Shown here: in pieces, positions 1 through 64,000 of the stretch | Layout: each line of letters opens with the position of its first letter | How positions within the stretch are numbered: the stretch's first letter is position 1 | From: Chrysemys picta bellii | Lineage: Eukaryota | Assembly: GCF_011386835.1 (NCBI RefSeq) | Contig: NC_088805.1 | Location: forward strand, 27,962,001-28,026,000 | Length of the DNA stretch: 64,000 nt | Reading direction: 5' to 3' | The notes under the pieces: model-generated | Databases searched by the model: none | Told to the model about the DNA's origin: nothing | What the model saw: the letters and a program-made list of their open reading frames with translations, nothing else | Program-made: the position numbers and the translations under genes

Positions 1-1000
1 TAATAACGCGAAGCACAAGACGCTGCCCTTGCAGGAGATGAATGGGTTCCATTGTTGCCAGCAGAGCATACTGCATGTGTGAGCGTGGGGACTGGCCTGG
101 CTTGTGGGACACCCCATAGGATTGGATCTGTTTCACGGGGAGCAAAATTTGGCCTGAGCTGATGGAGAGAGCTCGAGAGGTAGCAGAAGTAGGACTTCGC
201 TGCTGGGCATCAGGGCACAAAGCGCAGAATCTCAGCTGGCCTCAGTACTCTGCACAGGCCTAGAGAGAAGGCTGTCATCTGGGGCCTGATCCTGCCGCCC
301 TAGCTCAGGAGTTTTTCCTCATTGCAGGGGCCAGTTCGGTGAGGAAGGACGGCAGGGGCTCGGGCTCTTAGGGAGATACATAGTGTTGACTTTGAAGATG
401 AGATTGTACCACACACAGGCTCTCTTGATTATCTTGCCAACGTAAAGCCAAACTAGCCCCTATGATTGTGCCAGTCTGATATGGCCAATGGTCCATGAAG
501 CCTGTAGCCTCTGACACGTGCCTGATGCGTCAGAGGAAAGGGGGAAAGCCCTTATACCCCACATGGACAATTTTACTGATGGAATGTGCTGGATAAGAGC
601 TAAGTGGTGGTGTTATTAATATGGCCCTATGTTAAAGAGGAACTGATCTGTTTGCAGTATCCCTTGCATACACTGAGATCGTTCACTCAAGTCCCTTCTT
701 GCATTGCTCCTAGGTAGGATATAAATCCTAAAGAGCTGCTGAGACCTTACGGGAAATATTCCCATTGTAGAGTGGCTCTGACACTTTCTCTCTCGTTTCT
801 GAGTACAGAGGCTCTTTGCTGAGCTCCTGCTGCTGATTAGCGCCTTTTAAATCCTAATCCTCTGCTTGCGACATAACCTGGCAGTGTGAAAGTGACCATG
901 ATGTCCCAGGCGGGAGATTGGGACTTCAGGGCTAAACTTTGCTTCACACAAGCTGCTTGGAAGCCTTCCCTACTAAGAAGAACAAACTTCTTTTCCCTAG

Positions 1001-1088
1001 GATGGTAAGAAGAGCAAAGACAAGAACAAAAAAACAAAAACTGGGGGAGAAAGTCCTGCAAGCCAGAAAACCACAGTGGCTGCCAAAG
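1001..1088 (+). CDS. LRRC43: LRRC43 penultimate coding exon (DGKKSKDKNKKTKTGGESPASQKTTVAAK-G)
   Basis: Acceptor ttttccctag ends at 1000 and donor AAG|gtaagg follows 1088. The 88 nt exon ends in phase 1, matching the next exon. It is Lys-rich like the human DSKKIKKVAKK segment and lies in the syntenic position upstream of B3GNT4. Confidence 0.7.
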
Positions 1089-1659
1089 GTAAGGGGAGAG
1101 GTAGAGCTCTCTAAGCTATCAGCATTTCTAGAGCCCCTAGGAAGGGCAGCGTCACTGAGCTGCACAATGAGCAAGGCAGCGCCAGCATCCTCCATCCATC
1201 CAGCTATAGGTTGCGCACAAGCATCTTCATAGCTCTAATTCAGCAAGGAACTTAAACACGTTCCTCATTTTCAGCCCACGAGTAGTTCCATTCACCTCAC
1301 TGGGATTGTATGTGTGTTTAAAGTTAGACACATGCTTAAGTACCTTGCTCAATTGGTGCCTAGCTAGCTAGATATGTGTGTACATATACATTCAGGGCAT
1401 GGCATGGGCTAGCTGATCCGATAGGGGAGTGTTGTCTAATATTAACATAGCATATACTAACACTTAGCAATCTCATTGTGTGTTTTCATCTGTAGATCTC
1501 AACGCACTTTGCAAAGGTAATATCAGGGCACAAAATGGGGAAGTGGCTTGCTCAGTCTCATACAATGAACCCATGGCAGGGCCAGGAATAGAACCCAACT
1601 CCCCTAATTAGCAGCCCTGCCTCTCCTATTCACCGGACTTCACCAGCCTTTAGAGTAAG

Positions 1660-1790
1660 GGATTGGCCATCAATACTCTTAGCATCTTGTCCAGCTCTGG
1701 TGCTGAGTGTGTGATCTGGGGAAAGTCTCTTAACCCCTCTGCCTCAGTTTCCCTGTCTGTGAATCAGAGCCGCCCCCATCTGAAGGGTGA
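1660..1790 (+). mobile_element. MIR/CORE-type SINE relic
   Basis: Contains the core motif tgtgatctggggaaagtctcttaacccctctgcctcagtttccctgtctgtgaa. Boundaries are approximate. Confidence 0.55.
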
Positions 1791-3704
1791 GAACAGGATG
1801 TGAGGTCCTTGCTTTTCAATATTTCTGCGGGAAGAGGAGTCTCTTGTAGACTCAGGGCGACTTTCTGATTCCCCAGTGTCCTAGGTCCTTGCCCACCAGT
1901 GTTCGAGAAGACAGTGTCCCTGCTGCTTTCTGGCCAGTGCTCATCCCTGCCTGAGAGAAAGTTGTATGAAAAGACAGTTTGTTGAACCAGCTACGACACT
2001 TACCCCATAGAATGAGAGACACATTTGAAACAAGTGTTAAATGTTTCTGGAAGTTTCATGCTCCTGGATGCTGCACTGAACTGGGTCACCACCCTAGCAG
2101 CCCACTCAACCATATAGGGAAGGAGGACACAGCCACTAGTCCACCTAGTGTCAGCGCATTTGTAACAAACCAAATGTATTGTAACCTTTGCAGAGGGCAG
2201 GCTTGGAAGGTTACAAGCAGCACTTAGCACCTGGGGTTTCTTTTTATTTTTTTTAATGACTGGACGATCACCTCCTGCAGCCTCAGCAAGATGATGGAAT
2301 CAGATATGCAATAAATATCCAAGTGTGTTATCATGGACTTGGAAAACCCATTGGGATTAAGCAGAGAGTTTCACTTAGTTTGGCATTTCCTTACTTCTGT
2401 GCATATTAAGGCTAGCTAACCCTTTCCCTTGGCTGGCAGAGCAGGGGAGCAGCTGATTGCATGGGCATAGTTTACAGGGGTAGGAGGCATTGCCCCTACC
2501 AAACTGCAAGCTTCCGGCAGCTGCAGAATTTGCCCCCCCCCCCCCCCCCCCATGCATGGCCCCGTTGGCCTGCATGGAGCTGCCCCTCCAAATATAGAAG
2601 TCAAACTACGCCTATACTTGATTGTCTTTCAAAGATTCGGGACATAATCTCTTGTACCCCTGCTCAGCCAGCAGCCTTTAGCAAGTAGCTTGAGGTTTCC
2701 ATTGCTTGTTGTTGAGGGTTCATAGACAAAGAGGTGGTCGTATTTCCACAAGTCAGATCTGAACTATTAGAGCTCAGAAAAGCTGGTGGGATAATTTAAG
2801 GTGGGATTCGCTGTGTTTGTTGTTTTTCCTGGCTGTGCACACACCTGCCAGGGATTCATGAAAATGTGTGCAAATCTTTAAAGTGTCATGAATTCTATCA
2901 CAAATTATCAGGCTGGACAGTGGGTTATTCACCATTCGCTATTCTCCTGTTTAAAAAGTATGTCAACGTTCAGGGAGCAGAAATGTCATGTGAGTTAGAG
3001 GGCTGATCACATACTACAGATAATGAAGAGTCAAAAGCTTTAGCTACACTCACAAACCTGGTACTAACGGGAGTAGATGTAATTCACCACTGGTGGAAGC
3101 TGCAGTATAGATCCCATAGAAGACATCTGAGCTCTGTCTACACTACAGCTTTCCCTGCTACCACTCTTGGAGCTGCACCAGTGATGAATGATAGCTACAG
3201 AGTTTGCTAATGCAGGTGCAGCCACAGAGAACGGTTTGCTAATAACCCATAGTCTGAAATTAGTGTGCATCATCTATTCAACAAATATGTACAAATAGTG
3301 AAAACTATCGTAGAAATCAGGATCCCTCGTCAACAGGGGAAAGAGGGAAGTCTCATCCACAATGAATGATTTGACCAGACACTGAAAGATGTATTCTCAG
3401 TCTGAGGCATGCAGGTTTCGTGTGACCCCTGAACAGCTTCTCTGGGTGCTTTGGAATTTCTGTTTCTGCTTCTCTCCTTTGACTGGTGGATATTGAATAA
3501 TTCTAAAACAACAAAGCAAAACTGTACCCAGCTGGATTGAGCATCTTAACATTTGGATTCTTATCCAACAAATTCAGGTTCAAATTGATCTGTATTAAGG
3601 AACTGGAATGACTGCAAAAACTTCAAGGACACATGCAGCACATTCAGAGTATTGGAGTTTTCTAGGGTTGTTTCCTAAAAACAATGCCTAACTGTTTTCC
3701 TCAG

Positions 3705-3832
3705 GAAAAGGAAAAAACAAAGAATCTCCTGAAGGGAAGGAAGTCCAAGAAATCCAGCCTGTGCCTCTGACAGTAGAATTCCAAGTTCAATTGATTCAGT
3801 GGACAGCCGCATTTGATGCCCAGCACCAATAA
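3705..3832 (+). CDS. LRRC43: LRRC43 last coding exon (GKGKNKESPEGKEVQEIQPVPLTVEFQVQLIQWTAAFDAQHQ*)
   Basis: Acceptor ttttcctcag ends at 3704, phase 1. PVPLTVEFQVQLIQW matches the recalled human LRRC43 C-terminal PEPLTVEVQIQLNQC. TAA is at 3830-3832. Confidence 0.8.
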
Positions 3833-3910
3833 AGAAATGAGAAGCACTTGCTTGATGATGCAGTTTCACGTAATGTGTCCAGCAAAAAAACCTACAGTCT
3901 ACATTACTGA

Positions 3911-3960
3911 AATAAAACTGTGAAGCTTGCTGGGTGTTGGTTGGTTTGTTTGTGTTTGTA
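3911..3960 (+). terminator. LRRC43 polyadenylation signal with GU-rich downstream element
   Basis: AATAAA at 3911-3916 is followed by gggtgttggttggtttgtttgtgtttgt. A second AATAAA at 3828-3833 overlaps the stop codon. Confidence 0.55.
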
Positions 3961-4067
3961 GGGCTCAATCCTGAGAGGCTTGGACATACTCTCAACTCCC
4001 ACTGACTGCTGAGTTTGCTGTGACTCCCACTCAAGCCAATGGGAGCTTTGCCAGACCTCAGTGGGTG

Positions 4068-4450
4068 TGTAACAGGGTGATCTGCCCCGTTACAGGTCCA
4101 GGGGCTTGGAGCCCGCCAGCCCCCTTCAGAGACATAGGGTCAGGCCTGGGAGAGGGGATGATCAGACCCAGCTGGGAAGGAGTCTGGCTGAAAGAGCTTG
4201 GTTGACAAAAGAGCTGTGAGAAGGACAGTGGCTGCTGAGGCTGGCCCTGGAGCTGGGGGAAGAAATGCAAAGGGAAAGGCTTTTGGGTTCCTGCTTTGGC
4301 TAGGGGAATAACTTTGTGAGTTTTGTGACTGAAGAATAAAACGGTACCCAGAAGATAGGGCCTGAATGGCCTTTGGGAGTGGAGTTGGTCCCTCCTAGGC
4401 TGGGGAGATGAACCAGCAGTCCGAGCAGGAGCAGGCCTCCTGGCCATAGA
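4068..4450 (+). mobile_element. Short LTR-like element (tgtaac start, internal AATAAA)
   Basis: Starts tgtaacagggtg, has a purine-rich body and aataaaac near 4336. It resembles common turtle solo-LTR-like repeats. The right end is uncertain. Confidence 0.35.
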
Positions 4451-4812
4451 GAAGTTCTTAAAACCAGAAGTCACTAATGGCAGTGAGCTGAAATGTAGTA
4501 GTAGGAGTCTCGGTGGGAGCCGCCTGTCCAGTTTTCTTTGATGGAGTTTGGATTGGCAAATACAAGATGGCGGTGTCCATGCTCAGCACTCCTGGGTTTT
4601 ATTCCCAGCCGTCCCACTAATTTATGCTTTCTGTAGTGGTTGAAGATTATTCATCAGCAGGTCAAGCTCCTAATGTCATCTGAACTCTTGTCACTGGGGT
4701 GTGAATCAGAGGTGACACATGGGGGAACATGCAGGCTCATGTGCCCCCAGATTTCTGCAATGTTTTATATGCCCTGCCCTGAACCCGGCTACATACCACC
4801 AGAACCTTTAAA

Positions 4813-4995
4813 TTCATAGAATATCAGGGTTAGAAGGGACCTCAGGAGGTCATTTAGTCCAACCCCCTGCTCAGAGCAGGACAGATCCCCAGACAGTTTT
4901 TTTTTTTAACCCCAGTTCCCTAAATGGTCCCCTCAGGGCTGAACTCACAACCCTGGGTTTAGCAGGCCAATGCTCAAACCACTGAGCTATCCCCT
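4813..4995 (-). mobile_element. Tortoise PolIII/SINE (tRNA-derived head, CR1-like tail)
   Basis: The minus strand reads GGGATAGCTCAGTGGTTTGAGCATTGGCCTGCTAAACCCAGGGTTGTGAGTTCAG (A and B boxes) and ends ...GGTCCCTTCTAACCCTGATATTCTATGA, like the CR1 3' end. Confidence 0.85.
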
Positions 4996-5780
4996 CTCAA
5001 CAACTATGTGTCATCTCTGGCATCAATTCATTTTCAGAATCTCTGGCACTTTTGTTCCTGGGCTGCTGTCCTGGGGCATCTTTAACAGTAGCTGAGAGCT
5101 GAGGATGAGCCGTCTTCAATGCTCTGCTTTCTCCAGGGAGAAAACTGAAAGGCAGAGTCCTAAGATGACAGGTCTATTTGCCTTCTCAGCCAGATGGTAT
5201 CGCCAGAGCCGCACACCTGAGATACTGTACTGCTGGGCTAGAAAACAATAATTTGCAGAGCTGCCCTTCAAGGAGAACTTGACAAGACAGATCACAAGAG
5301 AGTAGCTTGCGTGGCCCTTGTGGGTCTGCTAGAAAAGAAGTGGAGACCTACTTATGCTTCAGGAGCTTGTAAGAAGAGATGGTTGATGTCAGTAAGAAGA
5401 GGGTTGGGTGACCCAGACAGTCTCTCCCCACAGGACAGCGCAGCTGTTGAAAAGGCAGCGTGTATTTGTTTCCCTAAGGATTTATTGGTGATGTTCCCCA
5501 AAGCAGAGGGAAGTCACTAGAAGGTATGGGATAAAGTGGGGAAGGCCCCCAGATCCACACACGTTGTAATATGTTTCAGCAAATGATGCTAGATGCTATA
5601 GAAAAAGAGTGAGAGCTGGCCAATGCAGAGGGCTATTGTCAAATATATTCCTTGGAGATGGCTGGTGTTGAATGATCAGAGCCAGACAACCCTGGCTCCA
5701 ACTGGGGAGCAGTGTTATTCTATGGTCTGCCTACAATCCCCATCTAATTGGTTGTTTCTCAAAGTGATCAGTGGTGAAAC

Positions 5781-6482
5781 TGATTAGATTAGGACCTCAT
5801 CACATCAGCCATACCATCAGGGGCTTGTTCACCTGCACATCTGCCAATGTGATATATGCCATCATGTGCCAGCAATGCCCCTCTGCCATGTACATTGGCC
5901 AAACCGGACAGTCTCTACGCAAAAGAATTAATGGACACAAATCTGACATCAGGAATCATAATACTCAAAAACCAGTGGGAGAACACTTTAACCTGTCTGG
6001 TCATTCAATGACAGACCTGCGGGTGGCTATATTACAACAGAAAAACTTCAAAAACAGATTCCAATGAGAGACTGCTGAGCTGAAATTGATATGCAAACTA
6101 GACACAATCAACTCAGGATTGAATAAGGACTGGGAATGGCTGAGCCATTACAAACATTGAATCTATCTCCCCTTGTAAGTATTCTCACACTTCTTATCAA
6201 ACTGTCTGTACTGGGCTATCTTGATTATCACTTCAAAAAAAAATTTTTTCCCCCCTTACTTAATTGGCCTCTCAGAGTTGGTAAGACAATTCCCACCTGT
6301 TCATGCTCTCTGTATGTGTGTATATATATCTCCTCAATATTTATTCCACTCTATATGCATCCAAAGAAGTGGGCTGTAGCCCATGAAAGCTTATGCTCTA
6401 ATAAATTTGTTAGTCTTTAAGGTGCCACAAGTACTCCTGTTCGTTTTGCGGATACAGACTAACACGGCTGCTACTCTGAAAC
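5781..6482 (+). mobile_element. 5'-truncated Penelope-like (Neptune-type) retroelement: GIY-YIG endonuclease remnant, 3' tail and hammerhead-like motif
   Basis: ORF 5771-6067 has the GIY-YIG signature VIYAIMC...MYIGQT plus CCHH residues. The frame continues past a TGA at 6065 (ETAELKLICKLDTINSGLNKDWEWL). The element is flanked by a 12-bp direct repeat CAGTGGTGAAAC (5769-5780 and 6483-6494). Confidence 0.9.
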
Positions 6483-7179
6483 CAGTGGTGAAACAGTTAA
6501 CAGCGCTACCATTTAACCTGTCCCCTGTGGATTTCTGAATTAACACCAGCTGAGATTCATTCTAAGACAATTCACACTCCTCAGTCCTAGCTATTGTTTC
6601 AGGGTCTCCGACGAGCCAGGCAGGCAGCCCAGCAGCGGGTCCGAGCCAGAAGATTTTCCTTGGAAAGCGAAACGCAAAACAAAAACAAATCTTAAATGCT
6701 GCAGAGATGGCTGGGCCACGAGGAAGGCCCTTAGGGCTGGGTCCAGACCTACCGCAGCAGGATGACAAACCCTTCCACTCTTCACCCGTAGGAATTAAGT
6801 TTTCATGTGAGCCGAGTTTGTGCTCTATTTAAAGCAGAGTTCCCCCCCCCCCTTCAATCTTGATCCTCGGGGGCCAGCAGAGGCGCTCTGGTAAGGCCCT
6901 GCCCCAAGCACAACCTGAATCCAGCCCTTGCAGCCAAAGGGGAAATTAGGGAGCAGGTGGGGGGGCAGGGGATTTCCAATAAAACGCTAGCCCCCCCCCC
7001 CGGGGTGTGTGTATGGATTGACTGTTCTCAGCCCGGGACAGAGCGGGGGGCAGACCCTTGCCTCCCCCCCCAAACAGCCGGGAGGGAGGGAGTCAAACCA
7101 AAGTGCCTTGGCCGAACAGGGTGTCACCCCACTAACCCCGCTCAGCCCCTCGCCTTTGCCATTAGCATTCCCAGCAGCG

Positions 7180-7800
7180 CCGCTCGATGCCTGAGCCCCC
7201 GGCTGCACCTTCCCCCTGGCTCAGCAGCTTTCGGGGGCAGGGGGATTTGAATTCATCCCGGCTCTATTTGCATGAGAGTAAATGCCTCCCTCATCGGGGG
7301 CGGCGCGCTCTCCCGCAGCTGACCCATTCACCGGCCGCTGGCGCCAGTCACTCCGCCTCGCTCGCGCCCCCCTTGCCCCAAATCCCGGAGCCTCTGCTGC
7401 TGCGGCTGGTTGATTTCACGTCCGCGCGAGTCTGCCCGCCGTTTCTATGGCGACGCCGGCCGGGCTCCAGAGCGGCGCGAGCCCATTGGATGCGGCTTCG
7501 GCTGGAACTGGGAGCGAGCGGCTCCCAGAGCCAGATGCACGCGCCCAACAGAAAGAGGGGGCAGGAAGGGGGTTCAGGCCTCCATGCACCACCCCCGCCT
7601 CCCCCTGTTTAAACTGAAGCCTAGTGAAAGATTTGCTTGCAGCAGGCGAGGGCTTGCATGGTGCATGTGAGGAGCGCTCCTTGCAGAGCACCAGCCCCCG
7701 AGGAGAAGTCGGTGCTGCGGGAAAGGTAAGAGGGGAGGGAGAGCCTTGTACAACTCGGAGGAATGGTTTGCACCGATCGTGGCCGGGTCTTGCGGGGTTC
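7180..7800 (+). promoter_or_regulatory. CpG-rich island; probable B3GNT4 promoter and non-coding first exon
   Basis: High CpG density at about 7290-7540, octamer ATTTGCAT at 7266-7273, inverted CCAAT near 7484, and a consensus donor AAG|gtaaga at 7725/7726. Confidence 0.55.
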
Positions 7801-10441
7801 AGCAGAAGATGCAGTCTCCTGGAAGGGAGCTGCCAAACTCGCTTCAAAGCTTTACTGGGAGACTAGCTCTTTTTTTCTGCACGCCATCTCCTTTACATAA
7901 ATGACAGCCCAGCGTTGTGAGGTTTGGGAACGTTACTGATTAGGCTTTGGTGGGATGTTTGGGTCCTTTTAATAACTAAGGACTTAATTGATTGTAACAG
8001 CGAGTCTAAAGTCAGACCTCTGATTTACTTCAATCATTGACCGGTGGATTCTGTATAGGAGCGACCAGGCGGCTACAAATAACGTCTGTGTATTAAAGGG
8101 CGACAGAATGTTACAGGGCTGGGAGTCAGTGGCATAAATGATCCCGTTTGCCTAGGACAGCAAAAAGTTCAGTCTCTCTGTTGATTGGATGCTAGATACC
8201 TAGGGAATGTTGCAACCGTTCTAAATTTCACATGCACGATGGATCATGGAGAAACTGGCCCACGTAGAGCACCACTTCTCCCAATATTAGCCCCTGTGTA
8301 ACCAAACCCTTTATGGTTTGGCCACAGCTTTTAAACCTTAACCTCTCTGAGGTTCCCCTTCGTCTGGTGTACCCCGCAGGCACTGGTATTGTCGCAGTAT
8401 GAGTGTGGGCTTCTTCTCATGCCATGATAAATTCCACCCTAAATGCAAAAAAACGGGACTAACTATAAACACTGTTTGTAAGGCAGCATCGAAACCTGGC
8501 TGTCGCTGGGTTCCTAGGCCAAAGATCTTAATAACAGTTAAACATTAAACACTTTCAATTGGGGGCACTATCCGTCTCTGCAGCTTCTCTAGCTCTTAAA
8601 AACGATGTGTCATCCTTGTGTAAAGTCAGGATCCTTGTAAGGCTTCTAATGTTGGATTCAGGCACCAAGTGCCCTTCTACTGAAATGTGGGGTCCGTTGC
8701 CAGTGCAAGCACCAGTGTGCCTGTCTGACACTTTAAAATTCTAAATGGGAACGTTTGGTGAGGGGAAAACTAGGTTAAGTCCTTCTGCTTGTAATGGACT
8801 GTTAGAACGCTGTGGCAGAACTGGAGTTGGGTGGGGAATGGGGCCTAATAGTGCTTTTCTTTTCTTAAAAGGAAGAGGGAAAGTTGTCGCCTGTCAAGCA
8901 AGTGTGGTTGATACATAGATGTGCTAAAAAGAAAAAAACGTTTTGTGGTCAAGGCACAAGGGTGGGTGTGAGGAGATGTAGTTTGTGATCCCCGCTGTGG
9001 CACAAAGATGCTGAAAGGAAGTAGGATGCTGTAAAACCCATTTGCTGTATGACTTGGATATGGGCTCTTACCTGAGAGATCTTTTTAACAAAACCAAAGC
9101 TTTAGGATTGCGCTTCAGACAAGCTGTTCACTTAGATTAATGTTGTTAGCTGACCTAATTTGCAAGCTTGGTAGCTGGAGGGACAGAATACTGCCTCTGA
9201 CTGAAACCTGTTGGCTTGTTCTGTGCTCTACTGCCTGCACAGAATTAAAGATATCTATGAGTAAATGCCATGACATTCTTTTTAAGGCTGCCTTTAAAAC
9301 AATACTGAACATAGAGGCTATGCAGCATTGGCTGCTTCAGCTGACAGACATGAGGGCACTGAAAAAGCTATTGTACTCTCTCAGAAATGGGATTCCAGGT
9401 TTGCATACTGTACCTGGAACCCCCTGCAAAACTTAAAACAGACCGATAAACTTCAGCTGGCCAAACAAATGGCTAGATTAGACTAATTTGGCAGATGGGA
9501 AGCACCCCGAGGCCTCGACTGCATGCCTCAACAGCATGCAACCGCAGAGAGAACTAGACGGGGTGAGTGAGCGGGGAAGGAAGCCCAGAGACTTGCCTGC
9601 TACGTGTACTCCCATTTGGCACTCAGACCAAACTACCATGGCTATCCAAGCATCCCTGCTGCCCCCAGTGTTCCTAAAACAGGCTGACACTAGATGATGC
9701 AAATAGGGCTTTGACTCTAATGGGAAGAGCAGTTTGAATAGCTTGCATCAAGCTAGCTCTGTCCTTGCAAGAGCCTTGTGTGAGCTGCAGCACTTGGCCT
9801 ATGTGGCCGTGTGATGGTTCTCTGCGCTTCCTGAGACCTTCTCATAATACATATTGGGCACTGCCCAAGAGCAGTGTTAGCTTTGAATTTGCGAGCTGAT
9901 CTTGGGCTGAGTACCCTCCTTTCCTAAAGGAGAGGCTGGAAATTGAGAGCACGCCGCACCTTGCAGGATTGGGCCCAAATTGAGCAGTGACTCAATTCAT
10001 AGGCTAATGAGCTCACAGTCCAACATTAGAATCTGTCCCCGTCCGTCGTTCTCTCTCCCCCCCACCCCCCATCTGAGCACTGGCAGCTCTCAAAGTGAGC
10101 AGCCCTGACACCAGTACTCTGGGCTGGGCAGGGACAAACCTGTGTCCTTCCTTGTTTAAGTGGAGTAATGGGACAGCTCCTGATCCCATTAAATTCAATA
10201 ACATCTTTGCTATTGAAGTCTATGGGAATTAGATGTGTAAGCTGCCTTAGGTGCTTTTGTACATCCCACTGGATCCCTATCTGCATCTTTAAGCCCCTAA
10301 ATAGCTTTGGCCTGTAGACTCTTGTGATAATTGTTTAGAAAGTCTCTTTAGCATTGAGACAAGAAGCCTAAATGCTCCTTTAATAAATTTTGTGTGTTTC
10401 CTTTAACTGTGCAGGGATTGGCTCCTGCTCCAGTGTTCGAG

Positions 10442-11530
10442 ATGTATCCCAGGATAAGAACGGTTGCACTATATACCGTCTCAATCACGTTGATTGCGTT
10501 CCTTATGTATATAAGGAAAGAGACTAAGTTGGCTGTGTCTCCAGCAGCCAGGAAGATAGCTGCACCAAATCCCAGCAATACGTTCTGGGCCCTGGAGCAG
10601 ACTGAACCCAGCAAATGTTTGCCAGACCTGACAATTGCCAGTTCCTCTGCTGCACTCCCAGAGCTTCACCGCACCTTCTTAATGTACAAGCACTGCAGGA
10701 ACTTTTCCACACTGCTGAAGCCCTCGAGATGCAGTGAGGAAACATTCCTCTTGCTGGCAATCAAGTCTCCCCCAATCAACATAGACCGTAGGGTTGCTAT
10801 CAGGAACACATGGGGGAAAGAAGTGGCCATTGGCAGCAAGCCAATCAAGCTGGTGTTCTTGCTTGGGCGCTCAGAGGCCAAAATCCAGGCTCACTCCCTC
10901 CACCAGCTGCTGGTCTATGAGAGCCAAGAGTTTGATGACATTGTCCAGTGGGATTTCACCGACAACTTCTTCAACTTGACACTGAAGGAGCTGCACTTCC
11001 TCCGGTGGTTCATGGAGGATTGTCCCCAGGCCAGGTTTGTGCTGAAGGGCGATGATGACGTTTTTGTCAACACCTACAATATCGTTGAGTTCCTCAAGGA
11101 ACTCAAACCTGGGCAGGATCTCTTTGTTGGGGATGTGATCAGCAAGGCCCGTCCTATAAGAAACACCAAAGTAAAATATTTCATCCCGGAGTCTATGTAC
11201 AAAGCGCCCTACTATCCTCTCTATGCTGGTGGCGGTGGCTATGTGATGTCCAGAACGACAGTGCAGCGACTCCAGAGCACCGCTGAGGACACCGAACTCT
11301 TCCCAATAGATGATGTCTTTGTGGGAATGTGTCTGGCAAAGATGGCAGTGACTCCATTGAACCATGCTGGCTTTAAGACCTTTGGGATCCAGAGGCCCTT
11401 TAATCCTTTTGATCCATGTCTGTACAAAGAACTGATGATAGTGCACAAGCTGAACCCCACCGAGATGTGGATCATGTGGACGCTGGTAAAGGATGACCGT
11501 ATTAGGTGTGCTGTATCATTAACTCAGTAA
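10442..11530 (+). CDS. B3GNT4: UDP-GlcNAc:betaGal beta-1,3-N-acetylglucosaminyltransferase 4 (GT31 family), single coding exon, 362 aa from ATG 10442
   Basis: Type II membrane N-terminus. GT31 motifs [49 protein letters not shown] and [12 protein letters not shown] are present. Acceptor ctttaactgtgcag ends at 10414, upstream of the ATG. Syntenic between LRRC43 and DIABLO. Confidence 0.92.
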
Positions 11531-11760
11531 CTCACAAAACGAGACTGCTGATGCTAAGGGGGGAGCGAGGGAACAGAACGATGGTGGTGGTTACTCCAGA
11601 TTGCTTAAACTGATATTAAAAATAGAAACAAAAGAAAGTTGTAGTAGATGATACATTTTTAACAGACTGTAGTTTTACAGTAGGGTAATGTTCTGCAATG
11701 AGCCTCTGAAAATATATTGTTGGGTTACTGAAGCATCACAAGGTTGAACTGAAAACACGT

Positions 11761-12135
11761 AGGGAGATAGCTCAGGGACTTGGTATTGTGATTGGGATTG
11801 CTTCCTCTCTAGATCACTGTTTTGAATTCCGCCCACCTGGGTGGTTCTGAGTGGCTGGTTGCAAAGTGAGGTGGTGGTCTTAGTGCCAGTTCTGATGGTG
11901 GCTCTTGGACGCCAGTGTCCAAGTTACAACTGCCAACCTTACTAGCAGTCTCTAGTTACTGGCCTTCCTACTAAACAGGCAATACAGCCTGAACTCACCC
12001 ATTGACCCATGAAATCAGGGCTAAGGCACAAGAAGTGTGTGGACAAGCTTATGCTGCTGGGTCTGTGCATCTCCTGTCAAGGACTTCACTGTCCAGGGTT
12101 AGCAATCCAGCAGACTTCACCAGCACTAAATTTAC
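11761..12135 (+). mobile_element. Near full-length LF-SINE relic downstream of the B3GNT4 stop
   Basis: tRNA-like head gatagctcagggacttggta...tagatcactg, middle ggtggtggtcttagtgccagttc and agcagtctc, tail gacttcaccagcactaaatttac. These are collinear with the recalled LF-SINE consensus. Confidence 0.7.
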
Positions 12136-12391
12136 TTAATGGGGATATGGGGGAAAGAACACAGAGATGATGATCTCTAAATCTTTCAGTTGTCTGTTCT
12201 TAACACAGCAAGGCCCTTAATTCTAATAGCACTGACTTCTAACCAGCTCTTTTTCTTTCGGTTTTATCTACTTACATTAGATTATTTGCACTGGAATTTC
12301 TGCACAAAAATACTTGACAATGGGATTGGGAGAAGAAACAAATTGCTATTAATCACTGTAATAACAATGGCTTTTTTTAACAGCAGGTATA

Positions 12392-12397
12392 AATAAA
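12392..12397 (+). terminator. Candidate B3GNT4 polyadenylation signal
   Basis: AATAAA about 860 nt after the stop, followed by a U/GU-rich stretch (ttttgagtgtttacattg). Confidence 0.4.
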
Positions 12398-15300
12398 TAC
12401 AGTTTTGAGTGTTTACATTGAGTATTCTTGTTCTACTGGAAGTACAACTGAGATGAGACTATCAAAAATAAATCCAGGGTTATCTGACAGCTGCCTCCAT
12501 CAGAGGTTACACAGCTGTAAATGGAAAATCTATCTGAATGGCTTTGTGGGAAGTGGGACTTGCTAATTAATGGCCTTGTGGCGGAGTGTGGTATAAATCC
12601 CTACACAGGTCCTATGTCACCTTGGTGCTGAGTCAATCCCTTGAGTAAAGTTCAAGCTGACCCATCCTCCTGGGTACTCATCTGGAGCTTTTCAACTTCA
12701 TGAAATAATCCAGCCTTGCACTGCTGTGTTGCAGGTGAGAGGAGGAGGCCTGGATGTGGTAGTAAAGTGCTGCTCTTGGAGGAGCGAGACCTCAATTCTA
12801 GTCTGATTGCTATGACCTTGGCACCTGCAACTGGAGGGGCAATACTACCACACAGATGTGAGATGGTCCTTCATTTATGTTTGTTTGTAAAGTGCTTTGA
12901 GATCCACTGCAGGGAGGTCTCTTATCAAGAGAAACTGAGGGATGTAGAGGGTAAATTGCATCCTTCCACAAGGCAAGGGAGAGGAGAGTTTGACAGAGCT
13001 GGTACTAGAAGCAAGAAATTTCTGCTTCCCTGTCTTTTAAGTTTGTGACGAGACTGTTTAAACTACATCAAATCAATGGATTCTTATGTTGTGGGTTCCT
13101 GTTTGCCAGTGTATTATGCCTTCACTGTCACTACTCTGCTTGCTTTTATTAGTGCTTAACCTGAATTGCCTTTCTCGTTACTTCTGATGTTCTTGTCAAT
13201 TCCCTTTTGGTGTTGGAGGGTCTCACCATTTTACTTAGGGTTGTAGTTGTCTGAAGGCACCAGGGATTGTAACCTTGGATACTATTCCACTTGTCACTGT
13301 TGTATGATACTTGCTCACTGTTCCTATAGTGGACTCTGCCCTGGGATAAGCACGCGATTCCTAAGAATCTAGGAAGAGATCATAGAAATAGATAAGCAGT
13401 TGAAGAGGAGGATGTTTGAAAGCAGAACTGCCATTAAGAGACTAGCCCATAATGTGGGTTCATTTTTACCTAAACTTAACTTTCAGGTCACAGATTATTT
13501 TTTTATTAAGAACAATATAAGTCTCTAATGAATACTACTGTACCTGCCCACCTTTCTGTTCAGGTGTAGTAATTCCTGATGAAGGGTTAAAAACATGATT
13601 AGGAAGGTGTTTAAGTCTGAAGTGTTTCTGTGTTGCTCTATTTGTAATGTAGGCATAAGGTAGGGTAGTAAAACTTAATGCTTGGATTTTTAGGAGAGAG
13701 AGGGGAAGCTTGTTCACTGGACACGGATATTCTCTGTGGGCACTTTTCATCCATTTCCAAAGAGGTGTGTGAGTCACTTGTGTGTGTGTTGCTATCCAGG
13801 ATAGGGGTTGGTACCTTTTATGAAATACTACTGTATAATTTCTTTGTTACCCTGGACAATCCCAGATACAAACTCGGTGGGATACAGTAAGAAATAACGT
13901 TTAGCGTGCCTCTCCAAGCACTGTACAAACTAGCATGTGGTGATAAGCTGCTATCAGTCGATAGGACTGGAAAGGACTTTGCCTCTCTCCAATGGCAAAG
14001 TAGACAAATTAGTTTGGGTGTTAATGACGCATGTTACAGGGCTGAGTTTACAGTTGCAGAGGTATGTGTGTGCTGTCTTAGCAGAATAGTGATACATTAC
14101 AACTGCGACCAAGTGAAGAAGGAAACAGAAGTTGGTTTGGGTGAGAAGCCTGACTCAGACAGGAAACGTTGTTCTGCTTTCCAGGGTACTACATAAATAG
14201 AATCTAATCTTTTCGTGATAGTCTATGCCACACAAACGTGTGACAGAGCTACACTGGCACCTTCGCAGGCACGAGGGCTGTACCAATGACACGTATATCC
14301 AGCAATGCTAGTACATGCAATTTTGGATGATAAATATAAATGGCTTGGCACCAGAACTCCGCCCCCCCCCCCAGCTAATCTGCAGCTGCTCAGATTTGTT
14401 CACACCGTGCAGTTAGAGAGAGAGGCTGACCCCATGTGGCACTGTTGCTTGCTTAGAGCCTTGTGCCAACAGTGCAACTGCAAATAATTCCCCCCTCCCT
14501 CCCCTCTGTTAGGGGTGGTTCCCATAATCCTCCATCCTAGAACTGTATTCAGGGGTCCTTAACGGCTGCTATGACCATCACCAAAGTGTAAATTGATTGT
14601 TGTTTTTGGAAGAGACTCACTAGTAAATATAGGCTTTAATTTAACCTCTAACTTAGTGTTATGAAAGTATTCACCCTCCACCTGTAAGATTTCTTCTGGC
14701 TAGGGGCCGTGAAAATATTTTCTGATACATCTTTTCATTTGATACCAATGCCCTTTGCACAAACATTTACAAACCCAAACATTTGATTGCAACGAAGCAA
14801 ATATCAGCCAGGAAATATTTTATTTCTTACTAATGCAGGAGAGTTACAATTACCTAAGGTTACTCTGCACTCTTTTCTTGTGTAGTTTAATCTAACTATA
14901 GTTTAAAACTCCCCATTAGCTGCAGTCACACAGTGCTACAGGGATCCCATCCCCTTGTTAAAAAGGTAAAATGGAAATGAAGTTCAGAAACATATTCTCA
15001 GGGAAGGTGGTATTGGGGTGGAAGACTTTCAAACACTCAGTGCTAGTTATAAATGCCAAAACAAGTCCAGAACCTATAATCTAACACAAGAATATCACGA
15101 AATCTTGGGGCGGGAACTTTCACACGGACTGGGGTCCTGTAGAAAATGGCACTTTAAACAAATTTAACAATTACTAATACACAGAAGTCTGTTTCTCTAA
15201 ACCATACCTATTGGCTAAATATATATTACCAATACTCAGCTGTCTTGTAATTCAGCATTACACAAATATTAAAGGGAGATTTTCATAAAAATCTAGTCGC

Positions 15301-15877
15301 CACCGTTCTACAGTACAGATAATAAAACAGCACATGAATTTGGGGAAAATACAACCATATATTCAATACGAAATTAAACTGCTTAAATGACATAAAGGGA
15401 AAGAAATGAGATACTCATGAACTGCTGAAATGTGGTTTGAAAACCCAGCATGCAGTGAAGCGCTGTCATTTGACTATCAAAGAGGAAGCTACATTTTTCC
15501 TGCAATTTGGAGCAGACTACAGCTACGCTACTTGAAAATTTACATTCTGAGCACTGTGTTGTGAGATCAAATAGCATTTGCCGCTATTTGTGGTGTGTCT
15601 GCCTTTGCAACACTATGTTCCCTATTGACACACGCACTATTTTAAATGTGGCACAGCAACAAAATCCTTCCTTCACTACAATGGAAAACCAGTTGTATTG
15701 CATCATGCTGGTTGTGTTCCTATTAGATTACAAGCAAGTCTGCATAAACACATCTACCATACTCTATACTACAGTAATCACTGAGTGTAGATCTTACAGA
15801 TTTCCAAGATTTGTAGCAATTCTATCAGTTGTCTTCTTTTGATACAATTAAGTGCAATTAGACTACAGTAGTTTGCG

Positions 15878-15883
15878 TTTTAT
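15878..15883 (-). terminator. Candidate DIABLO polyadenylation signal
   Basis: tttatt on + (AATAAA on -) about 620 nt past the stop. A more distal candidate lies at 14818-14823. Confidence 0.45.
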
Positions 15884-16503
15884 TAAACAATGAGATATCC
15901 ATTATGAATTGTCACAGTCAAAATAATTAGAAAATAGCACTAAAAAAATCAACATTGTTAACCAAACTGACTTTCTGACAATGAAATGTAATTCTGTTGT
16001 TCGACTAGAGATATAATACCCACTAAGATTAACTTGCTTCATAGACTAGAAATAATTATTTTTAAATGTCCCTCTTTGGTTGCAATCTACAATTAGTTTT
16101 AGACATTGGGAATTTCCAAGGGTTTAGTATTAAATCATCTGAATTAGACCCTCATGGCAGCAGACCCAAACACTCATCAACAAAGTATCTTTAACAGCTA
16201 ATTTCACATTTGCATAGTTGTACACTTAAATAAAAAATTACTAACAATGCATATTATAATAATGGTAATTTAAAAAATAAAGAAGTTTCAAACACCTGAA
16301 TCTGGCTGGTGGCTAAGGTATAGCAGATCTGTGGGGGAGAAAATTATTGCCCACTGCCACCAATTATCAACAGATGGCATGCCTGTCTTCAATGCCTTTT
16401 CCTTATCCAACATCTATTTTCTTAATGATGTGGGAAACTCAGGGCCCTGGAATTAGTGGTATGCTATCAGATACTCCAAAGGTGATATTTGGAAGGTTTT
16501 TTT

Positions 16504-16718
16504 TCAGTCTTCGCGAAGATAAGACTCTTCGACTTCCTCTGTGGTTTTTGGGATACTGCATGGCTGTGACGATTCCTCAACTTTTGTGTTAATGAGCTCT
16601 TCTGTCTGAGCTTCAGCTAACTTGGTCTCTGCTTTCTGTGACAGCTGTCGTACCTCTTGCACCTGTGTTTTCACCAGCTGAATATGGTTGCGAGCTGTCA
16701 CTGAAGCTTGATCTGCAC
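16504..16718 (-). CDS. DIABLO: DIABLO exon 6 ([16 protein letters not shown]...EESYLRED*)
   Basis: Acceptor tttttcag; TGA at 16504-16506. Confidence 0.95.
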
Positions 16719-19700
16719 CTGAAAAACACAGTAATTTAAGTAAATTCATTCAGAAACAGCCCTTATGATAAAACACCATCAATTAAGACCAGGATTAAGT
16801 TGGTAGTAATTAAATATCATGTTTTACTAAACTGTTCATGTTCTAAGCAAATCAGACAGTTTTGAAAACATAGTTTACTCCTCTTTATTGTCGATTAATA
16901 ACTAGATATTTTTAGACTGTATTATCATATGACGGAATGGGAATTTTTTTCTCAGAATATCCCTCCCAACAAAGTTTGGATTGCCAATTAGTGCAAAATT
17001 AGGTTGTGATTTTCTGTGATGTGGCCACATGGTCTGTGAGAAATAAACCAAGATGAACAATCATCACATGGTAGCAATTTTCAGTCACTAGTGGTCTATT
17101 CTGGATTTGAACCTGCTGTCTATGTGAATGACTATATTACAGTACTTGAACAACCTAGTCTTCTCACTATTTCATTAATATTATATTTAGTTTCAAGAAT
17201 ATTTCTTAGTCAAATTTATACTACAATTTTTCCTTATTTCCTTAAATGAAATAATCAGGTGTTTGTTATTATTTAATTTAAATAATTAGATAATTGTATT
17301 AAATTATGGTTTTCAGAAGTACACCTCTACCTCGATATAACGCTGTCCTCGGGAGCCAAAAAATCTTACTGTGTTATAGGTGAAACCGCGTTATATTGAA
17401 CTTGCTTTGATCCACCAGTGTGCGCAGCCCCGCCCCCCCGGAGCATTGCTTTACCGCGTTGTATCCGAATTCGTGTTATATCGGGTAGCGTTATATCGGG
17501 GTAGAGGTGTACTAAGCACTTCAATTGAAAATACAGAGGAACTGAGCAGCTGTGTCCTCCGTGGAAGACACAGGCAGCTCTGAAAATCAGACCATGTGAT
17601 TCTCGCTCTGCACGCTAACTAAGCATATTTAGATTTAGTGTCAAGCTTGCCTGCACCTTTTTAATAATAAATACTGCCTATTTGCCAGGGGAAAGTTTGC
17701 TAAAAAATTACAAATTCCAGCTGATACTGAGGAGTGTATTACAGTAATGCCCGAATACCTGATTGATATGCAGCTTCTGCTGCCATCTCTGAAAGATGTA
17801 AAGCAGTCATCCAACTGGATTCTAACTTCAGGAATTCTTGCTGCTTTGTAGTCATCTATAATTAAAAACAAAATGTCATGTAACACTGTTTAACACTATC
17901 TGAACCCACTTTTTGTAAGACACTCTTACAGCCATGTTAAATTAATGAATGGAGAAATATTTCTTAAATAACAAAAAGGAGACAAATTGATGACTGCAGA
18001 AGTTAGTTAATTCTTTACCTCAACTCTTGCTCCTATGATCACCTGCCATACTGCATCCTCCTCTTTGGAATTCATTTTCCCAAGAAGATTTGTATATTGC
18101 CGGTAGAGAGAGACCAGTGTGTAAACTGCCTGCAAAAGAGCATAAGTCTAGCACAGCTACTTGAGAAAAGTACTCAAAATATGCAAGTGCTACTTACTTT
18201 CAAACTAATTTTGCATCTGCTGATGTTCTCACATTATTGTCTTATGTTGCACAGTAGACAAAAATGGGAAATGATCTAACACTTTCTCTTGTTTTAATCC
18301 CCTATAATATTTAGTGAGGAAATCATTTCTGGATAATCTCAGAAGTGCTTTTTGAACTTTGCTTTTGCTGGTATTGTATTAGTGTTCATTAATGTAATTA
18401 ATCTGAAACAATGTGTTGAAAAGATTTCATTGTAATTCAAGTCTAGAAAAATTAGAAATTGACAGTTTAATATTGTAAAACAAGTTTTGTGATATCCTAG
18501 AAACTTAATAGTAACAGCACAGATAGAACTCTGATTCTCCTGCTGAAAAAGCAAGTCTATTAGCACTTGAGCTAGAAGAGAACCTCCCTTGAAATAAGGA
18601 CCCATAATACACAAACACTTTGATTCTATCTAGCAGAGGGCAGTAGTACATATACACAAAAACTAGCCAGTTCATTACACATTTTAGAACTGAAATATTG
18701 CCAAACTGCTTATTTTGTATGGAAAATCTTGGCAGGAATGAGACATAATGGATAAATTCTCCTTATGCATGTCAGTCTTCAATTTCTGCATTTACTTATC
18801 TACAGTGATATATTAAAGGCAATGCTAATCAGTAGTTAATTTAATATGGACAACTATTCTGCTTAATTTGGCACTTTTCAAATTTCACATTTGTCACATT
18901 TCAAATAGGCCTTTTTAGAGTTTCAAACTCAGATTGGAAAAATATTTGTTATTGATGAAACCTACATATTGTTCTTGCCTAGAAAAGAAGTCAGGAAGGT
19001 AATGGATGTATTTTTAAAGAATGCTTGATATCTGGCTTTGGTTTTCTCTGTCTAGATATTAGACTACTATTTGCAAAGTTTAGCCTCACTGCTCATGTGA
19101 AGGGTCCACATTTCAGGAAGTAGTTCGTGCCCGGGCTTCTCTTGAAGAGAGTTTCACAAACCTCTAAAAATCGCTTGTGCCTTGGATCACGATCACTCCA
19201 AAACAGCAGCAACACCTCCTCTATTGTCCACCAGGGACATGTTCAGTTCACTTATTTTGACATGTCTGATACACCAATTCAAGCTGAACTGCTACCCCAG
19301 AAGCTCTACATCCCTGTTTGACTTCACAAATCAATGTAAGTCCATTTTAGGTATAAGAGCTGATTTAATAGTTGCAGTTAGAGCTTGTCTTTGTGAGAGA
19401 GTTAAATACTCCAGCTGTTGCAGTATTAACTTTGTACTAATGTAGGCAGTCACTCATCTTACCTTTGTATACTCTGTTAATGCTTCAATTAATGCATATG
19501 TTGTTTGAGAGAGAAGAGTACAAGTACTGTCTGTTACCAGAGAAATTGCCCTTCTAATCAAGGCTTCATGACTGAGAGAAGTGGGCTCATGTTTCTGAAA
19601 GACAAAAGATTTACACAGCCTTTACACTGGTTTTCAAAGACAGACAACTTATAATAAAAATGTCTTTTCCGGTAAGCAAAAAAAACCCCACAGGAGCCAT

Positions 19701-22700
19701 TGCTAAAAATAAATTGCTGGTCTGCCTTAACTCTTAAATAACTAACTTCTGAAAAATAGAACAAAATTTTACTCCAATAGTTCCATTCTCTTCTTCTCAT
19801 GTCCTGTAACTGCTTCTCTGCAGGGCCTACATTTCAGGAAGTAGTTCACCAAAACATATTTTCCTGCAAGTTTTTTTTTTATTTTTTTTTTTACAACCAG
19901 TTTTTCTATTTTTATTTCCCAGTATTTGCCTGAGTCAGAACATTGTAATATATATGCAAAACATATTCTTATCTTGTTTCCTGTCTGATGGTTATCAGTG
20001 GGTTGTAAAAGTTCAGGCACACTAGGCAACATGCAAGAGCTGAAACTCTGTTAATTACATACCAGGACCACAAGTAAATTTCCCCCTATGAATTGTGGGC
20101 TTTGCTCTATTAATAGTGGGATTCCTGAATGATGTGCCATGGCAGCTTGAGGCATCACAAAATAACAGCAAGTAATTTTCAATAATTTTATTATAAAATA
20201 GTATTTTAGTTATGGGACAACTGACACTAGGGCAAATCTATTTTACGTTGCCACTGATCTTTAAAAGTGAATGATGGTTTCTTGCTAAGTGGATTTAAGT
20301 CATACTCTTTATAGTGGAATCACTTTAAATTCATGCTTCTTTTAAAAGTCATCTAAGATGCAGAGAATTTCTAGATGTCCAGCTATGTCCCAGAAAGCTC
20401 AGTGGGCATACTGCAATATGCATACTAATAACATCATACAATAACTGGGTGGTTGTTTTAATTAATACAAGAAATTGGTCTATTTGCCACAAGCACACTC
20501 TTCCATCAAACACCTTAGAATATTAAAATCCGTGTAATGTATATTCACTCCAGTACATTTACCTGTACAATAGGGACTGCACACAGGGCTACTCCAAAAC
20601 CCACTCCCACCATTTTGTTCCATGGGCCACTCAGTCCTGAGAAACAGCGTCTCCTAGCGTTAGCCAGAACAGGAAAACGTTGTCTGGGAACGAGAAACAA
20701 AGATAAGCACGCAGACAGCTGCACACTGGGAAATAAATATTCTGGAGGAGCAGAACACTTTGGGGGCAGAGACTTTTTTTTTTTCCACGCTATGTGTTTG
20801 CCTAGCACAGAGTCCTGCCCATGACTGGGTTTCTGACGCACTACCACAATACAAATAATACATTTGTTTGTTTTACAGTTAATTACCTAATCACAGTCTC
20901 AAGGAAAGATACAAGCTAAACAATTTGTGTATTGTAACTTCAGTAATAAGCTTATTGTCAGCAATTAATATAATTAACATGGATACAAAGCATTCAGATT
21001 AATAATAAAATACACTAACAGGGTCAAGTAAGCAGAACAGTAGGTTTATAATCAGAGGTCCTGAAACCAATACTTATGCACGTTTAACTTCATAGACAGG
21101 TAGTCAGTCCTATTGTAGTCAACGGGATTATGTCAATGTAAATGTGTGCTGCATCAGGGCCTTATTGTTGAACTAAAATAGTATGGTAGTGTATCAAATC
21201 ATAAGTGAAAAGCATCTATTCTCTCCCTCACTACATTTATATGGTTTGAAGGTCAGATTTCTGAGAATGCACGATCAGTTCATTTTATAACTCATTCTCA
21301 AATTGTGACCTGTGGAACAGTGGTGGTTTGCGGAAGGCCGGTTTATCATTTGCAGCAGCTAAATGGCATTAAAAGACAACTAAAACAAGCTACATTCTGT
21401 TTAATATCACTTCTCCTGATAAGCAATTGCTGTAGTTACTACAGCCATGTTATATGATCACAAATGAGAGGTGGTCCACGTAGCTGAAAAAAAGAGCAAG
21501 AATACCATCTTCATATTAAAATACAAAAATACTCAACTAAATGAACAGTGCAGTGAGAACTAAATGTATGAGCCAAGCCACCTCACTCTCACAAGTTCCC
21601 ACACAGAAGTCAATGAAACTTTTTGTATAAAGCAAACAATAATTGCTCACACTGTCTTTAGCACGTTACAGACTTAAAGGGCCCCTGCCAGATAATTTAG
21701 GCATAAACTTTAAAAATAATGATAATAGAAGTGATTATTACTTGTATTTATTATCCAAACAAAAACTGTTTTAGATTTAAACATTCTCCATAACTATTTA
21801 CAACTCAAACACTGCACTAGTTCATGGGAACCAATACATGAGACCGACTCTTAGCAAAAGTGAGAACAGCCTAATTTCACTATGTAAATTGAGGGAATTA
21901 TGAAAATGTAAACAGTGAAAATTAAGAGATTTAAAAATTAATTTCCCCCATATTTTTACTTAGCTGGGACTGCTTGTGTGCTTACAGTTAAGTACATGCA
22001 TAGGTGTTTGGAGGTTCACGGTATTAAGCAAACCAAATAAGGAGCCTAATCTGTTACAATGTGTTACTTTGATAAGAGTCAAGTTAACAGGCTGGTACAA
22101 CAGATAATGTTAGAAATAGTTTTCCATTTGGTTTAGACCAACTGCCAGCCTTGACCCATGCACTAACTGTGAAAATAAGTCCTGCAGGGACACGGGGGAG
22201 GGGTGTTGTAAAATAATTTTATTTTCAAACTTCAGAGTGTGTATCACGCAAAAAATGGGGCAGCCCAAAGTTCCTTTGTAGCCACTGTAAGGAGCAGCCC
22301 ATTCAAAATGGGTGAGTCCCAAAGGTCAGACCTTGCCAATGACCCTTTCATTGCTGTAGCCCTGGTTCGCCAAGGATCTCTAAGCGCGGGGCTCACCCCG
22401 CTTTACTAAGGGGAAACTGAGGCACGGAGGGGTGCGGTCAATGGCCTGAGGAGCTACGCAGCGGTCTCATGGGTTAGGCGGTAAGGGGTGTGGCGCGGTG
22501 GCGGAAGAGATCTCGGGGGCACCGGAGGTTTCCGAAGCGGGAGGAGACACTCGGGCTCACAGGCGGGGAGCGGGTCAGAGAGGAGGAGGCGGCGGCGGCC
22601 CGCCGGGAGGTTACACCGGAGTCTCAGGGGCGATCGGGGTCTAGGGCGGAGCTCTCACGGGGGGGAGGGGGGAGGTTGCCAGGCGATACCTGAGCAGGGC

Positions 22701-22742
22701 GGAGCAGCACCGGAACCACCGGCTACGCACAGCGGCCGCCAT
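16504..22742 (-). CDS. DIABLO: DIABLO / Smac mitochondrial IAP antagonist, 242 aa, spliced
   Basis: complement(join(16504..16718,17759..17855,18019..18129,19463..19594,20563..20683,22690..22742)) = 729 nt. All introns are GT-AG and in phase. It encodes a presequence, the AVPI IAP-binding motif and C-terminal YLRED. Confidence 0.96.
17322..17509 (+). mobile_element. Tc1/mariner (Tigger-like) MITE in DIABLO intron 5
   Basis: 22-bp TIRs cacctctacctcgatataacgc / gcgttatatcggggtagaggtg (1 mismatch), flanked by TA at 17320-17321 and 17510-17511. Confidence 0.9.
17759..17855 (-). CDS. DIABLO: DIABLO exon 5 ([32 protein letters not shown])
   Basis: 97 nt, AG/GT bounded. Confidence 0.95.
18019..18129 (-). 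CDS. DIABLO: DIABLO exon 4 ([37 protein letters not shown])
   Basis: 111 nt, AG/GT bounded. Confidence 0.95.
19463..19594 (-). CDS. DIABLO: DIABLO exon 3 ([44 protein letters not shown])
   Basis: 132 nt, AG/GT bounded. Confidence 0.95.
20563..20683 (-). CDS. DIABLO: DIABLO exon 2 ([40 protein letters not shown])
   Basis: 121 nt, acceptor ttctcgttcccag, donor gtaaat; contains AVPI. Confidence 0.93.
22690..22742 (-). CDS. DIABLO: DIABLO exon 1 coding part ([18 protein letters not shown])
   Basis: GAGATGGCG start, 53 nt ending in phase 2, donor gtatcg; lies inside a CpG island. Confidence 0.9.
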
Positions 22743-23011
22743 CTCCTCGGGACTAGAGCAGGGCGGCGGCGCGCCGGAAGTGACGCAACACCCGCCCCCA
22801 GAGGCGTGGGGCTCCGCCTCCTAGAGACTCGCCCTGCCCTTAGCGGCGCAGCCGCAGTGGTCTGGCCAGCCGGGGGAGGGGAGCGGAGCCGCTGAGCGCT
22901 GCTAATAACGGGGAGGGGGGGGTGTGTCTCCAGAGTCCAGCCCCGCCCCTCGGAGGGAGGGGGAGGAGCGGGGACCCGAAGTGCTCAGGGGAGGAGGCGG
23001 AGAAGAGGCAG

Positions 23012-23160
23012 GGCGGGGGCGGGGACTGGGGGGCAGGAGGTGGGGCCGGGAGGCGGGGGCGGGGACTGGGGGGGCAGGGGGTGGGGGTGGGGCCGCGAGG
23101 CGGGGGCGGGGACTGGGGGGCAGGAGGCGGGGGCGGGGACTGGGGGGCCGGGAGGCGGGG
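23012..23160 (+). repeat. G-rich minisatellite, four copies of GGCGGGGGCGGGGACTGGGGGG
   Basis: Units start at about 23012, 23052, 23099 and 23126, with variable spacers. Confidence 0.85.
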
Positions 23161-23384
23161 CCGAGCACCCACCCGGCAGAGGGGAAGCCGGCGCCTGTGC
23201 CCCCAGTTTGAGAGCAGCCGCTGATAGTTATTGCGAGTCGGGCCTGTCTGCACCTGCCTGACCGTCATTTCCTCTAGACCCTGTCGCCCTAGGTTGCTTT
23301 CAGCCTGTCCTGTGAACTGTGTCAAAATCCGGCTCCCCCATGTCCCGCTTCCCCTCTAGCCGCTAGCCCGGTAACCCTTCGGAG

Positions 23385-24155
23385 AAGGGAGGTTGGTTTG
23401 CCATGATTTGTTCTTGTTACATACATGCTGGCTATTACTTGGAACCCTGTTATCCTGTAGGTGCTTACAAATGGATTGTTTAATAATTTGTTCCAGGTAT
23501 CGAAATTCGCCTGTCAGGGCTAGCGTTCCCGAGGTCGTCTTTGTCCCTGGTTTGAAAGATCGGTACGCTGGCCTCCTCCAGTCCTCTGGCACCTCACTCT
23601 TCCTGCGTGCCTTTTCAAAGATCATTGCTACAAGCTCCAAGCTTGCTTCAGCTAGTTTCTTAAGTACTTAGCTGTCTTCACTAGCTCTAACTTATCTTAA
23701 TCTTAATTATGGTAAGTGTCTGGGCACAATTAACATTTTTCATGAAGACTGAAGCAAAAGAGGCATTAAACTCCTCAGCCTTCTTCATGTCATCTGTTAT
23801 TTGCTCGTCTTTTCTGCTTAGTAGAGCACCTACACGGTCTCTTGTGCCTAATGTAGTTAGAGACCCGCTTCTTCCTGTCTTTTATGTCTCTTGCTAGGTG
23901 TAACTAATTTGTGCTGTTCTGATTTTGCCAATACGTGTTTGTGCTGTTGATTTGTACTCAGCAATTTGTCCATGTTTTCACTTTTTGTAGGATGCCGTTT
24001 TGATTTTTAGGTCATTAAAGAACTAATGGAGTCATATTGGCCTCTTACTAGTCTGCCTAGCTCTCCTTCACATTGGGATAGTTTGCTGTTGTGCCTTTAA
24101 TATTATCTCATTGAGAAATTGTCAATGCGTCTGAACTTTTTCCCTTATGGTTTGG
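23385..24155 (-). pseudogene. Degenerate internal CR1 ORF2 fragment
   Basis: The minus-strand translation IFEKARRKSEVPEDWRR...EQIIKQSICKHLQDNRV.SNSQH resembles the CR1 pre-RT region. It is frameshifted and has no 3' tail. Confidence 0.75.
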
Positions 24156-26928
24156 TTTGATAACTACTATTTCTCCTGTCTATGCTGCCCTCTTGGTATT
24201 CTTGCAAATAGATCTGTTCCCCCCCCCCCTTTTCTTTTTTGTCAAGCTGGATTGATGCCATAAAAATGAGTTAGTAGGAATCAACACAAACAAGAGGCCA
24301 TCTTTCTTTCAAAAGGGAAATAACTTAGTCTTGCTCATCTGATTTAAAGTATACATATATGTAAAGAGCATTTAGAGGTTGAAATGGATAGCACAAATGT
24401 GGAATCTTGTCTGTACAAGTAAAAAGTAGTGACAGGAATCGCAGGAGTAGAATGTGCTCCTAAATCAGATTTGTTCTGTGTGCCCACCAGGTTTGTAGCA
24501 GAACTAAGCCCTAAGAAAGTAGATAAACATTCTATTAGCATGGTAAGGATTATATTTAAGTCTGTCTCCTTAGATGTGACCATTCTTTGACTCTGTTTTT
24601 AATGCAGTTCAGTGGACTATGCTTAGCACTTGATGCAAAACCTCCCAGTGACTTCAGTGGGCTTTGGCTCAGGCCCTTGTTGCTTAATCTTACTTGTGTT
24701 CATTCACAGCGTCAATGCACACATGCTGGAATATAATGATCTTGAACTCACTTTTCTGTGCCACATAAGGGCTTGCAGACTTAGGCATTAGTGTGAATTT
24801 TGCCTGGTAATTTCTTAATGGGGCTCTTTCTAATAACTTCCTTAATTTCTTTACATTATAGGCGCAGCTGTATCCTTTGCTGGTTTTCCATTTTAAAACT
24901 CATTCTACAATGAGCAGCTTTTCTTGTTCCTTTCTGACATTTAATCTATAATTATCCCACACAAACACCTATTGATTTTAATGGGGCTACTTTGCTATTT
25001 ATAAAGTCAAGTGACTACATTTGTTCTTGGGAGTGACGTTGCTAGTCTTTAAGTAATGAACAATTTGAATGATCTGAAATCAAAGATAGGAGTGAAACTT
25101 TGTAAATTAGCTGGACAAACTTTTTACTAGTGGCTTCTAAAAGTTTTAAAATATTCTATTTAGTTTTTATTCAGTTATTGTCATGGGCATCAACAGATGA
25201 CACTGATCACTATTTTAGAAGGGTGTAGTATAAATACATTCTGAGGGAAAAATAATTTTCCCCTATGTCATAAATATTCTTAGTTATAGGGCACAACATG
25301 CCAAGTGTCACTGTATGACCAAATATCCACAGACTTCTGATTACATTAAAAAGAATAGGGACTGTGAAATAGATGTGTGTGTGTGTGGGGTAATTTCTTT
25401 AATTCAAATGACTTTTGTACTCACTTTAATTTTTCTAGCATTTTTGTACAGAAAGACATTTTAAGTGGCATAAAACGAGGCTTGAATGAGCTAGAAGCAG
25501 ATTTCGCTAACATGACATCAGCTCAGTGGACTGCCTTGTGACACAAACCAAGAGAGAAATCACTTGCGCACTAGGACCCTGATCCTGCAGACTTATGTAC
25601 ATGCTAAAGTTTGCGCACCGTGAATAGTCTCAGACTCCCTTTGAAGTCAGTGGGGCTATTCATAGTGTAAAACATCTAAGCCTTTGCAGGCCTGAGACCA
25701 CAATGTTGAGGTCAGTAAAACAACATCTGTGTTTTGTTGTAACACTGCAATTGGTGTAAACTTTGGTATCCAGAACCACACCATGTGGTTGCCCACATTT
25801 TACTGGTCATATGTATTTTTAACCATTCTGTAGGCTCATTTTCAACCCAGTAGTTTGCAGTTATTAAAATGTTTGTTAGAAGTTGGAAACGTGCCATGTA
25901 GGTCCTGGAAGTTAAGAGAGAGGTTTTGTTTTTCTTTCTAAAAATCATAGAATTATTTGAACAAACTCCCATAGACACTTGTCCTTTTTACACTTCTGTC
26001 TTCTGAAATAAAAGCATAAGAAATCAATTCAGCATGTTTGAGATTTAGGGTTGATTTATACTGACTTCAATGGAGCGATGCTGATTTACCAGGTACCGCT
26101 GTTTAGACTTACCACTATTTTAAGATGAACAGTTCTGACCCATAGAAATTACAGAAAATCCTAGCAGGTCATTTTATTCCCTCTCTCCCAGGAACAGGTT
26201 AGTTGCACAGGATATTTTTAGTGCTTTCTTATTCAGCATGGTCCCAGTAAAACTCTCCCCTTGCTGGTTTAAACTCTTCTAAATATGCTAATATCACGGT
26301 CTGATGGGAAAGGCTGGGAAACTTAACCCAAAACTGGCACCATCAGATAAAAATGTGGAAACAGAAAGAGAGGAGACACGTGGGTTATGCTGATTTGAGG
26401 GAAGCACGTCCAGGACTGAATAAGAGGATCAGAAATAAAAAGTTAAGCATCTCTCTGCCTTCACCTCCATAACAAGGCTGATTGAAGCAGACATGTCTGG
26501 ACTTGATTGCTCAGAGGCCAGCTCACACTCTAATGGTTCTGCACCACTTCTGGGTTTTCTCCCTCCCTTTCATCCACCACCCTCAACAAGCTGCTATTCT
26601 CAGGAGTGATGTCAAAAAGGAGAAGATTGATCAGAAGACAAAATTGCCAGCAATCTTTCTGATCCTTCAGGCATGGAGCAGAGTTGAGCCCAAAGATTGA
26701 GTCTGGAAGAGCCACTGGGGGTCAGCAAGGTGTTTTTTAATCATTTTTTGTTTTACATAAGAAAATAAGATTGTATTTAGCCAATAATAAAACAAAGACT
26801 TGCAAAGTTTGTGGAGCCAAAAGGAACTGACATTCTATTTGTTGAGCAGACGCCAGCTGCAGGGTACTTGGTGGTGACTGTTGCACATTCTGGACTAGTC
26901 TGTAGCCAGAGAAGATAGAGGGGAGCTG

Positions 26929-27063
26929 TCACTTAAGCACCAAAAAGTAAGTTGTCCAGCCAGCCAGGAGCAGTGCTCCAATCAGCACCGTGTAACTGAA
27001 CAGCACGAAGGCCAGGAGCTCCTTCAGCACTTTCAGGAAGTGGACAGCGAAGGACTCCTGCAT
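26929..27063 (-). CDS. Putative 44-aa transmembrane microprotein MQESFAVHFLKVLKELLAFVLFSYTVLIGALLLAGWTTYFLVLK
   Basis: ACCATG Kozak context; 33 of 44 codons end in G/C in an AT-rich neighbourhood; a long hydrophobic C-terminal segment; a strong acceptor tttatttctcttcctttcag 77 nt upstream; no upstream ATG in that exon; an in-frame upstream stop. Confidence 0.75.
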   Translation of the reverse strand: MQESFAVHFLKVLKELLAFVLFSYTVLIGALLLAGWTTYFLVLK

Positions 27064-28430
27064 GGTTCGTCCAAGCACCACAAGCCAGATGGGATTTCTG
27101 CGGTTGTCTCACACTCTGCTCCGCACTAAAGTATCCTGATCTGAAAGGAAGAGAAATAAAGGGGAGGATGAGCCATTCTGAGCAGGCAGTTGCAGAGCTG
27201 AGGGAGAGCCTGCTAATTGCATGTAGAAAAGTCTGGATTCAGGTAGCTTCTGGTGGTGGTGTATAAACAAAGTCTGTGGACACTATAGTTTGTCAGAAGC
27301 TTTTTAATTGCCAGGGGAGAGTGTAAGGCCGGGACAGTGGTTGTATATTTGGAAAGTCTTTTTCAGAGTTTTCAGGATGTGTAGTGCTGAAAGGAGCTGC
27401 AGGAGCTGATCACAAACCAGGTTAAGACAGGGGTGGGGTGAGAGAATGGAAGAACCAAGCAAGGTTAAAAATATATGTGGGTGGACTAGGGCAGGGGCAG
27501 GCAGTTGAGGTCCCAGTCAGTTCCAGGAATTATTCCCTTCTGTCAGTTGATATGTGGCTGGCGAGCTTTGTATTTAGAGCATTCGCCGATGGTGCATTAG
27601 TACCAACAAAAAGCTCTAATCAAAGTGGTCAATTTCTCCAGAGAAGCCACTGTTAATATTTAATGTTATAATTGCTTCTAATGGACAGACGGGCACAGAA
27701 CAGGCTTTTTGTTTCGGATCAGGGGAAGATTTGGGATTAAAGATAAATTTATTTATCTGAAAGCTTCATAACTCCTGTTAAAATAACCTTTTTTTAAAGG
27801 GGAAAGGATAAGATGTTTTAAACTTCTTTCCTCCCCAGTTAAATATATATTTGTGCATTGCCCAATCAGTTGCCACCAGTTAGTGAACTTTGTGTAAAAT
27901 CTCAACATAATTGCAATAGCTGTTTGCTACTTAGGCTTTTAAGATGTAAGGACAGATATGTAAGGAATCCTATTCCCATCTCCACTTGCATGTTCACTGA
28001 CCCTTCATCAGAAAATTACCAGAGCAAAAAGATTTGTACCTTTGTATGCATGACCAAAAGGAAAATGAAACTAGGTTTAGGATAATACTAACCAAAAAGG
28101 ATTATTTTTCTTCCAAATAGTATACCTCCAGTTGGAGCAAACTGAATTCCATCCTACCACTTAACGAAAGAGTGATTAATTAGAAACATGAAGTGAAATC
28201 TAAACAGCAGCTTTCAAATATATATATTTTGTTTTAAATTTTTTTTAAACTCCCCACACCCCACGCTATGGTCAGGTGTATTAATGTGTTATGGAAAATA
28301 CTGCAAATTAACAAAAATTCTGTTAGATGTAGTTTTTCAGAGTATGGAAGTTATTTACTAACCAACGTTTTACATCATTCTCATTATAGAACAAAACATA
28401 TGTTGACAAAGAGATACATAAATGGCTTAC

Positions 28431-28710
28431 CGTGGGATAGATGACTGGATTTACTTCTTAAAGTTTCTGTTTCTATCTGCTTTTGTTCTGCAGCTTTCTC
28501 TTGAATTTCTGGCTTCTAAAAGGTTGGTGCTGTAGTTTGATCCCCTTCTGGTCTGCTAATCCGAAGAGTCAGGAGTAATGAGGTTGTATTTACAGCCTGC
28601 ACCAGTACTAATGGACTAGGTGTGGTCAGAGACCAATTATTATATCTGACATAGACCCTTTGCTTTCTCTGTGCTGACAGCACAACAGTACAGAACAATC
28701 CAACCATTGG
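28431..28710 (-). promoter_or_regulatory. Candidate promoter and non-coding exon 1 of the microprotein gene
   Basis: On the minus strand: CCAAT (28706-28710), TATAATAA (about 28637-28644), an ATG-free stretch of about 180 nt, then donor ACG|gtaagc at 28431/28430. Confidence 0.35.
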
Positions 28711-30384
28711 TATTGCCATAAATCCTAGGGAGATTTTTGATGTGAACAATATATTGTATATTTTAAAATGCGTTAAACTCCCCGCCTCCCAGCTATGTCA
28801 TCTAACACTGCTTTTGTAAATGTCCTTATTTTTTCTACATCACATCTTAGGCTCATCTGCTTCCTCTTATTTCACCAGTTTCCCATGTTTTTGGAGACTT
28901 TATTGTGCATATTCTGCTTTTTGTATAATTTTCTGCTCTTAACAGCCCTGTTCTCACAGAGGGACCATTAAAGAAGGAGGAGGATGATACTGGAGTGGAA
29001 CTGGTGAATCTCTTAAGATCAATTGGACATGACCAGATGGATGCCTGTAGATCTAGTTAGGCCCTGTTATCAAAAGTGATGGATGAAGATCGGCTTATCT
29101 CTGCAATATCACCAGTCCAGTTCTGTACATACTGTATTTCACATATCCACACCACAGAATCTCTGCCTCTGAGAGAGAGACTGCTTGGTTTTTTAAATGA
29201 CAGAAAAAATGTCAAGATGTCAGTCTAGTCTCAGTGAATTGGTTACTAATAATCCTATTTAAAAGGTAAAGGTTGTTTGGGTTGGCTTTTAAACAACCAG
29301 ACATATATGCAGCTCAGAGCAGCAAGAGCATCTCCTGCAAAGCAAATCTCTTACCTACTGAGACATTATGCTCTAGCAAATGGCCTCTTAATTTAATCAG
29401 GATTTCTTGTTATCAAATTATTACCCCGTGGTCAGAAAGACCTTAGCTAGAAGGGAACATAAACAAGCTCAGGAAGCTTATTAAGAAGTAATTGCTCCCC
29501 GGGAGATGTGGTCAACTCCAGGCTTTGTTTCTTGTTGTTTCTAGGAAGAGACCCTGTAGCTGCTGGGTCTGTGTAACTGTCAGTCTAGCTGCTAGTTGTG
29601 ATGTCCCTTCAGAAATGCTATGCTGACACACAGTGCTCTTTCTGGCCAAAGTTGAAGTTCAATTTGATACGCAGGTTAAAAATATTTTCTTAGGAAACAA
29701 GTCCAGTTACTAACTAGTTAGTACAAATGAAAAAGGTAAATAATCTAGCACTTCTTGTTTAACTATTTATGCTATTACCTTTTACATTTCACTTGGCTTG
29801 GCTAGTAAAACCAGATTAGTCAGTTTTAGTCTTCTCTCTCCTCAGTTTTGTTCTCTCTGTCTCAGGCAGTATCAAAATGATGCAGTATTACAGGAGAAAA
29901 TGTATATCCAAATGAAAGAAAAGTCCATTTAAATAATAAAATGATGAAATTCTATTGAGGAACTGTCAATTTGATTTTTTTTAATCACTAAACCTAACCT
30001 CACTGTTGTCACTTTATACTCAAATATACTAGCAAAGATAAACTATAAATGTGTTTGTATATGGTTAAAAGTGTAAGGCAAAGAAGTTTGCAGTGGTGCA
30101 ATATGTAATTCTTTATGGCTTGATTTTCAAAGGTGCTGAGTATTGATTCCAATACTTTGGGAAATCAGCCCACTATTCTGTAATACGATATAAGGCATCA
30201 CTGTGACAGCTGCTTTATTATTGGGGAGCTCATGCATACCTGAGGTAAGAACAATCAAGTGATAAGTTTCCCGTTCAGGTTTTTTTACATACTTTAAAAA
30301 GTCAAATGTTCCTTGAAATTAAATACTTACCAAAGAAATAAAAATGTGAAATATGAGTATATTACTAGTATGGAAGAAAGCTAG

Positions 30385-31062
30385 GGGCAGGTCTACACTA
30401 CAGCCAGGATCAACGCTCTGAGATCGATCCATTGGCAGTCAATTCAGTGGGTCTAGTAAAGACCCACCAAATTGACTGCAGATCGCTTTCCAGTCGATCC
30501 TGTACTCTACCCCCCCAACGAGAAGAGTAAGGTAAGTAGACAGGAGATTTTCTCCCGTCTGCCCCCCGCGGTGTAGACCCCGTGGTAACTCGACCTAAGG
30601 TACGTCGACTCCAGCTACATTATTCACGCAACTGGAGTTGCATAGCGTAGGTTGACTTACTGCAGTAGTGTAGACATAGCCAAGATCTTGGCTAAGCAGT
30701 TTCACAGATTTTTCTCCCATCAACCACCGGGGTGTAGACCCCACCGTAACTCGACCTAAAGTACGTTGACTCCAGCTACGTTATTCACGTAGTTCGACTC
30801 ACTGTAGTAGTCGAGCTACATGAATATCATAGCTGGAGTCAATGTACCTTAGGTCGAGTTACCGTGGGGTCTACACCCTGGGGGGTTGACGGGAGAAAAA
30901 TCTCCCATTGGCTTACCTTACTCTTCTTGTCAGGCGTAGAGTACAGGCGTCGACTGGAAAGTGATCTTCAGTCGATTTGGTGGGTCTTTACTAGACCCAC
31001 TAACTCTACCACCGGTGGACTGATCTCAGAGCGTTGATCCCGGCTGTAGTGTAGACCTGCCC
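30385..31062. mobile_element. Fold-back composite of PIF/Harbinger-like non-autonomous elements
   Basis: Complete copy 30385-30681 (gggcaggtctacact...agtgtagacatagcc), direct partial copy at about 30706-30809, and inverted copy 30819-31062 ending agtgtagacctgccc. Confidence 0.8.
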
Positions 31063-32072
31063 TTAGTAAAGTCGTCTGTTTCTGCTTGAAGAATACATGC
31101 ACTAAAGGGAGGATTTGGTTAAATATTAGGGTTTGTTTCACAAATGTTCACTGAACAATTTAAAATAAGCAAATGTAGCAGAACATAGAATGTTCATCTA
31201 AAAGACAAGGCTTGTGATTAGATCCCAATTCAACAAGAAATTGAGACTATTTAAAGGATTAACAAGACTATAACTATGGGGTTGGAGACAGGTACGTGCC
31301 CCATGAAAGAGGGTGAATTCTAAAGCAGGAGACATTGTTAAGGCAAGAGTATCTTCTGAAAATGGCTCCCGTTTTTTGGTCATTTTAATAGTTTGGAATT
31401 TTCAGAAGAGTTAAGGGAGGTTGATTTTAAACATTCTTCTGATATTTATTTTACAAGGTTTATTTACCATCCCTCTCTTTCAAAAGGAAAGAGCTTCCCC
31501 TCTGTTGAACTGGACTACATCTTGGGCTTGAGCCTGCAAGGTGCCATGTCTAGCAAAGCACGCAGGCATGTACTTAACTTTAGGCAGAGGCTGTAGTACC
31601 CCTGAAATCAATGAGACTAAGTACATGTTTAAAGTTAAATCTGGGTTTAAGTGCTTTGCTGTGTCAGGCAAATGTGCTCAGCACATGGTGGGAATAAGCC
31701 TGTTCTAAAGTGCTGCATGTTTGGCCAGATTTCTGGGCCAAGCTATTAAAATCACTCCAAATCTGAATGAATTTCCAGTAAAATGCTCTGCTATTTTTCC
31801 AGTTAAAGCAGCAGCAAATGTAGTTGGGCACAAAGGGTATGATGGTGAGCTTGAAAGAAACACCTGGATATTCTTAAGAGAGAGACTGGTTTGAACTTGA
31901 CCTCCAGCTGCATTAGTAACACGGGAATACGGCTCATTATGAATTCAGGGACGCTAGGTGAATCACCGAGGAGAATTAATCCAGCTCCCCTAAACTCAGG
32001 GGGTGTCAAGCACCCTCTGCGCTTGAAATGGGGGCTGACGCTACTCAGCACTTCTCAAGTAGGATGCCTAGT

Positions 32073-33115
32073 GCAGTGTTTCTCACACGTGGCCACTATG
32101 GGCTTGGCTTGCGGCCACAGCCTCCTGGGCAGTGATGGGGGGGTGCAAAGCAGTGGTCCCTCCCACAGGGCCACGAGGTTGGACCCTGCTCCCCTCTGGA
32201 GAGACAAATGCTGGAGGAGCAGACAGCTAGTGGGTTCCCCACCTTCCTGGGGACCAGTGGTGGCCAACCTGCAGCCCGCAGGCTGCACATGGCCCCTCAG
32301 GATAATCCACTGGCAGGCCGCAAGACAGTTGGTTTACATTGACCGTCTGCAGGCACAGCTCCCAGTGGCCCTGGTCCTCCCTCAGACAATGCAGCCCTTT
32401 CACAGCTTTGAAACAGAGTAGCCAGCGCTGGCGATGATGCAGGAGGCAGAATGGAATCCAGCTCAGATGGTCTCGCGGCCAGTCCGCAGCTTACCCTGAT
32501 GGGCTATGTGCAGGCTGCAGGTTGCCCACCACTGCTGGGGACGGTAGGATCAAGGTCCAGCTGTGGGCAGCAGGCTCTGGCCATGGGGCTCCAACCCCCC
32601 TCTGCGGGGCTCGCCTTCCTAGTGCCCCTACCAGCCCATTATGTCCATCCCCCCTCCCTCCCCCATTCCAGCACTTGCCCCCTACTGACCTCCCCATCTA
32701 AGGCTTAATTTTTCCCCAGGCTTGCCAGGCCTGAGTAAGTCTGCTGCTGTGAAAAGTGATATCAGTATGTTTGTTAATAACACTTTTCACAGCAGCAGAC
32801 TTACTCGCTAGCAAGTCTTTAAAAACGCAAACAACAAAGCAAAAGAAACAACAAAAAAGCCCAGAACCCACACAGCACCTTCTTTGGGTTTCTATTTGGT
32901 TTAGGGCCAGTAAAGAATAGTGACAACTACATTATTTTTATTATTGAGGCTGCAAAAAGATTCAGTAAATTACAATGATTTGGATATGTGTATGTGCCTA
33001 TTTAGGAAAAATAAATAAGTTAATGAAATAGTTTAGGAAAAATTTGTCAGTGCGGCCACCAGCATGCGTTCGTAGCCTCCCTCTGAGGCCACCAAAAAAT
33101 GTATTGTGAGAACCC
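32073..33115 (+). mobile_element. hAT (Charlie-like) non-autonomous element
   Basis: Begins cagtgtttctc and ends tgagaacccc. The GC-rich left arm explains the spurious ORFs at 31891-32708. Confidence 0.55.
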
Positions 33116-33298
33116 CGGCCTCCTGCATTACAAGGGCTCTAAAGGAGCATGAGTTTGTCAGCTTCTTCTTGTTAATCAGTCCTTGGTGGTTAGGAGATAA
33201 CAAATGAGTATAGAAACACTAGCTGGCCTCTAACCTGTGCTGTTGTTTAAGCAGATACACAGTCCTATACAGTACAGAATCATTGCATACAACTGTGT

Positions 33299-33427
33299 AT
33301 GCAGCCGAAGAAGTGGGCTGTAGCCCACGAAAGCTTATGCTCTAATAAATTTGTTAGTCTCTAAGGTGCCACAAGTCCTCCTGTTCTTTTTGCGGATACA
33401 GACTAACACGGCTGCTACTCTGAAACC
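33299..33427 (+). mobile_element. 129-bp Penelope-like tail insertion consisting of the hammerhead-like motif and terminus
   Basis: Near-identical to 6356-6482. Flanked by tacaactgtgt (33288-33298) and tacaattgtgt (33428-33438). Confidence 0.85.
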
Positions 33428-33836
33428 TACAATTGTGTTGTATCTTTTTCTCTTTTACTGCTCACATGGGCTGGAGGCTTCCAGCAGCCCCTGTGTCATT
33501 ATTTACTATGGATTTACATACTTATTGCAGCTTACTGGCTGTGGGCATTGCAATAGCTCTTCAGGTAACAGGGAGCTTTCTAGAACCTTGTATGTAAGGA
33601 CAAACTAAAGGGAAAGAGGCTGTATTTGAGGAATGTAAGTGACTTCTACTGCTGAGGCTCTCCCTGTGTTTTTATTATTAGTTTACAAACCCAGCTGTTT
33701 TATTCTAGGAGGGCATTGATGACATAGCCAGAAAAAACAGATTCAGTGTGTACAGTGCAAGCTACTGCTACAATAGCTAGGCAAAGGGACCTGGGCAATG
33801 GAAGAAAGAAGCCAGAGACTATCATTCCCTCTAAAG

Positions 33837-34057
33837 CAGTGGCTCTCAAACTTTTTTTTAGTGGTGACCCCTTTCACATAGCAAGCCTCTGAGTGCGACC
33901 CCCCCCATATTAACTAAATCACTTTTTAATATATTTAACACTATTATAAATGCCAGAGGCAAAGCAGGGTTTGGGGAGAAGGTTGACACCTTGTGACCCC
34001 CCTGTCATAACCTCACACCCCCCTGAGGGGTCCCAGTCCCCAGTTTGAGAACCCCTG
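33837..34057 (+). mobile_element. hAT-type MITE
   Basis: Termini cagtggctctcaaact / agtttgagaacccctg. The flanks ctctaaag / tgataaag look like a decayed 8-bp TSD. Confidence 0.7.
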
Positions 34058-34459
34058 TGATAAAGGTGGATAGACAGCAAGTGAGTTTGCAATGGGAATA
34101 ATCTCCCCCCCCCCCCCATACAACCGAGCACAGCTGAACTACATTTAGTGCTGGGCCACTACCCTTGAACAGATACTGAAGAGAGGAAAGTAACAAATAT
34201 TGACAGGTGACTTACATCCATACCTGCTCACCAAAGCTAGAAGAAAGGGGTGAGAGTAGGAATAATAGCATGACATTAAGAAAGGGAGAACTAAAGGCAG
34301 CAAGAAAGATTATGGGATAGTCTCCGTTGGTTGAGGCTTTGGTGATTTAAAAGACACTAGAAAAATTGTCAGTGGGCCAGATCTGACAGCATAACAACAA
34401 GAGTCCCTTTTAAGTGCTATGATTTTCTAGTTCAGACAGCAACAGCTCTAATACTGGTT

Positions 34460-34465
34460 TTTATT
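34460..34465 (-). terminator. Candidate VPS33A polyadenylation signal
   Basis: AATAAA on the minus strand about 190 nt past the stop. Confidence 0.45.
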
Positions 34466-34654
34466 TCCTCATATTCCTCTCTGGCAGAGTCACGCGATTA
34501 TTAGGGAAGTTCCGTATGTAACAGAAATAGAACAGAGAGCAGAGTGCAGCCACTGCATGCACTGGTGCAAATGTGATTTCATGTTCTCCAGCTGTAGTCG
34601 TTTCTGAAGGCCCAATGCCGGCCTTAAGCATTTGATTGGATCTTTACATAGCTT

Positions 34655-34848
34655 CTAAAAAGGTGGGGGCTCCAGTTTCTCCATCAGGGATTTGATCCAG
34701 TTTGTGCCATTGATTAGTTTAGTGGTGGCAATGACATATTCTGTGCCTCCGTCTTCCATCTGAGAAAGAAACCTCAGTGCAGCAATTTCAGCGTACGTCA
34801 CGCCTCCCAGAAAGAACACCAAAGTTACTCTGTTTTCTCCCTGTTGAC
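34655..34848 (-). CDS. VPS33A: VPS33A exon 13 ([28 protein letters not shown]...MEKLEPPPF*)
   Basis: Acceptor tgttcag; TAG at 34655-34657. Confidence 0.95.
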
Positions 34849-37800
34849 CTGAACATTTATAGAGATAGTTACAAACGGGACTGGTGCTGAAAGGACAGTT
34901 TTATTCTGAACTTACCCTAGGGTCAAACTGAAGCACAGATTTCAGTCAAATTACTAAGTGATATGGAGCTGTGGATAGAGCACTGAATGGGTTTTATTTC
35001 TGGCTCTGCCAGTGACCTTAGGCAAGTCACTACCTCTCTGTGGCTCAGTTTCCCTATTGTAAAATGGAGATAATACCTCCTTTGTAAATACTATGAGATT
35101 TACTGATGAAAAGGGCTATACATTACAAGAGCTAGGAATTATTTCTACCACCTTAGGGCAACGCTCAAAGGCAGCTCTCTCTACTGAAGCTGGGAAGATA
35201 ATATACCAAGAATTACTAATCAAATGAACTGTACGGATGGATGCTGTCAGTCACTACATCAGACTCTGTAAGTGAATTTAACAGGAGAACTGTCCCAGAC
35301 TAATCAAGTTACTCCAAAGAAGCTCACGCTTTTTTTGAAGGCCAGTAGGTAACTGCTGCCTCTCTTCAAAGTGGGGTCCTGGGAGCATCTTTAAAACTTC
35401 TTCTATGCTACGCCAGCCTGGGCGAGCGAGCAGCTGTGCCAGACGCACACTTAATGGAGCATAGCCACTGTACACGTATGAAATATCATTTGGATTCTGT
35501 AGGAGGGAAATGAAGAGCAGTGGAGTTTTCTACTGAAAAGTGACACTTCAGCATATTAAAATCCATGCAAATGTACAAGCTGTCCCCCCCGCCCCCATCT
35601 GTGTCCATTTTCCAACTGGTCTGCCTATTGATAGAAGTATTCAGTTTACCTGTTCATTAACATCGTCCATCCACAGCCGCATGGTTTTCCTGATTGTTGG
35701 GTAGTTGTTTCTACTGCTTGTCTGAAGTTTTAAGAGTCCAGCCTTTTCCAGATTGTTTAAGGTCAATATATGTTCATAGCCGTAAGTCTGTAACATGAGG
35801 ATTTTGCCTTTACTGTAGTACTGTCATTTATACATCAAGAGCAAGTTCTTAAACATCACTTGGTTTTATTTCTAACACTAGACACTAACCAAACAACTGA
35901 ATGAAGTTTGAAATCTATAGACAAGACACTGTCAAGGTTTGCAAGACAATAGCAGACATTTTAAATAGTGAATTCAATTAAACACTGATTTTAGGGACAC
36001 GGTTTCAAAACAACTCATAGGGGAACAAGTGAGAGTGTGTAAAGTTAAAATGAACGTTTACAAATGCCTTTTTGCAGACAGAAAGCATGACTGTGGGCCA
36101 AAACAAAATGATATGCATGTTTTAAATATGTTTAAATATATTTCACAGTTAAAAAAATTAAAGAAAACAGGATAGTGATTAAACACGGGTAGGCCTTGAT
36201 CTTGTGACGTTTTACACATGTGAATAGTCCTATTTAACTCAATAGGATCACTCATGTAAGCACAGATATGTATGGTGTGCAAATCTTTCCAAGATTGAGG
36301 CCTTAATTTGCAAGGAATATCCACATTATTAGTGAAACAATTCTAGCCTGACCTGGAGAATCTCTCGTTTATAATGGTCCAACACCTTCTGCTTGAGTCC
36401 ACTATTACACACGGACTGCAGGCAAACCAGCCTTAATATCTTGATCAGTGGATGTTTTTGAGCAATGCAATCTTCAGTGTAATTGTTGACCTATAAAGAA
36501 ACAGACATCCAAGCGGTCGACCAAAATCCTAGGTTAGGATTTTAACAGAGCTGAAAAGAAAAGCTGGTTTTGCTTTGAACAGCAAAGCGAAGATAATGTT
36601 CTCGGAAGATGCTTTTACCGCCTTGTCCATCACGATGGGAAGGGATCACAGCAGCTACATAAGCAGCTTAGCTATTTGCAAAATAGCTTTGTAGCATTGG
36701 TGGTTCCAATTAACATGCCTTGTAAATGGTGTTAACAATGGATATCTATGATCCCATTGGATACACTGGAAGTGTTTTGCAAACTCTCATCCTTGATTCC
36801 CCACCCACCCCCGTATCATTAGAGCACTATACAAGTCAAAGCGCAGAGCACTGAAGCAGTGTCAACAGTCGCCAGTGCTGCACTATATGCAGCAGAACCA
36901 CAGCACTGGAACGGTGACCTTCGTCTCCCCGTGCCTGACAGAAAATGCAGGATAGCAACTGTCGCCCAGCCACACCAAGAGACAGACAGGAGGCCACGGA
37001 GGCAGTTTAATTAGGTTGTAACTTGATTCACTTTAATGTCCAGGAGAATCTGACAAATTGTACAATGCAGGGAGGAGGGGATGGGCTCCCCGCTGATGCA
37101 GATGTCGGAGCCCCCTATACTCAGCTCCCATAAAGGATATTTTCCTTCTGATCCTTTCCCAATCCAATTGATCTGATAAGCCTATCCCTTCCATAGCGAG
37201 TACCTGCACTGGACATCTGCTACAAGTTTTACATATAAGTTGCGACATGATAACCTAACCCTCTATTCCACCCCCTCGGTCCTCTGATCAGCTGTGTGGA
37301 AGGTGAAAAAAAAAAAAAAAAACAAAAAACCACACCATGCCTTGGCCAATCTGGCAGTGAGGGGAAATTCCTTCCCAGCCCCCCCAGAAAAGAGGCAACT
37401 AGAGTAATGGCCACAGTGTTTCAAAAGCAAACCTGGTCCTAGTCAAAGTACATTGATAGGTAGGTAGGTGGGAGCTTCCAGCCAGATCCTCATAAAGAGG
37501 CCCTTGTCTTGGCTACGTGGGGTATAAATACCTCTCCCAGTCAGCAGGAAGGGCAATACACTTATCTTGGCCTGGCACCAACTGGATCCTGCCCTCCCTG
37601 TCCATCGCTGTAAGTTTTCCTCCTTTTTGGCCCTGTTACAAGGGAGCCCATAAAGGGGCAAAGCCCCTTTTCGTCCAACTCGCCAGACCAAGACACACTT
37701 ATAAAAAGCCTACTTAAATTGTGCCCTCTGCATCCTAAGTGGTATGCACCACTTGGAAAGAACGTCTCCAAAAGGCACAAGGAACACACTAAAAGTTTTC

Positions 37801-40800
37801 AAGACTGGCATCAAATCAGAGGCAGCCATTGTCTAGGTTTCTCTGTATTAACACCCCCTCCCACCAACCTTTTTGATAGGTGTTCTAGGAGACTGTAGTT
37901 AGAAGATAATAATCATGTAAAGGCAAGATCTTGCTCGCCACCCACCTTGTCAGTGTCTATTCCTGACATGAACTCTTGTTCCACTGTTAAATTATCAAAG
38001 AAATCTTCTGATGCTAAAAAAAAAAGTCAATAAATTAGTAAGTTGGTACTTAAACATAAGGGTCAGTTTATCTGTGTATTAAATGGCATCAGCAGAGTTG
38101 CCCAAGTATAAATAAGGCCAGAATTTTGCTTCTGGTGTCTGAATTTATGAAATCAGCAAAGTTGTATCTTTGGCTGCAAGACAAACACAAGATCGACTGT
38201 AGGTGGAATACTGAAAAGGATACTTACTAGTAATGTCTTTGATTAGCTCTGCAATCGAGGTATGGTTTGCTAGAGAACTTCTTGCTGCCTGCATGTGTGG
38301 CAGTTGTGAAACGAACTGCTTGATCTCCCCAACTGTTTTAGCATGGTGTCTTTCCTAAAAAGACAGCAATTATAGTTTAGAGCTTATTCATTACAATAAT
38401 CAACGTCTGCTAAATCATTTAATCAAAAGGTGTGTTTCTGTCTGTTTAGTTCTGTACTATGTTCATTGCTTTAAGAAAAATGGAAAGTAGTGAGCTTCAC
38501 TACACAATACTGTAATTTTGCAACACTGATCAGTTACCTTCAGTAACATGTGACCTTTCAGACAGACAGCGTTTACAAAAATATATTGTTTCCTAGAACA
38601 GCACTGTTCATCAGTTTATAAAGCTGTTGTGTAAATGCACCATGAGAAAAACACCATTGGCATCAGAGTGATATCTTATTTTACAAGAGAGGCTGCTAAC
38701 CACATTTCTCTGTGCAATTACATTAAAATAGTACAGCATCTTGCACTCCTACTGCCTTCCATCCAAGGATCCCAAAGTACTTCTCAAATGTTTGTTAAGC
38801 AAGCCCCAATCGCCCTCTGAGGTTGGAAAGTATTACTATCCCCATTTCACAGATAGGGATTCTGAGGCCCACAAAAAGTGAAGTTTTATTTCCTTTGGTA
38901 GATGAGAGGAGTGGCTGCTGATCCTCCACACAAATACATCTAGTAGTATCATGAGATTCAAGATCTTAACATTAAGTGTCACTGGACTTGAGATGCAGTC
39001 ACTGTGACATACTATTTCAAGAGTATAGACACTGTAGCTGCCCTGCAGGGAGTAAAATCCCTAGGATGATAAGGTAACATACAGTATATATTAAACCAAT
39101 CTTACAAAATTCTACTGACCCATTTACTCGGGTGGGTCTTTTTTTTGACAGGCATGTAAAATATTAGCTTAAATTCTTATCTTTATTTCTGTCAAATATA
39201 AGGAGAATCCTTGGAGAAAGCAGAAAGAAAAGGAGATTGCAGATGTCTCACTGCTCTCCTTAGTTCTAGTTTAGAAGAGATTAAAAATCTTATGCAACAG
39301 TTTCAAACGTTTCAGGGATCTGCAATTTGCAAAGCGCTGCCTTAAACACTTTAAAAGCTACATTTGAAGGGCTGTAAAGGGAAGAGGCAAAGGAAACCAC
39401 AAAGATGGGACCCGGGTTGAAAGATATTACAATATTCTATCAATGGGTAGTAGAGAGTATAAAACTTCACGTTCATTAGAGAGCTGGACAAGATGGCGTA
39501 AGGAGGCAGGTTTAGTGGTTAAAGCAGGGACTGGGTCAGAAATATGGGGCATTCTGGTGCTGGTACTGCCACTACCACTAACTTGTTGCCTGACTGATGG
39601 TTAACCATGTTATCCAGCTTCACCATGCTTCAGTTTCCCCACCTGCAAAACAGGGAGAACACACACCTCTCTTGCAGGGTATAAGACTTAACTAGCATTT
39701 GTGAAGCTCTCAGCTCCTCAGATGAAAGCTGTCAGAGAAGCGTGAAGTGTTTGGCGCACCCTGAGGAAGGGGAACAGAGAGCATTTTCCCCTCTCTCCAA
39801 AACTGAATAGCAGCCTATTTATTTTGAAACAACTTTTAAAATAAGTCCCAATCGTTAAAGTCCGCCCCAAGCAATCTAGAAAACCTGGTCTGATGAAGCA
39901 CAGACCTCTATGAATTCTCTAATCCGAACAATCCGGACATTTGTGTTTCACCCAGTCAACCTATTCACATCTTGTCACAACGAATACAAAAGGAAGCTTT
40001 CTAAAAAGTTATCTTGACTAAAATGTAAACTATACAAATGGGCAAGTACAGGCAGGAGAGTGATAATGAAGTCTGCAATTTACAAGCCCTTCGCTGCCAA
40101 AGTACTGCTGTTTCATTATCACCTATTACATCTGACAATCTCTCATCTCTTACCTCCCTTCCAGTGTGAAGTATTTTAATCTTTGGGAGCTTCCAACATG
40201 AATACGCCAGTAAGGGTCTATTACTGCAAGTCAAACCTGAATGCACAATTTAGATTGATATATGGTACATCTAACTGGCCTTAAGATTGGCAGAAATGAT
40301 TAAAAGCAGAGGGAAGGAACACAAAACTATTAACTCACTGTCAGCACAGCAGGTCACACAGTTAAGCACGGCCTGACTTCTTTGGTTTCCTCGTTTTGCG
40401 TGTGTATTTGTTTTTAAAAGCGGGGGGCAGAGGGAGGGAAGAAGAGTGTTCAATTCCACAGCTAATGGGCAACAGCTGACAGGCCAACTGGAGTCTCACT
40501 GTTGGTAAACTGCACACCTGTAATAGGTGCCAATTGGCTAAGAGGCAACTAGTGTCTATTAGTCCTTAGCCATGTACACTCTTATTATTGTGTATTTGAC
40601 TGTGGCAGCAGCTAGAAGCTGTCAGGATCCCATTGTTGTGTGTACAAAATCTAGCACAAAGATGGCCCAGTCCCAAAGAGCTTGCAGTTGAAGAAATCCT
40701 TAAACCAGCATAAGCGCCTCCCATGCTCTAGCCAGTCCTCCACTGGTCTTGTGCCCCACTCCTCCAATTGCTATTTCTTTGGTTTTCCTAAAGGAGGGAG

Positions 40801-43800
40801 GATGATCCAGTCACTCAGATTAAATTCCCTGCTATGTCTCCGACTTTCTGTGGGACTGTGACACCTGTACCCCGTGTTCACCACTTGTACATGGTTAGGA
40901 TATCTTTTGTGCAAAGTATGCCTCACCCAGTTGAAATGTGTGAAACAAACAGCATGTAAAATTATGAAATTTTGCTATATGATTGTTACTGAAACATGTG
41001 CTTCTGGGTAACAGCCACAAACCAATTTCTCAGAGACAGACACCCTAGCACGCCAAAGTACTAAGGAGTCATTACCGGCTTAATCGGACATTCTCCAGTG
41101 GTGGTGGTGGGGGAGTTGTAAACAAGAAATTTACAATTCATCTGAAGGACAGTTTGGAGCTCACGTATGCAATGGAACTTCCTGGCCCCATGACTCAGCA
41201 AGGATTTTTTCAGTGCAAAGGGTTGGGGGTATAAGAAGGGGAGAAAAGTGTCCCTAGCCACCCTTTCCATCTCTCTGCTGCTGAGAGCAACAACTCTGAA
41301 AGAACTGAACAAAGCGGGGGAGCGGTCCCAGGCCAACCTGTGAAATGTATTGCAGCACATAGTGAGACAGACCTTTTGCTTTTAAGCCTATTAGCCTCGG
41401 TAAAGTTTAGGAATTAACTGGTGTTTATCCTTTTATTTCTTTTGTAACCAATTCTGACTTCTAGGTGACAAGTGATAAGACCTATCTTCCTCTAGTTAAT
41501 AAACTTGTTTTACTGTTTTATTTAAACCAGTGTGTTTTGTTGAATTACTTGGGAATCTCTACTTAAGGGTCAACAAGCCTGGTGCGTAATTACCCATTGT
41601 TGGAGTGATGAATTATCTATGAGCATGTCCAGTCCAGTGGGCTACTAAGCAGTACAAGACGCACATGTCTGGGGAGCAAGGCTTGGGCTGAGGGATATGC
41701 AGGTGTGGCCCTGTGTGTAATTCATGGATGGCTGGGCCTAGCAGTCACATGCTCAGCTGGGAGGGACTTTGCCTGCTGGTGGCAGAGTGAGCATGCCTGC
41801 ACACGCTGTTGTTCATCAGGAAAGGAGTATAAAAAGCATCCCAGGCTGGACAGCTAAGGGGCACGGCAGTCTAGCGGTTCAGACTGCACCTTGCCGAAAG
41901 TCACTGTGACGTTCCCCAAGTCACTTAGGGTGAAATCCTGTTGCCACGGAAGTCAAAGGAAGTTTTGTCAGTGACTTCAGTAGGGCCAGGATTTCACTCT
42001 TTGTGGCTCAGTTCCCCATCTGTACAATGGGGATAACAGCATGGTTCTACTTCCCAGGGGTGCTGTGAGGATAAACACACTCCAGATTTTGAGGTGTGCA
42101 AATACTATGATAATGAGCGTAATATAAATATTAAGTCTGATTTCGATTGTAAGCTCTTTTGGGCAGGGACAAGTCTTTATTTCTGGTATTTTTATGAAGC
42201 ACCTGGCATGCTGGGTGGTGCTATAAAGTTAATAATAATGAGGCTTTAGATTAGTTTAAGATGCTTAAGCTACTTTAAGACCCTAAAGAGTTTTAAAGTG
42301 GAGATGAGCTCAAGCCAAAACCTAGAATCTGAACCACCACTAACTATGGGACAGTCTGGATCCCATGTGATCAGTTTACTGAAAACTACTAGGGAAGTAA
42401 AATGCCAAAGGCTACATTCATGTAATATTAAGGTTAGGCATTGGAAGGGGTATTAGTGGATCTTAGCCTTGTTTCATGCTCAAATCTGCAGAGCAGTCAG
42501 ACCCAACTCTCCACCTAGAAGGAGCAGACTGCCCAGATGACCTGCGACTGGGCGGTACAGCGGTGTATACGTCCTTTACCTCAAAGGCTGCAGATATGAT
42601 TTTGGCTTTCTTGCTTAGCACCGACCCCACAGCGTTGAAGTTCTTGTCTCGAATTTCAGCATACAGCTCCTCGGCAGAATTCAGCTGAAGCTTCTTCGGT
42701 TCCGTGGGGAGATCCTTGCCACCCTCACCCTGCTTCTTAGGAGCAAACTTTTCAGGAGGGAGTTTCACATAAGCTACCAACACAGCAAGAAAAGAAATGA
42801 CAAATTAGAGCTCAAACCCCAGTACTTAAACTGACCAACCCACCAACACTTTTCCCCAAGCAAGAGGCAACCCTAGCTTAGTGTAAACACCCACACTACA
42901 ACTTGGAAAAAGTGTTACTACAGACAAGATGATTTCCCCTAATTCGAAAGGGTAGAAATTCCTACTAGCTATATGTAAACAAAGAGGCCTATACAGAGAT
43001 CTAGATAGGACCAGAGAGATGCCTTCTGCTCACCCTCATCAATACATTAGGTGGAAGTTACCAGCTCCACGAGCTTCTGGCCCTACAGTTTTCATGATCC
43101 CATGAAAAGTGCCCTGGGATCACTAATGTCCATGTACAGCTGACATCCCACGGACTCACACATAGCGAAGAGCATTGTGCTCAATTCCTCTTCTTGGGAA
43201 GGATGAAGCACTGAGCTCACCTTGTTGGGATTGAAACCAGGGTTTCAAATTACCTCAGGCAACTAAGCCACCCCTTTGTAGGTTCAGCTAAATTATTCTC
43301 ACCTTCATCCCAAATTCCACTTGGCACCTGCACTTTATTCTAGCACTCAGGAATTTTATTCTACTCCACTAGTTTCACGGTCCATGTTTTGCTGCACTTA
43401 CTATTTTGAATTCCATATATTTCATCAATAAGGCCTTCGTATGTAAGCTGAGTAGCTAGAGGCGACAACAGGTCTACATTGCGGTCAAGCAACAAGAGAG
43501 TATCAAAGACGGGAAATATTGAGTTCTGGCCTCCAGGGAACTCTCGCTTCATCCTGATCATCATGTTAGCCACATGCTGGAAATAAAATATTTGGTTCGT
43601 TATGGCTCAGAGCATGAAGGGTGACTATGATAACTAGCTTTAGAGACATATGATGTACAAAGACAGGGAAAGAAGCGCATGTTTAAGAAGTAAACGGGAG
43701 GAGAGGCAAGCTATGTAACTGGTACAAATGGAGGAAGGGCCATTAAGAAACAAACCAAACTATTCTTCGACAAAACTTGCTAGTTTAGTCTGACAGAATG

Positions 43801-46800
43801 GTCACAGAACCTGAACTCTGCATTCAGTTCCAGATGCCTCCTTACCGAAAGAGGTATTTATGAACTGCACGGAGTTCAGAGAAGAACAAAAATGATCTGG
43901 TAAGAGGGACTGAATTATGGGAGAGAGCAAAAGGACACAACACACGTAACTTGACTAAGTGATGAATAAAGATGAAGGTATATAAACCCTTTAGCTATCA
44001 GTTAACCTCCTTGGTTAACTCCAAGGAGGGAGGGGAATTATTTAGAGTGGTTAAGAGAGTCTAACTAGGAGAAAAGGGATTAAGTTAGGTCAAATATCAA
44101 GGAATCTTCTTGACAGTGAAATCTATTGTCTGTGGAACTGTCTCCCATCGGAAGGCGTGCAAGCCCGACTGCTTGGGATATTTAAATTAAATTACACAAA
44201 GCGCTAAAGAGGTACAGCAGACAACATTCATGCATTGGTCAGGGTCAATAGGTCTTTATCAACTCTAATTTACTCCTAGATTCATGGACTTGAAGTCAGA
44301 AGGGACCATCGCGATCACGTAGTCTGACCTCCTGCACACTGCAGGCCACAAAACCTCACCCACAAATTGCTGGGATTCCAACAGCATAGTGTTCATGAAA
44401 ACCAAGTGAACAGGACAAACTCCAGTGAAATACAGACATACATAACACCACCACATGTCAGCCTCTCAGCAGCCAGCTGACTTTCCCCGGGGAGGGGAAG
44501 AAGATATCTGGGCAGGCAAAAAGAACGGTAGGGAACATACTTATAAACACGTTCCTTTAGGGGAGCGGGGCTCGTGAGAGTAAAACCTGCAGTGACAGAT
44601 TGACTGGGAATTGTTTCAACCAATAGGAGCCCAAGCAGCAAAATGCAGCTCTCGACCCACAGTATCAATAAACCCAACACACATTAGCAGCAGCTACAAA
44701 AACAACCACCACCAAAAACAAAAGGATTTATCGTCTTAGAAACACAGATGTTTTAAATTTGTTTTACCCGTGCACAATCCCCCTTCCCGAAGATCTGTGG
44801 GATAGTTCCATAGAGTGCCTGTAAGGTCATCAGCCCCTTGGCTGCATGGTACAGACTTGTCTGGTCATTCTCCAAGTAACACTCCTAAATGACAGGGAAA
44901 GGAAGGTTACAGAAACAGAGGATATTTAATTAGCCTGATCTTAAAAGTAGAACCTGGCTGAATTGGATGGCTTGAAGGATTGCTAAAAGGATACAGAGCC
45001 TTTCACCTTCAGATCACCGGTTCAAATCTGGCCCAAGTATCAGTCATCCAAAGTCATTACTTGCTATTGCTAACGGCTGCTCAGTGAGCACTAGGACACC
45101 AGTTTGTGCTTCAGTGCAGGCCCCAGCGGACAAGCACGCAGGTCACAAAACCATCATTACAGTCAGCACTAGCTGTCAGACTGAAGGGTTGTCTGTATGA
45201 ACAGCGAGTGCACAACGAGCTAGGGTGTAAATCTACCCCACACTAACCTGCTGCGCACCAACTGTCCATAAGGACCCTGTTACCACGCACTAAAAGTTCC
45301 CCGGTGAGCTTTGATCTACCTCACTTTCAAAGCTAGTGCGCAGTAGATGTATTCCCCAGCTTGCCCTGCACCAATTGTTTGTATATACAAACCCACAGAC
45401 GACATTCCAGGAGTGAATGAACTATGGAGACTAAGCTAGGCCTTCCTGCCTTCTACATGTGGTCAGGGTTGAGGACTCTTTCCCCGCCTCCTTCCCTCCC
45501 GCCCCCCCATACATGTTCTGTGGTTAAATAGGACAGTGAGCTCCAGCAATGCCAACTAGGGAGGTTTCCAGCACTAAACTCACTTTAAAAAGTGAGTCAG
45601 AACATGAAAGTGATTGCTACAGCTCACCATGCTATTTAACCGTCCTTACAGTCCACATAGAGCATTGCCGTGCAGGCTGGTTGTTTAGAGACATGCACAG
45701 AACAAACAAAAATTCAGTGTGTGAGAAAAAATGACCCTGAGATTAAGGAGAGAGACCTTAACAGTGAGAAGAATTCAAGAGGAGGGGGACGATTACAGCT
45801 GGTGCCTGGAACTACGAGTAGTTTGATTACTCCTCCTGGACAAACTGCTGCTGTGACACACCAGCCGGCAGTCCAGCAACAGGACTGCAAAGCAGCAACT
45901 TTCATGTGTGCCAGCAACAAGGGGAGCTGGATTCACAAGCAGCACAACTCCGCATCCTGGGGCTCTATCTGCTCAGAGCGATTAGAGTCAATAATGACTA
46001 TTGGGGAACTGTTAGGAGATCAAAGCCGTTATTTTCGAAGTCTCTAGCCAATGTGTTGCTCCTAATTTAATGCAGCAGAGTAACAGAGCTGAAACAACAA
46101 ATCTCTTTCCTGTGACTTGGTCAATTAGAAAATGTGTCACCAAGCTGGCAAGTTTTATCATGTCCGGACATCCTCTCTGCTGCTCACACAGGGATAGATT
46201 CAATACACTAACAAGGGGAGATGGCTAAAGAAAGCCTCACACGGACTTAATGGCACTACGTGTGATATGCTGGCAATGCAGGATATATACCCAGCACTGT
46301 TGCCCATCTTAAAACAAGTGTTAAGTCTTTGCACTGCTCTGGGGTGACACACCCTAACAATTACAATTTACCCTTCTGTAGCATATTTGACACAGGAAGC
46401 TTCAAGTTCTTTATAAAGATTAGTTATTTAAGCCTCACAAATCCTGTTCACACAAGTATTACCCCATTATACAGATGGGAAAACTGACACAGCCTGGTGA
46501 AGCGATGGGTCCTCGGGTGCATCGTGGCATTCAGAAACAGACCGCAGGAGTTCCGACTCCCAGTCCACTGTTCTACTAGAGTCCGACCACATTCGCTCTG
46601 TAACTCCTTTTATTGCCCTGTGGCTAGTTGGTCTGAAAAGTGCTTTGAGATCTTTGGATGACGGATGCAACACAAACATGCAAAGTATCTTTTTCCTCAA
46701 GGCATAAATCAGCACTTACTTTAAATGCACTTTCAGACTCCATGGATAGCAAGTCTCCATCAAACGGAATGAGGTCCAAACTGTACTGTTCTCTATGAAT

Positions 46801-49800
46801 GAAGGATCCCAGAACGCCCTGATCCTTCAGCCGTTGCTCGCACAATAGGCTGCGACGGGGCACAAACAAGATGTGGAAGTCCCGCAGCGGAGAGCGAACT
46901 CTGTCTTCACTGGAAGAGAATCAGCTTAAGTTGTCATAAGCATGATCACCGTAACACAGTATATACTGACCTTGGTTACTCAGATCGGCAATACAGAAGA
47001 CAAAGGGGCACTGAATGGAAGCAAGACAAAGTTCCTGATTGATACTTTCAAGTACCTTATAAATAAAGGCAACCCTACTCACAGCCTTTTATTTTGGAAT
47101 ATTTTGTACAAATCGACACCCTTACAGTGAAGGGGATGGCTCAATAGTTAAGCAGTAGGTCTGTAGGCTAAGCAGCTCAGCAATACTTATGCTGCCCAGA
47201 GCTACAGGTTCAAATCCCAAGCAGGGTTGACTTGGCCTTTATCTTTTCCAGTTGACCGTGGGTAGATCTTTCAAACAAGAACTATCTGCTCTGATGAACA
47301 TGAATGGTTCCAGAGCAATTAAAAAAACTGGAGTAGAGATTTTTCCTGGTGTCCTTAACCAAAAATGTCCCCCTCTCCATCCTGTTGCTATGCACCTGCT
47401 TCCCATCCTCCAACCCCAGGAATGATGGCAATTCAGTGATGCTGCAAGTATGGGCCAATTCTGATCCCCATCATGCCAAGTTGCGTAGCAGTTTCACACT
47501 GAAGTGAAAGATTTATTATTAGTGAGTGGGCTGAAATCTGCCCAATTTATTTCACTCATAACTTACATCTGGTATGAACCAGGGGGTGGGGGGGGGAAAC
47601 ATTAATCCCACTGCACCATCACAGCTCTGGGAAGCAGCTGTTATCTTTCCACTGAAACACCAAGTGTACCTGAGCACATTTTCAGCAATTATATCCATTA
47701 ACTCTAGCCTGGGCCTGACAAAGAAAATAATATTCTTGACATCAGCTGGGGGCAGACGGCCCGCCTTGAGGGTGAACATCTTCTCCACCTCATGTTCCTA
47801 TGAGGAGACAAAAACGGTATTCAATCAAGGTATTCAACTCCTGTTATTTTGAAAACTGGTTTCAGAAAGGGCCACATCAGCTGAAATTGAACTGCTAGTT
47901 GTTACTGTGACGCCTTATCCAAGGATAGCAACATGGATTTCATCTTCAATTTCCATATGCTGATTATGTAAATTATTAGTTTACTGCATTACACCACCAT
48001 TAAAGATGGAGGTTCTGCACATCTGGTCTGTGGGAGGCGAGTTGGCAGAAGAGCAGTAAGTGATATTCCAAAAGACAGTCTGTTCTTGAAGCACATTTTT
48101 ATTTCTCTGCTATAAGGCAACAATCTAAGACTGGCAAACCACGGTGACAGCATTGGACAGTAAGAATTAGGGTTTGAAAGGCAAAAATTAGGACAGTTTA
48201 CAGAAATTGTGCTAACAGTCTCTAGAGGCCATTGAGACTGAGGGTTCAAATAGCTTTTGAGAGTCTGAGTATTAATAAGCACAACATGAATGCCATGTAG
48301 GGCTTACCTTTAAAAGTGAGTATTGTGCAATTAATCCAAAGGGTCCTGTGAGGTACTCATCCCACACTATTGCCTAGGAAGAAAAAAAAGCCACTGAGAA
48401 AAGTCAGTTGCCACAAAGAGGAAAGAAAACCCTGTTGAAGGTGAGCTGCCCTCAGAAGCTCAAACATTTGCTTTCTGAGAAAGTGCGGATTTTAAAAGAC
48501 AGTCATGAATTAATGGGCGAATTTCAACAACCCTTTGCTCATCTCTAGTTCCTTTCATCAGAGGAGCACAACGTGCTTCATATATGCTAATTAAACCTCC
48601 CAAGAGATTTTTACTGAATAGGAAAACCATTCAGCCTTGCATCAGTGAGTCTAGCAAAGAGGAAAGGAATTGGGATGGCTGGACTCTGGGGCAAATTTGG
48701 TGCAGCTGCATTGACTATTCTGAAGACAGTGGAGTTCTACTCGGTGCAAGTACAAAACCTGACCCAGCGTCATAGTCAGCCAGTTTAGCAGGGCACCTGG
48801 TAAGAGCATTAAGTGAGCTTTCTACTTGCCCTCGTGAAGACACGTCAAAGGCAAAATTTCCTGTGCAGTGACTGGTACATGCTGGGCTCTGCCTGCCTTT
48901 CCCCACAGAGGTGGCTACATTTTAATGATGCTGCACAGCATGGACATGGTTTGCGAAGCTGCCAAGAGTCAGCAGTCCAAGCTCTTGTAACCATTTGTCA
49001 TGACCTCTTTAGCCATTGCCCAGCATGGCTGCTTTTCACTAAACTCCTGTTCTTCATGTACCACAACTCCACTCTTACCTGACTCTACCCTCACGGCCGC
49101 CTCCTCCCTCTGCCTCTCCCTATCTGTCCTCCGCTAACTCCACCTACCACTCCCTCCCAGAACCTCCTGAACTCATCTGGCCTACAGAGCAGTCCAGATG
49201 CCACAACCACACACCCTGCATGGTCTTCTGACTGTACTTGAGGCCTACAGGGCAGGGACTCATTTGCTTGGCACATTCTGACCATGGGACAGCACAGCAC
49301 TGGGGCCAGCCTTACACAATGACTCAGTTTCTAGTCTGAGTTTGCAAAGTGTTTTGGGATAATTTATTACCACTCTTGAGTGGGCCTGTGCAGTGATGTT
49401 GCCAGGAGCTCCTGAGGCTCTTCATTCCAGGGGTCCCTAGGGCGCACAGGGTCTCAAAGAAGCAGCTGGGCTGTTCCTAACATCTCTTCCTCTGCATGGA
49501 AGTGTTAGTCCCATGTGAATGCGAGTGACAGAGAAAGGAATATTCCCTATTTTAGTTTGGATGTGTTTCCATATGGGATGTTTGGATGGGGCTAGCTAAG
49601 GTCTAGAGCCCATGAGGCAAGGTGCATTTACTGGAAGTCTGAAGTGCCTGGAGATGCTGAGATAGACGGGCCTGGAAAGGGTATCAACTGTTATTGCTAG
49701 GCTGTTTATCAGGGAAAATATCTGCAGACCAGGAAGGCCCGTTTGGCATCTCAGGGCAGGGCAGGGCCGGGCCACGCCACCCCCTCCCAGGTTGTCAAAA

Positions 49801-50287
49801 CTACAGACTAGGGCCGGGATGAGAAGAGGAGTCACTTCCCCAGCTCCTGAGAAGAGCCCCAAAGGATCATAGCACTGCCGATGGGGAAAGAGACCCGAGC
49901 ACCCCATGATGCTCTCAAAACTACAGTCCAGGGGAGAGACATGGCACCCGCCCCCCAGGAGGAGAAATACCCCCGTGAGTCTTGGAGTCAGAGCTCAAAT
50001 CGAGACGAGGTAAAGTAGGGGGCGGCCCCAGAGCCGGGGGGGGGGAAGGAGAGGGGGCGGTCCCGCAGGGGGCTCGGAGCCGGGGGGGGGGGGGCAGTTA
50101 TTGGAGAGGCGCCGGGGAGGGGGGGGATATCCCAGAGACAGCAACTTAGGCCCCCGGGGAGGGGGCGCTTGGCCGGGCCCCTCACCTTGGAGCCCGCGCA
50201 CTTGTCCAGGAACTCGCGCAGCTCCCTGCGCCCGGCCTCCCGCAGCGCCGTCAGGTTCACCCGGCCCGAGCTCAGGTGCGCCGCCAT
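34655..50287 (-). CDS. VPS33A: VPS33A, Sec1/Munc18-family core subunit of HOPS/CORVET, 601 aa, spliced
   Basis: complement(join(34655..34848,35328..35496,35650..35787,36353..36490,37946..38013,38228..38354,42580..42773,43402..43576,44768..44884,46720..46909,47670..47797,48308..48373,50186..50287)) = 1806 nt. All introns are GT-AG and in phase, and the protein is near-identical to recalled human VPS33A. Confidence 0.97.
34960..35120 (+). mobile_element. MIR/CORE-type SINE relic in VPS33A intron 12
   Basis: gtgaccttaggcaagtcactacctctctgtggctcagtttccctattgtaaaatggagataata. Confidence 0.6.
35328..35496 (-). CDS. VPS33A: VPS33A exon 12 ([21 protein letters not shown]...)
   Basis: 169 nt, AG/GT bounded. 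Confidence 0.95.
35650..35787 (-). CDS. VPS33A: VPS33A exon 11 ([19 protein letters not shown]...WMDDVNEQ)
   Basis: 138 nt, AG/GT bounded. Confidence 0.95.
36192..36302. mobile_element. Short palindromic MITE-like relic
   Basis: Termini ggccttgatctt / aagattgaggcc with a central palindrome agtcctatt...aataggat. Similar relics lie near 1240-1360, 21055-21162, 25573-25700 and 31500-31665. Confidence 0.5.
36353..36490 (-). CDS. VPS33A: VPS33A exon 10 ([46 protein letters not shown])
   Basis: 138 nt, donor gtcagg. Confidence 0.95.
37946..38013 (-). CDS. VPS33A: VPS33A exon 9 ([22 protein letters not shown])
   Basis: 68 nt, AG/GT bounded. Confidence 0.95.
38228..38354 (-). CDS. VPS33A: VPS33A exon 8 ([42 protein letters not shown])
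   Basis: 127 nt, AG/GT bounded. Confidence 0.95.
39490..39745 (+). mobile_element. MIR/CORE-type SINE relic in VPS33A intron 7
   Basis: catgcttcagtttcccc acctgcaaaacaggga core motif with tRNA-like upstream remnants. Confidence 0.5.
40857..41910 (+). mobile_element. Probable solo LTR in VPS33A intron 7, antisense to the host gene
   Basis: Starts tgtgac, has TATA-like gggtataagaagggg near 41227 and gttaataaacttg near 41495, and ends near ...gtgac. The architecture resembles turtle LTRs; the right boundary is uncertain. Confidence 0.5.
42580..42773 (-). CDS. VPS33A: VPS33A exon 7 ([13 protein letters not shown]...[10 protein letters not shown])
   Basis: 194 nt, AG/GT bounded. Confidence 0.95.
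43402..43576 (-). CDS. VPS33A: VPS33A exon 6 ([13 protein letters not shown]...[14 protein letters not shown])
   Basis: 175 nt, AG/GT bounded. Confidence 0.95.
44040..44270 (+). mobile_element. Old CR1/L3 3'-end fragment
   Basis: aaatatcaaggaatcttcttgacagtgaaatctatt...gtggaactgtctccc...ggatatttaaa resembles the CR1 ORF2 C-terminus and 3' region. Confidence 0.5.
44275..44560 (-). mobile_element. CR1 3'-UTR fragment of a second subfamily
   Basis: tcatggacttgaagtcagaagggaccat...gtagtctgacctcctgcac is the reverse complement of a typical turtle CR1 tail. Confidence 0.6.
44768..44884 (-). CDS. VPS33A: VPS33A exon 5 ([39 protein letters not shown])
   Basis: 117 nt, AG/GT bounded. Confidence 0.95.
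44956..45480 (+). mobile_element. LF-SINE relic in VPS33A intron 4, interrupted by a Harbinger-like insert (about 45186-45394)
   Basis: ggatggct...ggatacagagcctttcacc...ggttcaaatc...aaagtcattac match the LF-SINE head. It resumes after the insert with tgaactatggagact...cagggttgagg. Confidence 0.75.
46720..46909 (-). CDS. VPS33A: VPS33A exon 4 ([25 protein letters not shown]...MESESAFK)
   Basis: 190 nt, AG/GT bounded. Confidence 0.95.
47670..47797 (-). CDS. VPS33A: VPS33A exon 3 ([42 protein letters not shown])
   Basis: 128 nt, donor gtacac. Confidence 0.95.
48308..48373 (-). CDS. VPS33A: VPS33A exon 2 ([22 protein letters not shown])
   Basis: 66 nt, AG/GT bounded. Confidence 0.95.
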
Positions 50288-50660
50288 CCCCCGCCAGGCC
50301 CGGCCGATCACATGACAGCCCCGATCACGTGACTCAGCGAAACTCTCCATCTCCCCGCTCAGGCCCCGCCTCCTGGAACCCCAGGAGGATCCCAGCGGCC
50401 CCACCCCCCCCCCACTCGGGCCCGGCTATAACGGCTGCCCCGCGCGCCGGGAGCGCAGTCACGTGATCCCAGGGACGGGGCGGGTGTCGGACCGTTACCC
50501 GCGCAGCGTGTTCTGCCCCGGGACATTCAATGAGCTGTGACGAGAGGGCAGCTGGGTGCTGGGATAACGGCCGCTGCCCGGGGGGGGGGGCACTGGGGTA
50601 ACAGCGACTGCCCCTGGGGGTGGGGTCCTGGGGTAACAGCCCCAGGGCGGAGGGGTTGTT
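49950..50660. promoter_or_regulatory. VPS33A CpG island promoter with CLEAR/M-box E-boxes
   Basis: ATCACATGAC at 50307-50316, ATCACGTGAC at 50324-50333 and GTCACGTGAT at 50458-50467, plus GC boxes. Confidence 0.8.
50186..50287 (-). CDS. VPS33A: VPS33A exon 1 coding part ([34 protein letters not shown])
   Basis: 102 nt, donor gtgagg; inside a CpG island. Confidence 0.95.
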
Positions 50661-50937
50661 ACTGCTCTCTCTAGCGTAGGGCTGGTCTATGCCACCAAGG
50701 CCCCATCAGCTAAGAGTGTGAGTCAAAGCCCAGCCCGAGCCTAGGGCGGGCAAAACATTGTAGACGCGGGGGTCTGCTCCCCGCTACAAAGGTAAGTCCC
50801 TGCTTATGGGGGGTTATTAAGGTGACCTAACCCCCCTGTCACCATCGCTAGGGCGACTGAAGACTCTCTAGTGTAGAAAGACGCAGTTACACTGGAACTG
50901 GGGAGGATTGGTGTGAGCGCTACCACCACATTACCGA

Positions 50938-51666
50938 CAGTAACGCCTCACTGAACCGTGTAGTTCTGTTCCTGAAAAATGCAACTTTAAGTGAAATGAT
51001 GTTCAGTGAATCCCATTTCCCCCTAAGAATTAATGTAAAGAGGGGAGATAGCATGGCCGACCGAGATACACCCGAGTGTATGGGAGAGAGAAAGAGATGT
51101 GCATTGCCCCTTTAAGTATGCTGACCCCACTGTAAGTACATTGCCTTTTTAAGTAGATCAGCAAGTTGAGACAGCAGCTGCTACTAGTAAGTTACCTCGG
51201 TCATGAGCCCTGTCGTGTCCCTCCCCCCCCCCCGCTCTATGAAGATGGTGTAAGTGGGGGGCAGGAGCTGGGGGGGAGAGGACACCCTGACATTAGCCTC
51301 CCTCATCTTCCCCCCATATAGCAAGCAGGAGGCTCCCGGTAGCAGCTCCAAGGCAGGGGGCTGGAGCAGCACATGGCAGTGGGGCGAGGGACAGCTGAAC
51401 TGCCAGCAGTTGATAGCCTGCTGGGCAGCTGCCCCACAGGAAACTTAGAGGAGCAGGGAGCTGATAGGGGGGCTGCTGGTCCACCCTGGTTCCAAGCCTC
51501 CGCCAGCTAGCTCCACTGGGCTGCTCTTTCTGCAAGCAGTGGACAAAGCAGGCAGCTGCCAAACAACGTTATAAGGGAGCATTGCGCAACGTTAAACAAG
51601 CCTCTTCTCTAATTGATTAGCAACAAAACAATGTTAACTGAGACGACTTTAAGGGAGGAGTTACTG
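50938..51666 (+). mobile_element. Tc1/mariner (Tigger-like) non-autonomous element upstream of VPS33A
   Basis: Termini cagtaac... / ...gttactg followed by TA; subterminal cactgaac / ctttaag similarity. Confidence 0.65.
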
Positions 51667-52589
51667 TATTGCCGGTATAAACTGTGTCTGCACAAGGACA
51701 GTTATACCAGCAAACCCATTTCAATGAAGACAAGGTCCTGTTAACATTTAAAAAAAATCACACCCCAATATCTAACAAATTTCCATTGCTGGAGGTTAAC
51801 TTCATTGGACATGGAGAACAATTGATCATCATCCTCTTTAAACCAGTTCTTAGACTTATCTGGTCTCCCCTCAGTCTTCTTTTCTGAAGATTAAACATGT
51901 CCAGTTTTTTTTAACCTTTCCTCACAGGGCAGGTTTCTGGAGGAGGAGAGTGGCTCCAGCTGAGAGCATTGCCTAGAAGATTCTCAAATGTCCCATCTTA
52001 ACTTGCTTAGAGGAGGGCCCCCTTGTGCCAAATAACTTACATGTGACCATAAGTCTCAGTTGCACATGACCCCTCATCTTCTGTCCCTCTCAGCCAGGTC
52101 TTCCTCTGCTAGGGTCTTCAGTTGTGGGAGCCTAAAGTTAGGCACCTAAATAGAGGTGGCTGAGTTAGCAAGCAGCACAGTTCCTGTTGGATTAAGGGCC
52201 TGACATTAGCCTCCATGTTTGAAAACACTGGCTCTAGCTCTTAACTGACCCTTTCATTCTGACATGCCATTAACGTAAACTATCAGAAACTGCTTCCTTG
52301 AGAAAAGCACTGCAGAGTGCTCAAGATGCTACAGGCTAGTGATACTCAGACAGTGGTTCAGGAGTCAAATTAGCAATCAGCCTTACCCAATAGAGCCACG
52401 GTAGTGTGAATTCATTGTTTCATTTACTATTTGAGATGTATATATAAAAAACATTCTCACAGCAAAGTGACTGACCAAGTATGATTTTATCAACTACAAT
52501 TGGTTAATAACAGTAAAAGCCTCTTGATTGGTTAATAATTACATTACAGTGTTTTAATATGTGCTGCAAAGAGATGCAGGAGACGCATG

Positions 52590-53660
52590 TTAATAATGGA
52601 GATATATCCTATCTCCTAGAACTGGAAGTAGGGTTACCATATGTCCGGATTTTCCCGGACATGTCCGGCTTTTTGGTGCTCAAATCCCCGTCCCGGGGAA
52701 TTGCCAAAAAGCCGAACATATCCGGGAAAATGCCGGCATCCCTGCCCCAGTCCCCTGCTTACCTAAGCGGCTCCGGCAGGCTGCGAGCTGCAGGCGGATT
52801 TCCCCGCTGCGGCAGCAGATGCTGCTGCTCCCCCCCAGACCCCTTAGCTCTGCAGCTGAAGAGCCGAGCTGCCCAAGCGCTACCGGCTTCACGGTTTGCC
52901 GGGCAGCCCCCAGACCTCCAGACCCTGCGCCCTGGGCCGGGCGCTTCCCCAGCGCAGTCAGAGCCCGGGAGGGGAAGCGCCTGGCAGGGGCGCAGGGTCT
53001 GGAGGTCTGGGGGCTGCCCGGCAAACCGTGAAGCCGGTAGCACTCAGGCAGCCCTTTTCGCGTGGCTGGGAGGGAGGAGGAGGGGGAATGCAGGGCGCTC
53101 AGGGCAGGGCTGGCTTGGACTTTTTTGCCGCCGCAGGCAAAAAAGCCTCCTGCTGCCCCCCCCCCCCCGGCGGGGAGCGCGGCCGTGGCCCCGCTCTCCC
53201 CGGCCGGCTGGCCAGAGCTCCGGGGGCAGAGCGGTGAGCCCGGCCGCGGCCCCACTCTCCCCGGCCGACCGGAGCGCCAGGGGAGGGCGGCGAGCCCACT
53301 GCAGCTCCACTCTCCCCGGTGGCCGGAGCGCCACTTTCCCCAGGTGAGCGCCGCCCCCCTCCAGGTGCCGCCCCAAGCACATGCTTGGAGGGCTGGTGCC
53401 TGGAGCCAGCCCTGGGTAAGGGGAAGGAGCGGAGTTGGGGCGGGGCCAGGGCCCCATGGAGTGTCCTCTTTTTAAAAACTTTTAGTATGGTAACCCTACT
53501 GGAAGGGACCTTGAAAGGTCATCAAGTCCATCCCCCTGCCTTCACTAGCAGGACCAAGTACTGATTTTGCCCCAGATCAGTAAGTGGCCCCCTCAAAGAT
53601 TGAACTCACAACCCTGGGTTTAGCAGGCCAATGCTCAAACCACTGAGCTATCCCTCCCCC
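52590..53660 (-). mobile_element. Tortoise tRNA-derived SINE split by a hAT insertion
   Basis: Head and body at 53499-53660 (gggatagctcagtggtttgagcattggcctgctaaacccagggttgtgagttcaatc on -). The tail (taataatggagatat...ctcctagaactggaag) is at 52590-52628. Confidence 0.85.
52629..53498. mobile_element. hAT-type non-autonomous element, GC-rich, about 870 bp
   Basis: Perfect 13-bp TIRs tagggttaccata / tatggtaacccta, duplicated target CTGGAAG on both sides, and subterminal tgtccgg repeats. Confidence 0.9.
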
Positions 53661-54779
53661 ATTGAAGAGCCACTTGCGGCTCTCGAGCCTCAGTCTGAGT
53701 ATCGCTGTTCTAGGCCTTTTGACAACTCCTTCTACTCAAGCATGCTTCTTTGCACCCCTTTCCACCCAATCTCTCTCTCAGCTGACCAGGCAGTAGCCAC
53801 ACCCCTTTATTCTTGCTGCCTTGCCCCATCCTGTCCGGGTTCGTTACTGCCCCAAAGCTCATCAAGTAAAAATACACCAGGACAGCATGTTTTACAATCC
53901 TGCTGTATTCTAGAGTGAATTTCCTGACAAGTGGGAATTGTTTTCATGGCACAGTTTCCCTCTGCAATAGCAGAAGCTTTGGCACAATCCATGGTGAATG
54001 TTTAGCTATTGACCAACAACTTTCAAACCTCCCCTACACCAGGTAGACAAGGAAATGACCCAGATGTAATCGATGGGGAAATGCCTTTGAGAGTGTACAA
54101 ATCTGTCAAGATACCGTGGTAGCTGTACTAAGTTAATAATTATTTGTATGGCAGTAGTGCATAGAGGCCCTGATCAGAGCTCCAATGTGCCAGACATTGT
54201 ACACATACAGCACCTGCCCCAGTGTTTAAATCCACATCAGAGACTGTTATCACTGGAATTTAAAAAATATATATAATATGTAAACATTTCTATTAAAGTT
54301 ATGTTTTGCAAATTATTTTTTAGAAAGCCTAAATTTTGTTCTTAAATAGACCTGAGTATCCATTTGAATGTAAATCCACTATACATTTTAGAAGCTTCAC
54401 TGCCCCCTTTTGACATTCCAAAACATATCTTCCTTGAATGACAAGTAAATCTCAGACAGCCTTTCTACATTAAAAATAAATAGGTTCTAGAACACATGTT
54501 GTTTGGGGCCCCAGCAACCCAAATGGAAATTTTCTTACTCAATCCCTTCCTTTCTAGTAGAATAATCCCACACAATCCATAATGGATGGGCTTTTTCCCT
54601 GTGGGATTTGGAGGTATAGGGATGTAGCCAGGGCTCTGGGAACATCACACATCACTCCCAGTCACTAGAAAAGTTCTTCCATTTATCTATTTCTTTTTGA
54701 TTTCTAAATAATAAGAAGGGCCCCTGCACAGTCTCTGAGCAATAGCAAGAATGCAAGACAAAGGTGACGAGAATAACCA

Positions 54780-54785
54780 TTTATT
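54780..54785 (-). terminator. Candidate CLIP1 polyadenylation signal ending an AU-rich 3'UTR of about 1.6 kb
   Basis: AATAAA on the minus strand. The interval 54780-56365 is AT-rich and apparently repeat-free, with TGTATATA (Pumilio-type) motifs. Confidence 0.45.
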
Positions 54786-56365
54786 AAAGGAGATACAGTA
54801 CACTCAATTCTTTAAATTAATACTGATTTCCCTGCTTTTGTTCCTATTACTATAATACATTCGTTACCCCCAATTTAAAATTATTACAGATTGACTTTAT
54901 ATCATGTGCCAGATACTTGGTTGATAATCTTGAGAAAAATACATCAAAGGTTTATATACAGTTATATAAAAGAGTAAACCCTATACTGTATATTGTACAG
55001 GTAGCAGGGAAGATACAGTATAGTTTCAGTCCTTTTTACATATGCTAGAAGACATTCAAAAGAAGATAGATTTAAACCATCTGAATAAATGATTTAGGGT
55101 CTGATGGGTCCACCCTGGCTCATGTTGAGTGTTTTCTTACTATATGAGCAGCCCCTCTGAAACTAATTGAACTGTCTGTGTAATAAGGTACATCTCAACA
55201 TTAGTACGAGTGACACAAGCTAGACCACGTTGTGTTCTGATGGTTTAGATTTCTTCATTCCTTGTTATGTTTTTGCTTATAAGAAAATCCACAATTATTA
55301 ATGTTGAATTTTCCATGTTACATTCATCTGAAAATAAAATAAAAACCAGGGAAACCGTATCATGAAATAGTTAGCATAAATGCTTCATTTCCTATGAACT
55401 TTACTGAAAACCTGCTAGAGGATACAAGTGTGCTGAAAGATTTTTTTCACAGGAAACACATTAATAAAAATCTCCCAATACTGAGGTGGTTTTATATTTT
55501 TAAGTCAACAAATGAAGTAGTCATGTTGTACTGTTTATCCCATAAACAGGTCCTGTGATGACTGCTAATAAAATTTAAAAACGTGAATGAGAAGACATGT
55601 TTTTTCCAAAATATATTTTTTAATATATATATGTATATATACACACACACACTGTATAGGAGCTGAAATAATGCAAAAAATGGATGTCACATAAATGGTA
55701 GTAAGTGTGCACAGCATACAGGTTTTTAAAAATTCCCCACAGTAGCTTATGTTTTCTTACCTGCTTCATGATTTTATAAATTTCATACTGTAGTCCAATG
55801 GAAAGAAAGGCACTACGTATATATGTAGTGCACAGAGCTCATGTTCTTTGATCAAGAGCACAGTAAAATAGTTAACGAGTAGATGAAAATAAAGATGAAA
55901 TATTTCTCAACTCATTCCAGTGTCAAAAGCTTAAAAAAATCTAAATATACAAATGCAGCCTTAAAATGTCTTAGTGCAAATATGAAAATTAACAGCATAA
56001 TTTTAAGGTATTTAAATAAGCTATAACATAACTATAATACTTTGTTCCTATACATTTTTCCTATAGATAAATTTAATGGCATAGGGGACATTTCTTGTTA
56101 GAAATTGTTCATACCCAGAATTTGGGAATAAATGACAAAAAGTAATTATTAAATAATTTATTTATACTTCACTTTAGTTTATTAAGGGGGGGGAAATAAG
56201 ATCTTTATGAATGGAAGATCAAAATATCTATAGGTTTGAAACCGAGGATGTGTGTGTCAAGAATCACTGTCCCTTTTCCTGATGTCTGTACACACAAATG
56301 CTGGTGGGGTAAACTGTCGAATTAGTGCATACAAATAAAGTTTGTTTTCCTGGCTTTGTATTGTA

Positions 56366-56588
56366 TTAGAAGGTCTCGTCGTCATTGCAATTGGTTGTCC
56401 AGTGCCCGAACACCTCACAGATTTCACAATAGGGGCGCTCTTCTTTTCTGCTGCCATGATAAGTCGAATGGGGAAGGTCATCGGATGCCTGTGCCTGAGT
56501 TGGACAGTCTTCAGTTTCATGGAGATCAAAGCAGTCGCAAATATCACAGAAGAGGCGAGGTTTTTTCTTTGACTGATTTTCATCCTCG
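56366..56588 (-). CDS. CLIP1: CLIP1 last exon ([28 protein letters not shown]...[22 protein letters not shown])
   Basis: Acceptor atcttgcag; TAA at 56366-56368. Confidence 0.96.
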
Positions 56589-59500
56589 CTGCAAGATCAA
56601 AATTGGTATAGGTTAGGGTGGATATTCTCTTAAAGGAGAACAAACCCAAAGGACATTATTATAAACTTCCACCAAAAAAAAAACAAACAAACAAAAAAAA
56701 AACCCACACATTTTTTTTTAAATAAAAGTTTATAACAACATCCAATGCTGTTAAAACCAAGGCATATATCAGTGGATCACAAGCAGTGAAGAGAATCATT
56801 GGGGTGGGGGGCGGCAAAGCTTCTGGATTCCCCCATAGCCCTGCAGTTGCTCAGATTCTCACATGGTGATAATACCCACTCTTGCCATTAAACAAAGGAT
56901 TCATTACATTTTGAAATCTACACAAATACACATCCACTATTTCAAAGGCATTTGTATGAAGTGGTAAAAATAGTTTCTTTTTTCATTGATACAGGGGATA
57001 CACCACCACCATTATTTAAAAAAAATGCTGAGCTCTGCACTGGTTCCTCCACATTTGCATTCAGATACCAGCTTCTAGGAGTAGAGAGTGTTTTCCTAAT
57101 TTGTAGCGGGCCAGGGTCACTGTTGGGAATTGATAACTAGGACCTGCTGATGTTTGTTTCAGAGCTGCAGAGAAACAGCATGTGCTACCAGCTAGAAGTT
57201 AGAGATGGACCAGAAAAAGTCTGGATCCAGCCACCCCACAGATATGGGCAAGTCACGTTTGCACTTCATGGCTCAGGTCTCTCTCTGTCGGCAGTCAGGC
57301 TGACCTGCTGCAGCTGCACAGGCTGACAGAAGTGATTTATAGTGGAATCAGCACAACATAAACCAAACACCTTTTCTTTTAATATTAATACCTGTCATAA
57401 TTGTTTATCTCCTCATTGCCATTGAGAGCTGCTTCAGACATCATTTCCACCTTCAACTTTAATTCTTCATTTTTCCTTTGAAGATCCACTATTACTGAAT
57501 TCAGGAAGTCAATCTGGGAGATTTAGAACAAAGAGTAACATATTTAGAACCAAAAGACATTCCGAAGCCTTAGGATTACACTTGTACAGAAAACATCAGC
57601 AAAACTTAGACTGCATTACCAATATGCAGCACAGAAATGGTGGTTGAATGTCACAGAAAGGAGCTGTTCGCTTTTACCATTAAAATAGTCACGCTATGAA
57701 AAATACATTAAGGGATGGAGGGCTTTCAAACCAAGAAAATATTTCAAGTATCTCTGAGTTGTGTGAATTCTGACCAGCAACTAACAATGGTTCACCCAAC
57801 AGCTGGCCAGTCTGAAACACGATGGTGGGTCTCAGCCCAGCTTCCAGTGGATAAGTGACCACATTGCAGAACTATTACCACATCAGGCGTTCCTGCTGAC
57901 AGCTTCAGCAGAGTCCCAAAGGGCTTGTTCCTAGATCAACCCCTCTCCAGAAGGTGTCTTAAATGTATTGGTAGGGCCAGGGGAGCAGCTCAAGGGAAGC
58001 CTCCACTACATAGGCCTGTGCTGTATCTGTTCGGTGGCTAAAACAGAACATCAGTTTCCAGTGTTGTCCCTCAGAATCTGAGGAGAAGACTGAGGCAAGG
58101 AACAAATTCACCATTGACAATCCAGGAAAAAAACGTAAACTGGATCAGAACATGGCACTCTGCTCTACATTTGATAATCTCACTGTGCCAGGATGTCTTT
58201 GATCACAAACATAATGGAAACATGAATGGTATTTGTTTCTCCATTCTCACCCACCAAAGCACCCAACATGTCCCCATTCACCCCTCCATTAAATGGAACT
58301 GTACATTACCTCCTAATTATGTAACAGCGTGAGAGACTAATGCTGTATCTATTAGCGTTCATCTAATCATGGTAATAAACTGAGGATGGGGGACAGCTAC
58401 GCAGACAATGTTACCATCATTCCTTTAATGCATTTTTATGAAGAAATTTAAAGATTTTGATAAGAATTATGCAGCTTGGCTGCATATAGTGTATCAAAAT
58501 TTCATCTTTTTCTTTGAACCTGACTTATTAGTGAGGCACCATGGGTATAACAGGTGAATGGGCCCTAAATGGGCAATGGAATAATACAGGGCATGCATTA
58601 TCTCTGAACTTGGGCCCCCCAAAGGCAGTCTGAACCCCCAGACCAGACTGCAGACATTTACAACATTCTGATAAAAGACCATATGAGTTTTCCCATAGCT
58701 GAACAGAAAGCAGCTAAGTGAGCTAAGCAATACACAGCAAATTAATGTAGCGAATAAAAAAGCGTAGAAAGCAGAAACAAACCATATGCTGATTGGAGGA
58801 AAATGTTGCCAGCAACGGATGAAAGCAAGGGACACGAAGAGAAAAAAAAACAGAAAAAGAAACCATAGGTTAGAATGTTAATGACACCGCTTCTAATCTA
58901 TACACACACTATGTTACTAGGAAACAGACTGGTATTCCCCATTCCAGGACTTTAACTTGTAACCAAATAAACATAGAATCATAGAAGATTAGGGTTGGAA
59001 GAGATCTCAGGAGATCATCTAGTCCAACCCCGTGCTCTAAGCAGGACCAACACCAACTAAATCATCCCAGCCAGGGCTTTGTCAATCTGGGCCTTAAAAA
59101 CCTTTAAGGATGGAGATTCCACCACCTCCCTAGGTAAGTTATTCCAGTGCTTCACTACCCTCCTAATGAAATAGTTTTTCCTAATATCCAACCTAGATCT
59201 CCCCCACTGCAATTTGAGACCATTGCTCCTTGTTCTGTCATCTGCCACCACTGAGAACAGTTAAGCTCCATCCTCTTTGGAACCCCCCTTCAGGTAGTTG
59301 AAGACTGCTATCAAATCCCCCCTCACTCTTCTCTTCTGCAGAACAAGCCCAGTTCCCTCAGCATCTCCTTGTAAGTCATGTGCCTCAGCCCCCTGATCAT
59401 TTTCGTTGCCCTCCACTGGACTCTCTCCAATTTGTCCACATTCTTTCTGTATTGGGGGGCCCAAAACTGGATGCTCCAGATGTGGCCTCACCAGTGCCGA

Positions 59501-62500
59501 ATAGAGGGGAATAATCACTTCCCTTGATCTGCTGGCAATGCTCCTACTAATGCAGCCCAATATGCTGTTAGCCTTCTTGGCAACAAGGGCACACTGCTGA
59601 CTCATATCCAGCTTGTCCACTGTAATCCCCAGGTCCTTTTCTGCAGAACTGCTGCTTAGCCAGTCGGTCCCCAGTCTGTACTGGTGCATGGGATTCTTCC
59701 ATCCTAACTGCAGGACTCTGCACTTGTCCTTGTTGAACCTCATCACATTTCTTTTGGTCCAAACTTCCAATTTGTCTAGGTCACTCTGGACCCTATCCCT
59801 ACCCTCCAGCATATCTCCCTCTCCCCCCAGCTTAATATCCGCGAACTTGCTGAGGGTGCAATCCATCCCATCATCCAGATCATTAATAAAGATGTTGAAC
59901 AAAACCGGCCCCAGGACCGACCCCTGGGGCACGCCTCTTGATACCAGCTGCCAACTAGACATCAAGCCATTGATCACTACCCGTTGAGCCCGACAATCTA
60001 GCCAGCTTTGTATCCACCTTATAGTCCATTCATCCAATCCATACTTTTTTAACTTCCTGGTAAGAATACTGTGGGAGACCATATCAAAAGCTTTGCTAAA
60101 GTTAAGATATATCATGTTCACTGCTTTCCCCATATCCACAGAGCCAGTTATCTCATCATAGAAGGCAATCAGGTTGGTCAGACATGACTTGCCCTTGATG
60201 AATCCATGTTGACTGTTCCTGTTCACCTTCCTCTCCTTCAAGTGCTTCAAAATGGTTTCCTTGAGGACCTGCTCCATGATTTTTCCAGGGATTGAGGTGA
60301 GGCTGACTGGTTTGTAGTTCCCCAGGTTCTCCTTCTTCCCTTTTTTAAAATATGGGCACTATATTTGCCTTTTTCAATCGTCTGGGACCTCTCCTGATTG
60401 CTATGAGTTTTCAAAGATAATGGCCAATGGCTCTGAAATCACACCAGCCAATTTCCTCGCCCCCAAGTTTGAGTGAAATTCTGCAGTTAGGTTAATGAAG
60501 CAAAGACCAATGTTTTCAACTGCATGAGCCTGAAGATAGGTACTTGCTTTTCTGAGGTAGCAAGCATCACAATTCTCATTGGATTAAAGGCTTAGCTTTA
60601 GCACCTAGGGTTGAAAATTCTGACCTTAGCTTTTAACTGACTCTTTTAATCTGACGTGCCATTAATGTGGCCCATCAGCTTCCTTGATCAACTGGGTGTA
60701 CTCAATAAGCAACAACCCTTCTGGCAGCTCCTCCCACCCAGGCACCTAGGCATGCCCCTTCCCACCAATTCTTCTCAGCTGGCTGGTCAGTTGCTGTGGC
60801 CTGTGACCAGCCAGCTGGTCCGGACTCTCTCTGGGGCCCTCTACTTGCCATAAAGTATCCTGTTCTTCTGCCTCTACCCTCTGGCCCTGGTTCCTCCCTG
60901 GCTACACATCCCCAAGGCCACTTCCACAGCTGCCACACACCTCTAGGGTGACCAGGTGTCCGATTTGATAGGGACCGTCCCGATTTTTCGGTCTTTTTCT
61001 TACATAGGCTCCTATTACCCCCCACCCCCGTCCCGATTTTTCACACTTGCTGTCTGGTCACTCCATCATCCTCTTCCCTCTGCCAGTCATATTCTTCCTC
61101 AGCTACTCAGAGAATCAGGAACAAAGGGGTTACAAAGCAATCCATTACAACCCGATTTAGATAGGATCTAGTAAGCTATCTTTGGGAAGACATTTTACTC
61201 AAGCCCAGGCTGGTAAAGGTATGTTATTACTTTAGAGTGTGGATATTTCAGATCCAATACCTGGTTCTCCTCTGCTTTTTCTTCTTGGAGTGGATTAGCA
61301 GCAGTGTCACCTTTTAAAGAAAAAAGCAAGATGTAAAAATCCTGCAACCTTATTATGAAACATAATAACAAACCAAAACCATGCAAGTTCTCTACCCTCT
61401 GGGATAACCTCATGTCCATATATTTCTAAATCAGTCAGTAGAAGCCATCAATAAAGTGACTTATGTTGATATATCTGACATTTAGCACTGGTATGTTATA
61501 CAGAAGTACTTTCAATATCATAAATTACATGTTCAAGTGATATACAAGCAGTAACTAACCTTTTCAAATTCCCTATGAGGCAAATATTCTCTCCATTTTA
61601 CAGATGGAGAAACCAAAGCAGAAACTGTAAGTGACTTGGAAAAAGGTAGAGGGAGTCCACAAAAAATCTGGGACTTGAACTCACAAGGATCCTGGCTCCC
61701 AGTCCTGTGCTAAAACCAGGACTGATTTCTTTTCCTGGTGTGACAGAACAGGTTTCCAGGAGTCATAATAGACTTAATTAAGAAATGCTCTTTTGCACAG
61801 GAAAAATATACCATTTATAGGGATAGGAATTTTAAATGGATTCACACAGATATTTCAGGACAAATTCATCATTGAGGTAAGTGGGAGCAACTAGTGACAT
61901 CAATAATGTTACCAGATTTTAAGATTTTAATTTAGTCCCATTTCCTTCATTCAAAGTCTTACACTTGATTATTGAACAATGGTAAAGCCATCACAGTAGA
62001 GGAAGTTCGACATATTAAGATCTCTGCTAATGGTCTAGTTTACAGTACGCAATATTGATCGGTTAACAGCAAAGGTACGAAAATGCTCAAGTCGCCCCGA
62101 GTGGGAGCACTGATACAGTACATGGACAGTCTGTGTGTTACCTGAGGAGCTAGTGATAGAAGAAGGCTGTTTCTTGTTCTCTTTGAGTTTCTGCTCCAGG
62201 TTCTTCACCTTTTGCTCAAGTTTCAACTTATCGGACTCCAGTGACTGAACTACTGACTGCAAGGTTTTTGCAGAGGCATTTTCTCCACGGAGCACTGTGA
62301 TCTGCAATAATTAATTGGGAGTGCTTAGGCAGTTTGGAGTAAAACCAAAAGCAATGAGGGAATGTTATTATAGTAGAATAAATGCTAGATTACCACCAAA
62401 AAGATAAGCCAGTAAACATATGACAAACACAAAAAACAATGTTTAAAGCCTACTTTGATTTGAAAAAAAGTAAAGACAGAAATAGCAACAAGCTCTTCAA

Positions 62501-62904
62501 AAGTGAGTGTTCAAAGCAGGATTTTATATCCCTATTTAGACACCTACGTAAACAAGTGGCCTAATTTTCAGAGGTGCTGAGAGCACCCACAACTCCTAAG
62601 GAAGCCAATGGATGCTGAACGCCTCTGAATATCAGCCACCTATTTGGACACCGAAGGAATGATTTAGAAGCTCAACTTTAGGGAGCAGTTTTGGAAAAAT
62701 CTGGATGTTCCAGAATTCATTAATAAAACGTTTTAAAGAAGCCAATGACACCTTACAGTTTGACTACTATGGTTCTAAAAAGATACCTCATTTCTGAGTT
62801 TTTCCAGTTCTTCATCTTTCTCTGTGATCAAGGCACTAGTAACACTGATGGATTTCTGTAAAGAAGCTCTCTCTTCATCTATTTCTTTTTTTAATACGGA
62901 TTCT
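56366..62904 (-). CDS. CLIP1: CLIP1 (CLIP-170), last five coding exons; the gene continues beyond the window end
   Basis: complement(join(56366..56588,57392..57513,61261..61310,62142..62301,62787..62904)) is in phase. It encodes the coiled-coil end, two CCHC zinc knuckles and C-terminal DDETF. Confidence 0.95.
57392..57513 (-). CDS. CLIP1: CLIP1 exon ([40 protein letters not shown])
   Basis: 122 nt, AG/GT bounded. Confidence 0.95.
57740..58070 (+). mobile_element. LF-SINE relic in a CLIP1 intron
   Basis: ggtgggtctcagcccagcttccagtggataagtgaccacattgcagaac, gggaagcctccact and tgctgtatctgttc.gtgg align with the LF-SINE body. Confidence 0.6.
58972..60452 (-). mobile_element. 5'-truncated CR1 LINE (about 1.5 kb) with RT domain and intact 3' tail
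   Basis: ORF 59261-60277 has [33 protein letters not shown] and FAD.KL. The 3' end is ...TTCTATGATTCTATG. It is frameshifted and has lost FADD. Confidence 0.95.
60944..61072 (+). mobile_element. Short hAT-type MITE
   Basis: Termini tagggtgaccag / ctggtcact with repeated gtcccgattt subterminal motifs. Confidence 0.75.
61261..61310 (-). CDS. CLIP1: CLIP1 50-nt exon ([17 protein letters not shown])
   Basis: Acceptor tttctttaaaag, donor gtattg; phase 1 to phase 0. Confidence 0.9.
62142..62301 (-). CDS. CLIP1: CLIP1 exon ([53 protein letters not shown])
   Basis: 160 nt, AG/GT bounded. Confidence 0.95.
62787..62904 (-). CDS. CLIP1: CLIP1 exon ([39 protein letters not shown])
   Basis: 118 nt, AG/GT bounded. 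Confidence 0.95.
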
Positions 62905-64000
62905 CTAAAAGAAAGTTAAAGAGTTCCAGAAATCATCTGAAGAGTTGTTCAGTTAACATTGCTTAAATCAACCAAGAAAATTAGGTTTCATAGTTAATTT
63001 AAAATATTAGACTATCATTAGAAAATTTTCTTAAAAGCATGTTCCGGTTCGATATTTCTCTGAGATTTTATATTTGCAAAATCATTTTGGATTTTACTAC
63101 TGTGGAAACAAAGTAAAAAGTTTACCTACGTAGATACATGCCAGAATCTGCATATCATCGCATCCATTTGAATTTAAAGAAAAAAGTTAATAGATTGGGA
63201 AGATATAGAATCAAAAAAAGGGTTGCACAGAATGATCCACAAAAACCTAACTTCAGAGTTGTGTTATTTCTTGGAATAACTATTAACAAGCAACAAAAAG
63301 TACATGCAAAGCTCATTATACAATTGTCATGCAAAGCATGGATGATGGTGGAAATATCAGCTGGTCCTCACTTATTTCAGTAATGTCATGTTCTCCATAG
63401 AGATATATTTTGAGAACTATTGGGCCTTAACAATAGCTACTGTCTTAGCAGAAGTCCATTCAGAATTTGTTCTTTTACTACACGGAAGTAGACTTTTTAA
63501 ACCCCAACATGCACAGTTCATAAATGAGTAGGCTGTCTGAAAAACACTCCATTCCTATTTGTTTTCATGCGTTGAGTAAATGACTTAAAAAGTAGTCCAA
63601 TGGGTTAACAGGTGGTGCAAAATGATACCACCGGGGCACTATATTTAACATTAACCCCACAGTGGTGAGGTCTCAGAGCATCACCGATTGAGCATGTGGA
63701 TTGAGCATTGAGGAAATAGTTTATCTTCTCAATAGCAAGGGAAAAGAGTGCCAATAATAGCAGACCAGAACAGGAATAACATCCCAAAATGTTAAGGGAT
63801 ATGATAAAGTCTTGTATCTTAATATTCATAAGTGTCCCAATGAGTTCATGTACCCACATAATGAGAACTTGTGCTCTGAGGGCTACTGCTGCAAAAATAC
63901 CTTTTAGTTTTGAAAGTCACAGAGTTGCATGACCAACCATGATTTTAAAAACTGAGTGCTCAGAGTTAAGACTCTTACACCCAACATTTAAGCACCTAGA

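Follow-up and report, generated by a model that had tools for sequence, protein, structure and literature searches.

The minus strand of the Chrysemys picta bellii genome carries, between VPS33A and DIABLO, an open reading frame of only 44 codons, and the locus raises the question of whether such a short frame is a gene, what kind of protein it would encode and how it is related to the DIABLO gene next to it. The whole stretch of DNA that was analysed, referred to as the window, is 64,000 nucleotides of contig NC_088805.1 (27,962,001 to 28,026,000 of the forward strand), and positions are those of the window unless another sequence is named. Our results indicate that the frame is almost certainly a real coding gene. 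The best overall explanation, which we consider likely, is a vertebrate microprotein gene whose product would be a tail-anchor-like helix packed within the membrane as a subunit or regulator.

The reading frame and its transcript in the turtle

The coding sequence occupies 26929-27063 on the minus strand, and its translation is exactly the peptide of the original prediction, 44 codons followed by TGA. An in-frame TGA at 27111-27109 upstream makes the ATG at 27063 the earliest possible start in that frame, and the start context, originally given as ACCATG, reads CGAACCATGC with an A at -3. The composition ascribed to the frame was likewise recovered: 33 of the 44 codons end in G or C (GC3 = 0.75), and in these AT-rich surroundings the GC content is 0.51-0.52 over the frame versus roughly 0.31-0.47 in most segments within about 3 kb. 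The peptide is composed of an N-terminal segment (residues 1-15), an uncharged helix (residues 16-43) and a single Lys, residue 44, which ends it. The amphipathic character claimed for the N-terminus was found as a Kyte-Doolittle moment of 1.53 per residue over residues 4-15.

An open reading frame of this length alone is not significant, as 109 frames of at least 35 aa overlap the 14 kb from 20000 to 34000 and the overlapping +1 frame (26933-27112, 59 aa) is open too. These two facts would favour a chance open frame, lying in a non-coding RNA or a transposon fragment. The frame stands above chance because of its splicing, its first-AUG position, its 55 orthologs, its conserved gene order and its coding pattern of substitution. 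The +1 frame, open in all species, shows no conservation of its sequence and was set aside as a by-product of composition. A search of Rfam over 20000-34000 gave zero matches.

Fourteen small sequencing runs, judged to be RNA, contain 56-82% of the words sampled from 26700-27400. Contigs from four runs of four different studies were placed on 23650-29649 of the window; as assembled contigs, they show the splice and the extent of transcription and not the true 5' and 3' ends. The joint between 27140 and 28431 was present in all four runs, skipping 1290 nt of the minus strand with GT..AG borders. The intron (27141-28430, minus strand) begins with GTAAGC and ends with TTTCAG, the donor reading CCCACG/GTAAGC and the acceptor ttcctttcag/ATCAGG (acceptor at 27150-27141). 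On its upstream side is a non-coding exon 1 without ATG, about 212 nt in its short form (28431-28642, minus strand; contigs of runs X3 and X11), and on its downstream side the terminal exon 2 (26716-27140, minus strand), which is made of 77 nt of 5'UTR, the coding sequence and about 213 nt of 3'UTR. An ATTAAA polyadenylation signal is found at 26736-26741 on the same strand (mRNA position 612), 17-20 nt ahead of 26716 and 26719, where the contigs end. Run X3 gave a single contig of 634 nt (26719-27140 plus 28431-28642), and the contig pieces were 26716-27140 plus 28431-28557 in run X5 and 26935-27140 plus 28431-28640 in run X11. The two-exon mRNA is about 0.64 kb long (a 637-nt model), and its first ATG, at position 290, opens the 44-codon frame. 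RNA coverage of 26929-27140, the interval in which the prediction had expected a transcript, is provided by spliced contigs in which the frame begins at the first AUG. In the turtle, expression of the frame is from a two-exon mRNA of its own, which terminates shortly after ATTAAA.

In run X1, one contig (26748-27141) spans exon 2 without a listed joint, another (28431-29204) carries the splice together with an extended exon 1, and a separate one covers 29247-29649 and beyond. A longer 5' form exists, as seen in X1 and in a lizard contig, and the short 212-nt first exon is not the sole form. A conserved block at 29331-29515 (minus strand), detected by blastn of the lizard RNA contig (L026) against the window, turtles and birds, is about 0.7-0.9 kb upstream of the short exon 1 and is common to turtles, two birds and the lizard RNA contig. 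Since RNA contigs cover this block in X1, an alternative, longer 5' exon is indicated, or else upstream read-through.

Other non-coding stretches of the locus were compared as well. Exon 1 has a 19-nt core, TCTCTGACCACACCTAGTC (28614-28632, minus strand), which is also present in the lizard RNA contig, and a CCAAT motif is located about 65 nt upstream of the contig start of exon 1. When the flanks were compared side by side, a 24-nt element of the 3'UTR, ACAATCTTATTTTCTTATGTAAAA (26751-26774, minus strand), was identical in turtles and two birds (L012 and L025); it sits just before ATTAAA, and the remaining 3'UTR has diverged. A regulatory protein or a microRNA may bind to this element. Further downstream, at 24642-24678, many unrelated RNA contigs attach in every one of the four runs, their ends loose on both sides, in the manner of an interspersed repeat, and the 'joint' from 24665 to 25634 (side 20) is probably a repeat artefact.

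Orthologs, selection and gene order

With the peptide as query, 55 related proteins were found (E values of 1.5e-18 to 1e-9) in turtles, lizards, snakes, birds, a frog, salamanders, the platypus, marsupials, many placentals and a salmonid. Many of them bear the name 'uncharacterized LOC128125816 homolog', and in Peromyscus the ortholog is called 'Predicted gene, 49027'. When 1.84 billion cluster representatives were searched with a profile, 36 matches were obtained, all with E<=1e-10 and none between 1e-10 and 1e-3, and this gap in the E values indicates that the family is compact, without detectable remote relatives; further named members are from piranha, a goodeid fish and a tree frog. The turtle protein is 75-100% identical to named 'LOC128125816 homolog' proteins (E values of 1e-9 to 1e-18) and has the hallmark of the group, namely a length of about 44 aa and 30 C-terminal residues that fit the consensus (...GALLLAGWTTYF..K at the end). 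These alignments make it orthologous to human ENSG00000284934 / LOC128125816 and mouse ENSMUSG00000114278, and the tentative suggestion, made with the prediction, that mammalian annotations have a little-studied gene model here was correct. One protein of 428 aa (P0068) shares the 90% cluster of P0047 with a 49-aa char microprotein; by eye it resembles an aminoacyl-tRNA synthetase, and it was rejected from the family as mis-clustered, apparently a clustering artefact.

The gene is already known and annotated, this genome included. The novelty that the prediction had implied does not hold, because the gene has been annotated since 2019 and the window protein (P0064) is already present in NCBI, UniRef and Logan. 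Mudge et al. (2019, Genome Res 29:2073; PMC6886504, supplementary table) first listed the human ORF as ENSG00000284934 / ENST00000475784, an 'uncharacterised protein' of 44 aa at chr12:122226430-122226564 on the minus strand. The same source places the human and mouse ORF in a 5'UTR exon of DIABLO, co-transcribed with DIABLO, and gives a CAGE signal for the human ORF in neuroblastoma, embryonic and neonatal neurons and adrenal (PMC6886504). No functional paper on this gene was found in the literature searched, and a search by Ensembl id gave one incidental listing. Another human gene model, ENSG00000256861, presumably lies near VPS33A and DIABLO. This gene (AC048338.1), described as a 'paralog of VPS33A', was down-regulated in the subgenual anterior cingulate cortex in three psychiatric diagnoses (PMC8134494). 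What the present analysis adds is modest: turtle and lizard have an independent two-exon transcript, the constraint is quantified, and neither a remote homolog nor a sequence match among solved structures was found for the protein. With about 30 residues nearly invariant across bony vertebrates, the protein is among the most strongly conserved vertebrate microproteins without an assigned function.

The family alignment contains 21 invariant positions and 7 more with a conservation of 90% or higher, nearly all in residues 15-44; the last 30 residues hardly change between teleosts and mammals. Pairwise dN/dS (NG86, 11 species), on which the original prediction could be checked, was 0.01-0.24 over the whole ORF and 0.01-0.07 over codons 15-44, the dS of these pairs being often near or beyond saturation. 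Between the turtle and a mammal there are 21.5 synonymous and 11.5 non-synonymous differences overall, and 16 and 1 in codons 15-44; among distant turtles, 2-7 synonymous changes and zero non-synonymous ones were counted. The variable columns are distributed over codon positions 1, 2 and 3 as 18:11:38, and each of the two remaining frames either contains stops or is open yet unconserved. Identity to three distant turtles is 96.3% in the coding sequence, 92.5% in exon 1, 85-87% in the UTRs of exon 2 and 75-79% in the intron and flanks, with the steps in conservation falling on the exon boundaries. On the sequence evidence, the peptide itself is under strong purifying selection. Orthology, gene order and the pattern of codon positions are all contrary to a chance open frame. 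No second copy of the ORF was found in any genomic locus fetched, which also speaks against a transposon fragment, and syntenic orthologs under purifying selection were found. The probability of a chance frame is therefore close to nil in our judgement.

The locus in assembly GCA_011386835.2 (L010) is 100% identical to the window, and the genes called there are a Sec1-family gene (VPS33A) upstream and Smac_DIABLO downstream, on the same strand. The predicted position between the two neighbours was borne out: the C-terminal coding exon of VPS33A ends at 34655 and the start codon of DIABLO is at 22742, inside a CpG island (22300-23350), both on the minus strand. The microprotein coding sequence follows the VPS33A stop at a distance of 7.6 kb and precedes the DIABLO start codon by 4.2 kb. 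VPS33A, the ORF and DIABLO are on one strand in 10 of the 11 turtle assemblies, with about 4.2-6 kb from the ORF stop to the DIABLO start; turtle locus L007 shows the ORF and DIABLO about 6.1 kb apart, VPS33A being beyond the fetched stretch. The same three genes are on one strand in a bustard (about 1 kb to the DIABLO start) and in rabbit and hare (about 360-390 nt), and the tailed frog locus has the ORF and DIABLO (about 8.4 kb), with VPS33A again beyond the fetched stretch. Every tetrapod locus that shows both neighbours has the order VPS33A-ORF-DIABLO on one strand, as the check for conserved synteny had called for. In the Arctic char, VPS33A, the ORF and an EMP24/GP25L gene are on one strand and no DIABLO is found downstream, and in this single teleost locus the VPS33A linkage reaches further back than the DIABLO linkage.

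Some local features of these loci were also recorded. In rabbit, an annotated gene of 218 aa without a Pfam domain (L014:6223-10020, minus) is on the strand opposite to the ORF and overlaps its first 20 nt; this gene model may be spurious. Upstream of the char ORF there is a 1.97-kb insertion compared with another teleost (L013:7918-9887), flanked by inverted repeats CAGTGCATT... / ...AATGCACTG and TA, which from its sequence looks like a Tc1/mariner-type DNA transposon. About 600 nt past the ORF stop, a teleost contig (L032:1104-1170) matches L013:13555-13621, just upstream of the char EMP24/GP25L gene; the matched segment sits 3 kb further from the ORF in char, a difference that may stem from splicing, a deletion or an assembly artefact.

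The relation to DIABLO

The lizard RNA contig (L026) and its unspliced counterpart (L027) part exactly at an acceptor reading ...ctcttgcag, 52 nt before the ATG, and what lies upstream of this point in L026 aligns to turtle exon 1, the acceptor being homologous to that of the turtle. The two-exon layout is confirmed in turtle and lizard. In bird, frog and char, plausible acceptors were seen, by eye only, 50-80 nt upstream of the start codon. Bird contigs L028-L030 were discarded as evidence of splicing, as they are colinear with the bird genomes and uninformative. Teleost contigs L031-L036 were at first sight spliced when compared with the char genome, but the 1.97-kb 'intron' is the char transposon insertion, and these contigs are colinear with genomic DNA and give no evidence of a fish transcript.

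The situation in mammals is different. A polyadenylated RNA contig of one mammal (L018) covers without interruption at least 150 nt in front of the ORF, the ORF itself and the sequence that leads into DIABLO exon 1, and then continues, spliced, through the complete DIABLO reading frame of 239 codons; this contig spans two genes and by itself is no proof of one molecule. Its bases 1-147 were considered as an upstream spliced exon and rejected, since the join lies within a MIR-like repeat and is a probable assembly chimera. L018 agrees with the arrangement of the human ORF and DIABLO given by Mudge et al. 2019 (PMC6886504). The members of the ENSG00000284934 group resemble the turtle gene in most respects: the human protein has 44 aa too and a single coding exon, the mammalian orthologs are 75-80% identical to the turtle protein and near-identical over the last 30 residues, and the rabbit and hare loci have the same order and strand of VPS33A, ORF and DIABLO. 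However, the human and mouse ORF is in a 5'UTR exon of DIABLO, whereas the turtle ORF is 4.2 kb upstream of the DIABLO start codon and, unlike in the human and mouse description, possesses a non-coding first exon, a 1290-nt intron and an ATTAAA signal of its own.

Co-transcription with DIABLO was not seen in the turtle, where the contigs end at 26716-26719 after ATTAAA, about 3.4 kb short of the DIABLO CpG island. No contig of any of the four runs covers 25850-26449, and although contigs cannot prove absence, there is thus no sign of a transcript that runs on into DIABLO. This lack of co-transcription is a difference in gene structure and has no bearing on orthology. Because the ORF has its own mRNA in both turtle and lizard, co-transcription with DIABLO looks like a derived state on the mammalian side. 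These data suggest that the independent gene is the older arrangement and that the mammalian bicistronic form arose by shrinkage of the spacer. With its own promoter-proximal exon, intron and poly(A) signal, the ORF of turtle and lizard constitutes an independent gene, more than a leader ORF of DIABLO. For experiments in mammals, edits of the ORF need a design that spares the DIABLO transcripts.

The arrangement in mammals gives rise to the view that the ORF is only a regulatory uORF that controls the translation of DIABLO, its peptide being irrelevant. The mammalian ORF is about 390 nt (rabbit) to about 490 nt (another mammal) upstream of the DIABLO start codon and can share an RNA with the DIABLO coding sequence, in keeping with such a role. 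But the low dN/dS of codons 15-44 (0.01-0.07), with synonymous sites near saturation, places the constraint at the level of amino acids. In the turtle, a separate mRNA terminates shortly after ATTAAA, the lizard RNA contig is without the DIABLO coding sequence, and the char has no DIABLO downstream at all. A purely regulatory uORF is in our opinion very improbable.

A second view, in which the neighbourhood of DIABLO reflects a shared regulation of apoptosis, makes the product a mitochondrial membrane microprotein working with DIABLO, either tail-anchored in the outer membrane or in the inner membrane. In all tetrapods examined, the ORF immediately precedes DIABLO on the same strand, the two coding sequences are carried by the polyadenylated RNA contig of one mammal and co-transcribed in human and mouse according to the literature (PMC6886504), and the modelled layout of the peptide resembles a tail anchor. 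Adjacency alone, however, is weak evidence of common function. The turtle mRNA stops before the CpG island with the interval 25850-26449 uncovered, and the downstream neighbour in char is the EMP24/GP25L gene with VPS33A still upstream. The uncharged stretch of the peptide is also long (25-28 residues), with one basic residue after it. We consider a mitochondrial partner of DIABLO unlikely.

The predicted helix and known small membrane proteins

AlphaFold2, run with the family alignment, gave one helix over residues 2-43 with a mean pLDDT of 89, and the product is predicted to be one continuous alpha-helix. The short amphipathic segment (1-15) would be followed by an uncharged transmembrane stretch of 25-28 residues that ends one Lys before the C-terminus. 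Residues 16-43 have a Kyte-Doolittle mean of 2.07, a best 19-residue window of 2.49 and a moment of 0.20. The layout is that of a tail anchor, with a single hydrophobic helix at the extreme C-terminus and only K44 beyond it, and a tail-anchor-like membrane helix is a probable reading of this sequence. RNA, orthology, gene order, purifying selection and the AlphaFold2 helix all agree with the original claim of a real single-pass or tail-anchored micropeptide.

In a protein of 44 residues, the hydrophobic segment would still be inside the ribosome at termination. From this length we infer a post-translational, tail-anchor-style insertion, with the N-terminus in the cytosol and essentially no lumenal tail; to judge from the length only, insertion might proceed via GET/TRC40, EMC or a related route. 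Tail anchors of the outer mitochondrial membrane less typically have such a long uncharged stretch with a single basic residue. On this basis, the ER or a post-ER membrane seems a somewhat better candidate than the mitochondrial outer membrane.

The pattern of conservation around the helix bears on how the peptide may act. S23, Y24, L27, A30, L31, A34, G35, W36, T37, T38 and Y39 are invariant or nearly so, and the variable positions of the helix are 18, 22, 28, 41 and 43. The variability moment points to one face with a ratio of only 0.25, which is modest because almost nothing in the helix varies; the variable positions would thus lean weakly to one side, the other faces being invariant. Such near-total conservation around the helix suggests that it is packed against another protein, as a small subunit or a regulator. 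The peptide would most likely not be free but work inside the membrane, tightly packed against a conserved membrane protein or complex as its subunit or regulator, and from the sequence we slightly favour an action by intramembrane binding to a specific partner. A homodimer prediction with two copies scored 0.08 against a mark of 0.32 and carries no weight either way. A more tentative proposal, which we put forward as possible and no stronger, has two separate parts: the microprotein could be an obligatory single-helix subunit of a conserved vertebrate membrane machine (candidates are a transporter, a channel or a vesicle complex, in neuronal and adrenal lineages), and the ancestral gene could have been an independent two-exon gene, its mammalian bicistronic form being a secondary merger by shrinkage of the intergenic spacer.

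Searches for known relatives of the protein gave zero Pfam matches at E<=10 and zero matches in a profile search of solved-structure sequences at E<=10. In the ESM Atlas feature search the best scores were 0.82-0.85, under the meaningful level of 0.9, with no structural entry. These results bear directly on the SERCA regulins, to whose size class the original prediction had assigned the peptide. By analogy with phospholamban, sarcolipin, myoregulin and DWORF, it would bind the transmembrane groove of a P-type ATPase and tune the pump. The size class is the same, and so is the modelled layout, in which a C-terminal single-pass helix comes after a short cytosolic segment; the invariant faces of the helix suggest helix-helix packing. 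However, solved structures include phospholamban and sarcolipin, and at E<=10 the microprotein matches no solved-structure sequence and no Pfam family. The transmembrane Asn of these regulins (N34 of phospholamban and N11 of sarcolipin) contacts SERCA and is important for inhibition, but the peptide is without Asn: this residue is absent from the turtle protein and from all of the 24-sequence family alignment, and it was found in one of 48 distinct 44-residue cores, at position 38. The expression described in the literature is in neuroblastoma, embryonic neurons and adrenal, not in muscle. A specific kinship with the regulins is not supported, and a regulin-type pump regulator seems improbable to us.

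Compared with the regulins as a group (phospholamban, sarcolipin, myoregulin, endoregulin, another-regulin and DWORF), the microprotein is alike in size, C-terminal helix and short cytosolic N-terminus, and by analogy it would probably also act through helix-helix packing in the membrane. It differs in having no detectable sequence relationship to them and no transmembrane Asn, and in its mammalian expression, which is neuronal and adrenal and not muscular. It is also much more strongly conserved than most regulins. A further comparison is offered by very small tail-anchored or single-pass subunits of membrane machines, such as Sec61 beta and gamma, OST4, TMEM258 and small respiratory or translocase subunits. 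The microprotein is without homology to any of these and without a match to the chain sequences of solved structures, and it would be a putative member of a complex. Like these subunits it would be a tiny helix, its length implies a post-translational insertion, and the conservation of the whole circumference of its helix is the pattern expected of a buried subunit.
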